A DNA stretch of 64,000 nucleotides, taken from NCBI GenBank assembly GCA_965113315.1, contig OZ220365.1, one strand, 5' to 3'. The stretch is from Podarcis vaucheri. Lineage: Eukaryota. Below are positions 1-64,000 of this stretch, in pieces. Numbering within the stretch: position 1 is the first letter of the stretch; each line of letters starts with the position of its first letter. The notes under the pieces are model-generated. The model had not been told where the DNA came from, ran no database searches, and saw nothing but the letters and a program-made list of their open reading frames with translations. The position numbers were made by a program, and so were the translations under genes.

Positions 1-179
1 AGACACTGCGGATCCCTAAGTGTGCCGGTGTCTGTTGGCATCGGTCACTGTGATGTTTGGGCTGAAGCTCCCGAACGATCGACCAGGAGGGAGAGAACAT
101 GCCAGTTGGGCATGTGTCTGTACCAGGGTCCTACTTGAGTGTAGGATGAGCTCTTGACTTTACATTCCACTATCAGACA

Positions 180-325
180 CCCTTCACCAGCAGAAAGTTC
201 TTGATGTTGAGTTGGGATCTCCTTTCTTGTAACTTAAATACACTGGGCCCTACCCTCTGGAGCAGGAGAAAGCAAACTTGCTGCATCTTCCATGTGATAG
301 CCCTTTAGATATCTGAAGACAGCTT
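180..325 (-). mobile_element. CR1 LINE ORF2 C-terminal fragment (degenerate)
   Basis: Reverse complement reads GCTGTCTTCAGATATCTAAAGGGCTATCACATGGAAGATG...CTGCTCCAGAGGGTAGG...TTACAAGAAAGGAGAT, typical of the CR1 3' coding region. Confidence 0.7.
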
Positions 326-346
326 TCTATGTTCCTATTTGACAAA

Positions 347-510
347 GTAGCTCAGCGGTGGATAATCTGTCTTGCATGCAGGGAGTCCTGGGTTCAATCT
401 CTGATGGTATCCTCAGGCAGGGCTGGGAGAAGACCTCGCCCCTGTCTGAAACCCTGGAGAACCACTGCTGTCACTCAGTGTCAACAACATTGAGTTGGTA
501 GGGACTTGAG
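347..510 (+). mobile_element. tRNA(Ala-like)-derived squamate SINE, degenerate
   Basis: A box TAGCTCAGCGG, TTGCATGCAG anticodon arm, B box GGTTCAATC, then body GGGCTGGGAGAAGAC...CTGAAACCCTGGAGA; same family as 8605-8792 and 7382-7495. Confidence 0.7.
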
Positions 511-1074
511 CAGCCTATACAGACTCACACATTTTCTGTAAAGTGAAGCTGATTGCTGAGCCTGACCAAGCTGTGTGGGAGAAGCTTGGTTCAGAGGCTT
601 CTCACACTGCACGTAGATTGACAGCTTTCCGAAAAGGAGTAAATTCTCTCCATTTATAAGGGCTTAAATACATGAATGAGGATGACAATTTGAAAGCCAT
701 GTTGAAAGTAACTTTTTAAAATCCCTTTCGTGGGCATGAAGGATAATTTGCATTGGAAATGCATCTTATTTGCAGGCTAAGTAAGGAATAAAATTTGAAA
801 AGGATTTCAAGACAGATGTTTCCTTTTAATTCTTGTAAATGAATATATCATGCAAGCCTGATATATACCAGGCAGGTGGAGGGTATGACTGTTTCTCATC
901 TACACTGAATCCTCTCCCTAACTTGAATATGATTTCTGAAACTATTAAATATTTCCAGATGAAAAAGGGAGGATGGGTTAGTGGCTGAAGGGGAAGATGG
1001 CTTCATATTTAATTTCATGTTACATTATAGCAGCTTTCCATATTTCTAGAATTTAGATAGGGTCATGCTACAGA

Positions 1075-1255
1075 GTAGCGGCGCCCGCCCTGTGGAACAC
1101 CCTCCCATCAGATGTCAAGGAGATAAATAACTGTACGACTTGTGGAAGACATCTGAAGGCAGCCCTGGATAGGTAAGTTTGTAATGTTTGATGTTTTGTT
1201 ATGCTTTTATATCTGTTGGAAGCTACCCAGTCAGATGGGCAGGGTATTATTACTG
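1075..1255 (+). mobile_element. L2-clade LINE 3' end
   Basis: Encodes ...VAAPALWNTLPSDVKEI..., followed by a T-rich UTR and CAGTCAGATGGGCAGGGTAT terminus (similar terminus near 30790). Confidence 0.7.
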
Positions 1256-1314
1256 CTGCTGCTGTTGCGGTTGTTAGCCAGGTGCTATACATCTGCAACC
1301 TATAAAGGTATGAT

Positions 1315-1438
1315 TGGGGATGAGCAGTTCCAGATGTTGTTTGACTCCCAGCATCTATGACCATAGGTTGTGCTGGGTGGGGGTTGATGGAAGTTATAAG
1401 TCTATTAAAATCTGGAGGGACACAGGTTCCCCATTCTG
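1315..1438. mobile_element. hAT-type MITE (palindromic GGACTACAACTCCC family), degenerate
   Basis: Internal inverted pair CCAGATGTTG..GACTCCCAGCATC / GATGGAAGTTATAAGTC..ATCTGG; same family as 6367-6505. Confidence 0.6.
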
Positions 1439-1773
1439 GCTATAAATGAGTTAATGCCAACATGCCAAAGTCCTTGTCTATTCTATTCAGAGTTGAATAA
1501 AATACATACAAGTTCCAGTGACATACAAACTGCATGGGGTGGCAGTGTAGCACAGGTCGTTTACTATGGTGGTCCCCAAATAGTTGAATACCCACCTCTC
1601 TGAGGTGTATCCCTCTTATTGCATTTTGGTGTTAGGTCAAGGCACCTTTATACCCAGGCCTTTGGGAAGTGGAGTATGTTACATGGTTTAATTATATTGA
1701 GTTGCGTGTAACCTCTGCTGGGATCACATGGTGAAGACTGGGTTGTAAATGCCTATGCATAAATAAATTTGTC

Positions 1774-2157
1774 CAGCGGTGTAGCGTGAGTTGTCAGCAC
1801 CCGGGGCAACGCAAGTAATTTGCGCCCCCTAACCCGGGGCAAGGCACGTAATTGGCGCCCCCCTCCCCCCTAACCTGCGAGTTGCCGCTGGCGCTGCCGC
1901 GCAAACGACGCCGCTTGCCCGGAGGAGGAGGGGGGCAGAGAGGCGAGGAAAATGCAACGGCTGCCTGGTGTGTCCTCCGCGGCGAGCGCTGAGAGCCGCT
2001 GCCTGCCGGGCGCCTTCAGCCGGGCGCCGCGAGACATGCGGCTCTGCTACAGCCTGCGCCCGAGGCTCTTCGGCGACTCCGGAGACAGCGAGCGCGCCCC
2101 CCCAGATGTTGCACCCAGTGCGGCCTGCCCCCCTTGCACCCCCACGCTACGCCACTG
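1774..2157. mobile_element. Non-autonomous hAT transposon (MITE) with GC-rich internal cargo
   Basis: TIRs CAGCGGTGTAGCGTG...CACGCTACGCCACTG; perfect 8-bp TSD AATTTGTC (1766-1773 and 2158-2165); ends shared with 53685-53830. Confidence 0.92.
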
Positions 2158-5111
2158 AATTTGTCTTAACAGATTTGAGTTAGCACCTTTCATTATTGCA
2201 TAGTAAAGATGCATTATGTTGCTTAGTTATTTAAATTGTTTTATGCTAATGATCAAAAGCTAACTTGAGGGGCATACTGGGGGGAAAGTCACAAACAAAC
2301 ACGCACATACAATCTTCGGGAAGTAGGTTTCATTATTGAGGCAATAATGTTTTTGTCAGGATTAAGAAATATGGCAGTGTTAGCCTTACATTTATATAAA
2401 TTGCATACCTGCTCAAATTGTGTCATATTCACCCAGGAGAGTGAGTTATAAATTGCAGTAAAATAAAGGAACTTAGTCTGACAGACAAAGGGGGCACATC
2501 CAGAGACAATCCAGGCTGTCTAGGTCCCTGAGGCGGTAATTCTAAGTGGTAGAATTTACCACCTTCCCTGGTGGTAAAAAATAGAGCAAGCCAAGTAATT
2601 GACATTTTGCTGCCCTTCAGTGGCACCCCAGATCTGCCGCCTGAAGTGAATAACCTCACTCTGCTTAATGACTGAGCTGGCCCTGTGTACACACATGACA
2701 GAACAAATTTTCCAGATATTCAATTGTGTTTTTCACTGCATCATTATGCTCCCTTGCTGGAGAACTTGGATCTACACCTTTGAACAAGAGAAAGTTGCTT
2801 TTTCAGCTGAGCACTCTGATTAGTGCATTGTGTTGTGTGAGATGAAGACTGAGAGAGAGAGAAAACAAATAACCCCAAATTAGCAAGGCTCTGATACAAT
2901 GATAAATTATATAATACAGAGCTGTAAAGTTTACCAGCAATTGTGACTGTGCCCCAGCTGAGAAACATCCCCTTTATCAGAGCTTGCCACATAAGGCCTC
3001 ATTTAAATATCTATGCATAATTTGACATCTGAAAGGTTTCTGCCAGCTGCTAACACATTTTTTCTGTTCCTTCAAGGATTCAGACAGTTTATCTTCATAG
3101 GAGTTGGGAAGAAGTTAGGGAAGATGTTATTTCTCTCTTCTCCTGATACTCTTGTAATTATCGCAGGGTGATGTAGCACAGAACCTGCCATTTAAGCCTT
3201 CACTCAGCACTTGCTCAGACACTATAAAACACAGTCCTTTAAGACTGGTTGAGCTTCCACAGATGTGTTATTATTATGGGCTGTTTAGCCTCTTAATCAC
3301 CATGAAATTAGAAGCAGCATCTTCAGATTGCTCTAATGCAGAGTTTGGAGTGAAGAGGGAATGACAATTTGTGGATTCCACCCTCCCACTTAGGGTTGTT
3401 TTATTTTGAATATTATGTAATTAAATGCTTCTTACGAATGATAAAAGGGGCAGTAAACCAGGTTGGCCTTTGAGTCACTTCACAATTGATTATCGTGTCG
3501 CTTGCAGATGTGTGTCTTTTGATCTTCTGCCTTTTGCCTTGTTGTCTTTTGCAACAGAAAACAAAATGTCCGCTGTTGCTCTACTTGAGTTTCTATGTTG
3601 TTATGAATTTATTTGCTTTACATTCAGCAATAAAGTCCTCCAGTGTTTGACTTAATGTGTGTGGGCTAAAAAGGGAGTATCAAGTAAGTGTGTATACGCA
3701 AGCCTGGCCACAAGTTTCCCCCACTTGTGTTGGATTCATCTTCCTGCATTGAGAGGGAGAGTCAGAATGGAGATTCTGCCCAGGTCTCCTTGTGACTTGG
3801 GGCCCTGTATGATCAGAGAACCGGATTTCAGGGAAAATTCTAAGCACAATGGCCCAAACTTGCTTAGAATCCCCCTTCATGCCTTTGCTCTCAACTGACG
3901 ACACATTTGGGGATGTTGGGGGCTCCTACTGCTACTGAGATGCAGTAAAGAAGCCCAGGCAACCTGATTTTCTATCTATCTCAGATGTCTGGATTAACAA
4001 TTCACAGCCTGTCTTCAATGATTTACAAGCATTGCTCAAAGTAATATATCCAATCTTTCATCATCTTAAGATAATATTCATAGATCCAATACTTGCTTCT
4101 CATTGTCAGCCTTGATGATTTCATCGCAATTCCTGACCAGAAAGGCTTCTCTCCCCCACCCCACCCCCGTTAAGCCATCTGTCATGGAGCTGGGAAGGAA
4201 AACTTTAAAATGGATTTAATATTTATGAATGTGGCATAAGTTTCTCTTGTGCATCTTTGTCAAGTATTTGCGAGCTTAATTAATGCCCTGTTGTTTGCTC
4301 TTTCCTTTAGCCCATTTTCTTGACTGATCTATTTTAAAAGTATTTTCAGAGGCTGTACAAGCTCATTTGTAATTTCTGGCCATGATCTGCATTTGTCATC
4401 TATATTCAGCAGTCAATTCTCCCCAACCAAATCACCTTTCATTCTTCACAGTCTATCTATCCAATTTATCAACACACACATTTTTGTGCCATTCAAGCTG
4501 ATCTTCCTGAAGCCATAACTTTTGTTTTGTTTTGTTTTGGTGGTAACTAGTTTGCCACTTTGATTTAAAAAATTACTGTTTGTCAAATTTAATCACAGGG
4601 CTATCATTTGATTGAGTGCCCTAGCAACATTTTCTTTTCCTTCACTGATCTCGCCTCCCTCTTCGGTTAAAGCATTGAGGCCGAGAAGAATATTTGACTG
4701 ATGCATGTAGATACCATTAACCGAACAGATTATTTCTATGTCAGTTTGAAAATGTCCAGCAATATTTCTTTAAAGGCTTATATAGTTATATATCATCTTA
4801 TTGTATAATATCATCAATTGCAGCAGTGCCATCAACTTTCAGTCTTCATGCTGGCAATAAGCACAGACTAGGATGCTGGTGTTGAAGCTGGATAGACCCC
4901 ATTAGGAGTACAGGCTGAATGGACTTCCATCAGGAATTACAAGCCGTTCCTATTGAGATTTGGTGATGAGGGGCAGGGGAATGAAATGAGGGATCTTCAA
5001 CAGGGGGCAGGGAAACAGTTTATTGTGATAAACCCAGTGGCTTGGATCATAGGTATGCCTTCCATAAACAGAAGGTCTTTTTCTGCTTACAGAAGACTTT
5101 TCAGTGTAGCA

Positions 5112-5173
5112 GAGAAGAAGAAGAAGAGGAGGAGGAGGAGGAGGAGGAGGAGGAGGAGGAGGAGGAGGAGGAG
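5112..5173. repeat. (GAA)n(GAG)n microsatellite (SINE tail)
   Basis: Direct inspection; explains the poly-P, poly-R and poly-E ORFs. Confidence 0.95.
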
Positions 5174-5410
5174 TTTGGATTTGATATCCCGCTTTATCAC
5201 TGCCCGAAGGAGTCTCAAAGCGGCTAACATTCTCCTTTCCCTTCCTCCCCCACAACAAACACTCTGTGAGGTGAGTGGGGCTGAGAGACTTTAAAGAAGT
5301 GTGACTAGCCCAAGGTCACCCAGCAGCTGCATGTAGAGGAACGGGGACGCGAACCCGGTTCCCCAGATTACGAGTCTACTGCTCTTAACCACTACACCAC
5401 ACCGGCTCTC
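5112..5410 (-). mobile_element. Squam3-type (tRNA/CORE) SINE, full length, with (CCT)n(CTT)n tail
   Basis: Reverse complement starts GAGAGCCGGTGTGGTGTAGTGGTTAAGAGC (A box), has GGTTCGCGTCCC (B box), CORE-like GGGTGACCTTGGGCTAGTCAC, and ends GCGGGATATCAAATCCAAACTC plus triplet tail. Confidence 0.85.
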
Positions 5411-5569
5411 CACAGAGTATTCTCCTGATGAATGGGGAGGCGATTTTGAAAATTCCACTCCCCCTGCTGCCTCCGACCACTGTCATAGAGAGTCCCCAAA
5501 CCCTTAGGGGTGAGAACTCTATATACCCAAAAGCAATCTTCCTGATTTCTCTGAGAAATTATAAGGGTG

Positions 5570-5785
5570 CTGGTACATGGGGCTGTCTCTGAAGATGCTT
5601 CAGAAACTTCAGCTGGTGCAGAATTCAAGGCAGTTTGAGCATATGACACCAATCCTGGCCCAACTGCACTGGCTGCCAATTACTGTCCAGGCCAAATTGA
5701 AAGTGCTGGTTTGTACCTATAAAACCTTTAAAAGCTCAGGAGTGCAATACTTCCAGGACCATCTTTCCCCATGTGAACCGACTCT
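5570..5785 (+). mobile_element. L2-clade LINE ORF2 fragment
   Basis: Translation GLSLKMLQKLQLVQN..HMTPILAQLHWLPI..KVLVCTYK contains the L2 'LQLVQN / LHWLP' signature. Confidence 0.85.
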
Positions 5786-6366
5786 GTCTGCTTGTAATGC
5801 ATTCTACAGCTGAAGTTCTGTATTTCTACTGTGGGCCTTGAATGCAGTGTACTTAAGAATAACCCGATTCTTCCCTTCTGACTAACATTTTGCTACGTGT
5901 CACCCACTTTCCTGAATAAAGAAAGACAAGGCAGAAAATTTGCCAGAAAGATCAAAAGCCACATCTCAGCTTATTCCAGCTAAAAATTCTCTCTCTCTAT
6001 TCTCCTTGAACTCCCCTGCACATTTATATCAATGGGTATGCATGCTCCAGATCCAGAGTTGATACTAGACTCCTTATTCAGGAAAAAGAACCCTTCCTCA
6101 GAGAGGGTGCCAACACTTTAAAGTGCACTAAGCCATAGAGCATGTCTGCAGCCACTTCACCCCCAAGAGGTCTCTTAACCTGCCTTCCTCAACTACCAGC
6201 AGTAATCTGCAGGACTCTAATGCTGCTCTGCAGCTTCTGGGGTGGGACACTAAGTAAGAAAACCAGAGAAGGAATAGTGGGAGGCTCAGCATTCACTCAA
6301 CGCACACAAACGGATAATATGCACTGTCTGTAAAAAAGGACTTGGCAACCCTAATTGCCCCTGTAA

Positions 6367-6505
6367 CAGGGATAGGGAAACCAGTGGGCCTCCAGGTAAT
6401 GCTGGACTACAATTCCCACAATCCCTGACCATTGGCCATACTGACTGGGGCTGATGGGAGATGGAGCCCAACAACATCTGGAAAGCTACAGGTTTCCCAT
6501 CCCTG
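6367..6505. mobile_element. hAT-type MITE
   Basis: TIRs CAGGGATAGGGAAACC / GGTTTCCCATCCCTG; perfect 8-bp TSD CCCTGTAA; internal palindrome. Confidence 0.9.
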
Positions 6506-7381
6506 CCCTGTAACAAAATGACCCCACCAAGACATAGGGATTGAAGTTCTAGTAAACTGAAGTATGTGAGTTGTGCGGTTATAACACTTTATCCAGCAGG
6601 CCATGCTAGCCTTTTGGAGGATGGGTTGCAAATCAAATGAATAAAACCCAAATTTTATCCTTTTTCTTTCTTTCTTTGCCCTGGTATATATATTTTAAAA
6701 CAACAACAACAACTTTATTTTAATGTTTGGACAGGAAACTGATTTGGAGTTCCATGATTTTGTCGGGGAGGTTATCTAGGTGTTTATCTGCTTTCATCAA
6801 TACGAAAGGTCTTGTTTTGTTCTCTTTTGACATGAAAATAGAAGCCACAAGGCTCTGGGGGGAAAGAGACTCAGACTTAATTATATGCCCTTTTCACCCT
6901 TGCATCTGGATCCTATTAGCTTGAAAGCAGTTGGGGATTTCTGTGCAATCTTGACCCTCCTACAAACATGCTCTTGACCAAACTGATAACTATCCTCAAT
7001 TATAGGCTATCCAAGTGTTGAAAGGTATATATTTCTTCTACCGGATACCCTTGAATTAACTTCACAGTTATACAAGATGTCCTTGTGATTCCTGGAAGCT
7101 TCTAATCAGATCTTGGGTTCTTTTTTTCTTTTTCTTTTTAATACTTGGCAGCAGTGCCTGAAAGGGGACTAAAAAGCTAGTGGGATGGTTTTGAAGGAAA
7201 TGAAATGTTTGTCTGTGTGTGCCATAAGTGGGGTAGGCAATCCAGATGCAGTTAAGCCTGCCAAAAAAGAAATGGGAAGAGTGAATGCCATCCCACTTGG
7301 AGCACTGCACCTGTGACCTAGACCTGATTCCAGGACTCCTCTGACCACACCATTGCTTGAGAAGATGTTTCTTGGCCAAAC

Positions 7382-7495
7382 TAGCTCAATGCCAAAAACA
7401 CATCCTTTGCTTATAGAAAGGCCTGGATTCAATTCTCTGGCATCTTCCAGTTAGGCTGTAAAACCTTGGAGAACCACTATTAGTCGGTTTAGATA
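7382..7495 (+). mobile_element. tRNA-derived SINE remnant (family of 347-510)
   Basis: TAGCTCAATG..TTTGC..GGATTCAATTC..GGCATCTTCCAG..AAACCTTGGAGA. Confidence 0.5.
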
Positions 7496-7621
7496 TTGTT
7501 GTTAATTTATTAACTGATAGAGATTGTACCATATTAAAGAGTTTAAAATGTTCAGAAATGTTAATAAAAATATATAGGTTCTGATGGCACAAGATTTAGT
7601 CACTCACTTTTAGAGGGTTAA

Positions 7622-7672
7622 TGTGTGTGTGTGTGTGTGTGTGCGTGTGCGCGTGTGTGTGTGTGTGTGTGT
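7622..7672. repeat. (TG)n microsatellite
   Basis: Direct inspection. Confidence 0.95.
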
Positions 7673-8141
7673 CATTTTGATTATGACTAGGAACCTCAAA
7701 AGCTGGGACTGGTCTGATCAGCCTCTTCTGATTAGCAGAACATTTGGAAAGTATGATATTCCAGAAAACCTGCAAAATTACTGGGGGGGGGGGAACACTG
7801 AGTCATGTCTGGTACTCATGTAGTGGCTGCTATCTGATGCCAAGATGAAGTTCACAAATGTTATCTCCAAGAGAACTAGCTGCAGCCCACATCTTGCTTA
7901 TCTTATCAAAGCAGTGACTACTGGAACTGGCTTCATATCTTGTTCAGAAGTGCATCATTGTACTATCAGCAAGAGATAAGATCTGGGTGATTTCCAAGAG
8001 CTGTAAATTGGGAGGTTTAGAAAAACAATATCATTAAGAAGGTAAAACTCTAAGACTGCAAGGACACACATACTACTTTCAAATATATTAAGAACACCAA
8101 GTACACACAACCCTGTGGAGTGAAGATACAATAGGAACTAT

Positions 8142-8195
8142 TTCTTCTTCTTCTTCTTCTTCTTCTTCTTCTTCTTCTTCTTCTTCTTCTTCTTC
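8142..8195. repeat. (CTT)n microsatellite
   Basis: Direct inspection, 18 units. Confidence 0.95.
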
Positions 8196-8604
8196 AGCTA
8201 TTTTTTTCTTTGAATATTTCACCTACCCCCATAGTCACTGTGTGGTTTAAAAAAAATTATGATACATTTCATTACAGGTGTGTAAATAATTTTTTAACAA
8301 GATGTGTCCCATCACAGTGTGATTTATATATGATATAACTCCAAAGATCCACTTGGAGGGGAATAAATCTCACACTTTAACCCGATCTTTTGCACTAGAC
8401 ATCAAAATATACTTTCAGAGAAAAGTACTTTAAAGAAAACCCTGCATTCTTGAAATGCATCATTTCCCGTTCATATTATTATTTAGTTTTCCCATTGATT
8501 GATTTCTTGTAGGATTGTTCCACCTCTTTATAGTGGCATCTTTTTACAAGTCCAAAAGAATTTTGAATAAAAGTCAATGAATGTTTTAAAACATAAAACA
8601 TATA

Positions 8605-8792
8605 ATGCTACCAATTATACCAAATCAGACCATTGGTTCATCTGGTTCAGTATTGTCGACACTGTCTCACAATGGCTCTCCAAGGTTTCAGACAGGAGTT
8701 TTCTCCAGTCTTACCTGGAGATACCAAGGATTAAATCTGGGAGCTTTTGCATGCAAAGCACATGGTCTTTCATTGAGTTTTTGCTCTTCCCA
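8605..8792 (-). mobile_element. tRNA(Ala-like)-derived squamate SINE
   Basis: Reverse complement contains TGCTTTGCATGCAAAAGCTCCCAG..CTCCAGGTAAGACTGG..CTGTCTGAAACCTTGGAGAGCC..ACAATACTGAACCAGATGAACCAATGGTCTGA. Confidence 0.7.
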
Positions 8793-9369
8793 CTTTGTTC
8801 TATCTTATTTAAGAATTTCAAGATCAGGATGTGGGCCAAATTAGACATCACAATAAATGTGTGACTACTGCCAAACACAATGGCTGTGTGTTCAGATTAT
8901 AACTTGAATTTCAGGGAACTAAAGGACAACAAGGAACATAGCATGGGGGATCCGCCAGGGCAATCACCCTGGGCTCATTTTCCTGGGGGAGGCTAGCTAC
9001 TCATGCCACCCTCCCCAAGCCAGACCTATGCCATTTTGCAAGGCTGGGATCTGATCAGATGGCAGCCTTGCAAAGCATCGGGGGGGGGTGCACGAGAAGG
9101 ATTCCATGCACCCCTTGATCGCAGCCTTGCCCCCAAGAGGCTGGGATCAAGGCGTGCATGACTGTTGCATTCTTCTCACGCCGCCCTCCTTGAGCCGCTT
9201 TGCGAGGCTGGGAGCTGATCAGCTTGTCCCCCATAGTGGCTAACAACTTATGGCCTTTTGAACTACGTGCAGCAAATCCTTGGTTGATTCCAACCGCCTA
9301 CACCAAATACCAGATCCTAACTGATCCACTATTGACCAGAACAAATATGGAGCCACATAGTACCTCACA

Positions 9370-9760
9370 GAATTCCTCAAAGAATTGATGCTTTTGAATT
9401 ATGGTGCTGGAGGAGACTCTTGAGAGTCCCATGGACTGTAAGAAGATCAAACGTATCCATTCTTAAGGAAATCAGCCCTGAGTGCTCACTGGAAGGTCAG
9501 ATCCTGAAGCTCAGGCTCCAATACTTTGGCCACCTCATGAGAAGAGAAGACTCCCTGGAAAAGACCCTAATGCTGGGAAAGATGGAGGGCACAAGGAGAA
9601 GGGGACGACAGAGGACGAGATGGTTGGACAGTGTTCTCAAAGCTACAAAGATGAGTCTGACCAATCTGCGGGAGGCAGTGGAAGACAGGAGTGCCTGGCG
9701 TGCTCTGGTCCATGGAGTCACGAAGAGTCGGACACAACTAAACGACTAAACAACAACAAC
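9370..9760 (+). mobile_element. BovB (RTE clade) LINE, 5'-truncated 3' end
   Basis: Translation IDAFELWCWRRLLRVPWT..LQYFGHLMRREDSLEKTLMLGKMEG.RRRGRQR.RWLD; (CAA)n tail; probable TSD AGTACC(T/C)CACA at 9359-9369 and 9761-9771. Confidence 0.95.
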
Positions 9761-10874
9761 AGTACCCCACACAACAAATCCACCTCTTATTTCACCTTCC
9801 TCTGTCTTTCACTTCTTCACCTCTTCTCATTATGTTCATATAATGGTCTTTTTGACAATGAATCTTCATTCATAATCTTGAATGTATAATCATGTTAATT
9901 TTCAAAGTTGTATTTTTTATTTTTTAAAAACTATTAATGTGTCTACTGAAGTAATCCAAACTGAATTATGTTTCAGGGAAAATGCTAGGTACATTAAATG
10001 CCCCTTACAGGCATTAATGAAACCCGTTGACAACCCATTTGCACGTATTTAGCAACACATTGTCTAGGACAGTTAAACCTGTTGTGAATTATCCATGAAT
10101 TATCCAAGCTAGAACTTATCCTATAAAATTAAATCTGCCCTTTGCCATATACAGGCTTTACGGGGAATTGTCACCTAAAATCAATTATTTCTATGCTGCT
10201 GTAGATATTTCAAAATCATTTTAGTGTGAGTTGTATAATTGTCCTACAGGAAAGGACTGAGGAGGTGCTAATAAGGTAGAGAGTGAGTGGGGAGGGAGAG
10301 GGAGAGAATGAAACACTGTTCCTACAGTAGTAGGTTTCATACCACATGGCATTTGTTTGTGGAATACTTTCCACACTGACTTGGCTTCCAGTGTATCCTT
10401 AACCATGAGGTATTGGGGTTGCCGTATATTACAGTGGATTCTGGGAAGTATTCCAGGATTCATACTGAGCTTTCATATTGTCCAGGCTTGTTGGGTCATT
10501 ATGAAGGGAGGAGGAATCCATTTAAAACAGATTTATACAGGTTCCACCTCACTCAAGCTTTGCCCACATCAAACCGCTGTCCACACCATGCATAATCTTA
10601 ACCACAGGGAATTTGATTCAGCGATGTGTTGCAATGCAAGTTCTGGTGATCAGCCACACACAGAACCAGGCAAGCCCAATCGTCTGGACTTGCACAGCAC
10701 CACACAAATTTCTTTGGCCCAGCCATGGATGCCATATATGTCAGTTGTAAAGCAGCTTGGCCAAAATATACTCAGGCCAAATGCAGAAGGCCTAATTAGG
10801 ACCACAGGCCAGAGGTTCCGCACCCTTGATCCAAGCCTATGTCATGTATCTCCCCATTCACCTCATTTTTTGAA

Positions 10875-11010
10875 ATCAAAAATCTTCAAGTGCTGTAGCC
10901 TTTCCTTGTATGGAAGTTCCCCAAACTGCTTGATGATGTCGGCTAACCTTTTCTCCAGCTCTACATCATACTTTTTTGAGCTGAGGCAACCAGAACTGTA
11001 AATAGTCTTT
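10875..11010 (-). mobile_element. CR1 LINE ORF2 fragment (old)
   Basis: Minus-strand peptide DVELEKRLADIIKQFGELPYKERLQHLKIF resembles the CR1 'LE.VQ.RATKMI.GLE.LPYEERL..L.LF' block. Confidence 0.6.
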
Positions 11011-13901
11011 CGGGTTTCTTCAACGTCAGCTCCTGTGATTGTAGCATTAAGGGCTGGAAGAAAATATTGCTTTATGCTCTCAATCTGGCAATGAAAACGT
11101 GTTTTCCCCATTTGATTCAAACTCTTAATATACTGTGATACTTTCTCCTCACATCTCTGCCCCTTTTCCCTCTTTTACCATTAATTTCACATTTAGGATG
11201 CACCCTGTCAAAATTTGATCAAACCTATTATGAAGTGTGAGGAACAAATATTTGAATTAGAGTCAGAGGTGAGGAAAGTGGCAGAAGCGACAGAAGAAAA
11301 ATAGGGACGAGTGCATTAGTATTGGAAGCACACAGCTAATTTGGAATTGAATTTAAATGAATTCCAAAATCGCAGTTTGGTAGGCATTTTATTATTGGGA
11401 TGTCTTATCTGGGTATGTAAGTAAAAGTCATACAAGACCTTCAATTGCAGCTTGGCCTGCTGCAAGGGTAGGAAATCATTCACTTGTGGCACTTGTAATG
11501 AGTGATGGACACATGTCCCGGTCCTCACTCCAAAAGGGGTTTGATTTTTTTGGTGTGCTTCTTGTAAGAATGCACATAATATTTGTGGACACCACATAAT
11601 GTTTCTAGAGTAGAGGCAGGGTTAACAATGGAGAGCAAGCCTTTCAGCTCCCCAGCAAAGCATTCATTCCTATCAAGGAGCAAATTGGGACTGCAATTCC
11701 CAGAATCCCCCAGTCGGAACACGACACTATTCATGTCAGTTTCCATTGGACAGAAGGCAGGTGGGAATGGATTTTTGTTGGAGAGCTGAGTCCCCCCTTT
11801 GCCTTGACAGAGGAACATTCTAAGGGTCTTCAGAAGGAGGACATGAAGAAGTGGCAGAGGTGGAGATAAATGCCAAACCAACTCTGCTCTGCTCAATTTG
11901 CCGTTCCCCATAAAAAGCCTTTCCAGTTTCTTTAAACTTGGAGTCTTTCATTGGTGACACTCATGTTGTTTAATGTCCTCCCTGTTCAGATACAAGAGGT
12001 CTTGTTGGTGATGGCATTCTGATGGTTCTTGAAGCTACACCTGCTTAGGCAAGTGTTCCCCTGAATTTGAACTTTTTTTATTATTCTCTGAGTGGGAAGT
12101 GTTGAAATGGCAGCCTAATAACCCACTGGCCCAGCACTAGAAACCAGTGTATTGGCAGGGAGTGGGAGCAATTTATTGCCTACGGATTGGAATCTTCTTT
12201 TCATCAACTTTCCAACCATCAGAATGCAGACTTCTCAGGCATACAAACAGAATGAGAGGTCACTCAGTTCACTTCCTTTGGCAGAAGCAATCTTTGGATG
12301 CCCTGTATGATTAGTTGCCTCTTGCACTAGTGCACAAGAGGAGACTTCTTCCTTAGGGGAGATGTTTGGAGCCCAGAGTCAGTAAATCAAATCTGGGGTG
12401 TGAGGAAGAAATCTTTGAGAGTATGTGTGGTGGGAAAAGGCAAGATTGAAAAGCTCATCTTGGATTTGTCTTTCTTAGACTTTCTCCTGGAAGCCTGTTT
12501 TGGCCCATCTGCTACTTAGGTAAAGGACTGTCATCTCGGTTTTCATAATGCCTAACTTTTAACACTTAAATTTTAATCTGTTGCTAAAAACATATAATAT
12601 TATTTAGCTTTGCACAACAGTGAGTTCATCAGTTCTTGTATTCCATAGCATATAACTTACAATAGTATATGAAACATAAATATTTTAGATCCAAAAAGGG
12701 GAGGAAAAAGAACAGGTTGTTCATGGATATCTACACAACATAACAGCATGCCTAAATTCAAGTTTCTCTTATACACACACTTTGGAACACTAAGGTCAGT
12801 AAGTGCAGTGTATAGATAATTTTGAAATTTGCATATGTTCACCTAATATTTCTCATGTCACCTAGCCTAACCGTTTTTAATTCAATAGAAATGCATAGTC
12901 GTTTTACTAATAAAATATGTGGGTTCCTTCATGTAAATTTACATTCACATCCCATTCGGCTTGTGTTAATTAAGCACACATTGTGGGAAGCACTGTGAAG
13001 CCTGGTAATATGAACTCTAAGCACAATTTAAACACTGATGATTTGAATAAATGGCATCCTATAAATATTGCTCATATATCTTCTTAGTGCTGTAGAGCAA
13101 TGAATTCTTCTGAGAGGAAGCAACATTGCTTTTATTACCAGCTAAGTGTTCTCTTCATTTGCATAAAGCATGTATACACAAACATTTTTTTTCTGTTTGC
13201 ATCTATAAAAGCATGAATGAGTAATCTCAAGGCAGTTTCAAAAAGTGGTTTCATTACTCAGGGAGAAAAGCAGGTGGGGCCTCCGACAGATCATTGCTCC
13301 TCACTGAACTAGCTGTGTTGGTACAGCATCAGCATCATCATGGCATGATTCTCAAGTGGCTGTGGTATGCACACCTGGGACACAAACCAACTAAGTCATG
13401 GAGTAGACTCATTGAAATCTAGGGACTTAAATTAATCATGCCTGTTGATCTCTTGTGAGTTTGCCTAGCAGTGTAATGCAAACCCAAGATCCATGAGTTT
13501 GGAACAGACAGATCTTGGGCTGTCCTGGCTATAAGTTGGAGCTCAGCTCTGGCTATGCTGGTGTAACTCCCTCATCCTAAACTCAGCCAGGAATATATAA
13601 GTCCCCTCAAGTCACTGGTTTAGCCAGGGATGATCCAGTAGAACATAAGCGGGTGGAATTTACACCAGTGTTAGTCCCCACAAAGGGGCATTCTGGGATG
13701 GACAAAGAGATACTTACACCTATTCCAAACTTCTTAAAGCTCAGTTAAGTGACCCAATAAACCAGTGGAGCTAATTCTGACAAAAAGGGTGGTGTAAGTC
13801 AAACTCTGTTTCAGAGGCTTGTTTTCTTCTCTGTCAGGGCTGGACTAGCTCAGGCAGTAGCAGCGCTGCTCCCAAACAGAGTTTGAAATAGGGGTAACTT
13901 A

Positions 13902-14246
13902 AAGGTAAAGAGACCCCTGACCATTAGGTCCAGTCATGGCCGACTCTGGGGTTCCAGCGCTCATCTCGCTTTATTGGCCGTGGGTGCTGGTGTACAGCTT
14001 CCGGGTGGCCAGCATGACTAAGCCACTTCTTGTGAACCAGAGCAGCATACGGAAACGCCGTTTACCTTCCCACCGGAGCAGTACCTATTTATCTACTTGC
14101 ACTTTGATGTGCTTTCGAACTGCTAGGTTGGCAGGAGCAGGGACCGAGCAACAGGAGCTCACCCCGTCGCGGGGATTCGAACCGCCAGCCTTCTGATCGG
14201 CAAGCCCTAGGCTCTGTGGTTTAACCCACAGTGCCACCCACGTCCC
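13902..14246 (-). mobile_element. Sauria SINE (lacertid type), full length
   Basis: Reverse complement GGGACGTGGGTGGCACTGTGGGTTAAACC..GGTTCGAATCCC..TAGATAAATAGGTAC..TTTACCTT; perfect 13-bp TSD TAGGGGTAACTTA. Confidence 0.95.
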
Positions 14247-14750
14247 TAGGGGTAACTTACATCAACTTAAATTAAGCAGGGTGTAAGCCCTGCTGGCTTC
14301 CTATCCTCCTTTGCTATTTGGATTCAACCCCAGACGTGCTGGTTCTATTCTGCCAAATCATTTTGCAAGAATCTAGCCAGCTCTTGCCTTTTAGCGTTTT
14401 TAGACAATGAGTGAAATCACAGCAGCTGTGAGTGACATTTAGAGGAGCAGCAAGCCATAGAGGTTTTTAACTGTCCTGCAGGACGAAGCAGCAGCAGTGA
14501 GAACAGAGAGTGACCTGCTCCTGTATTGTCGAGTGGCCTTTTACTGTTCCTTGGTAATGCAAGCACAGCAAGACAGTGCTGGCTTTAGCCTTACTGTGAG
14601 TCCCTTCCCAAGCCATTAATGACACCCCCAAGGAGTCCATGTTTGCTGGAACAGCAAAGCAGCCAGAAAACTGATCAGTGTAATACAGGCAGGTCTGATG
14701 AATTCCCTTACCATTTCTATTTGCATTGCTGGCTTAGCTTTGTGGATCTG

Positions 14751-15006
14751 GGGTTGAATTACTGGGAGAAATTCACCAGCTCACTCTTCCAATCCCATAA
14801 GCACAATCATTTCAGCTTGCCCAATGGAACAATCTCCCCTCTCGTCCCCACCATGTGATGTTCTGGGGGTTCCCTAGATCCCCCAGAACTGATTTGGGGG
14901 TGAGCATAGGGTACATGTGGGGGAAGAGAGCAGGCAGGTCCTGTTGTGCTAGTGGGATTCATTGCGCTTGCTCCCACGACTGCATCTGCTTAGTTGAATC
15001 TGACCC
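14751..15006. mobile_element. Old non-autonomous DNA transposon (MITE-like)
   Basis: Degenerate terminal inverted repeats GGGTTGAATT / GAATCTGACCC; the internal segment CAGCTTGCC..ATGGAACAAT recurs at about 36360. Confidence 0.45.
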
Positions 15007-15379
15007 ATTGTTTCTTGCAAGACTTCAAAAGGGCCCTAGGGGGTATGCCATACTCTTCCAACACTTTCAGAAAATGCTCAGGCACAGAACTGTAAGAGAT
15101 GACAATTCCATGGCTATGGGGCAGCACTCAAGAAGTCTGCTGCTTTCCAGCCTGTGAAATAGTCAAGAGTGTGTCCTGTCTGTGTTTTCAAATTTGTGTT
15201 TATTATCCCACTACGCCTCCCATACTTGAAAATACAAGATACAAGGAAATTCATTCATCCCTTTTTTAAGTAGCTGGAGGAGGAAGAGAGGGTAAAAACG
15301 ACTAATAATAATAATGCATTTATTTAGTGTCTTATAACATGAGAATCTCACAGTGATTTACATTAATGCAACTGAAATA

Positions 15380-15463
15380 CTATCATCTATTTATCATCTA
15401 TCATCTATCTTTCCATCTATCTCTATCTATCTATTTATCTATCTCTCTATCATCTATCTATCT
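15380..15463. repeat. (TCTA)n degenerate microsatellite
   Basis: Direct inspection. Confidence 0.9.
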
Positions 15464-16786
15464 ATTACACATTATACATATGAGACAGCTGGATAAAGCA
15501 ACATCCAGTCCTTTCCCTGAATGTAAATGCTTGATTAGGCTCCGTATCAAAGTATCTGCTTTTTTGCAAATGATATATAAATACTTAGAGCAGCAATATA
15601 TCTATTTATTACCCATAAATTGGGTCAATACATGTTAAATACATGTGTGTGTAATATGAGGAAATAAGTGACCTGATCCTCCCCACCTAAAGAACCACTT
15701 TAACGTTGTGCACAGAGCTTTCATATCAGGTGTGTCACCTGCTGTCATTGTGCAAAAACAAGAGACAAAAATCTGAATCCCTGTTTCCCTTGCAGATTTG
15801 CAGATTTATCTATGAGAACACGTGCATCCATAGTCAACAAGGCACAGTGGAATAATTACAGCATATTTACTGAATAGCTACATGAGTACCATGCTGCTGG
15901 TGGAAAGAAGGATGTAGTCGAGATGCTGGAGGGAAAAAACCTGGCCAAAATAATACAACTGCGAAGTCAGCCTCTTCCTCCTCAGCAGCGTTCAGGAATC
16001 ACACACACAAAAGCATCAGCTTTAGGGTTGGTAATTTTGCCGAATAGGTTCTTTCCCTCTATTTCCTTTATCAGCACATGGAGCACAGCTATTCTTTCTT
16101 TAAAACCCAAGAAGGTCAAGCCAAGCAGAATCTCGAGAGTGTTAAGCAGCAGCAGCTAACAACACAAAAGTTGTCTTTTCGAAAATGCAGAAAGAGCACT
16201 TGCTTAAAATAGAGGGAAAAGAAATCAAGGAGGAAATGTCAACTGTTTCTTTGGTTGGAAAGAGGGGGAAAGAGAGAGAGCGTGCATGGTGTGTAAACAG
16301 CAGCACCTACTTGGAAAACAGTGAGATCAAAGACAGCACAAAGCCCCAAAGGATGACTTGGATGTGAGGGGAGAGGGAATAACAAGTCATTAAGAAACTT
16401 TACATCCCAGTCATGAAGAAATGTATTCTACAGAAGTACATTCTATTGGTAGGCTTTTCTTTCACAGAACATTCAGGATGCTAGCCCTGTTTGGAGAAAG
16501 TGAATTGATCTCTCCCTTAGTCTGTATTAGGGCTGTACATGCATGTTCCCCTCCAATCCAATCTATGTCCCAATCTGGCACTTTGGATCAACCCCAATCT
16601 GACCTCGGGGTGATCTGGGGCTGACCTGCATCTGGACACCAAATCAATTCTGACGCCTTAATGTTTAGTTAGGTTTTTGAACACTAATTAAACATGTGGC
16701 CTTGGGAGAGAAGGAGACATGGTGTTCAATCCTGCTGTGTGCTGCTTTGCTGGCACATTCCCTTCAGGGTATACACTGGCAAAGTA

Positions 16787-17133
16787 AAAAGGTAAAGGTA
16801 AAGGGACCCCCGACCACTAGGTCCAGTCGTGGCCGACTCTGGGGTTGCGGCGCTCATCTTGCTTTATTGGCCAAGGGAGCTTTCGGGTCAGGTGGCCAGC
16901 ATGACTAAGCTGCTTCTGGCGAACCAGAGCAGCGCACAAAAATGCCGTTTACCTTCCCGCCAGAGCGGTACCTATTTATCTACTTGCACTTTGACGTGCT
17001 TTCGAACTGCTAGGTTGGCAGGAGCTGGGACTGAGCAACGGGAGCTCACCCCGGTGCGGGGATTCGAACCGCCGACCTTCTGATTGGCAAGTCCTAGGCT
17101 CTGTGGTTTAACCCACAGCGCCATCCGCGTCCC
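16787..17133 (-). mobile_element. Sauria SINE, full length
   Basis: Closely similar to 13902-14246; (ACCTTT)n tail; TSD ACACTGGCAAA(G/A)TA. Confidence 0.95.
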
Positions 17134-18588
17134 ACACTGGCAAAATATATCCTGCTAATTGCAAAATTAGTTCCCAAGACAACAAAGTTCTATTTTATAT
17201 GTTCCACAAGGTCTTGATTCCAAAAGGTACTGTTCTTTCTGAAAGGTGAGGTGGTAAGATCTGGCATCATGGAGCAAATCTGAGTTCCTCATCAATATTC
17301 TCTGTTGACATGGGCAAGACAAGGGAACTCACAATTCTTTCTCCAGCATCTACCCTCATCTCCTCTATGCCATATACCCACACACACAACGCAAGACAAG
17401 CACACTTTTAGAATTGTTGCTATATCAATATTTCTTTTAGGAGACAGAAATTATTGCACTTCTGCCCACTGCAGTAAAGTTGGATCTGGTTTTTCAGCAT
17501 TAAATGAGAGCTGGCAGACATCAAGGAGAAAAGCAACTGTGAAAGGCTGCTTGGAGCCTTGAACTTAGATATTAATAAGCGCATATGCTGAATGCTCTTT
17601 AGAAAATATTTTATCTGTTGATTTTGCAGGGTCCTGTACAGTGAGACCTATTGTGGCAGGGAAGCAGTGATATTATCTTGACAGGAAATTTCACAGTCCA
17701 GCTGCCAATCCTAACAGGCCATGTCAGCTACATGCCATAATGGCCATCTTTTTATCAGAGGTCAGGCAAGTGACCTACAAGCTTGCAGCCTGAGATTATG
17801 ATCCCCTATTTGATCATGCAGCAGAACCTTTTTCAAGCTCACAAGCAACCAATACAGCAGCTGACAACACAGAGGCTTACTTTTGGATTTGTTGCTACAG
17901 GCAACAGGTCAAAAATCATCAAATCCCATGTTGCTTGGGAGAGAGCGAGAGAGCGACAGTTGTGTGGGTGTTTTCTTTTAAAATGATCTACCTACCTCCT
18001 TTAAGAGCTGTTTGAATCCTTAAACCTCTTCATGCTGCATTACTGTGGAAACCACAGAACCCGAATGGAGCTGTATTTGTTTTGTGCAAGTAAAACATAG
18101 GGCTAGAACTTGCAAACCTATACTAAAAAGCTTCCACAGCCCACACATTTTTCTCACTGAAAACATAGGCATTCGAGGGGAAAGTTTGGTACACTGTAAT
18201 TGTTGAAGGGGTTGGCTGGAAACCAGAGGACCCTTTTAATTTTGTCGGTCATTATACTGACTTCAATATGATTGAAAACAATTGCATTGTTGTTATTTCC
18301 AGGTTACATAAGTAGGGAGCAGCATGTGTGTGCTATTTTCCTCCTGGAAAGTCAAATTTCCCAGAACAACAATGCTTAGATGTAATGGAATACATTCACA
18401 TTAAATGACCACTTTGGTAAGACAAGAAGTCTTTCAAAACCCCTTTGTTAGTTTGTCACTTTATCCTATTCTAAGCATCGCTGTGTGTAACAACACTTGT
18501 GGAATTTCTTGTTCCTCTTCATCAAATAGAAGACCAGTAGGAGAGAGAAAAAGGTGACTCATTTATTCCTTCTGAACAACAGTGTAGG

Positions 18589-18712
18589 CAGTGCTATTTT
18601 TCTAGAAAAAGAGGTGCCAGAACTAGCCATGAACACCTTCCTTATTCTCTTACAACGGCAATGGTGCCCACCTGAGCGGTGTCAGAACTGACTTCTGGTG
18701 AGTTCCAGCTGG
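18589..18712. mobile_element. hAT-type MITE fragment (CAGTGCT..TTTTTC terminus)
   Basis: CAGTGCTATTTTTCTAGAAAAAGAGGTGCCAGAACT with internal repeat GGTGTCAGAACT; other end not evident. Confidence 0.45.
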
Positions 18713-20899
18713 AGGTGGGGAGCCCTGAATGTGGGGGGAAATGCAGCAGAAGGCATGCAGGTTGTTGTTGTGCTGCCAGAATAGGCCATTGTAGGGGATT
18801 AATACCCTTTGTGAAATCACCTGAGCATATAGTCAGATTCTCATTCCATCTACTGAAACCTTTTGACCCGATGAAGGAATCCAGCTTGCAGAAGGAGGCA
18901 ATTCTCTCTTTCCTCCCAGAACCCCTTTACAGAGCCCCCCACCCACCCACTGTAACCGAACAACATGGATTTTCAGAGGGTGCAAGAAGACGCAGGAGAA
19001 AGGGAAATTCACCAATGGAGGGGTGGGGGCTGGATCCAAGAAGCAGAATATGAAAGTTCAGGCAAGATAACAAAAGAACCAGTTATAAGGACGTACTGCA
19101 AGTGCCTTTATTGGGCTATACTGAGACTGATTTTGACTGTGAGGTAGTGGGTTGTATACCTCCAAGAGGTTCCAGAATCTTCTAGCAATTTCATATGCTG
19201 CAATGAAGACTTTTGCTTTTAGAAAAGGAGTGGTGAATTTTCTCCAGACCAAGGCTCACATTATTTTATAGGCCACCTTCTGGAAACCTCATAATAGTGG
19301 CGAGCAGGACTAAAGGCAAAGAAGGGGCATTACCGCATTACATTCAGGCAAAAGCACTCCTAAAAGTGAATGTAGCTGAGATACCACTATAACCACTGGC
19401 CTGCACCGACCTTTTCCTGGGTTTGGTTCAGCGCTGGGCTCCTGCTGTAAGTCAGCATCCTTGATGGAGGGTTGCAGAGGTTTCCCAAGTCCTTCCTAGA
19501 GCTTTTGAAGTAACTATTACATTTACAAAGGCATGAAAAGACTATTTCCCTACACATATATAGCATAGGATCCATTGTGAGAAATAGTGTCTCTCACCTG
19601 CAGTCCAAATTGCTTCATTTTTTTCTCCCAGAAGATGAAGTTTCCATTTGCAGCTAGGAAAAAATATATATGAATAAGGTGGCCATAGCAGATTTATCTG
19701 TGGATCTAGGTGAATGCTCACACAAATAATATGTTCAGCATGCAAAAGATTGCTTTCTTTAAATTCCGCATAAATGCTAGCATACAACAATTAATCTCAT
19801 TTCTTCTTTAATTATCCTTTATTCCTATTGCAAAGGTGATATTTACTAGAACTGGTTTGAATAACAGATAGGTGCAACATTTAAATGTTGCAGCTTATTG
19901 CCAGATATTACGGGAAATCATGCCAGACACCCTCCAGCGAACTGGCCAAATTACTCAATACTGCAAAGTCTTCCAACACAAATATTTCGATTCATTCTAG
20001 GTGAGATGACTTGCAATTAAATCCCAATGACTGCAGTTTAAAATGCAAAGGGTCCCCTAATTTCTGCTCAGAAAGGATTGGCATGTGCACTTAATTGTTT
20101 CCAAGCCTTAGTAACTGGATCCCCACCTCTTCATTTTTCAAGAAACAATCCATTTATAGGTTAACACTTTAATTTGTGTATTTCATTCACACTTCCTTGT
20201 TTTTTAAAAAAATGGCAAGTTAGTAGGAAGGTGAGGTCTATGCAGCAGAAGAACAAATTTGGACAGCTTCAAAAGGGGAGGAGACGAATTCATGGAGGAC
20301 AAGATCATCAGTGAATATTAGCATGGCATCATTTTTCATTAAACCCTGTGGTCATTGCATGCAGCACTGTGTCTGTTCCACTGCACCTTGGGTTACAGTT
20401 ACAATGGATAAATTAACAGTTAAATTAACACTGAATCATGCTAAAGCTGTCTAGACACCTGATTAATGCAGACAACCATGTAACAAAGCAGTAAAATGCA
20501 TATTACGGTAAATTTCTCCAGCATTGGCAATCCATGGTTGTTGATGATGTTGATTTATTTGCTAACTTCAATTAACAACCCTTTACAATGAACAGTACTG
20601 AATCCACAAATTGTAAGATACGAACAGAGAAACTTGGAAACCTTTTGAGCTTTTTTGGAATGGTATGCATCAAAATGTCTCTGTAACCAGAAAAAAATAT
20701 ATATAGTACTTGGTTCCGCATTTGCTACTTTGTTGCCCTCCAGACTGGTGTTTTGTTGAAGGGGTATTTTGCAACATGTTTTTTGCACATTAATAGTGGC
20801 ATAGTTGTGGTTGTATTCTGCTTAGGTTTCTCCTGCAATGCTGCCAATTTTGTGGTCCAAAAAAATATAGATGTCCATACCGTTTGCATGCATGGATAC

Positions 20900-21334
20900 T
20901 GTCAGGGAACTGCCATTGGAGCTAGAGGCGGAGGGAAGGCTCCAGAGGGATGCCGGAGAGGGTCCCAGTAGGGAGAGGGGCAGCCCATTTGCTGGGGAAG
21001 GAAATCAGCGTAACACCAGTGGAGAAGGGGGGCAGATGGGGGAATCGGAGAGGAGGCTCCAAGACTCCTCACCGGAGACCAGCGGAGAGAGTACGGGTCC
21101 TCCGCTGCCCACACCCTCCCTGCGCAGAAGGCTTCCACTCAGGGAGACTAGGCGGAGACTAGGCGTCAAAAAACTTTTGTGCTGGAAGAAGTTCAAGAAA
21201 CGCCCACTGACGGATTCTGCCAGCGACTGAGACAGTCACAATGCTAGAGGCTGTTCAGTCAGAAAGGGTTCAACCAGGTAACCCAGCCAGGAGTGGCGGC
21301 AACTTACGCACGAGAAACCCCTAAACCCATTACA
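20900..21334 (+). mobile_element. Solo LTR (probably Gypsy/Ty3), 435 bp, containing a 109-codon open frame
   Basis: TGT...ACA termini; perfect 5-bp TSD GATAC (20895-20899, 21335-21339); CpG-rich; frame 20901-21230 open. Confidence 0.85.
20901..21230 (+). CDS. LTR-borne open frame: E/G/S-rich region plus Arg-rich C-terminal motif
   Basis: Open from LTR base 2 (VRELPLELEAE..) to TGA at 21230; ends RETRRRLGVKKLLCWKKFKKRPLTDSASD. Confidence 0.4.
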   Translation, partial: VRELPLELEAEGRLQRDAGEGPSRERGSPFAGEGNQRNTSGEGGQMGESERRLQDSSPETSGESTGPPLPTPSLRRRLPLRETRRRLGVKKLLCWKKFKKRPLTDSASD

Positions 21335-22010
21335 GATACCATACATGGTGATGCTCAGTTGTATATCAGAATGATATACAACAGCAGGCCTGCACAACTC
21401 AAATAGCTAAATCCAGCCCACCACACCTACCAACTGAAGCAACAATTGCTGTATTGGGGTGATGTTGCTAACTGGGCCTGAAGAATCAGTAGACTGTAAA
21501 CACGCCCCCTCAGGGGAAATATTATTCCACTTCTCCAACGTTCACCAGGCTTCTAGTCATGGTGCTAATCTTGGATTATGGTCTCAAGCTTTTGTTCAGA
21601 TGCGCTCCAATCCTGCACCCCCACCTGAAAACCCTGATGTGGATTGTTTCTCCTTGTAGTAATAATTGCATGCCGGCAGGTTAAAGGCAGAAAGTTAATC
21701 AAATATGGCTTTCCTGGCATTAATCTGAAAGGAACAAATAATAATTACAGATGAAATTATTACACAGAGAACTCCGCTTAAACAGTACATCCTCACAATA
21801 GAGAATAATTATTTTGAATAATAGCTGGACATCACAAGTCATACATGATAATGGGCTATTTATCGTGCCTTCTGTTTCTTATTGCCAGAAAGGTGTCTTC
21901 TTACTAGCACGACCTGCATAGGATAATTGCACTTGTTAATTTACTGTACAATTCTAACAGCGCATGTTGTCTCTATGAGTCCCTGAGTTGATTTCTAGAA
22001 TCCCTGTTTA

Positions 22011-22153
22011 AGGTAGAGGTGGCTAACCTGTGGCCCTGCACATGTTGTTGGAATTGACTTCCATCATCTGTGGCCGCTGGTCATGCTGGCTGGGGCTGAT
22101 GGGAGTTGGAGTTGGACAGCATCAAGGTGAGTGGCAAAGGTTAACCACCTCTG
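22011..22153. mobile_element. hAT-type MITE (family of 6367-6505)
   Basis: TIR-like AGAGGTGGCTAACCT / AGGTTAACCACCTCTG; internal GCTGGGGCTGATGGGAGTTG. Confidence 0.7.
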
Positions 22154-24739
22154 CTTTAATGGATGGAGCAGATTTCTGCCAAGCTCCAGGAAGTACTAGG
22201 TTTGTTTACCTATTGTTTGCTACCAGCATTAAATATCCCTTATGTCACCAATAAGTACTTCTGTTTGCTCGATTTAAATTAATGATACAAAAATCCAACA
22301 CGGCTATCTTTGCAAAAGAATTTGCCTTTTGGTCTGTGGTAATCCATAGAGAAAGATAGAAACGCAGGAAGCGAGAGAATGAGAGAATATCTATCATTTT
22401 CATGAATACCTACGCTACTTGTTTTTGTTTTCAAAATTAAGCCATCCATTTCAAGAAACAGTTCGGTTATGACGGAGAGTAACATTAGGAGTGAAAATGG
22501 AACTGAACAAAAGAGTCATCCTTTACCTGTGTGTCAGCCAATAAAATATGGCAGCCCAATCTGCTCTGTCTCTGATGGCTGTGTATGAAGTTCTACAATT
22601 AGAGAAGTAGGCAGCAGGGCTGCTTGTAGACAGAGACGCTGTTTATTAAACGGAAACATTATCACTTTGTTATTGCTTCCAGAATGAATAGAAGTGATCC
22701 ATCTTTCCAGGCACAATCTCTATAAATAATGAAAGATGTTCTGTAACAGATATAATAAACAGCTAGTTGTGTTTTACAGCAGGAGGGTACGTATCAGGAT
22801 AGGGCTCATGGAAATATAACCACATAAAGGAACATGAAATATTGGTCTGCGTACCTTTCCAATTCATTATTCATGTTCCCAAATTGCTATGTGAAAATGC
22901 AGAGCAGTTTTGTGTTTAAGACATACCATATTCTAGGCTTTTTTAAAAAAAACGAAAACAACCCACTGTTCCGTATATTATATATCCTATTGCTATGGAA
23001 TTTCGTATTGAGAGTATCTTGGGTGAGAAGTAAAGCTGTCTACACTTTAGAGAAGTTGGATGAAAGTTGGCTGAGTTACAGCAGTTTAAAACTGGGAGCC
23101 AGATGGGACTCAGGAGCCACCCTATGTAGCAAATCCTTGGGGTCCTCAAGTACGGCAGACTTCTCAAAGTCCTCCTGCACTTCTTGATTCTATTGATATA
23201 TTTATATATATCCCCAATGATGTCTCTTGCCAAAACCACCAGATTGTGCTAGCTGGATGGTTCCCCCTGGCTTTTTTCAGCATGTGCATAAACAACAGCC
23301 AGTGCTCAGGGACTTCTGTCCCACGACTTTAAAGTTTGAACACACTTGGTACAGTGGAATGAAGCCAACAGAGGCTCCAGAATGCTGCCAGTAGTGGACT
23401 CCTCCCCAGGCAGATGCCTGGCTGGCAGTAGATGGAGACATGGCTAAGGGCTAGATGGGCTGAATGATTTTGGGCTGAAAGCAATGGAAAAGAAAAGCTT
23501 ACTGAGAACAGGAGCAACATGGGCTCTTTTAGAAAGAGAGATGGGAGTGGCAGAAAAATGTCTCTGCTATTGACTTCCAAGGCAACCCCTCTTATTGACT
23601 TTCAGCATTCATCAGAATAAAATGTAAAAGGATTTATGTCCTCTGAGCTTACCCTAGCAAGATTCCTACTTCTGGCTCAAGCAATGCCCCTTTTGCTGGT
23701 ACGGCAGTTCAATATAGTTCTGGTTATGTTTTTTTCAATAGTTATCTATTGATCCCCAAGGCACAGTTAGGTTATGCCTAGACATGACACACATCTTGGG
23801 GATATGGAGACAGCCTGATAGTATTTACAAAAAGTGATCTGTGACACATTCACAAGAAAGCCTTGACTTCTCATAAAGTCAGGAAAATGTCACCATATGG
23901 TGATTTTCTCCTTATAACTAATCAGATAAGCTCACCTTCACACACTACTGATCTTTGGTGGGGCCAGAATTCATCTTGGTCAAAACAAGTGCTATTTCAG
24001 TAGGGGGGGGGCTCAAGGGTTTGCAGTACCGGCACATTTCACACACACACACCCCAAATGTTAAAAGTGTGGAACTTACTGTAACAAATATTTCATGGTG
24101 AGTGCCAGCAACTTTTTTTTTTTTTTTTGAAGAAGAAGAAGCTCAAACCGTACATGATTGTTTGAAAGGTCTCTCTGTCAAACTGTGTGTGTGTGCGCAC
24201 AAACATGTCAGAGAGAAATGAGTTGACAAGTTTTTCTCTCTCATCCCTTCTGTTTCCACACATAGGGAAGGTTTGATGTGGAGCTGCATTGGGTTTCAAA
24301 AAAGTCATTCTCCACATTCATTCTAAAATGATCCACTCTCCTGAGGAGACTGCGCCATGTGCCAGCCTGTAAGTATGAAACAGCGCTCAGCTTGGACTCC
24401 GGCCTTTGAAGCCTCCCAGTCTGTTTCAGCAAAATCGTGATGATGCTTCTGCTAAAACAATCAGAAGTACTGACCTCCAGTGCTATATCCTCATGTCCTC
24501 ACAATATGCACAAAAGGTTGTTTATTTTTTAAATGAGCAACAACACTAGAATAACTAATTGGCAGAAATTGTTGTTTCCTAATGACTTTCAACTACATCC
24601 CCCACCCCCACATTCTTCTTTCTTGTAATATCTCACTCATTCAGCCAACACAGCTGACAGCAAGACCCAGCTCTGTTCCTGGAGGCTTCTCCTTCCCTGC
24701 TGCCAGGCATTTACATTTTGAGCTTAGTATTCTTAAGAA

Positions 24740-26807
24740 TTAATTAATAGGTCCGCAGGATTGAGGTTGCGGGCCCAAGAACAGTGAAGCTGTGGGTGGC
24801 AGGCCCAAGGCTGGTAAAATTGCAATACACACTGGACAACCATCTGGGATTTGAATTGGCCACAACTCTATCAATTACAGGTGTCAATAGGCCTTGGTGA
24901 AGGCATGGGATATGTATCCTGAATCAATCACTCTTGGTTGATTATTTTGGCAGCATTCACCAAAGTTACAGATTACCCTATGACACACATTAAATCAGGG
25001 CACCCCACCTAAAATCACCGGGGTGAAGCTATGGCCCATCAGCTTCTGTCTGGGTGTCTGTTGGAGCAGCAGAACTGTAGGGGTGCTTTGGAGCCAGCAT
25101 GAATCTATCATGCTCAAAAGAAAATGAACAGGGTGTGCAAGTGCATCTGTGCCAGCTCTATTCTGGCAAACATGGCACCCTGGCAGGAGTGAGCCAGTAC
25201 CCATCCACGATGCCCGGTATCACTATCTGAGGAAGATGACTCACCTGTACTGTCCTCGCTGACTGACTTGCGGCATTTGCTGGACTCCTGATGCTGCTTC
25301 TTGTGTGGATGGGCATTTTCTGTTGCTCTTCTGAGGTGGCTCCTCACTAGTAGAGTTGGAGGACTCCAAAGGCTCCACTGGATGCTGACACCCCCATTTG
25401 CTGGCCTTAGGGGGAGCAGAGGGTGGCTGCACTAAGGCAGTTTTGAGACACAATGCAGCCTAGGCACAATGTTATAGCCTCCATTGCCTGTATGAAGCCC
25501 TTTGAATTGGAAGTCCTTGTCCTGGGTACGCTTGGTGCCAAGGAGCCTTTTGAAGATGCAACTGTTGTCAGGGCTAAACACTTAGTCTTCTTGACTGTAT
25601 GTCTGGCCTCCTTCATTCTCCTCAGAGCCCTGGATGCTGCTGATGAGGTGTCCCCTGGGTGACAAGGGGTGCACCTACAAGTTTGGAGGGGGCAATGCAA
25701 AGTGCACAGGCAACGACACATTTTTAGAAGGCGTAACATGGGTCTGAAAGATGCCACAGAGATAAGGTAAATCATTAATCCCAACAATACAGCCCAATCA
25801 AAGGAGAGACAGATAAATCTCTACTCCTAGCACCACACCCTATTCAATGGAGAAACAAAAGTGCTCTTGACAGTGCTCTTGACAGCACTGCCAGTCAATT
25901 TCAAGAACTATATATAAGCTTAAGGCATGTAAAAGTATCTCTGTGACTGAGTGGGTTACCTTAAATATTGTCCCCTGCCAGTTAGCAAGGCGATGGCAGG
26001 CAGTGTCACTGAATCAGCCCTGAGTGCCACGCTGGAGAGCCCAATGGGAGCTGGGGAAGGGAATTACACCCTTTCACACACTGCCCTGTTGGTCCTGCAG
26101 CTGTCTGCCACACCCGAAGTGCAACTGGCAGCACTAGGCTCCCTAATGTGGTCGGGGAGTATCCTATTCCAAGTGCTGCCCTGTTAGCACAGCTGGGAGC
26201 TGGGGTGGTTCCCTCACCACAAGCACACTTGGTGGTGCTAGACTCATCCCAGGTTCCGCCCAGGGGGTCACTTACTAAAAGCACCCCCAAGTAAGGCAGC
26301 ACCACTTCAAGTGGAGGGAGTGGGGATTATCCTCTTTTAACCCTCGTAGTGCAATGCTCCCCTGAGGGGGAGTGGGTGCGGATTAACTCCCTCACCTGGC
26401 ACCTGGCACTCCCCATCACCATTGCCCACTACTACCCTGCTTCCAACAAACTCTTCAGCCACTTCCAAGGCCCCATAACTTTGCTCCTCTTCAGCTACTG
26501 TGGGAGTCTCCTGGAGATGTCCTTCTTTATAAGAGACCAAGCTTCATCTGAGAGTGGTGCCAAGCATGGCTTTCTTTTATGCCCAGAGTGGACCAGAGGG
26601 AAGGCAGGCGGGTGACATGTTCCCTCTGGTTTGCCCCCCAGGCTGTGCCCACAAGCTCACCCATGATTGATTGGCATTGTGGGTGTGCCCTAGACCCCAG
26701 GGCAGCCAGGGAGGAGGAGGAAGTGACGTCCTCCCCCAGCCACCCAGACCCTGGATGGGTACCTGCTGGCACCACTCACCCTGAGCTGCAACCACCACCT
26801 CCTCACA
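24740..26807 (-). mobile_element. Decayed, internally deleted LTR-like or Ngaro/DIRS-like retroelement
   Basis: GC-elevated 2-kb block. The minus strand starts TGTGAGGAGGTGG with CCAAT and TATA-like motifs, carries remnant K/R/S-rich gag-like frames (ESSSSDSD), and ends in an AGTTGTGGCC-type terminus. No TSD found. Confidence 0.45.
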
Positions 26808-28128
26808 GACAGAGGTAAGCAGCCATTATTGTAATTAGGTGCAGGGTGAGAGCATAACGACTGGAACAGCTTCCTTCTAATTGATATTTGTCCTGTAAAC
26901 AATTGAGAGCTGCTCAATTGTGCAAGGACAATTTCCTTTGAGATATGCCTTACTGTACCACTGCCCCAAAGAGAAGCAGATTTTAAGCAGTGCACTATGC
27001 AGCTAAAACAAAAGGCAAGGTCTTATTGTGGGCTGGGGGAGGGGGCAGAATCATGAATGAAACTCAGCAAAAAAATTTACAAGTGTTTGTTTTTCAGATA
27101 TGCCAGAACACAACCCTCACTTGTAAACAGAACAATCATTTGGAAGTGGAGACCAGCCATCTTCTTCCCACCCAGACTTCTTTCCCAGATACCTAAATGG
27201 AATTGGGCTTCCATGCCAATGCTCAAGCCAGGTCTGCTAACATTCTCGGGAATGCCTTCTCCTCCCCACCCCCCTAGTTCCACCATGTTTCTTCACTTGC
27301 TTTGCTAAGATATAGTGCTGCCTCATTATGCAGATGAACCAGCTGACATCATGCTGCCTGCAAGGGGACCTACAGTTTAACTGCTGTCTTCCATAATTTG
27401 TAAAAATATGGATAGAAATCCAAATATTCCTTAGCTAAGAAGCCTTTAACAGGACGGGGGTTGGGGAATGAGTGTCCATGGGAAGGAGTTTGGTTTTGTT
27501 GCTGTTGTTGTTTTGGTAAGCATTTGCACTGCGTTGAGTCAGAGTAAAGTACCATCTGGAATCTGGTAAGCCTGGCAGGACTCCACTAAAAGGAAAAGCC
27601 TATATTAGAGCCACATTCCATTGATAGCCATAATTAAAACATCAAATAGCATATTAGGCAGAATTTTTAAAGGACATTATTTGTACCTTGTAATTAAACA
27701 CACACATTAGTTCCCCCTTAATATGCTGTATGCATCCAACCACATATTTGCCCAGGCTTATTATCTCCATCTCAGAAGTGAATTGCTTCCTTCCTTCCAT
27801 CTGACTCATACAGTTAGCAATTTCTTAATAAAACCCATACATTACAATAGTGATGGGTCAAGACATCTGGTCATTTCATGTGCTCCTCCAGCCCAATGGG
27901 TCTTGGGTTCTCACACTGTGCTAATCCTGCAGCTCAGTGGAGGGGTGCAACACAACATCCTATTCACCATCAACCTCTCCCTTTCCTGTGTCTTTTGATG
28001 AAACCCAGACTCTAAAAGTTTGATACCTTAATAGATTGTGCATAGATTTGTGAATCTATTCATTTGGGTAGTGAAGTACTTCAGCGAATGTTACCCTAGT
28101 GAGCACCTTGAGTCATCTTCATGGTAAA

Positions 28129-28275
28129 CTGGGATAGCTTTGTTGGTAGAGCACGACACTCTTAATCTATGGGTCATGGGTTTGAGCCCCATGTCAGGCA
28201 AAAAAATATTCCTGCATTACAGGGGGTTGAACTAGATAATAATCATGGTCCCCTGCAATTCTACACTTTTATTAT
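28129..28275 (+). mobile_element. tRNA-Lys(CTT)-derived SINE with CR1-type 3' tail
   Basis: TAGCT..GTTGGTAGAGCACGACACTCTTAATCT..GGGTTTGAGCCCCA (decayed tRNA-Lys) followed by TTCCTGCATT.CAGGGGGTTGAACTAGAT..GGTCCC. Confidence 0.8.
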
Positions 28276-30739
28276 TTTTATCCAAGTGACCTCTCCCAGC
28301 TGACTGCTCTGCTACCCTTGGGCTCTGGCAGTCTCATCATATCTAAGGCTCTCCAGCTATAGTAGTCCAGGGTGCTTATGTGCCTCCTCAACACACCTTT
28401 AAGATGATCAGGCAAAGACAAGCACCAATCAGTCAGAAAAGTTTATGGGGCCTTACTGAGGGATTATTAGCTTTCATGTTGCGGCTCCTGGGGCAGCAAG
28501 TGCTCTAGCAAATGCACACTACATACATTTGTGATCTCAATCAAGTGTTTTGCTAGCCTCCCAGGGTGGGGGGAAAAGTGGCATCCAATTTGGAAATGTT
28601 CATGAAAAGATATAATTTTATAGGGAAAGGTGTCTTGAAGTGAATGTTTTTCAGGGAAGAAACCTACTGGATCTGGTGAATCATAACTCCATAAACAATA
28701 AATAAATAGTAACAATCCATTATGTTTGGGTTAGTATATGAACCTTAAGTGGTTATACAGGATTCTTGGGTCTTTTCCAAAATAGTTAGGCATTCTCAGA
28801 TAAATGCAGCAAGGCTGAAAGCTAGCGACACCTTGATTGCCAGTTTTGTAACCCAAGTTAAGTATCTTCTCAGTTTTCTAAATCAAATCAGTGTTTTAGC
28901 AAATGGCTGCTACACTGACAGAGATAAGTACTTGGAGTCATTTCTCATCATGGTACATGAGCTCAACTGGAGAAAGAGAAAAACATCTAAAAATTGAGTA
29001 GATTCTGTACGACTAGAGTGCTGTGGATATGGAAGACCATGACATGATTTAGACATGGGCAGCCAAAGGTGATGAGGATTTTATGATAGGAGGGACATAA
29101 GACCGGAGAGGGTGGTAATCTTTTTGAATGCTATCTTTTCGTGCAACTAGGAAACTATTAGTATTAGGTCCAGCAAAAAGTTGGGGAGGGGCAACATGAA
29201 AATGCACTCTGAAGATTGTATAAATGTTCACATCTTCTGGATGCATGGTGACATCTTGAACATTGGATGCTACAGGACTACAGTTCCCATCATGCCTGTC
29301 TCTTGGCTGTGCTGGCTGGGACTGATAAGAAATTAAGTCCAACAACAACTGGAGAGCCATGGGTTTCTTACCCCTAATTAATACATATGCATGGAACAGA
29401 TCATGAGCAGAAATGCATAGTCAGTTCATTTGCTCCCTCACTGGAAATAACCAGCCCTTGCACATGAGTTGCCATGTGTACCAATATAAATTTTTGGGAG
29501 TGGTGGGGTTAGCTCAAAACAAACTCCCCTTCTAATCAACTGGAACTTACTGCTGAAACAAGTCTATTAAGCTGCACTCCGACAGAGTTTCACTTGACAT
29601 TGCTGTTGTCTACGGAGCTGTGAAACCCCTTCTGAATCCCAGCCAATCAGGCCTAGACATTTGAAGCCTGGCTACAAATCCATTAGAGCAAATAGGTATT
29701 TCACTGACAGCGTGTGGTCTGGATCAGTGTCTGAAAGAGACATGCTGTCAGTGAGTGGGTGCTTCTGGCATTCTACTGAGCAGCTTGATATTAAACAGGA
29801 AGTCGTTGTGATGGCAGCAGTGTAACAGGACATGTGGGCCATTTTGATGGGAATATCAAATGGAAAGCTCCAGCCCAGGAACTTTTGAATATTTCAGATC
29901 TACAAATGTCACAGCGAAGAGGACACTGAGCAATTTCTAACTTGATGGGAAGTTAAAATGTTAATTGTCCTATTAAACTTGGGGCAATTCTACTCAGTTT
30001 TAAAGATTCATACAAAACTTATGTTTTAATGTACAGTAATATATATATGGGAATTGTTGGGTGGCATGAAACAGCTCAACCAATCAAATGGATTGGAATA
30101 ATACACACGCCAAGGTCATGACTTATATTTTCAGTTTCAGCTAGTTTAGGGGTGTTGTGGTTGTTGTTATAAATAACCTTTTACTATTAAATGTTCTGTC
30201 ATCACACGTTCTACCTTGGGAGCCGTAAAATGAATCAGTTAATGTGGAATGCTTGGGAACAAACCCATTGATACCACAATCCTAACCACATACACACAGG
30301 ACTAAATCCAACTGAGGAATGTATCTCCAGGTAAATGTGTTTACGATGCAGGTATTAGCATAATGAATTACATGGACTTAAACCCAAGTATTAAGAATTA
30401 CATTGTGTATGGAACAGGATGCTAGTCATCCATTTGCAGCAGAAGTTTCAGATAGGACACATAAAGCAGGAACTGAAATCTGAAGTCTCCAAACCACCTA
30501 CTGATGTTGTAGTTAAAGGAATGTAAAGGTTAATGATGTTTAAAAACAAAAACAAACAAGATCTAATAATTCTGAATAACTTGCACACCAGGTGACAGTA
30601 TTCTTATATTTTATCCAAAATTTGCAGTACCAATTAAAAAATCAGACTTGATGGTATTAAACGTAGTATTTCTTTATATGCTAGTGGAAAGGTTCAGTGT
30701 CCATATTGATTCAACAATGGTATTGTTTTGATGATGTTT

Positions 30740-30812
30740 TATTGTATTTGTAATATTTTGTTGGAAACCGCCCAGAGTTGCTGGGAAAACCAGTCAGATG
30801 GGTGGGGTATAA

Positions 30813-30854
<42 letters not shown>

Positions 30855-30855
30855 A
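30740..30855 (+). mobile_element. L2-type LINE 3' terminus with (TTG)n microsatellite (30814-30855)
   Basis: GGAAACCGCCCAGAG..CAGTCAGATGGGTGGGGTATAAAT plus triplet tail. Confidence 0.7.
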
Positions 30856-32628
30856 TAAAAACCTGTTCCTTGAACCAGCTTGAGCCATTTCAGCTCTAAG
30901 GAGGTTCCATTCTATTGTACATTTCCTTCTAGATGGGAAAAGATCAGAGACATTTGGATAAAGTGCTTTAACTATCATGCCCAGATTGTGATCGCTAAGA
31001 TCCAATGAACAGTGCTTTCATTAAAAATAGATGTTAAGACTGAGCCTGAGTTTGCACTTACCCTTTGCAAATTATCTCCAACAACCAACTTTGGTAGCCC
31101 AGAGACCACCATCTATCCTATGCCCCTGTTATTTATTTTAGAAGCAAAAGGCTTCTAAATCTTTCCCAACCTTTATGGCTTCTCATCATTTTAGGATTAT
31201 TATGATCATTGGTATGCACTTTGCTTTGACATAGAAATATTTCATAAGGACATTTTGGTAAAATGTCGAATTCTCCTCCTTTCGCCTTCTCATCCTTGCA
31301 TGCCTCCTTTTCATAGGCTGCCTCCCTTGAATCCTTCTTTTGAATTAGGTAGCCCACTTAATCTGAAGCAGCTGTGATTACCCTTCAGTAGAGTAAAGGA
31401 AATATTGCCTGGCAGCAGGATGTGTAGGCCAATGAAAAGGTTCTTTGTGTCAAAGGCAATCACACACTAAGTTAAGTTTTCAACCTATCAAGCTCTCCCC
31501 CCTCCTCCATGCATGTTAAAATTACATTCCTGGAGTGGGGTTTTCTTGTGCTTTTATGATAGATGCCCTGCAGATCCCATTAAGAGTGTTCTATTTCAAC
31601 AAAGTGTGTAGGAGTCTTTCACTTCTCTGTTTTAATTTTAAAATCTTCACATATTTATTATATTTTAGAATTAATGCTGTTTTTAAAGTACAAGAGAGAG
31701 AGAGAGAGAGAGAAACAACAACGCATTATAAGCAGATTGCCAGAATAGGAGGCCTTGAAAGTTTTAGGAACTGATAAGATTCATTCAGTGCTGTTCAAAT
31801 CAAATGCTCTGAGGGGGCACCTAGCCCATGTGTGCAATGCCTACCATCCCTTATACTGCCATACCTCTATTCAGGTCATATTTTTTTAACTGTGATGCTT
31901 TAAAATAGATGCCTGCAGCCTAATCAATACAGTATATGAATTTCACTCAGCCACCAGCTCCACCGTTTCTTGAACCTCATTGGCCTCTTAGGGTAGCCCA
32001 GTCATACTGCTGTAGTCATATTGCAGTTGCTATCTATATTGAGTTTGAATTGGTTTTTATGTATACATGTATCTGTTTTATATATGTTTTTATTATATTG
32101 CAACTCACTTCTAGATTTTTCAATGGAAGCAATTCATGAGGAAGAGGTTGAGGATGCTGATTGAAAAATCTCCCTGTCGTGATTTAGCCTCTAGACCTGC
32201 TTTTCCAAAGCTGGTGCCCTCTATACTGGCCAACAAACAGGATTGTGGGAGTTGTAGTCCAGAACATCTTCACCGGGTTGGAAACGCCTGCTTTAGAGTC
32301 AGCCGTGTTGGGCTCCCTTTGTTCTCTGCCCCCTCCCCCGTCCTTTACCTATTTACTTCCTGACAAATCCAGCCTTGTTCCCACATGTAGTTTTACCCCC
32401 ACTCTTACTTTCCTAATCCTCTTTCTTCAACTTTGCTCCACCATCCATGGTTTTCTCATATACCTGCTTTTTAGGCCACTGTTTACTTTGGTCTTCTACC
32501 TTTAGCCGCCTGTCTCTTAGTCAGCCTTGCCTGCATGCTTCTGTCCCTTGTCTCCAGTAGCTTACAAGGTTCTCCTAATCTCAAGTGATACAACATTTCT
32601 TTAGTGCCTCATCACTATCCTCTTCTTT

Positions 32629-32731
32629 AGGGTGGGCAGATGCAAAAGAGGACAGGGCAAGCTAAAATTCTCTTGTCAGCATGACAGTTAAAGGTTCAGG
32701 GACCCTGCTCTCTTTTACATTTGGCCATGTA
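32629..32731. mobile_element. Short hAT-type MITE
   Basis: Inverted ends TAGGGTGGGCAGATGCAAAAGAGGACAGGG / CCCTGCTCTCTTTTACATTTGGCCATGTA. Confidence 0.55.
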
Positions 32732-33795
32732 GTCTTGAATCATTCCCCTGTCTTTTCTAACCTCTTTTTCCTTCTCTGAACTTCCCCAGTGGCTACCTGC
32801 TCTGCCATCTTGCTGGGAGACTCCCGGCTGCGTTAGCCTGCATGCATTTCTATATTCTTTATTCTTGTGCCAGTCCTGTTGAGAGTCTATATTATTTTCA
32901 TATCTGTCAAACTGACTACCTTTTATTCTCTTATAGAAACTGGACTGCAAACGTTCTGACAGCTTCTTTTCAAAGCAATCAAAATATTCGTGTGAATTGG
33001 GAGTCATTACCACTTCAACTAATCTGTGGTAGAAGCTACAGCCCAAATGCACTCCAAATTACCCAGAGCACTCCAACTGTACATGCTTCAATCACTGTGT
33101 TGCCAGTCTCCATAGCTTCTGTGTGAACACTGCTCAAAGGAGAACGAATAAAAGATTTAAAGTACCAAGTCTTTGTAGTAGAGAGCTAATACTTCAAATA
33201 GAAACAATAGCTAATTTGCTACACAGTGAGTATTTTCTATACACTGTAGTCTCTTAGAGATCACCATAATCTGGACTCAGTCTTAATATTCTTTAAAAGA
33301 CAGATTGTACAGTTTATGAGTACTGATTATTTTACAGTTTCTGTCAATGTATCATTCACCTTTGGTCTTTTGTCTGATGTTGGTATTCTATACTATTTAG
33401 AATGATCGCTTTTTCTTGCATACTTTTTAGTCTAAAAGACTTTAATTAACTAATCTGATGATTCATTTTTAAATATTTTATCCCACATTTTGGCCACACG
33501 GTGCTCAAGACAGCTAAAAATAATAATACTGGTACAATAAGATATAATTAAATTGGATACAATAGCTATAAAATACATTTTCAAAACAACAACCACGTAA
33601 CATCAAGTCCCATAAAACAGCAATATTTACAAGTCAAATTGTGGACCAAGGCCTCAGTCAATCAGTCAATAATCAATATTTGTCTGCTGGTGGGTGCTCA
33701 TTAGATATGGGGCTATTCAGGTTACCCTTGGCAAGGTGTTCCAGCACAAATGTTCTGATAAAGCTATTGGAAGAAGTAATTATCTGTTCCATTTA

Positions 33796-34252
33796 AGGAT
33801 GCTGCATAAATTCAATTTAGTTCACATTTGAAGATGAAGCTATCTTATCAACACTTTCTGAAGCAAGATGCAATCCAAAACACAACTCTCCTTTGAAATT
33901 CGCAGTTCTCTGAATGTTGCAATGCAGTTCTCAGCCACAAAATGTTTACAAAAATGCATATACTAGATTAAGTAGGCGTTTAAAAAAATTCATTGAAATT
34001 AGTATTACGGGAAATTGCTTTGCAAGAAATGTGTCTATTAGACAAAACTGCATACAAAAATGTATATTAGGAGAAATTTACACTAAATGCTGGTTAATTT
34101 TCAGGATCTCCTGAAAAAGTAAAAACAAACTAATGTGGGAATGTGGCGAAATGAACTTAAGGGTGCAAAAAATAAGAACCTGAGAAAAACCAGTTTTTAC
34201 AAAAATGCTAGGGTTAATCCTAACCCTAACCCAATAAAATGTTGCATCCTTG
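33796..34252. mobile_element. AT-rich non-autonomous DNA transposon remnant
   Basis: AGGATGC..GCATCCTTG ends; internal repeated CAAAAATG(C/T)ATAT units. Confidence 0.45.
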
Positions 34253-36864
34253 TGATTGCACTATCAGTGGGCCTCAGGGCTCTGGACCAAGGGCTTTGGT
34301 CACTGTCAGAACACTTTCACAAATAGGGCTGTTCAAACATTATGCACTACACATGTAAGCATGAATTGAATGAATGACCACATATGCTGGTTCTCACCTT
34401 CAACTCAGGGACTGAACCCCTCAAAAACGTAGCATATCAGTCACAGGCATGGCTGAACTTGCACTGTATGCATGTGGGTTATATTATGTCCCAATTAAAA
34501 CAGGAGATCATTTTACAATGAAGACCTTTAGGTAGTGAAATGCATGGATCCTGTAGTAATGGGACATGTCTCCTTTGTGAAATACATGGAATGAAATATG
34601 ATGTGTGTGCCTTATGGGGCAGTAGTGACAACTGTTAGACTTTTCAGGCCACAATTTCTGAATTAGGCAGAAGACAGAAACTTCCAAGTCTTAGATTTCC
34701 TTCTCTCAGGCATATTTGTAGGTGCACTCTATTCTCATGGTACACAATCTGAAAACCATCCTGATTTGGAGAGGACTGTTAAATGACAGTCTGTGTAGTG
34801 AATGGCAGTCTCTATAGTCCAGAGCTGTTTGACTTGAAACTGGTTATGAATAATCAAACCTGCTGTTAAACAGATAAACACTATGTTTCAATGATCAGCT
34901 TTTGATTGAAGTAGTGTATGATGATAGATAGATATACAACCCTGCTTCACTCTCTGTTGGGCACCTAAGATGGTCACCTCACTCTTCTGGCCTTGCTGCA
35001 TTAAGAATAATAAACTGATGCTCACAACACTTGTGAGAGAGAAATGTGAAATAAATGGGCAGCTTTAGGCTTTGAAGGAACACTTTGGGGATGAATGCAA
35101 CTGCTGGCTTGTTACTATCATTTAATTAAGGGTTTCAAAATGAGTGTGGAACTTTCAGGAGACTCCTAGTTTCACAAAACTGCCATTCAATGACTATTGG
35201 GAGCTGTGACCCCCTCACATGCTTAGTTAACATTGGTTTCAAATGCCTGGTTTCAAATGGCTTCATGTTAGTCAAACAAACTGTATGCTTACAGGAGAGC
35301 CTGCTGGACAGTGTCTGCCAAGTCTTTAAAAGAGGCAAACAAAATGCTTTACAAATATGTTTGTAATCCATAGAACAAGGAGATGGAATCAATTTCCCCA
35401 AATCAAGGACAATTAGTATTCATATTTTGGTAAATTAGCACTCATGAACATTCCCACCTCTTTGTGTTTGCCTTTATTGTAGAGAGGTTTCCTTAGCAAC
35501 TAAGTCATCTGACCCACTTAATTCTCTAGCACTGTTGTTATAGGTTCTCAATGGAAAGCAAAACAAAGGTTCTCTTTCCATTGAGAGACAAATGGAATGA
35601 AAATCATTCCACGTGGGAGAGTGAAACCATTATGTAGATCACCCCCTGTGCCAATCTCACATTTGCCTTTAAATTGAGTATAAGCATTGGTGGCCATCCA
35701 ACCATGTGCTACAGTCCTAATAAATGAACTGGTGAGGAGAACGTCCTCATTTCCCCTCCCAAACAGACTGGCGCTGTTGCTAATTATCTGACAAGAATAT
35801 GTGAGCTCCACTTACTTCTATACGTGATCCAACTAGGAATATGCACATGGAGGACTATTTCCAACTTTCTCCCAATTTTGTGCTCTATTCAACGCAGAGT
35901 AGACCTATTGAAATTAATTGAATGGCTGCGTTAGGTCCAGCACTTTCAATGAGTCTACTCTAAGTAGAATTGGATACAACCCTAATGATCTGTAGCTAGA
36001 GAGGGCCAAAAGGTGTATATATCACACCCTGAAAAGCCGTATACCATTGCCTTTAAGGTGGGCTACTTTAATCTTCTTTTTGACGGGTTTCAAGGAACAG
36101 TTGAAAGACTCATTTATTTCAGACACTGTCTGTTCCAAGTCTAGTTTAAAGATATGGAATTTTAAGAAGTCCAAGGAATAGCCTTGAACTCACCCAACCC
36201 ACCAACAGCCAGCACTTGGAGGAGGGCTGAATGGGCACACAAATCGCTGGTCACAGTCTTCAGTCACTTCACCTCTATGATATGTATTTTCATTTAAATT
36301 ATAGCAATTGGGTGCGATTCAATATTACATTCTTCCAACCATTCCATCTGAACAGCCATTCCAGCTTGCCAGATGGAACAATACTTCTCTCCCCCCCCCA
36401 ATGTTTTTTTTACATGAAGCCTATGAATCATTACCTTCTGCCTTCAAGTAATTGCTTCAATCACAGCCTACTGGATAATTTGTTGCTTTTTGAAATTTAA
36501 CCTCTTGTAGGGTTTCTAGCATATTGTAATGGCTGATTCACACAACTGAAAACTTAGCACATTGCATCTGGCTGGCTGGCTGGTAAAGAAGCTGTCATCT
36601 GATGGCTTCATTGCACCATCTCAAATATGTTTTCAGAGTATGACTCACTGATGTGTGGGTAAAAGATACTTGCCTCATAGCATTCTGAAAATTATTTTGA
36701 CGGCAGGAAAGCAAACCTTCCGATGCTGCATTTGATGAGGCAACCACTTTGCCAACTAGCCAAGTATTTACCAGGGAGTACACAGAAAAACAGTTCACAG
36801 TTTGGTGCTTCAGATAGGAGATTGACTGATTCTCCTCAGAACAACCGACTAATGGCTTGCCCTC

Positions 36865-37015
36865 TCCTTATTATCTTCTTTTAACCCTTTGAGATAGGTT
36901 AGGCTGGGAGACCATGACGGGTGGCCCAAGGTCATCCAGTAATCTTTATGGCTAAGTGTGTATTTGGACTCTTGTCTCCCATGTTGTGGTCCAACATTTT
37001 AACCATGGCCACACA
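36865..37015 (-). mobile_element. Old CORE/MIR-like SINE
   Basis: CCTTTGAGATAGGTTAGGCTG..GGCCCAAGGTCATCCAG..TTAACCA, matching the CORE block of 5112-5410. Confidence 0.6.
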
Positions 37016-38959
37016 TCTGTTGTGACTCAGACTTAGGAAACATGAAGCCTCAGAAGAAAATTAGCAGATGTCAGATTTACATGAAACTGCATTCCCATCT
37101 TCAAGTCACCATCTCCAAGGAGGCCTGTATCATTAGCATAGTGTTTACAAACTCTGATTGTAACTTGACAAACTGCTTAATCTGGAGCAACTTCTGTGTT
37201 GTCCCTTTGAGTATTTAGGACATGTCTACAAGAATTAGACTGTGAACTGAAGACTCTTTTTCTTTAGACCTAGAAAAATATTCAATTTTTATTTCTGAAC
37301 ATCTGGCATTGATTCACCCACAGTGATGGTTTTAAGTCATTCTGACAGTTAGGAATTCTCTGAGTATCATTCTTTTCATGGATTGTTCATATTTTAGTGA
37401 ATTTCTTTTTTTATTACTTAAATTTTTATCATTATTCAAAAGGGAAGCAGAATTATATGATTTGATAATATCTGTCATAAAATTACTAGTCACTAAAAAA
37501 ACCTTACTAATTTATGGTAAAAATGCTAATGCTATTTACCCAGGAGAAACCCCATTGAATTCACTATGACTTATTTCTGGGAAGGTAGGCATGATTAGGA
37601 CTGCATGGTAAGAAAGTACAGTACCATTCATGACAGCATATATTCATTTCCAACTTTTCTAATTCTAATTTTCATCCAAATAACTAATTACTACATCCCT
37701 TTTCTTTACAGTAAATTCATATTTATATGCAGTCGTAATTAAAGAAATATATTTTATTAACTCCAATTGTTCCCAGATTCTCTTTAGCAAATCCTTCTTG
37801 CTTGGCTTTCTATGTTTTCTCATGTTTTTGGCAAATAAAACTGTAGCTATTGTAAACACATGCAATACTCGTTAATTTTCATTTCTTATATAGTGCAGCA
37901 AAAATGTCATTAGGTCTCATAGTGTAGGGGTCAGATGGGATTACCATGAGGAATTATAGAATATACATCAAGCTATCGTGTCCACGATGAAGACATTGTG
38001 TTGACTGGCTTTGATATATTGATGATAGTTTCTGATTAAATCCCATAAGATTCTACATTCATGCCCTTTTGATGCCCTTTTCCCTCTACTGCCCATTTCT
38101 CTCTCCTCACATGTCATGTACACAGCAGTTGCTTCGCCAGGCATGCATCCTGGGCCATAAAGATAGTGGGCAAGTTTCTCTGATGTAGGATGTTAATCTT
38201 AGGGCCAGGAAACAGATCTCACATTAAGGGGATAATGGTCACTGTCCTCCTGGCCATCCTCCTTATCATATGTATTGATTGTTTATTACCTCTGGGGTTG
38301 CCAGATGCTCTTCTTTGTAGTTCTGTTCTTTGTTTACCCCAGAAATATTTGTGCTTAATTAGTTTTAGTAGTTTAACTTTCTCCCCAGGTGGGTTTGATC
38401 AAATGCTCAGAGGAAATATGATTGGTTCTTACGAGCACTGTGTAAAAGATTCTTTTGCTAATAAAATGGCCTGGTAAGGGGTGTGGTTTACGCACTTTTC
38501 TCCGAGAGCCTTGCTGGTCAAAGCCTCGTGTCTTGATTTTTAATCAGGGTCCAACCCTTCCTTTACTTTGCGAATGCAACACATAGCATGTGCTAACCTG
38601 AACTATTTCTGCAATTAATACTGTTACACTCTTCCTATTTATGCCACCTATTTATTTTGCCTTTCAGCATTCCCACCACATGTGCAGGAAATTCCCCAAA
38701 TACTCGGTTGTTTCCTTTCTCTGGATTCATACATGTTAAACAATTTATGCACAGTTACATGCCACTGGATGCACATCTTAAAGATATCTTCTTTATAGTT
38801 TACTGTGACTGCAGGTTCATACTTTTAGTACATTTCTATTTATTAGGACCCATATTTTTTGTCATCGTGTGTTAATTCTTACAAACAAAATAAGTTAAAA
38901 TCTAGTAAACAGACTCAGTGAGAAAATATGTAGCAGCATGGAATGCTCCTGAAGAATGT

Positions 38960-39061
38960 CAGGAGTGCTCTGATGGTGTTTCCTGCTTGGCAGGGGGTTG
39001 GACTCGATGGCCCTTGTGGTCTCTTCCAACTCTATGATTCTATGATTCTATGATTCTATGA
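38960..39061 (+). mobile_element. CR1 LINE 3' end with (ATTCTATG)n tail
   Basis: GGCAGGGGGTTGGACTCGATGGCCCTTGTGGTCTCTTCCAACTCTATGATTCTATGATTCTATGATTCTATGA. Confidence 0.9.
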
Positions 39062-39963
39062 ATTGCACCCCTGAGCCAGTCATGCCCCCTTTCAAGATAT
39101 CCTTTTCACCTTCCCCCTGGCTTTCCATCTCTCCCAACAGTGAGGTCACATCTACATTTAAAGCACCTACATTTACAGCACTATTATACCACTCATAACA
39201 GTCATGGAAAATCTTGGGAACTGTAGGATGCAGTCCATTCCCACTGAGCATTCTCAGTCCTCATTGAGCAGCCTTTGAATTTTGCCCCCACCCCTTCAGA
39301 TTTTTTATTGTGAATACCTTCCCCTAAGCCCACTGATACTTTTCTCGTGTGTGTGTGTGTGTGTGTGTGTATAGTGTAGTTTTCAGATAATGAGTTTGCA
39401 TTTCATTTAAAAAAGTAAACTCTAAGTCCTCTGTCAATCTAGCGGGATTTACATCATCATTAATCTAATGCTTGTTTAATGCAATGTTGTAGACAGGGAA
39501 ATGTCTCTTTACATTTAATTATAAAAATAATTTGAACAACGTAACCAGATGCTCATGATTATACTGTGGTCAAAATAAAACCCAGCAATGAACTCAGCAG
39601 CATGATAAGCATAAGGTTTGTGTATTGTTTTCCATTCTACATTGTAAAGAAAACATATTTCTATTGCATTTTTTAAAAAAATCAACATCATCATAAAAAA
39701 TCAACATCATCGTACTTACAGAACAGCAATTTTAAAATGCCTTCTGACTCTTTATTTCAATAAAAGTTTTCCAGTCAATTAGTTGACAGTGTAAGAAGAT
39801 ATATCCTAGACTGCTGCTGCTTAACAATGTATAATTGCTAATGATTTTTCTTATCTTTTTCATACCGTGTTTCTTAATTTAAACCTATTATGTTGCATTG
39901 TCAAGTTACTTCCACATTTTAATCTATTTCTTGTTTGGAGAATAAAGGATTGCTATGACCAAC

Positions 39964-40720
39964 TGTCAGAGCTGCTTCCAGATCCGAGCTCACAGAGGAT
40001 CACGCTAGCCAGCATTCACTGTATAAAAGTCTTTATTGATTTACAGTTTCCATTTTCAAGCTGTAGCGCGCAACTCTACGTCTTATAAGCTAGACCGGCG
40101 AAGCTCTGTCTGAGTCTCCGCCTCCTGTACACCAACTTAATACCCTAGCCTTACTCCACCTTTTCCTCCTGACCGTTCTTCTCTGGGTCCCTCTGCCCCC
40201 CGTGGTCTCTTCCTTCCGGGACTCTTCTGACGCTGACCCCCCGGACCCTTCTGTCTCCTTGCGGCGGGCTTTAGGACCTGGCTCCCTTTCCGGGCTGCTT
40301 ACTGTGCCGCCTTTCTTTGCATTTGAACTTGGCGCGCGCGCCCAACCTCCCACTTTCCGTTTGACCGTTTCTTCTCTCTCCGATGGAGGTGTGGCCACTC
40401 CTGACTTATGTCCTCCCCCCTGCGGCGAGCCGCCTGATCCCGATGCCTGGCGCCCTTCCTCCCCACTGCGCTCTGTTGGGGATGTTGGCCCCGATTTCCA
40501 ACTGCTGCTCTCTGAACCCCCTTTTGTCCCTTCTTCCTGGGGTGTCCCCCTAAGCTCCCCCCTTGCTCTGGTCACTGGCGCTCCTTTCTGTGAATCTTCC
40601 GATTCACTGGAAAGACTCGGAGATCTCGGGTCGTTGTCATCGCTCATCTTTCCTTCGGACTCCTCCCCTTCACTCTCTGTTTCCTCCCTTGCCCTCGCCT
40701 CTGCTCCTGAACCCCTGACA
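39964..40720 (-). mobile_element. Solo LTR (probably Gypsy/Ty3), 757 bp, containing a 209-codon open frame
   Basis: Perfect terminal inverted TGTCAG...CTGACA; perfect 5-bp TSD CCAAC (39959-39963, 40721-40725); minus-strand TATAAG (40087-40082) and AATAAA (40037-40032); CpG-rich. Confidence 0.9.
40090..40719 (-). CDS. LTR-borne open frame: S/E/G-rich disordered region plus Arg-rich C-terminal motif (first ATG at 40647, 185 aa)
   Basis: ORF track 40090-40647, extending upstream without a stop to LTR base 2 (VRGSGAEARAREETESEGEESEGK-MSDD..). Confidence 0.45.
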   Translation of the reverse strand, partial: VRGSGAEARAREETESEGEESEGKMSDDNDPRSPSLSSESEDSQKGAPVTRARGELRGTPQEEGTKGGSESSSWKSGPTSPTERSGEEGRQASGSGGSPQGGGHKSGVATPPSEREETVKRKVGGWARAPSSNAKKGGTVSSPEREPGPKARRKETEGSGGSASEESRKEETTGGRGTQRRTVRRKRWSKARVLSWCTGGGDSDRASPV

Positions 40721-43229
40721 CCAACTATTGATAAAGGAAGGCCTTTTCAAAAATAAAATAAAACAACAAAGTAGATTGCCCAATATGTCCTTGAGTTAAG
40801 GAATTCTGGCTTCAGGGGTCCACTGAGATTCTGCATTACTGATATTAATACATTTGCTTGCATCTGTATCTATCTCCAAAAATGCATTTTGCACCTGTTC
40901 TGCCTATGCAAGGGAAGCACCCCATTTTCATTAACCCCTCCTACCAGCATTCTATGTCATATCCCACGATATTCCAAAGGATACGCCAACCCTCAAGATT
41001 TGGGGGGCATGGAGACAAAACTGGGATTGAGGAATTGGCAAAAAATGGACTGCCCTTCCTTAGCCAAGCAGGCCTTAGCTGAGTGGTACTATCTTAGCCT
41101 CCTCAACCCTTTTCTGCTGCATCTGCAGAACAGCAGCCTTTTTCAGGAGTCAGGATGGTTTGGCCAAATAGCCCCACCCATGAAGAGTAAAAGCTTTGAG
41201 ACACTTGTGGCTGGTTTTTTGGGGGGAGGGGGTCATATTTGTTTGGAGGCTGTCATTGACAGTGGAGACAGATAGCAGGTGGCGTGCCAGACCCAGAAGG
41301 GGAAACGCCAAAGTAGCACTACTCCTTTGGGTCTCTCCTTTAGGGTTCAATGAGGCCAAGACCACTCCCCCATGGGCAACTGATTGTGGATGAGCTTGTT
41401 CCTAGGTCAGAGATTGGTGGAGAAGAGATGTAAATTAATCTGACTTCCAAGTAAGTGGTAGAATGCTGGGGAGCTGTGTCTCTGATAAGGGTATGAATGC
41501 AGCTTGTGAATGGGATGTTACAAGGTGTATGTCTGAACCCACATATGTGTGTGCCATGTGTATAGACCTTACTGAGACGAACGGAAGCTTTTGCATGGAT
41601 CCAGGACGTACACTCTTTGAAAATGCATGTGTAAGGTGAACCCCTATGTCTAATAAAGAATCTGTCCACGCTGGAAGGTTAAAAAAAAAGGCTTATTACT
41701 CAGAAATGGAAGACATGAAATGGTTATTACTTCAGACAGAAAGTTTATAGTTTTGTGGGCAACAGGTAATCATTTAGTAGATACAGACAACTTAATTCTA
41801 GTCTCAATGCTGGAACTAGTCTCCATATTGTCCAAAATGCATATATTCTGGTCACTGTTGTCAGTTTATTAGATAATGCATCAACATACAGAGAGCTGCA
41901 GTTTATACCATGTTTTCTACCATCTCTTGTTCAGCTACTGCAGTTTTTTCCTATAAATAACCAGAGACTGTATCACTGAAGTCAGGGGAGCCTTATGATT
42001 GACAGTGCTGGGAACACTGTCACTTCACAATGCAATTAACTAGGGTACAACCACATTGATTTCAGTAGCTCATGAGGTATGCCAAGCATACAGATAATCA
42101 GAGGTTTGAATGAATGGAAGTGCCATTTACATAGTATTGCATTGTAATAGGGCTTCATAGGAGACTGAAAATGGTTAAAGAACTAGGAGTTTCAAGTATT
42201 GAGTTTCCTGAAGGTTTCCTTGTATTTTTATGGCTCAAAAAAAAGGCTGATTTTGAAGGCCTATTTCTGAACTATTGCTCATGACTGTGAAGAACAAAAG
42301 CTGGGATTTTAAAGAGGTATCTAATTTCTGAGAAACATAAGCCCTCTGGGGCCCTTTGAAAATTCCCACCTAGTACATAATTAACTTTGTTCTCTGGTTC
42401 AGACTTAAGAGTCTGTATCGACTCAACAGGAACAGTAGGGCAATCTGTCAAAAGGTATATTCAGTGAAATATCCTTTGTCGGGTCTTCTTTTGCAGTACA
42501 AAATGTGTTGAACGATCATTGCTGAACCAATTAATGTTCACAGATTAGTATATATATTAGGGGTGTGCATCGAGCACAAGATTCAGTTTGAACGCCAAGT
42601 TGGTGCCTTGAAAAACAACCTGCTTCAGCTTGGAATAACTTGGAGGCTGCCTGATTCAATATGGAGTTCCAGTCCCCTCTGTTCCTCCCATCCCATTTCA
42701 CGATTGGATAATTTAAAAATTACTACAACCTTTCTCCCCCGAACCCATTTGATAGAAGTTGTTGGAATTTGTAGGCATACCCTATCCCCCGCCCCCGTTG
42801 AGTGGGTGGAGCCTTCAAAATTAGAGACAAATGGGTCATAGGACTTTTGTACTAGACACAGCTAAAATGCATTTTCCATCCAACTTTTTAAATTATTTTT
42901 GACCACAACTGAATGACATTTATAGGCAAAGTACTTTTTTATGGGAAAGAACGCCACCAAATTTCAGAAGGATGGCTGCAGTGGTTTTCTTGCAAGTGTA
43001 GCTATTATAGTTTTGGGGCAAGTGAACAAGGAATTGCGTCATCTCCACAGTGTTTTGTGGGTAATTGGTCTGGAAATTGCAGGCATGAGAGTGAGAAAAC
43101 TGCCAAACTGCATACAAATGGGTCCAATAGCTTTCTTTGGAAGCGGGGATTGGGCCTCCTGTCCATAATCCCCATTTTTTAGCTCTGCACTCTCCAAGGA
43201 TCAAAACTCCACACAATCCCTTTTATAGT

Positions 43230-43432
43230 GAGAGTTGTATGGCATCAGTTTCAACCTGTTACCACCGAGGGTGTGGACAGGCTGCTTGGGCCATCTGTCT
43301 CCTTGATCCTTACCCGTTCTAAGCTCATAAAATCAAGCCATGCAGGGCTGGGCAATGGGCTTCGCGGGGTGGCGCATGCTTCCCCCTATAAGGGAATCTT
43401 CCTGGACTCCATTGAAGAAACTGTTATCAGGT
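43230..43432 (+). mobile_element. L2-clade LINE ORF2 fragment (upstream of RT)
   Basis: WHQFQPVTTEGVDRLLG..CLLDP.P..LIK..G.F..S.EETVIR with frameshifts. Confidence 0.65.
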
Positions 43433-43839
43433 GTGTTCTTCACACATGTGCCTCAGGAACGTATATATAACACATTTAATCCCAAACAAACAACACCTTA
43501 TAGATTCCTTTGCTCTTCCACATTTGACAAACAATATGGATTTATTTTAAATGTGCCATAAGTAGTTTCAATTCACTTCAATAAATCTGAAGCAACCAGT
43601 AATGACTTATACAGTTACCATTAGGGAGAGAAGAAATGAGGATTTCAAATGACAGGAAAAGTGCCTATTCCCTCAAATAGTAGTAATCTGAATAGCAGAC
43701 ATTATTCCAACAAAAAAGGAAAAATATTGTGAAACTGAATACAAAGAGAACATGTGAACGATATAAGGTTGGTTGGAGAAGGCAATGGTGTATCTTCTGA
43801 AATACTGAAGTAATTTAAGTCACACAAGTTAAGTGGTTT

Positions 43840-44190
43840 ATTATTTATGCAGATAATTTATATACCTCCTTTGGTACAAGCAATAGGGTGGTTTACAACT
43901 AAATCAAATAAGTTAAAAAGAATATATAACATCTATAAAGTCACACAATCCTTAAAAGTAACAACAGCACAACTCATAATTCACCAAATAACTATTTACT
44001 AATAGTTGCAGCAACAGCTAATCCTTTTGCCTAACAAAATATCTCCTCCTCCAAATGCCCACTGAAATGGTATGTCTTAGGCAACTGGCTAAAACTATAA
44101 AAAGATAGGGCCAGATGCACCTCAGGAAAGAAGGAGTTCCACATGTGAGGCGCCACCACTGAAAGCCCTCCCTCAGCCTCCCACACCACA
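43840..44190 (-). mobile_element. L2-clade LINE 3' end
   Basis: Minus peptide LSVVAPHMWNSFFPEVHLALSFYSF..KTYHF, then T-rich UTR ending GGTATATAAAT..AAATAATAAA. Confidence 0.7.
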
Positions 44191-44964
44191 TACTTCACTC
44201 TGATTTGCTGGTTTCGAAACATAGATAGGCCTATATGGAAGATGTTCTTACAAATATTCGTGTACAGACACTTAGCTGGGATTAAGATTCTGTCCTCAAT
44301 ACACATCACTCTCATAATGTGTGGCATGACTGCTCCATACAGATGGTGATATGCATGAAGAGCTGAAGACTGGCATATCACCCCCTTTTTTTCCTGGAAA
44401 GGTATGAATCACACAAACCAAGCATCAGAATGTACGTAGGAATTTGTGGAGCATCCACAACACACATTATTTCAGAGCATGAAATAATGGGATCTTTGGC
44501 CTAGGTAAGGACCTAAACTGGACCAACGACTCCATGACATCCATTGTTTGGACATTTGGAACAGCAGAACATTTTTGGAAGACTAAAGAACAAACAGGCA
44601 ATCTCTCATCTCCCTACTTTTCTAGTGTGGAGTGGCAACACAACTACTTCCATGTTCATTCTCAAATGATTGATCATTTATCTTGTTGAAAAAATCTTGC
44701 GCTGACAAGAGAACCGATACTGCCAGATTGATCCCTATCATTTCCCATAGCTGTGAGCTACAAACAGCACTCTGTGACATAACATCACCTTTGGCACCAT
44801 GTGCATGGTAAATTGGATGGAACAGACTAGCTCCATCTTGCTTGACCCTGAAGACAAGCAGAAATACTCTTGCCGCATGGGAAGGTTTTAAGAGCTGTCC
44901 CCTTGCTCTGTATCCTTAAGGTGGGACTCTTTCCTATGTGCTCACTCTCCACCCTCCAAGGCAA

Positions 44965-45105
44965 GTATGGGTGGGCAACATGTGACCATCCATATGTTGT
45001 TGGACTACAGCTCCTATAATCCCTGACCTATTGACCATTCTGGCTGGGGCTCATGTGACCTGGAACCCAATAACATCTAGAGGGTCATAGGTTGCTCATT
45101 CATGC
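44965..45105. mobile_element. hAT-type MITE (family of 6367-6505)
   Basis: ATGTTGTTGGACTACAGCTCC..GGCTGGGGCT..AACATCTAGAGGG. Confidence 0.6.
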
Positions 45106-46204
45106 TCCAAGGAATGCTGCCTTGACATAAGAAGAGGACAAGGTCCAGACATTGGTGCAGGGATCTACTTGCTTCAAGGCTTGGAGTTCATGTTCTATGT
45201 ATTGGATTGATCTCTTATGCTGCAATCCTATATAGGTTGGTCTAGAAATAACCCCCACGGAATTCAGTACGTTCCCTAGGAAGTGTGTTTAGGACTGCAG
45301 CCTTATAGCTTCAAACACGTTTACACATATACAGACATGCACCATCCTGCGTAGACTGCTATGGTAGAGGAAAACTGATAAATATGAAACCTGGCATACA
45401 TCAGCATGCATTTCCTCTGTGTGATCAAGGACATTCGATGGAAATAAAAAATGCAATGTACAGCAAGAAATGCAACGTACAGTGCCTTCAAGACAGCAGC
45501 TGGGATGAATGCAGTCCTATATTCTAGTTATTTGCTGTGAAAGGCAGTCAATTATATTACTAAATGCTGATCTCAGAGATTATTCAATCTCCAGGTGAAA
45601 CTCATTTATATTTAAGCATCACTTAACTCAATCCTTGCTTATACAAGCTTACCTGTTCATGACAGCCTGAAGCTGTTTACAGCCCCACAAATCAAGAAAG
45701 AAGAGAGACACAGAGAGAGTGCACACTATCCCAATGTTAGCATTCACACCGTATATTCATTGACTTGCAAATTGTGACAGGACCCCTTCAGATGTATTTA
45801 AGTCACCATGCAAATTCAGAGGGCAATGAGAAGAAAAACACCATGGAGAATGCTGCCACTGTTCTGTCATGCTTTACATTTTACTGTTCTTCTGTCACAA
45901 ACAAAATACCAGTTACCATAGTTACCACTTAACAGAGTGGTTGTGCATTAAGTTGAAGACACCTAGAGGGCATAGTACACACAAAAACTCATTTTTTTAT
46001 TTTCTACGACGTATTTAAAGATGTAGAGAGAACGCTAATCCAAAGACAGCTATCCTGTCTATATACAAAATAGGCTTGCAAACCAATGGAAAGGAAGCAT
46101 AAAACAGTGTGACATACATTGCTCCCCCTTCAATAATGTAGGAGTGCTTCAGTCAGTTTGGAATCACTCCTTAAGTGCTTCCTGACAATATGGCTGAGGG
46201 CATA

Positions 46205-46430
46205 ATGGCTTAGATGGTTTAAAGGGGGATTTGACAAGCATAGGGAGGATAAGTCTACCAAGGGGCATGTCATGACGGTTTAGAGACAGCACATCTCTGA
46301 ATTACCAGTTGCTGGGGACAGCAAGTAAGAGAGCACTGTTGCCCTCACATCTTGCTTGCACACTTCCCAGAGACCTCTGTAGGAAACAAGTTCTGAACTA
46401 GACTGGCCTTTGGTCTGATCCATGTTCTTA
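46205..46430 (+). mobile_element. CR1 LINE 3' region, degenerate
   Basis: TTAGATGGTTTAAAGGGGGATTTGACAA..GGAGGATAAGTCTA..ACCAGTTGCTGGGG..CTAGACTGGCCTTTGGTCTGATCCA. Confidence 0.65.
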
Positions 46431-47062
46431 ACCAACAGCTACTATTACCGCTTACTAGAATTTTGCATTCTTGCGGTTGCTTGAAAAAGTTGTGTTAATT
46501 ACAAACAGGAACCAATGGCTGCAGAGGAACAGAGTGAAATGTCTTTCTTACTGTTTGCTTGCTTCAGCCATTCTCTGTGAAATAATGAATAAAAGCACTG
46601 AACTGTCAAGTTAGAAAGTACAGATCCAGTCTACTAAGTTGCTTCAATGCTAGGGTTTTTTGGAGAGAGAGGTTCAGAAGAAAGATCTCTTACTCTCCAA
46701 TGGTAAAGTAATATGAGCCCCACAATGTGGGACGGAACCCAGCACACCTGCTAGCCCTATTCTGCAACATACTGTGGTCATGGCTGGTAGTCATGATGGT
46801 AGTTTGGGGCATGTTCTTGGTAATGGTAGGAGTCCCTTGTGAAGTGAAAATACACCCTGTAACGCTTCCCATAATGCACGCCAAAATCTTTTGTAACATG
46901 CAGTGTGTAAGGGTTTGCCTGAATTGTGGATGGAGATAACATAAAATCCAACATAAGCACTCTGTTGACATTACCACAGCTCTGAGCACGCTCTGGAACT
47001 GCAAGTCATACTGATTTCAATAGAAGGTACTTCCAACAAATGAGCTGCCTTACTCTAGTTTT

Positions 47063-47094
47063 TAAAATAAAATAAAATAAAATAAAATAAAATA
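47063..47094. repeat. (TAAAA)n microsatellite
   Basis: Direct inspection. Confidence 0.9.
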
Positions 47095-49229
47095 ATGCAA
47101 ATGTTAAATTGCATAGAGGGTTGTTCGTTTGTTTTTCCAGCTGTAAGCAGCAGTACAATAAAAATGGAATTTTGTGCTTATACATACAGGCTCACTTGCT
47201 CATTACTAAGACATTTTAAAAAGAAAAAGTCCTTAGGCCAAAATGAATTGGATTCGATTTTATGCTGGAGAGCCCAGGAACAATATAGTTTAGGGCTTAG
47301 GTTGCAAGGAACACTGTAACAAACAAGAGGTGACAATTTCACAGAGTGCCCTTATACCTGATCACTAATAAGTAAGTTTCCTTGTATTCACTGTGGCTTA
47401 CTCCCAAGTAAATATGCATAAGATTGCAGCCAAAGTTAGGATATATATTTTTTTAAAAAAAGATAGAATATTGAAGTTGTTGTTGGCATCCAATAACAGC
47501 ACTTTTATATAATTTGAGTGTTGTACATGAGCATATAGAAGTGCTGTAATGTGGACATTAATTTGCAGTGCACTTATGTGACCCAGCAAGGAGACCCATG
47601 CAAGAAAAAGTTCCATCCATGTGTGTGGTTAAGGAACAACGTAATATACATCCATATGTGCATTGGGAGGCTGAAGAAAAGCATCTGGCTAGATGACAAT
47701 TTCCATGCAATCCACCATCCAGGATACCAACAGCTGTACAAATTGTCCACATCTGAATGGGCTCCTTGAAAGTAAGTGTGTATGCATGTTGTGTGTGTGT
47801 GTCTGTCTGTCTGTCTGTCTGTCTGTGGCCATGGGGATGCATGTAGGGTGACCATGGGTTCTTGGCAAAAAGAGGGGATGTGGCCCTCAAGTCGAAAAAG
47901 GTACACCCCCATGTTAAGACTCAGATCACATTTACAGGAGTTAAATCTCACCAGAGAGACCTGTTTCAGTGTATCCTCACCCTTAGGAGGGGTGCTCTTG
48001 TTTAAGGCTCCAACCTGGAACAGAAGGCTTGTAGTACTGAGTGGAGCTTGCAGAGAGTGGGAGGAAGTTTCAGGAAGGCCAAAGGGAAGAGGAATATCTC
48101 CCCACCCTCTTTCCTTCTCCCCAAGGTTTTCCTCTGAATTGCTATAGAAAGAAAGAGGGTTTGGTGACTCTCGAGAACAGTGACACCGGTAGTTGTAGGG
48201 GAGGGAGAGAGGATAGGAAGTGGAAGTTCTGCTGTGTGGGTTGAAGTTTCTTCACATGGGATAAGATTTCTTCCATGAACTTCTACATTACCTAGGGCAT
48301 CCCTCAATATGAGTATGTTGAAAATCACTACTTTATTTTTGTGTGGCCCTGTTTCTCTTCCAGACCATCAGGTACTCAAATCACCCAAGTTTGCATTAGA
48401 GGGAGAGATCTGGAGAGATCCACCTCTGGTTTTGTTGCAGGAAACATAAGGACAATTACTGGAATTAAGATCTGACAAAAACCGTACTGACTAGTTTATT
48501 AATCAAAGATATCCATTTCACATTATGCAGTCAAGAAGGCTACTGTGGCATCCGGATATAATCTGTCAGTGTCAGACTTAACAGCAAACTAAATGAGTTC
48601 TCCTTCTTGTTGATTTTTTCTCCAGCTGTACCAGCTCCAAAATGACCAACAAAGAAAGATCCTCATTAGCTGCTAATTTAAAATGACTTCAGAGAGCATT
48701 TTCTTATGCCTTCTATCTCCAGCAACCCATTTCTGCAGGGGATTAGTAAAAGTAACTGAGCAATCATCCTGACTCCAATCACTATAGTCCTCTTAAAGAA
48801 CCAGAACGGCTAAAACCCTTCCTAAATTATTATGTCGTCCCATATAGCAAAGTAATGGAATAACAAGCTGTAAACAGACACTCTTTTAAGGATGTAGTTT
48901 GAAATCAACCCTTCTTGCCATCTATGTTTTTGAGCTATTTCCATTTGATGAAAATATAAATGCAGGGATGATTTCAAGGACCACCAGCGAATGGCCAGTC
49001 CTGCTACATTAATGCTGCTTCAAAGGCAGCATGAATCTCCATTAGAGCTGAAAGCAAACTTGGTAGTGGTTCACTGAGATATTTCTAATTCTCCCCCTTT
49101 TAATTAATTAATGTTACCACACATACTACTGGTTTGTTAAATATCTTGATCTGCTAAAATATTTGCTTGAAACTTGAATAAAATTTCAGTAAAAAACAAA
49201 CGCACAAATTTAGTTCTTTCCCCAGATAC

Positions 49230-49640
49230 ACAGGGGAGTTGACAATGAATACTAAACAAATGTTTATTATTCATGGGCAGAGTGTGATGTCAATTGATTG
49301 ATGATATTAATTGACCGCTAATAATAATTAATAGCTGACATGCAGTAGTTTGTTGTTGCTTTCAGGTGTGATTAACATTTGACAATACATGGTTTCAGGG
49401 CAGACAGCTAACCTGCAGCAGCAAGCAGCAGTTGACAGTGTCTCACACTTAGCTGCCAGCATTTGTTAGCATCTATCATGCAGCTGTCAATGTTAAACAG
49501 AATGTGAGAGGTGACATGCAGCAGCATCCAACATTTGACAATATCCATCATCTCATATATCTGTCACTATTTCAGTTTAATTGACAGCTGATGTAGAGGA
49601 GCAATCAATACTTACAACGCTTGACATATAGCAGTTAACG
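49230..49640. promoter_or_regulatory. Candidate developmental enhancer: homotypic TGACA(G) (MEIS/PREP/TGIF) cluster with a PBX-type TGATTGAT
   Basis: 11 TGACA/TGTCA sites in 387 bp, TGATTGAT at 49295-49302, several TAAT cores; repeat-free. Confidence 0.55.
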
Positions 49641-52600
49641 AAACAGTAGATTGAAAAGGCCTCAACAGGTGCTGAGGAATGGTTTATTAAAATGAGCTGC
49701 TGAAGTCCAACACATTTTGTACGCAAAACACAATCATAGTGGCAACTGTCTCTCATTTCCTCCACTGATTTGTGCTCATGAAGTTGTTGAAGTTCCTGGT
49801 TGGATTATGAATCAGTATTGGATTATGAAAAAGTTTCAATCCTAGGAATGCATTATGACCCAGCAGTTCTTCTCTGGTTGAAAGTGCAATCCAAGCCGGA
49901 GAAGAACTCCCCATTTGCTTCCCTTCTGGTTTCCTATTTACCTGGACTGGTAGTGACACTGCCCTGCACAGCAGCAAGGGTGTCTCATCTTCCATCCTTC
50001 CTTGGTGCCTTGAATTTTTTTTCCTAGTATTATTCCAGGCACCAGTGAGCACCAGGAAATGTATTTTTCCCCAGGGAACCTAAGTCCTTCATATGGATGA
50101 CAGCCATGCTAGTAACTAGGATGCTCTGGTCCTTGGAGAGTGGTGAAACCTCCAAGATCCTGCCATTGATGGAATCACTGTTATGAAAGATGAATTGGAA
50201 GAGGCCTGTAGGAGGAGTGATAGGGACCTGGCAGTTGGGGTTGGGAAAGTTGTTGTCAGGAGTGCAATAGCATCTGAACAGGACTTGAAATTGAACTGTG
50301 AATAAATAAGCTCTTCTCTAGTTTGAGAGGGAAAGAATAACTTGGTTTGTCAGTTCCAAATTAAGCTGATGTTTTTGGAGTTCAGCCACCACCACTCATT
50401 CTGATATGTAGCAGTCAGCTTTTTATAGTATCTGAAAGCTAACGTGAAGTAGCATTTTGTCAATTTTGTACTGCTTCCATTTAACCACTCGCTCACATCC
50501 AATTGATTAGGAGAGAGAACATTCTAACTTTGATGGAACATGTTGATCCTAAAAACCTGGTTGATTTTTTTTTAAAAGAAAAAAAATCAATTTTTGAAAA
50601 AATACAAATTGTGAAAGTTCAAATATTGCTAGATTGTAGTTTTTTTAAAAAAAATACCAATTTCAGCTGTAGTCTCTTTGTGTATGTTTATATGTATTTC
50701 AATCAAATTTTGACCAAATACTGATTATAGAATTTAAAATGTTGCTAGATTTTGCTCTATAAAACATCTTTCTGCTCTCCTTCTTTATATGTATAGCTAC
50801 CCATCTGTGTGTGTGTGTGTGTGTGTGTGTAACATAAAATTTGCATATTATCTGTCCCTTCACATTGCATTGCAATGCCATCCCCTTCAGTATTGCTGGC
50901 AAACTATCCTTGGAACCTTAGCAAAGGATTTCCTGTTGCTTCATCTGGTAAAGTACTGAAACCAATCCATCACCATAATCACCTAGCAACTATCAAGTAA
51001 AATCAAGAAGCTGTATCACAAGCAGCAATATATTAAACTAGCTCATACATTAACTTGCTCAAACAATGATGGTGAAAGACAAATAAACACATTCTTACTT
51101 TTCTTCATAATATGCACACATCATACGTGCATCTAAAATTCAGCCATGCTGTCAAATCATTGGAATATTACACAAATAACAAAGAATATTTCAGTGATGT
51201 ATCTATTTTTTTCCAGGCCACTTACATAAGTAATGTACTGCATAAGCAATACAAAATGACCCCTGTGACTCCCCTACCTTCATCTTGAGCTTTCAGCATG
51301 CTGACTTTAATCATATGCTTCACAGAGTTAGAACCACATTTTAAGCGGGGAACCTGATTTCATTTCTTATCCTCCATTTCTCTCCAGTAGAAACTGCATC
51401 ATATTTACTCCCAATTTTCCTCCTTCCAATTGTAATAAAAATTATAATATACCTGAAAGCATTTTTTTTAAAGAATCACATTTTTAAAAAAGAATCCAAG
51501 CAAAATCACTAGCTATGAATCAACAATCCCTTGGCTGGTCTTAGCATCTTCAAAGAGATGGATGGGTCAACCTGTTTCTGTTTCATGTCAGTTTCAGATG
51601 TATGCAGATGTGTTTATCTCACCCCAGTTTTAACACAAGCACAGAAGCGTGCTTATGAGGCAGACCAAGGGGTGCTTTTTTCTTTCTTGGACATTTTACA
51701 GCTGCTTGGAGCAACTAGCCAATCCACTGTGCTGAGAAATTGGACAGAGACAAATATGGCTGCTTCCTTGTACCTATCAGGACAGCCATCTTCCCCATCT
51801 CCTAACTATGGTTTGTATCCAATGCTACAGAATAGACCCCTTGAAATGTATTGGCATGATTAACTTAGTCATAGGCCTATTAATTTCAATGGGTGGACTT
51901 TGAGTAGTTGTCCTTCTAATACTTTGCATACTACTGACCATGGTATCCTTCTATGGAGACTGCCAAAGCTCAAAGTATAGAATACAGGTCACAAATAGCA
52001 TGCAGGTGCCAGTGGACACCCTTGCATGCACATGCACCCAGGAACCTAGGAACAGCAAAAAAAAAAACTGAAGGTGAAGTGGAGATCTCTGAGACAGCAT
52101 ACCAGGAAACTGCTGTCATCCATCCAATGGCCAACGATTGTCCAAGGCCTGTCAAGTCCTGATTTCCCTTATCTATCCGGGATGCTGATGATATAACTCC
52201 ATTACCAGAAGAAAAAAAAATACATTTATAAGCTGAAAAGGACTTGTGGGTTTTCTGCTGTTGCAAGTCCAGGGTGGAAGACTGGTCTAATTTCTCAGGT
52301 GCATCAAGTAAAGACCCCGAATCAAGACCTGCAGCCTCTAACAATTTATGGGGATTTGATGTTGGTGTGATGTGTCTAGAAGCTCAATTAACTGCAAATT
52401 GAAAACAAGTGCTTTTACTGCACAAGCCAATCTACTTTTCTGCTATATCTTTGAAGTCTAGCCTGAGTGGTACACACATGCTAAACAGTGTTTCTACACT
52501 GGGATTCTTAAAAGCAATGGCTGCCCTGCAGTTAAATTGTCTTTTGCTGAAATATAGCACAACAGCGCCCACTTTAGTGCTTTCCTTCTTAAAAGACGTT

Positions 52601-53310
52601 CTGTCAAGATCAATGGCCCTTAAAATTAAGCAATATGATACAGCAGCCAATGTATTGAGCTGGATATTAGTTAACTTGGGGCATCTTCTCGGGAATGAAA
52701 CAAAACCCTCACAACTTCAACCAAATGAAGAAGTGTTCATCTCCAGGGTAAAGTAATGGATGCAGCAAACTGCTTCCACAGGGACTATAAAAACAGGAAT
52801 TCCAGTGAAGGTTAGCAATTATAATGGATTTGTTTAAAGTACTGTGCTTCCACCATAAGAGGCAAGTTATAGCCAGGCCTTAAAAGCTTCAAAAGTTCTA
52901 AAGTAAACATTTAAAAGGAAAGGAACTGTAGTGCTGGGGAAGGCTGGAGAAATCTATCAACTCCCATTTTTGCATTCTAGTTCATGCACTGTTGTAGGAA
53001 GTGCATTAAAATGCAAACTTGAACCCAATTTCTTCCCAAACTGGACAAGGGAATTCATTGGCCTGGCTCACTCATTGAAAACATGTCTGCTTAGCTTTTC
53101 TAAAACTCCACCTCCACTTCCAAAAAGTATTTAGCAATAAAACTGAACAAAAGTCATTAGCTATCGATAACTCTTATAAGATCTTCATGAGAAGTTTGCT
53201 TTTTTTGTTCTTTCTTTACCTTCATACTTATTATTTACTTATTGTCAGAATTTTTAAACCACTCCACTTCTCTGATTAGCATCTACGCCAGTGTCCAACC
53301 ATATCTAATG

Positions 53311-53681
53311 CAAGGGGGAGGGGCTCGGGCCCAGAGGGCCAATGTGCCCCTTTGGGTCTTTTGGCTCGACCCTCGGTATTCTCCCCAGGCCACAGCTGCC
53401 CCTCAGTCACACACAAATTCCCCATGCCACACCTGTCATTGGCCTTGCTTCACACCCTCTTAAAAAGTTACCTGGCTGGAAAATGTTATTGTATTCTGGG
53501 GAAATGGTTTTGGTGGAAGATGGAGAGAGCTGTGTGAGTGTGTTTGGAAACTAGCCTGCTGCACACAGGCAAAATTCATTTGAGTTACTCTGTTTACTTT
53601 TGCCTCTGGCCCCAGCCACCACTGTCATGTGGTCCCTGGAAGGGAACGTTGCCCTTGGGCTGAAAAAGGTTCCCCACCCTG
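53311..53681. mobile_element. Older hAT non-autonomous element
   Basis: Left end CAAGGGGGAGGGG, right end GGTTCCCCACCCTG; TSD ATCTAATG / AACTAATG once the nested MITE is removed. Confidence 0.65.
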
Positions 53682-53684
53682 AAC

Positions 53685-53830
53685 CAGTGGCGTAGCGTGG
53701 GTTGTCAGCACCCGGGGCAAGTCAAGTAATTTGCGCCCCCTAACCCGTGGATTTGCGCCCCCTAACCCTAACCCCCAGATGTTGCGCCCGGTGTGGCCGG
53801 CCCCCCTGCACCCCCCACGCTACGCCACTG
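53685..53830. mobile_element. Young hAT MITE, 146 bp
   Basis: Perfect TIR CAGTGGCGTAGCGTGGG / CCCACGCTACGCCACTG; perfect 8-bp TSD CCCTGAAC. Confidence 0.95.
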
Positions 53831-54254
53831 CCCTGAACTAATGTATCAGAAAAGACATTGAACAGCAAAATTATTGAAACAAAAATACAATGTATAAAAC
53901 AAACCAAAGATCACTCACTCCCCATTGCCTGGGCATTTACGGACTGAATTCCTAAATTCCAAAGTGAAGGGAAGATCTTTCAAAATTGTGGTGCCCCAAA
54001 TGAAAAGGTCTTCCTCCCTAAAATACTTAGGCCTGCTTTGAAACTTCTCAGCTTCAGAGGATCAAATACAGGAAAGGCATTCCTTCACTTACCATATTGT
54101 ACTGCCAGTATTTTCAAATCACAGCTTCAGCAGCAATCCTCAAATCATAGTTTAAGTAAAGATTGATGCCTTGGAGCCAAAAGATGCAGAAAATATATTT
54201 GCATTGGGAAAGTGAGACTATACTTCTTCTATGAAAAATGCTTATAAATGGGAG

Positions 54255-54472
54255 TTTTATTTTATTTTATGTATTACAGTTATATCCCCCCCGTTCATCT
54301 AAGAAGCTTAGGGTGGCATTCACAGTTCTTGGCTCCTCTTTTATATGCACATCAATCATGTCAAGTAGGTAAAGCTGAGATATAATAGCTCAGAGTCACC
54401 CAGGGAACTTTATGGCTGCGAGGGATTCGGAACCTAGGTCTGTCCTAAAACAATACTCTAATAACTATATCA
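54255..54472 (-). mobile_element. Old CORE/MIR-like SINE
   Basis: AGTAGGTAAAGCTGAGA..GCTCAGAGTCACCCAG..TTATGGCTG..GGATTCGGAACCTAGGTCT. Confidence 0.55.
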
Positions 54473-56309
54473 AACGGGGGGGTGTGTGATTTGAGCCCCC
54501 TGGCTTATCATGTGCTTATATACCATTTTGCCACTCGCTCACCATACTAAACCAACAGAACTGCTAGTGTGATCCATTAAGAAATGTAATGTAAACCTCC
54601 ATTGTGGATTGATGTTTCATCAAGTCTTACTTTGATTTGGTCTTGTACATTCACCACCAACTTGCTTCTTGGCCTCTGATGTAGCCCTCACATTTCTCAT
54701 GGCTATATACCCTGCCTGTTATCTCTGACCTGTTTCACACACCTCTCTATAGATTGATCGTTACAGAGCCACTGTGAAACTTGCATGGGCTCATCAATGA
54801 ACTTCCTTACTTCCACTCTAGCAAGCTTATATGTCAAAGGAGGTTCACATACCCCTTCAGATCAGCCTATCAGCTGCAACAGGGATGTAACACTAAGGTT
54901 AATAGGTCTCTTACTTGGATATACAGAAAGATCTGCCAGTGTGTCATCATCTCTGCTTCTCAGGTCAACAGTCTTTAAGACACCTGAGCACAAGAGTCTC
55001 CAGATTATCATTTCACTGAATGCATACCATGCTGAGCGCTGGATAGTTGGCAAAGCAGCATCCACTACTGCCTTCTTTTGCAGCCTAATTCACCATAACT
55101 GAAACAAGATGTGGTGTGGGTCTTTCCCCCAAGTGTGTTTTAGTTTGAAGTTGAAACAGCAGAGATAGTGCACACAAATTATGTATTCCACAGTCAGTCT
55201 TAAGTGGTTGAGACCTTTAAGGTCATGTTTTGAAACCCATATGTGACAAAGCCTGTCTGCCTCACCTGGGTCAGCCTCTTCCCCTCGCTCACCCCACCTC
55301 CATGACACACTTGTCAGAGCCCTGTCAGTCCCTGATAAAAGTCACGAAAGGTTTACTGTACTGTATATAGAAACAAAGTGGCATTCCTGAGTTGTGAGCT
55401 TAGCTTTTCTTCCGCCTTTCCTCCATGCTTTTGCTGTAACTAGTAATGACTGATCCAGTTTAAACATTACAGATATCTATCTTCCTTGAAGTAAAGCAAA
55501 GGACCTATTCTGCAGCCCAGTAACCTGCCAAGGAGGTCATGGGTGCTGATCTTTCAGATAAGAACACAGATGTTGCATTGGCCTTCATTCAACAGGTTGC
55601 TCCTTCCCTAGAGACAGTAGATACTCCAATGACTGCAGTTGCAAAGCCCTCTTGCCGTAAAAATATAATATATGAACCAGCCCACAGTTTCTCTGTTGAA
55701 TTAAAACTGCACTATATCTTAAAAACTTAAGGCATATAGAGGGTTGGATACTCAGAAGGCAGTGTTTTTTTGGCTGACAAGCTATGTGAGTCACTGGGCA
55801 GTGACTCCTTTTTGTTTATACTGAAGATCTGCACCCCCATCCCTGTTTCCCAGCATGATAATGGTGCTAGTGCAATTGTGAAATTTTCACTCTGCGGGAG
55901 AAGCTGAATTCACAGAAATGTTTTGCGTGCATGTGTTTTTGATTGTTGAAAGGGAATAAACAGCAATGGATGGCTGCCAAGATTTCTCCAACAAACATGA
56001 TTAAAGCGCTATTAAAGCCCATAACATATAAAGCATGCCATTTCATTCTCCTATGACTGAGTGAGATATTTTCTGAAGATGCTCAGCAGGACAAAAGTGC
56101 TTTTGGAACCAGCAAGGCATGATGTGTCAGATCACATATTCATTGCATTGTGAGGCTGTGGAACAAGGTGAGATTATCAGAGCCAAAGTCAAGGGGAGAG
56201 GAGGAGGGGGGAAATGCCATTACTTCTGACAATGGCCAGAAATATCTGGAGGTCTGAAAATCTTTTGGTGTGTTACTAAAAGTAGCTAGAACTTGGTGTT
56301 AAATGTAAA

Positions 56310-56542
56310 GATGTTTAGTCATGTCCGACTCTTCGTGACCCCATGGACCAGAGCACACCAGGCACTCCTATCTTCCACTGCCTCCCGCAGTTTGGTCAAA
56401 CTCATGCTGGTGGCTTCAAGAACACTATCCACCCATCTTATCCTCTGCCGTCCCCTTCTCCTTGTGCCCTCCATCTTTCCCAACATCAGGGTCTTTTCCA
56501 GGGAGTCTTCTCTTCTCATGAGGTGGCCAAAGTATTGGAGTC
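56310..56542 (-). mobile_element. BovB LINE 3' end (inverted)
   Basis: Peptide MRREDSLEKTLMLGKMEGTRRRGRQRIRWVD..VHGVTKSRT, homologous to 9370-9760. Confidence 0.92.
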
Positions 56543-56745
56543 TTCATGGATCACTGCCTTGCCGTGGCAAAGGAGCTTGAATAACTCAGAGAAGCTATGA
56601 ACTATGCCAAGCAGGGCACCCAAGATGGACAGGGCATAGCTGAGAGTTTTGACCAAACGTGATCCACCTGGAGCAGGAACCAGCAAACCACTCCAGTATC
56701 CCTGCCAAGAAAACTCCTTGGACAAAGACAACAGGCATATAAAGT
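56543..56745 (+). mobile_element. BovB LINE 5' UTR segment
   Basis: ATGGATCACTGCCTTG..CACCCAAGATGGACAGG..GAGAGTTTTGACCAAACGTGATCCACCTGGAG..AAACCACTCCAGTATC matches the recalled BovB 5' region. Confidence 0.75.
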
Positions 56746-57199
56746 GGCTTCAGACAAGTGCAAAAATAGGGAAGAAAATTAGGAGAGGACCTAAGTCTTG
56801 CTCATCACATGGGAAGCCATATGCGGAAAACAGCTATGTGCTGTTATGTGCTACTTACTCACCCAGTGAGAAGTTCAGCGGTGCAGTGCTACTCAGGCCT
56901 GGCTTCCATTGAAGGAGAGGTCACTGGAAACTTATGGTGTTTCTGCAATATTTGGGTTTATTTACAAATGCAGAAGTACAGCATGAGTGTCTAACGGACG
57001 TGCAGCCATGTGCATCACACTGACCGTGGTAAAGGGAGTGTAAAAGGGCGGGGTGGGGTTGAACAGGGCAGAACGGGCTTGCACACACTCCACCAGTGTG
57101 TGTGGGGGTCAGGAATGCAACCCCCACACAAAACGGTTGTTGCCTGTATATATACTTTTACACAGTACAGGGTGTGGGAGACTCTCTTGCCCTGGATTT

Positions 57200-57262
57200 C
57201 TTGCATTGAGCAGAGATTTGGACTCAGTGTCCTACAAGGCCCCTTCCAGATCTTTGATTCTA
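57200..57262 (+). mobile_element. CR1-type 3' tail remnant
   Basis: TGCATTGAGCAG..TTGGACT..AAGGCCCCTTCCA..TGATTCTA. Confidence 0.5.
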
Positions 57263-57769
57263 AAGAGGAGCAAAAAATCAGTTTGCAGTCACTGTAGAAA
57301 CTGGAGGAGGGAAGAAATGCACACCTCTCCCCTCGCATTGCTGCACAGATGAGCCATTCAATCTGCAAGCTAAGACATAACGCTTGTGTTCCTTGTGCCA
57401 TCATCACTGGCTCACATTTAGAAACAGAAGGCTAAACAGCTGACTGATTGAAGAGGCCATGGAGCCTGGGCAGCCGTTGGATCTTGCCTAAGCTTTGCAA
57501 AGGATCGCATAAATGACAGAACGGCTGCCGCCACCTCTTACCTTTTCCAAATTCAAGCCATCTTTGCAAGTGACACTCCAGTTAAAACCTGCAAGAACAA
57601 GCTGCTGTGATTCCAACTCTAAAGTTATCCAAGGCCATGCATACTCGAATATATGGAAAGTCATAAAGAAAGAAACTGCAGTTTTATTAGGTTGTGTATT
57701 TGGGAGAGGGAGATAATAAAATGTTATACGGGCTGGTTTACTGCTGATTTTTAGCTGTTACTATAACAC

Positions 57770-57942
57770 TGCAGGTCTATGCTTATCTACTCAGAAATAA
57801 ACCCCATTGAGTTCAATGGGGCTCACTCACACGCAAATGTGTGTAGTGCAACTAAAGATGTAATCCTATGCACTCTTTCCTGGGAGTGAGTCGCACTGAA
57901 TTCAATACGGCTTCTGAACGGACATGAATAGGCTTGCACAGT
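57770..57942. mobile_element. Two tandem short palindromic MITE-like repeats (CCCATTGAGTTCAATGGG family)
   Basis: About 80-bp hairpin units; related copies near 35880, 37530, 45220, 47340 and 51820. Confidence 0.55.
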
Positions 57943-60029
57943 TAGTCTTTCATTACTGATTTTTTTAAATCATTTTAATTTTGTGTTGTATACTATTTGT
58001 AGGCAGATGTGATGCAAACTATTTTTAATATTAATGAAGTAAATAAATAATGCAGTCTGAATGTGCTACCAGAGTTTTTGTTGTTTTTCAACATGGGAAC
58101 TGCAATCTCCCAGAAGACATTGAATGCCATTCAGTATATGATAAATAAGTTTTTCCGGAATAATAAGAAGCCCAGATGAAAAATGAATAGAACAAAGGTT
58201 AAAATGAGGGAACTGAAGGTTCAGAATATATCTATGCATTACCAGGCAGCAATTTTAACAACTTTGTGCCACTGGTAGGAGATTGAGGACAGGATTTGCA
58301 ACTGGTTCATTGAGCAATTAAACACACCAAAGTCATTTGGACAAGAGAAGTGATTTTAATGGGGGGAAACTGCAATAGACCAAGGATAAAAGCTAAACCA
58401 ATTATAACATGTAAAGTGTTAATCCAAATTTGGGAAAAATATTCTCAAATCTTAGAACCATCTCAGTCACCTTTAAGCACATGTTTTTATAATCCAAATT
58501 TCACAGAAGTGAAGAAAGTTAGTCATTTTACTTCATGGGAAAGAGCTCAGTTAATTAGGCGTTATGAGTCACACATAAATTATGATCACTTGAGCTTCAA
58601 TGAAATAAGAGTTAAGCTACTAGATGGCTCCAATAAGCATGTAGTTAAAGGGCAAAGGAACTATGATACTTACCAATCACAAGCTGCTTTGAACAATTGT
58701 TTTGAAGTACGTAAAGATGTAAAGGTGTTATCTTAAAAATATTGTTTTTTGCTGGGTTTTCTTTATCATTCAGTGTGACAGCTCAGGAACTTTTAAGATA
58801 CAAATAGTTATGATAATTGTAGATCTTGGTGATGGCAAGGCTTGTGGTGAATAGCACTAAAAAGTTGAGAATGCTGTATTTGTTTATTGTCATAATTTAA
58901 TTCAATATACAAGGGAGAAACAAAATTATTTTAAGAGTTCATAGAGGTTGACAAAAAGAAAGAAAAGGAACAAACAATGGACCAGATTAGGAAGATGCAC
59001 ATTTACAATTATTGTCTGAATGCAGATGTTGTTTTAAGCCACTTCTCTAAATTTGGAAAGTCAAGAACAAGTGATGGACTCAAGCATATATTTCTGCCCC
59101 TTCAAACTTTCAAACGTCCCCTTAGATGGCTTAAAAGACAACTTCCTGGTTTTATCAAATCACAGTTTAGTGTGATGCCCACATCAGCAAACTGTGTATT
59201 AGTCCTCCAAACTAGGTTTCTAATCAGGATTCAACAGAAGACAAGTATCCATTTCTATTCAAGACTGTAAGAACTCTTTGGAGCTGCAAATATGACCCTT
59301 ACTCTCCTTTTCACATCAGGTATAGAAAGGAGGACTCCAGTTTCCCCCCACAGCAGTTTGAACTAAACCATGATACTGGCCACACAGAAAATTCATTGAG
59401 TTGACAGTCTACAGGAAGGTGCCTGCCAAGTCACCCATAAACTGGCATCACTCATGATGTCAGCTGATGGTGGAAGGGTGGGGCTAAATCTTTGTTGACT
59501 GTCTGCACAGCAGATCAGCAGGATTCCATGCAACCCCATTCTGTATAAACAACAGTAGTTTGCAGTGTAATTGCCTGCTAAACCAAGTCGTCCCCCCACT
59601 GTTTTAGCAGAGCTTTTGATAAAAAAACTCCTCCTGATTCAGGAAGGGATTTGTATTGGAAACCCTTGCTAAAACAAGGGGGGGGGACACACTAAGTGTT
59701 AGCAGTGCCTTGCACGATACCCCGAAGTCCTAATTTCAGGACTTGACCTTCCACCTGACATCAGATGATTGTCAGGTGGGTGGGATCAAATTTGGCCTGC
59801 AAGGCAATCCTAATAAGGTTCTAGCATAGATTTTGCAGGTGCACATACCGTCATCTGAAATAAGAACTCCAGTCTTTGTCAACTTTAGCATTCTCTTCTG
59901 AGTTTGCATCCTAGGGTCTCTGTTCTGTCCTCACAACAGCATTCTGCTCTCAGGACAGAATTCAAAAAGTAGACAGTGGGGCTGATTGGCTTGCATGCCA
60001 CAGCCATATGTCGGTCTGAATTTATAAGG

Positions 60030-60153
60030 CAGGGATAGGGACCTTGTGGCCCTTCAGATATTTTTGGACTCCAATTCCCATCAGCCCCAGAGAAGAAGGT
60101 GATTGGAGCTGTATGCCAACAACATCTGGAGGGTTGCTAGTTCTCCACTCCTG
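60030..60153. mobile_element. hAT-type MITE (family of 6367-6505)
   Basis: CAGGGATAGGGAC..CTCCACTCCTG; TSD TTATAAGG / TAATAAGG. Confidence 0.75.
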
Positions 60154-63100
60154 TAATAAGGAGGTTTTCTTTATTTAAAAAATGGCCCAAAATTCAAATG
60201 CATAAAAGATGGAAATCAGCTTCAGTTAATAGACACAGCTTTAGGACTCTTGACATTCTTCACCCTACATACAACAGGAAGGAGCCAATAACTAAAGTGA
60301 GATAGGATGGATTTTGTATGCCTATTCATTGCTGGTAGCGTGAATTAGTGCAAGGCAGCTGGCACTGTAGCAATGGCCTAAAATATACTGCTGGCATTGA
60401 ACAGCAAGTGAGCAGCCAGAAGCAATCTCTGATGAAGGTAGCATGGGATTTGGGGGACATCTTGTCAATTAATGCACAAATGATACTCATGTCAAGACAA
60501 TCTGGGACTGCAAACATTATCAGAGCATGGCAGCCCTGAGGGCCATGCATTTCCCTGAACAGCAAACTGGAAAACTTGAACTGAAACTGGAAATGGAAGG
60601 GGCAAATGCAAGTAAGCACAAAATCCTATGGGACCATCAGCACAGCCAGCTCAAACGAAAGAAGACGAATGGCAAAAACCTGTGTCTTTCAAGTCCTACC
60701 AACCTGTAGTATTCTTTGCAAACCTGGGCGGCTGCAATTGCCAACAGAGACATGGCAGGCAGAAGTGGTACCCCGAACTCTTCCTTTGCTGGTTGCTTTC
60801 CCCTTCTCACTACCAGCTCCTTTTGTTTCATGAAAAACCCCTGACATTAATTTGTAATGGAAAATGGGAATTGGAACCCCTACTGGGGGAGCAGGCAGCT
60901 GTAGGGGAATTTGAGGTGGGAAGTGAGGAGCAAAGGAAGCATTAAGCACTCTCCACTGGTATGCTACAGCTTCACTGAAATCACTCCCTTCCAGCCCTGC
61001 TTTGCTAAGAAGCAGCCAGACTTTGAAGCTTCAAGGTGAGGGTGGAATAGGTAATCATGTCCTAAAGCTTCAAGTCTTAGGTTTCTTTCTAATGTGTTCA
61101 AAAGCACCATGCAGAGGTGCCACCACATCCATTTGGGATTTCCTGACTAATGCCTTTGAATATGACCCTCACAGAGCGACATCTAGCATTCATCATTATG
61201 TCAGAAAACAAAGGGGGGAATGGAAGATTAGTCAAATATGCAAAATATCAAACTTCTACTTGGCTACCAGAGGATATGCCATCATATTAGGAGATTGGAC
61301 TTTAAAGACTCATGAAAGCAACTGTTTGGCTTGCATGAACTCGTCTGTGATTTAGTGCTGTGGTTTCTTTTGAGGTCAGGAAAGTAGCAGTACAAGATTA
61401 ATCTTCCACAGCTGCAAAAGAGGCTTGTGTCTTAACATCACCTTCTGCACCTTGTGACTCAACATTAAAATAAAGCTTAAAATGAAAGAAAGACTGCATC
61501 TGAAAATTCAAAAAACAGAGATAAGATATTTCTGTGGCATCCTTTCAATTTTGGAAAGGATAGGCATAGTTTATAGCAAGCCTATTCTTGGGTACATTTA
61601 AATTACCACCGAAAAGCAGTGTGTGTAAAGGGATGTTGCAATTACTTCTTATATTGCATGATAACCAGAACTATATAGGTGCTTCTTGTATATGGTTGGA
61701 AACACCTGGTGTGTCTCACTGGTGACTCCTGCCTCCTAACTTCACCCTGGGGCTATTTATTAGGGATCTGAATTGAATTTGGATGAATCCAATCTTTCAA
61801 GGTGGAGTTGCATCAGAGGTATTTGGGGCTTGAAGGTGAAGCAGGATCTCTACAAGATGCCATGAGTTGACACACTTTGTGGCATCTTGAAGATCTAGCA
61901 GTCAGAAACAATAATGTAGACTGATGTCTGCTGAAAATGAAATGAATGTCTCTAAGGTTACCATAATGATATAACATCAGGGTGGTGGTGGAGGAAGAGA
62001 GAGCAAACACAAGAGCTCTATTGTGATTGACAGGTTCAGTCTGTGATCACACACCACATAAATACATAAGAGTATTTGAATGCCCAACTATAAAATAAAT
62101 TAGCCTTAAATAAGAATGGAATAACCTGTAAACTTTGGTTGATAGACCTTTAAAATACTTGGAAGAAGAGACTCAGTTTGTTCCTCCAACTGGCACTTGA
62201 GAGAATTTTAAAGGGAGAGGCACTAAATTTATCTGAGCACTCGTCATGCTTGAGGAGTCTTGCATTTTCTGCTTAGATAGCTATGAGATGCATCTTTGCA
62301 TATTCAATGTTGTTAGACAACCTTCTTTCTACAGGTGATCAACAGTTATCAGCAACTCCATACGCAAGCACAACAGATGCACCATAAAGCTTCAAGAAAA
62401 TATGTTAAGGTGTCTGGTGAGTTCAGAGGATTTTAAACGTACAACAGAATGAGGCAGATTCATGCACTGTGGGGTTTAGTGCTGTGCAAAGTGGCTTGGA
62501 TTCTTAATGGTTCCTCAGTTCACACTGAGGGGACTGGGGAATTTCTATCAAATCCTTACTACATCAGCAGCCCTTGCACCATATGGCATATCATTCATAA
62601 AGATCCTCCACACATAGAACCAGATGTTTGGAGGTGTAGGAGACTGCTATAAGATGGAAAGCCCTTCTTTATGAACATAAACTCTGTTCCATTCACAAAA
62701 AGGATCCAAGCCAGTGTCTGTAACACAATGCTGCAAACTTTGCTAAGAATAAAAATTTAAAATCCCGTAGTAATTGCAAAAGGACTATCATGTTGAGGGA
62801 GGGAATGATATATCACACTAAGGCAGGGACAGTGGAAAATGTTTTCCTTCAGTTCAGCATTCACATTCTAGCAGCCAGAGAGGAGGGATGTAGAGACACA
62901 TTGCACATTTTGATGTAAATTACATTCTCTGCCCAATATAATCATCGGAAGCAATTTCTTTCCTCCCCATTATTTGTTTTTGATGCTCAGTACACTGGAG
63001 GAGCTTGTTATTTCAGACCATTTATTAGAAGTGAACTGGCTCCTCAATCATTTTAATTGTGGAAATCTAAACACTTGTGCTTATCGAGCCTGCTGTGCAG

Positions 63101-63363
63101 ATGGAAATTGAAAATGACAGTGAAGGTGGATTATGCCAAAGTTTGACAAACCCCTATAGGAATGGTTTAGCCTTTAGCAGCGGACTGGAATTGAACCCAA
63201 AGTCAGCTCCCTGACTATCAGAATTTGATTGTGTGGAGGTTCCAATCTGAAGAAAAGTCCATCCCTCTGCCCCCCCCACACACATACACACGATGGGAAC
63301 AACTCACAACAACTTGATTGCTCCTTAAAAAAAAATAATCAGGGAAAATAGGAAGCGCTGTTA

Positions 63364-63484
63364 TCATGCTGGCCACATGACCTGGAAGCTGTACACCGGC
63401 TCCCTCGGCCAGTAAAGCGAGATGAGCGCCACAACCACAGTCAGCCACGACTGGACCTAATGGTCAGGGGTCCCTTTACCTTTT
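63364..63484 (+). mobile_element. Sauria SINE, 5'-truncated
   Basis: TCATGCTGGCCACATGACC..AAAGCGAGATGAGCGCC..GGACCTAATGGTCAGGGGTCCCTTTACCTTTT. Confidence 0.9.
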
Positions 63485-64000
63485 AAGAGGGAAATCTTAC
63501 TGCAGGAACAAGGAACTTGTAGCTCCCCCCCCCCGAGGTTGCTAACTACCATTATCCCTTGCCAAGATGGCTAGAATTGATGGGGACTTCAACAATATCT
63601 GTTGGGCAACACATTCCAACATGCCTATCTTATTGTGATCCACTAAAGGGTTGCAAAATTAAGAGGCTACCCCTACACTTTCCTGTCCAGGTGAGTAGGT
63701 GAAACAGGTTGAAAGCTTGAACTGGGGCTTGATCTACACCAGACTCAATTTGCACCTAGGTTACATTAATTATTATTATTATTAATTATTGTTATTATTA
63801 TACCACCCTACCTTTTCCTCTGACAGGGAGTCAAGACAACTTACAGATAAAAACGAGAACCACTAAAAACAATGAAACATGGATAGAATTAAAACTATAT
63901 ATATAAATACACACATGTGTATCTCCAGGCACCAGAAAAAGTAGGAGGGGAGGGGAAGAGAGAAAGTGAGTTATCTTCTTGTGTCCTCCATGTTCTGCCA

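Follow-up and report, generated by a model that had tools for sequence, protein, structure and literature searches.

The solo LTR at the centre of this report (LTR A, Table 1) very probably belongs to a high-copy lacertid chromovirus whose pol frame continues past the chromodomain into the 3′ LTR, and the open frame of LTR A is read as the fossil of an integrase tail. A second solo LTR near 40 kb in the window, that is, in the whole 64,000-nt stretch of DNA analysed here, belongs to another family and is called LTR B. To judge from protein alignments, the frames of both LTRs have the same explanation, namely Pol/integrase tails.

Table 1. Features of the two solo LTRs in the window, and junctions in seven Pol proteins of lizards and snakes (the raised dot marks the point at which the LTR starts)
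Feature	Position	Strand	Evidence and remarks
Solo LTR A, chromovirus-type Ty3/Gypsy family	20900..21334	+	435 bp, TGTCAGGG...TTACA, TG..CA ends, duplication
Target-site duplication GATAC, left copy, 5 bp	20895..20899	.	Read from sequence; empty-site contig of organism G
Target-site duplication GATAC, right copy	21335..21339	.	Read from sequence; empty-site contig
Probable relic of a Pol/integrase C-terminal tail, 109 codons + TGA	20901..21230	+	U3 part of LTR A; translation, protein matches
Basic C-terminal motif RRRLGVKKLLCWKKFKKRPLTDSASD, NLS-like K-K-x-K-K-R-P	21150..21227	+	22/26 residues identical in P0001
Non-coding remainder of LTR A, 104 bp	21231..21334	+	Presumed end of U3, R and U5
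Solo LTR B, second family, 757 bp	39964..40720	-	CCAAC duplications at 39959-39963 and 40721-40725
Probable relic of a Pol tail, second family	40090..40719	-	209 codons + TAG stop, abuts TATAAG box; AATAAA further on
Junction in P0001			...GGEGGPGEEVD·VRE..
Junction in P0005			..GGPGGEVD·VRE..
Junction in P0006			..FGEGVD·VRE..
Junction in P0010			..GLEEGVD·VTE..
Junction in P0012			..GLRGGSD·VRE..
Junction in P0014			..GGFEGGMD·VRG...
Junction in P0020 (viper)			..TAGSD·VSD..

The first-pass annotation had described LTR A as a 435-bp TG..CA element with a GATAC target-site duplication, and its coordinates, ends and duplications were all confirmed, with an empty site in addition. The termini, TGT...ACA at 20900 and 21334, form a short inverted repeat. 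The frame had been described as opening at base 2 with V-R and as rich in E, G and S. Translation bore this out with 109 open codons: from 20901 it reads VRELPLELEAEG...RRRLGVKKLLCWKKFKKRPLTDSASD, starts V-R-E, is E/G/S/R-rich and is closed by TGA at 21228-21230. Neither a clear TATA box nor an AATAAA was seen in 21231-21334. LTR B begins with TGTCAGGG, as LTR A does, and is likewise open from base 2, over 209 codons. It had been claimed that the two LTRs show little DNA likeness beyond this shared start, and blastn with 7-base words indeed found no similarity between them. An ORF of 184 codons (40202-40756, plus strand) lies antisense to the frame of LTR B, on the pyrimidine-rich strand; it is best explained by composition and calls for caution with ORF-based calls in these LTRs.

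The insertion of LTR A was followed with Logan contigs from three related species and one RNA run, placed on 20400-21834. The left junction is spanned with zero differences by a 721-nt contig of organism A, and the right junction by a contig of organism B. In a 998-nt contig of organism G, a related lizard, 20894 is followed directly by 21335, and 5 letters there can be assigned to either side. The site is empty and exact, with a single GATAC; LTR A is present in organisms A and B. Because the empty site is exact, LTR A is a true insertion; from the same site it follows that the insertion appears to postdate the split from organism G. The copy is fairly young.

The family of LTR A is abundant. 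In three species the summed word depth, a measure that does not give an exact copy number, was about 40 in the flanks and 2e4-3.7e5 over the LTR, and on the strength of this excess the family is put at hundreds to thousands of copies. The depth peaks in two bins spanning 21168-21263, and other members of the family diverge sharply right after 21235-21239, where loose ends were found. Between LTR A and the bulk of the family there are 9 differences, of which 4 fall on third, 4 on second and 1 on first codon positions, too few for a test of selection. Within the 64,000-nt window neither a second copy of LTR A or LTR B nor an internal region was found, and no other retroelement-sized open frame was present anywhere in it. 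As to the surroundings of the element, the left flank contains an interspecies indel at 20851-20860, where organisms B and G have 39 different letters in place of 8 bases, and a small repeated segment at 20736-20783, a 48-bp bin that stands at 6-10 times single-copy depth in all three DNA runs. SINE-like repeats, which we take to resemble squamate tRNA-derived SINEs, occur elsewhere in the window at 13900-14246 and 16793-17133, at 9513-9752 and 56304-56543, and at 6416-6478 with three more copies; the longer pairs are 89-90% alike and the 63-nt family 68-75%.

The identity of the frame was revealed by protein comparison. In an exhaustive search of representative proteins with the A peptide (phmmer), the best match was P0001, a 474-aa protein from a 1528-nt Logan contig. 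Residues 1-109 of A match residues 373-474 of P0001, its C-terminal end (E 1e-24), and by blastp the identity is 62% over 109 aa (E 4e-27). The C-terminus of P0001 is like that of A (...RRRLGVKQLLCWKRFKRRPLSDSASD, ..SDSASD) and its stop stands at the same position. Upstream of the match, P0001 carries the end of the integrase core (..HPETNGQAER..), followed by SH3_Tf2-1 at 134-195 (E 7e-20) and Chromo at 221-269 (E 3e-11). A Chromo domain is also present in P0005, P0010 and P0012. Because of the match to P0001 and of the domains upstream of it, the frame of LTR A is taken as the C-terminal continuation of a chromoviral integrase, and the assignment of its family to the chromoviruses is made through the domains of the tail-bearing P0001. 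At just 62-67% identity, P0001 is the closest protein to A and does not represent its own parent family. A search restricted to the tail of P0001 returned no protein except P0001 itself, and a word search with P0001 retrieved Gypsy integrase proteins of Podarcis, the matches naming Podarcis muralis and P. lilfordi.

For the second family the corresponding protein is P0014, an 813-aa product of Podarcis muralis named 'Gypsy retrotransposon integrase-like protein 1'. In local blastp the B peptide is 86% identical to its residues 605-812 over 208 aa (E 9e-102). P0014 contains H2C2, rve and SH3_Tf2-1 domains and gave no Chromo match; it is 48% identical to P0001 across the integrase region. At the protein level P0001 is continuous over residues 1-474, with the LTR-homologous part from 373, and P0014 is continuous to 813, with the LTR part from 605. 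There is no separate start, the LTR frame being open from its first codon and continuous with integrase in both proteins. The UniProt proteins of Podarcis muralis are gene models which may include spliced joins; P0010 comes from an ENA contig.

Pieces of these elements were also met in gene models with other names. P0002 (UniProt A0A670JKI3, Podarcis muralis) is a 210-aa Gla-domain gene model whose residues 16-69 share 65-67% identity with residues 1-54 of the A frame; either an LTR copy of the family of LTR A was exonised as its first coding exon or annotation pulled it in. P0009 (Podarcis muralis), annotated as 'vomeronasal type-2 receptor 26-like', and P0039 (Rhineura floridana), annotated as 'transmembrane 9 superfamily member 2 isoform X2', carry Gypsy integrase domains and look like chimeric gene models with retroelement pieces.

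The point at which the LTR starts is marked in the proteins by a characteristic junction, D·V followed by R, T or S, which was found in seven lizard or snake Pol proteins (Table 1). We infer that the Gly/Glu-rich run before D·V is the translated polypurine tract (PPT), and the LTR boundary within P0001 and P0014 is likewise placed by protein alignment. A codon GA·T that ends on the first base T of the LTR fits the junction, because every Asp codon starts with GA; the GTC AGG that follows is the rest of the conserved LTR terminus TGTCAGG. Since the junction is shared and P0001 and P0014 are related, the best explanation of the common phase of the two LTR frames is that related elements inherited it along with the junction, and not that unrelated LTRs converged. 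In the acidic linker between the chromodomain and the LTR junction (residues ~290-350 of P0001), a separate motif, acidic-x-F-x-G-F, was noticed, for example EDFVGFPAS, SSFRGFPAS, EEFIGFCPS, TDFLGFVTP and STFQGFSSA. P0001, P0004, P0005 and P0006 each have two copies of it, and P0010, P0012 and P0013 have one or more; across families its conservation seems to exceed that of the LTR-encoded end.

The proposed course of events is as follows. In full-length members the pol frame would run through the chromodomain, an acidic linker and a Gly/Glu-rich stretch, read as the translated PPT, enter the 3′ LTR in phase GA·T GTC AGG (..D·V-R..) and stop with about 100 bp of the LTR still to come or, in the second family, at the TATA box. 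U3 would then be both promoter DNA and the coding sequence of a disordered integrase tail of 100-210 residues, acidic first and then basic. By the usual life cycle of retroelements, with a genomic RNA of the order R-U5-gag-pol-PPT-U3-R, translation of the end of Pol would use the 3′ copy of U3, and the 5′ copy would serve as the promoter. Recombination between LTRs would have produced the solo copy LTR A, in which the frame would be a fossil without upstream pol. That this frame is still open would be due to the youth and the low T content of the copy and not to its expression.

RNA reads were consulted in organism G, which is without the LTR A copy. There, in about 12% of a bulk RNA run, 67 reads fell on LTR A with 88-95% likeness and in both directions, and therefore members of the family are transcribed at a low level in this organism. 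At the 5′ edge of the LTR, 9 reads share one upstream sequence; they agree perfectly and may come from one locus. This upstream sequence was considered as an open, PPT-like end of pol and rejected, as the alignment most likely starts at 20899, which puts an in-frame TAA two codons before V. With that TAA most likely in frame, these 9 edge-crossing transcripts show no read-through.

The LTR-encoded tails differ in length and agree in plan. Counted from the junction, they comprise 90-109 residues in A, P0001, P0010, P0012 and P0020 and 209 in B and P0014, and all of them are acidic and Ser/Gly-rich first and then basic near the end. Over the last 26 residues, A and P0001 show 4 differences, all conservative (K/Q, K/R, K/R, T/S); in the acidic part the two have far more differences, with in-frame gaps. 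When the C-terminal 40 residues were compared, A and P0001 scored 170 and A and P0010 scored 45, the latter with p<0.001 against shuffles. P0010 ends ..KGLLCWKRRVTEDSS, and ...KGLLCWKRR..EDSS is common to A and P0010; from these alignments the LLCWK motif is judged a true link between A and two closer relatives. P0010 and P0012 are marginally alike in the same segment (p about 0.03), and the tails of B and P0014 gave nothing significant there against every other tail (p above 0.08). The restriction of changes at the basic end to conservative ones, together with the depth peak at 21168-21263, suggests a constraint on this end of the tail, which may lie on the peptide or on promoter-proximal DNA. 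P0001 was modelled with AlphaFold from an alignment of 30 sequences. In the SH3 and chromodomain pLDDT was above 90; from residue 300 or so through to the C-terminus, the LTR-encoded part included, it was mostly below 50 with no secondary structure. The LTR-encoded tail is thus predicted to be disordered.

A C-terminal motif shared by A and B had been proposed in the first-pass annotation, and it did not rise above chance. The ungapped 12-mer pairing of RRRLGVKKLLCW with RKRWSKARVLSW has a BLOSUM62 score of 24; within the last 45 residues no local alignment beats it, and it reaches p = 0.32 against shuffles. For the whole peptides the comparison of A and B gives p = 0.06; the comparison of C-terminal 40 residues given above, in which B and P0014 stay at p above 0.08, leads to the same result. 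From the pairing, selection on an LTR-encoded peptide module had been suggested. What survives of this suggestion is a coding frame at the level of the family, with a phase that is not accidental; what does not survive is the self-standing module, the frame being the C-terminal tail of the element's own Pol/integrase. The pairing had also been put forward as a candidate for a new system. A Pol-into-3′-LTR layout is already published for plant chromoviruses (PMC3059260, PMC3605345), and as the base-2 open frames of the lizard LTRs are read as Pol-tail fossils, the candidate is removed.

Other explanations of the frame have to be weighed against the integrase tail. Taken alone, the open frame of LTR A is not above chance, and a purely compositional origin, in which a purine-rich, T-poor U3 is open by accident and its peptide is meaningless, draws on several observations. 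The T content is 14.5% in LTR A and 13.1% in LTR B. Among dinucleotide shuffles the frame of LTR A is equalled by 2.7% in the fixed frame, 18% in any forward frame and 33% in any of the six, the respective values for LTR B being 0.1%, 0.9% and 2.3%. The antisense strand of LTR B bears an equally long open frame. Moreover, stops are created by only 3.9% of the possible single substitutions in the A frame, so that a young solo copy can keep its frame intact without selection. For the family, however, this origin is refuted by homology: the integrase C-termini match at E 1e-24 (A) and 9e-102 (B) with the same stop position, the basic ends of A and P0001 differ by conservative replacements only, and the LLCWK motif is common to A and P0010 at p<0.001. 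Composition as the whole explanation is hence very improbable, and the open frame of the single copy A needs no selection. Hardly credible at all is an independent, LTR-encoded accessory gene comparable to MMTV sag or HIV nef, with its own start or a spliced mRNA and with a module common to unrelated LTR families. That U3 is filled by a frame in two LTR families would agree with such a gene, as would the in-frame ATG codons (codon 46 in the A frame, codon 25 in the B frame) and the low-level transcription of the family in both directions. It is opposed by the first full LTR codon, which is no start codon and where the frame is already open, by the continuity of the frame with integrase in P0001 and P0014 with zero stops between, and by an A–B motif that stays within chance. 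Searches of Pfam matched zero families with either LTR frame, and a word-index protein search with the 109 aa of A, covering targets of 0.55-1.75 times the query length, gave zero matches.

A further reading accepts the translated tail and treats it as a tolerated by-product, the last 80 bp of the frame being conserved as promoter or enhancer DNA just ahead of the transcription start. The depth peak at 21168-21263 does adjoin the presumed promoter region, and in LTR B the stop abuts the TATA box. On the other hand, the motif shows only conservative amino-acid replacements (K/R, K/Q, T/S), and the frame has been kept in at least 5 diverged families with tails of 90-209 residues. We regard this reading as unlikely; constraints on the peptide and on promoter DNA can act together.

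The integrase-tail reading of LTR A has several counterparts among known elements. MMTV sag and HIV-1 nef are genes inside or overlapping U3, with their own start codon and a spliced mRNA. They resemble LTR A in that U3 DNA also encodes protein and differ from it in being separate genes, whereas the frame of LTR A would continue pol. In yeast, Ty3 POL3 is said to end within the downstream sigma LTR; if so, Ty3 is like A in that its pol frame reaches the 3′ LTR and unlike it in that the overlap is short and comes without a chromodomain or a long tail. The integrases of Ty5 and MLV have C-terminal targeting tails. As in A, these and the Ty1 integrase have at their very C-terminus a short motif, basic or peptide, within a disordered tail, the disorder in A being predicted; theirs directs nuclear entry or tethering, and that of A may do so by analogy. 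Unlike the tail of A, the tails of Ty1, Ty5 and MLV are encoded upstream of the LTR. For Ty1 integrase, a C-terminal NLS is mentioned among the cited work in a passage of PMC3605345.

The closest parallels come from plants. The gag-pol ORF extends into the 3′ LTR in chromoviruses of CRM group A (Neumann et al. 2011, PMC3059260) and in Beetle7 and Bingo1-4/7 of Beta vulgaris (Weber et al. 2013, PMC3605345). The latter paper (PMC3605345) places the chromodomain ahead of the PPT in the clades outside CRM. Like the family of LTR A as reconstructed here, the CRM and Bingo elements are Ty3/Gypsy chromoviruses whose frame crosses the PPT and stops within the 3′ LTR, with a U3 that is coding as well as regulatory. 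The Bingo families resemble A further, their chromodomain being upstream of the PPT and their LTR encoding only an extension; what the LTR of CRM encodes is a putative targeting domain, the CR motif. The family of LTR A differs from CRM and Bingo in its vertebrate host and in its tail, which is without a Pfam match, 100-210 residues long, apparently disordered, and acidic then basic. At the protein level A shares the architecture with CRM and Bingo, as far as can be read from the alignments, and membership of the CRM clade is not claimed. In literature text searches, which were non-exhaustive, no description of the pol-into-LTR layout was found for vertebrate chromoviruses. The reading of pol into U3 is known from plants, and the vertebrate chromovirus case, as deduced here, appears to be new.

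As to the role of the tail, the KKFKKRP / LLCWK end may be a signal for nuclear import of integrase or for its tethering to chromatin or a target, a tentative assignment by analogy with the C-terminal NLS of Ty1 integrase and the CR motif of plant CRM elements, to which we give somewhat less than an even chance. A more doubtful proposal is that the disordered, acidic-then-basic tail as a whole could form a hitherto uncharacterised module of the integrase in squamate chromoviruses; next to the chromodomain it would supply a second tether or import signal, would steer integration and would be the vertebrate counterpart of the plant CR motif. For annotation, the finding means that solo LTRs of these families can pass for exons, and the Podarcis muralis Gla-domain model opens with a piece of this kind. 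For the biology of these elements, it would mean that the layout of the CRM/Bingo type exists in vertebrate chromoviruses too, and the conserved basic end of the tail becomes a candidate for integrase import or targeting. If the tail is indeed such a module, its coding role would constrain the evolution of the U3 promoter.

Follow-up and report, generated by a model that had tools for sequence, protein, structure and literature searches.

Protein-coding sequence that overlaps the U3 region of a long terminal repeat (LTR) is familiar from retroviruses, in which HIV Nef and MMTV Sag are separate proteins made from spliced RNAs. Among LTR retrotransposons, the plant centromeric chromoviruses of CRM group A carry a targeting motif encoded in the LTR (PMC3059260; PMC3605345). 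The Tf1/sushi elements, which include the vertebrate V-clade (sushi-ichi, Amn-ichi/ni/san), are described as self-priming, the primer being the 5' end of their own RNA (10.1101/2022.12.06.519325; PMC4600332; PMC6317226). In the copia elements Ty1 and Ty5, short motifs in the poorly conserved integrase C-terminus give import and tethering, and Ty5 targets subtelomeric regions (PMC7459421). Read-through into the 3' LTR (plant chromoviruses) and self-priming (Tf1/sushi) are already known. We describe here an LTR from a lizard genome whose family combines a self-priming layout with a Pol that continues through the whole of U3.

The window, a 64,000-nucleotide stretch of the Podarcis vaucheri genome (GenBank assembly GCA_965113315.1, contig OZ220365.1), contains a 757-bp solo LTR on the minus strand (39964..40720). 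The element has TGTCAG...CTGACA ends and a 5-bp target-site duplication (TSD; GTTGG on the minus and CCAAC on the plus strand), with the upstream copy at 40721..40725 and the downstream copy at 39959..39963. An initial annotation had reported this LTR together with a minus-strand frame that opens at LTR base 2 and runs 209 codons (40090..40719) to a TAG at 40092-40090, and had proposed that the frame encodes either an LTR-borne C-terminal tail or an accessory protein. The landmarks lie where they were claimed to be: an internal ATG (Met25; 40645..40647), the sequence TATAAG 2 nt past the stop (40082..40087), the polyadenylation signal AATAAA (40032..40037; invariant in 12 of 12 aligned leaders), and a product that ends in the Arg-rich motif RRTVRRKRWSKARVLSWC...SPV (motif at 40129..40182).

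Taken alone, the window copy says little. Its LTR frame stays open in 1.6% of 5000 dinucleotide shuffles, and any of the three sense frames does so in 4.5%; the coding region holds T at only 66 of 631 bases (~10%), and the other two sense frames contain 4 and 8 stops. An open frame in a single copy is only modestly beyond chance, and the family data decide. An open frame on the plus strand (40094..40756) was rejected as a gene: stops break it in 4 of 10 subfamily representatives, it has no Pfam match, and it is likely a compositional shadow of the sense frame.

A genome search with the window LTR gave 40 scored matches of 3433 candidates, all ~99% identical. Two LTR pairs among them delimit 6565-bp full-length elements (L031 and L032) with a 5-bp TSD and a polypurine tract (PPT), and the window LTR, assigned to subfamily A, is 99% identical to both LTRs of these parents. 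They encode Gag with a zinc knuckle and then, in the -1 frame, protease, RT, RNase H, integrase, an SH3-like domain and a weakly matching chromodomain. Past the chromodomain, the pol frame continues through ~160 acidic residues, the polypurine tract (GAT GTC, where T is LTR base 1) and all of U3 before it reaches a TAG. This is the same stop that closes the 209-codon frame, directly after an 11-nt segment complementary to the primer-binding site (PBS). Because Pol is read across the polypurine tract and on from LTR base 2, the 209 codons form its C-terminal end and not a separate gene.

The two parents are not themselves intact (a premature stop cuts RT short in L031, and in L032 the frame shifts at the chromodomain), and the junction recurs throughout the family. 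In 20 of 27 full-length elements the chromodomain and LTR base 2 share one reading frame, a positive answer to the check proposed in the initial annotation; at least 1300 codons are open upstream and on to the conserved stop in 11 of the 27. In subfamily B, frames of 1553-1567 codons hold 120 of the best 150 chromodomain matches. Genome-wide, 946 LTR-PBS junctions fit one pattern, and among 30 loci chosen by the PBS pattern alone the LTR start was recognisable in 29, with an open frame to the same stop in 27 of the 29. At the overlap of gag and pol, L031 has G GGA AAC in the gag frame (L031:2168-2174) ahead of a 10-bp stem; we take this heptamer to be identical to the -1 frameshift site of PEG10. 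The stability of the stem after this slippery-like site is not unusual (z -0.64).

The Pfam order of the parent domains is gag, PR-RT-RH-IN, and their best relative of solved structure is Ty3 Gag-Pol (E 2e-137). Among named proteins, the closest come from Podarcis muralis and P. lilfordi, and in one P. muralis Pol the entire tail is present, with 82% identity. Profile searches for the tail found matches only in Podarcis records and other assemblies; they are silent on other squamates, the terminal motif being too short to detect. Domain layout and self-priming PBS assign the window LTR to a young sushi-type (Tf1/sushi) clade of Gypsy chromoviruses. Like the Tf1/sushi elements of the vertebrate V-clade, the family has Gypsy PR-RT-RH-IN followed by a chromodomain, a non-tRNA PBS complementary to a self-primer with flanking duplexes, a 5-bp TSD and TGTYA...ACA ends (PMC6317226; 10.1101/2022.12.06.519325; PMC4600332). 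It differs in that Pol runs on beyond the chromodomain for ~370 residues, covering the whole of U3 plus the self-primer, and in that the chromodomain is cage-less; our searches found no such description for vertebrate members. Several copies are nested in or beside relatives (L013, L019, L033, L042 and L050), some inside pol of older subfamilies, and head-to-tail tandems with a common LTR occur among them. One solo LTR (L025:1501-2393) has its last 136 bp tandemly duplicated, the duplication beginning directly past the self-primer.

The LTR frame is maintained across subfamilies. LTRs of 753, 756, 757, 760, 801, 802 and 825 bp contain ORFs of 208, 209, 209, 210, 224, 224 and 232 codons, respectively, and the part after the stop measures 125 or 126 nt throughout. 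U3 length differs in-frame, and the frame is kept even though the 3' parts of the LTRs align at only ~70%; the stop codon holds its position and is either TAG or TAA. Third codon positions change at about twice the rate of first or second positions. Over 10 subfamily representatives, omega is 0.40 for the LTR part (2dL 91 against omega = 1), 0.39 for the pre-LTR tail, 0.085 for the chromodomain and 0.077 for RT, compared with 2.05 and 1.13 in the two shifted frames of the LTR alignment. On 34 intact ORFs omega is 0.42 overall, 0.37 on long branches and 0.76 on short branches. The dN/dS check proposed earlier is answered by these values, which place the LTR frame under purifying selection. The three outcomes that had been named as fatal to a coding role are absent from the family: the consensus frame is unbroken, dN/dS lies well away from 1, and pol does not stop ahead of the LTR.

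Constraint is uneven along the LTR ORF, with omega of 0.19 over the first 50 columns, 0.64-0.65 over columns 51-150 and 0.26 over the last 50. It is tightest in the 13 codons RKRWSKARVLSWC of the terminal motif, where omega is 0.06 alongside many synonymous changes. Fourfold sites are invariant at 8 of 33 positions in the LTR ORF versus 15 of 59 in RT, so the LTR ORF as a whole is not constrained at the DNA level. The exception is the block of codons WARAPSSN (40321..40344, minus strand), in which 24 nt are the same in 8 of 10 representatives, third positions included, and which is likely a regulatory element lying under the frame. The block is GC-rich and, in our reading, presumably resembles an E2F plus CHR-type site.

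Individual copies behave differently from the family. Changes private to single subfamily-A copies comprise 17 synonymous and 32 non-synonymous (28% synonymous expected), a near-neutral pattern, and the three private changes of the window copy are all non-synonymous. In a wider LTR set, 35 of 47 ORFs were classed as intact and 12 at first as broken; the breaks look copy-specific, and one of the 12 (L107) has an open ORF with only a deletion past the stop. The pattern suggests that copies drift after insertion and that the window's solo LTR is probably a passive remnant.

Searching with the SH3_Tf2-1 family led to a second clade at 54-58% Pol identity. In 15 of 20 fetched loci of this clade, the LTR begins TGTCAGGGAA and a frame runs from base 2 for 75-110 codons. 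These frames carry an Arg-rich run and a Cys-Trp near the end, mostly RRRLGVKQLLCW, which aligns with RKRWSKARVLSW, so that the Arg-hydrophobic-Trp arrangement (Arg-rich...LLCW) matches in the two clades. Omega in the distant clade is 0.40, with 1.6 and 1.4 in the shifted frames (13 longer frames, two shorter and divergent frames being omitted). The Trp codon lies 20 nt ahead of the primer in both clades; because this distance is equal, promoter spacing and protein constraint overlap at the Trp codon. Part of the conservation may accordingly be promoter-level, given the V-L-x-W spacing fixed in both clades and the WARAPSSN block conserved as DNA. In a single copy (L269) from a family whose chromodomain is more canonical, Pol stops right past the chromodomain.

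Sequence complementarity also points to the mode of priming. The PBS of the parents is complementary to LTR nt 610-620 (window 40111-40101, minus strand), a segment that overlaps the last Pol codons, can form an 11-bp helix with the PBS and is the putative 5' end of R. In 25 of 27 full-length elements the predicted fold has 10-11 bases of the primer paired with the PBS, compensatory changes occur at 4 of 11 PBS-primer pairs (in 12 sequences selected from mismatch-free copies), and distant families retain the same PBS-LTR complementarity with other sequences. The element thus likely self-primes, with transcription starting inside the ORF. The earlier statement that the frame occupies U3 is correct in that all of U3 is covered, and is probably incomplete, the frame likely also covering 22 nt of R beyond the transcription start. 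Directly after the PBS (L031:1071-1076 and equivalents) stands a near-constant C that is not templated by the DNA upstream of the primer, and the 1-4 bases past it differ among copies that are 99% identical; this C and the variable bases possibly reflect cap copying plus untemplated addition.

The predicted start bears on two points of the initial annotation. TATAAG, considered as a TATA box, differs in most subfamilies and falls past the predicted start, in a hairpin loop that varies freely, so it is not a conserved TATA box. TATTAA (40137..40142), inside codons V-L-S at -31 from that start, is the better candidate, as a candidate only; it is lost in subfamilies C and D, in which V/L-L-x-W is kept by synonymous change. 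Expression from solo LTRs through the ATG at 40647 fares poorly as well. Met25 occurs in 8 of 10 subfamily representatives and is absent at that place in C, D and the Podarcis relative P0003, and private changes are near-neutral. Because Met25 lies 536 nt upstream of the predicted start, a solo LTR would not express its product from its own promoter. Contigs of four runs taken as RNA cover 30 of 30 element bins, a figure that lacks a silent-stretch control and hence is not evidence of expression.

The tail appears to be disordered. The AlphaFold2 model (9 sequences) has a mean pLDDT of 41.5, with a low-confidence helix at the terminal motif, which comprises an Arg cluster and a short predicted helix. 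Neither Pfam nor PDB gave a meaningful match or a known domain for the LTR peptide or the tail. The tail is acidic to the middle of the LTR part, followed by basic clusters at codons 120, 152 and 180-187. We had also considered that the terminal motif might resemble SAM helix 1 or Myb starts and that the chromodomain might end in an HxLxP motif; no search supported either idea. The chromodomain itself matches Pfam Chromo at E 0.004, below the curated cut-off, and HP1-family chromodomains are the top 12 of its 13 PDB matches (E 0.008-0.14). At what we take to be the three HP1 cage positions, its residues align as D, K and T, which indicates a chromodomain without the type I (methyl-lysine-reading) aromatic cage. 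Cage loss and tail are not linked by the present data, because another Podarcis Pol (P0030) has an intact cage and yet a ~120-residue tail. That tail contains RRSARL, which we regard as resembling nucleosome acidic-patch motifs.

Insertions of the family are unevenly distributed. From 150 subfamily-B matches, 10 on small contigs were dropped and the rest merged within 50 kb, leaving 130 sites on 19 large contigs; 47 of the 130 lie no more than 2 Mb from a contig end (4.8% expected). For subfamily A, 7 of 35 sites lie within 2 Mb of an end. As a position control we used a LINE represented in the window by an RTE/BovB-like fragment (9336-9749; the BovB-like label is our own assumption), of which 0 of 150 matches fall within 2 Mb of an end, the LINE being an older family and not age-matched. 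Both contig ends are enriched overall, with one favoured end per contig for 92 of 97 LTR-TTAGGG junctions on large contigs, among the junctions listed. One 41-Mb contig holds 23 of the 130 B sites (3.4 expected) and also most matches of the SH3_Tf2-1 family search, an excess of LTR elements such as a W chromosome would show.

LTR ends adjoin TTAGGG-type repeats in 122 cases. Under a strict pattern, 18 of ~175 subfamily-B host junctions lie in TTAGGG-type repeats, as do 7 of 36 readable flanks among 40 fetched, and such arrays make up an estimated 0.35-1.2% of the assembly; no telomeric flank was found at 30 subfamily-A LTR loci. Many of the young copies are embedded in TTAGGG-type arrays, mostly towards one end of each large contig and in a constant phase of the repeat, with TSD GTTAG, CTAAC or GTAAC (for example L037, L049, L051, L057, L185-L187 and L221-L224). 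Lacertid acrocentrics have (peri)centromeric telomere-like arrays (PMC7290949). Target-site preference was rejected as the sole cause of telomeric insertions: a matrix from 108 non-telomeric junctions predicts only a 1.2-fold excess, and exact telomeric 5-mers, present at 2 of those 108 junctions, allow perhaps 3-fold; neither estimate reaches the observed share. The bias does not single out the tail: it could also arise if copies are retained in gene-poor arrays, if the arrays amplify, or through the chromodomain itself.

We favour the reading, at a probability of about 0.7, that the 209 codons are the end of Pol and form a selected, predicted-disordered integrase tail with likely import and chromatin-tethering signals, the solo copy in the window being likely passive. 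Of the alternatives offered by the initial annotation, the C-terminal tail of Pol/integrase is the one borne out, by the frame joined to pol in full-length parents and by purifying selection. On the genomic RNA, the LTR-encoded codons would stand at the 3' end only, reached by ribosomes from pol, and the 11-nt segment would be the RNA 5' end that primes reverse transcription, by analogy with Tf1. Because the chromodomain has lost its methyl-lysine cage, we propose that short motifs of the tail, chiefly the terminal Arg cluster and helix, would supply import and tethering in its place, and that this would bias insertion toward chromosome ends and TTAGGG-type arrays. We put this functional part, drawn by analogy, at slightly worse than an even bet.

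One parallel for such a role is the integrase C-terminus of Ty1 and Ty5. The basic clusters of Ty1 are 29 residues apart, to be set beside starts at codons 120, 152 and 180-184 here; unlike here, the copia tail lies between IN and RT, outside the LTR, and its partners are known (PMC7459421). The resemblance to CRM group A, in which the polyprotein likewise extends into the 3' LTR, has further limits. Those elements belong to another clade and kingdom, use a tRNA-Met primer where the PBS here is self-complementary to the LTR, and have a CR motif in place of a chromodomain, whereas the lizard elements retain a cage-less chromodomain upstream of the PPT and an LTR part of 75-232 codons. That the lizard sushi chromoviruses converged on the plant CRM design, the cage having been lost and the Arg-helix of the LTR-encoded tail binding a factor of telomeric-repeat or pericentromeric chromatin, is an unlikely extension of our reading. 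If true, vertebrate LTR retrotransposons of this kind would direct themselves to TTAGGG arrays, and a single DNA stretch would act at once as targeting peptide, core promoter and reverse-transcription primer.

A different function for the same tail deserves the most attention among the competing explanations. The tail could be real and selected for a role in the particle or on the RNA, whether it binds cDNA or RNA, stabilises Pol or is a spacer required only to avoid premature stops, the end bias having another cause. Its Arg-rich end, mixed charge and weakly constrained middle would suit such work, no subfamily-A locus lies in telomeric arrays, and a stop at the very end of U3 would presumably leave a short 3' UTR. 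Against this, the terminal motif is as constrained as RT and recurs at 54-58% Pol identity, beyond what a spacer needs, and the chromodomain cage has been lost. We regard this explanation as possible and lean against it.

The remaining explanations deny that the frame is simply part of Pol, or that it is a coding frame. As in retroviral U3 ORFs, coding overlaps U3 here, and a Nef- or Sag-like accessory protein with its own start or spliced RNA, made also from solo LTRs, would fit the presence of Met25 in 8 of 10 subfamily representatives, some database gene calls that begin at it (P0007) and the donor-like GTAAG with which the PBS opens. We consider it highly improbable, as the frame is continuous with pol and is its end: no separate ORF or conserved start was seen, Met is missing in C, D and P0003 and lies upstream of the predicted start, copy-private changes are near-neutral, and GT..AG ends occur at 0 of 15 joints shown in four runs taken as RNA (contigs only, and so a weak test). 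Least credible of all is the view that a U3 rich in purines and poor in T, together with promoter conservation in a very young family, leaves the frame open as a side effect. The low T content, the shuffles that keep some sense frame open, a nearly open antisense frame and blocks conserved as DNA all speak for it, and it is largely refuted by an omega well below 1 in this frame alone in two independent clades, by in-frame length changes across LTRs that are only ~70% alignable in their 3' part, and by the TAG/TAA switch in place.

In the open literature covered, which included PMC3601003, PMC11011659 and PMC4131045, we found no vertebrate element with a selected U3-spanning tail and none with a TTAGGG insertion bias. 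The elements described here form a young clade, of which a single genome holds no fewer than 120 long open Pol frames. To our knowledge, insertion-site choice by vertebrate Gypsy elements, relatives of the source of PEG10 and RTL1, is largely untested; in this clade tethering is testable with protein fragments, since there is a candidate motif of 13 residues, the chromodomain is cage-less and the insertion bias can be measured. Solo LTRs of the sushi-type clade give rise to spurious stand-alone gene calls in lizard annotations. For the elements themselves, the layout would mean that protein, promoter and self-primer information share the same bases, and that U3 length is limited to in-frame changes.
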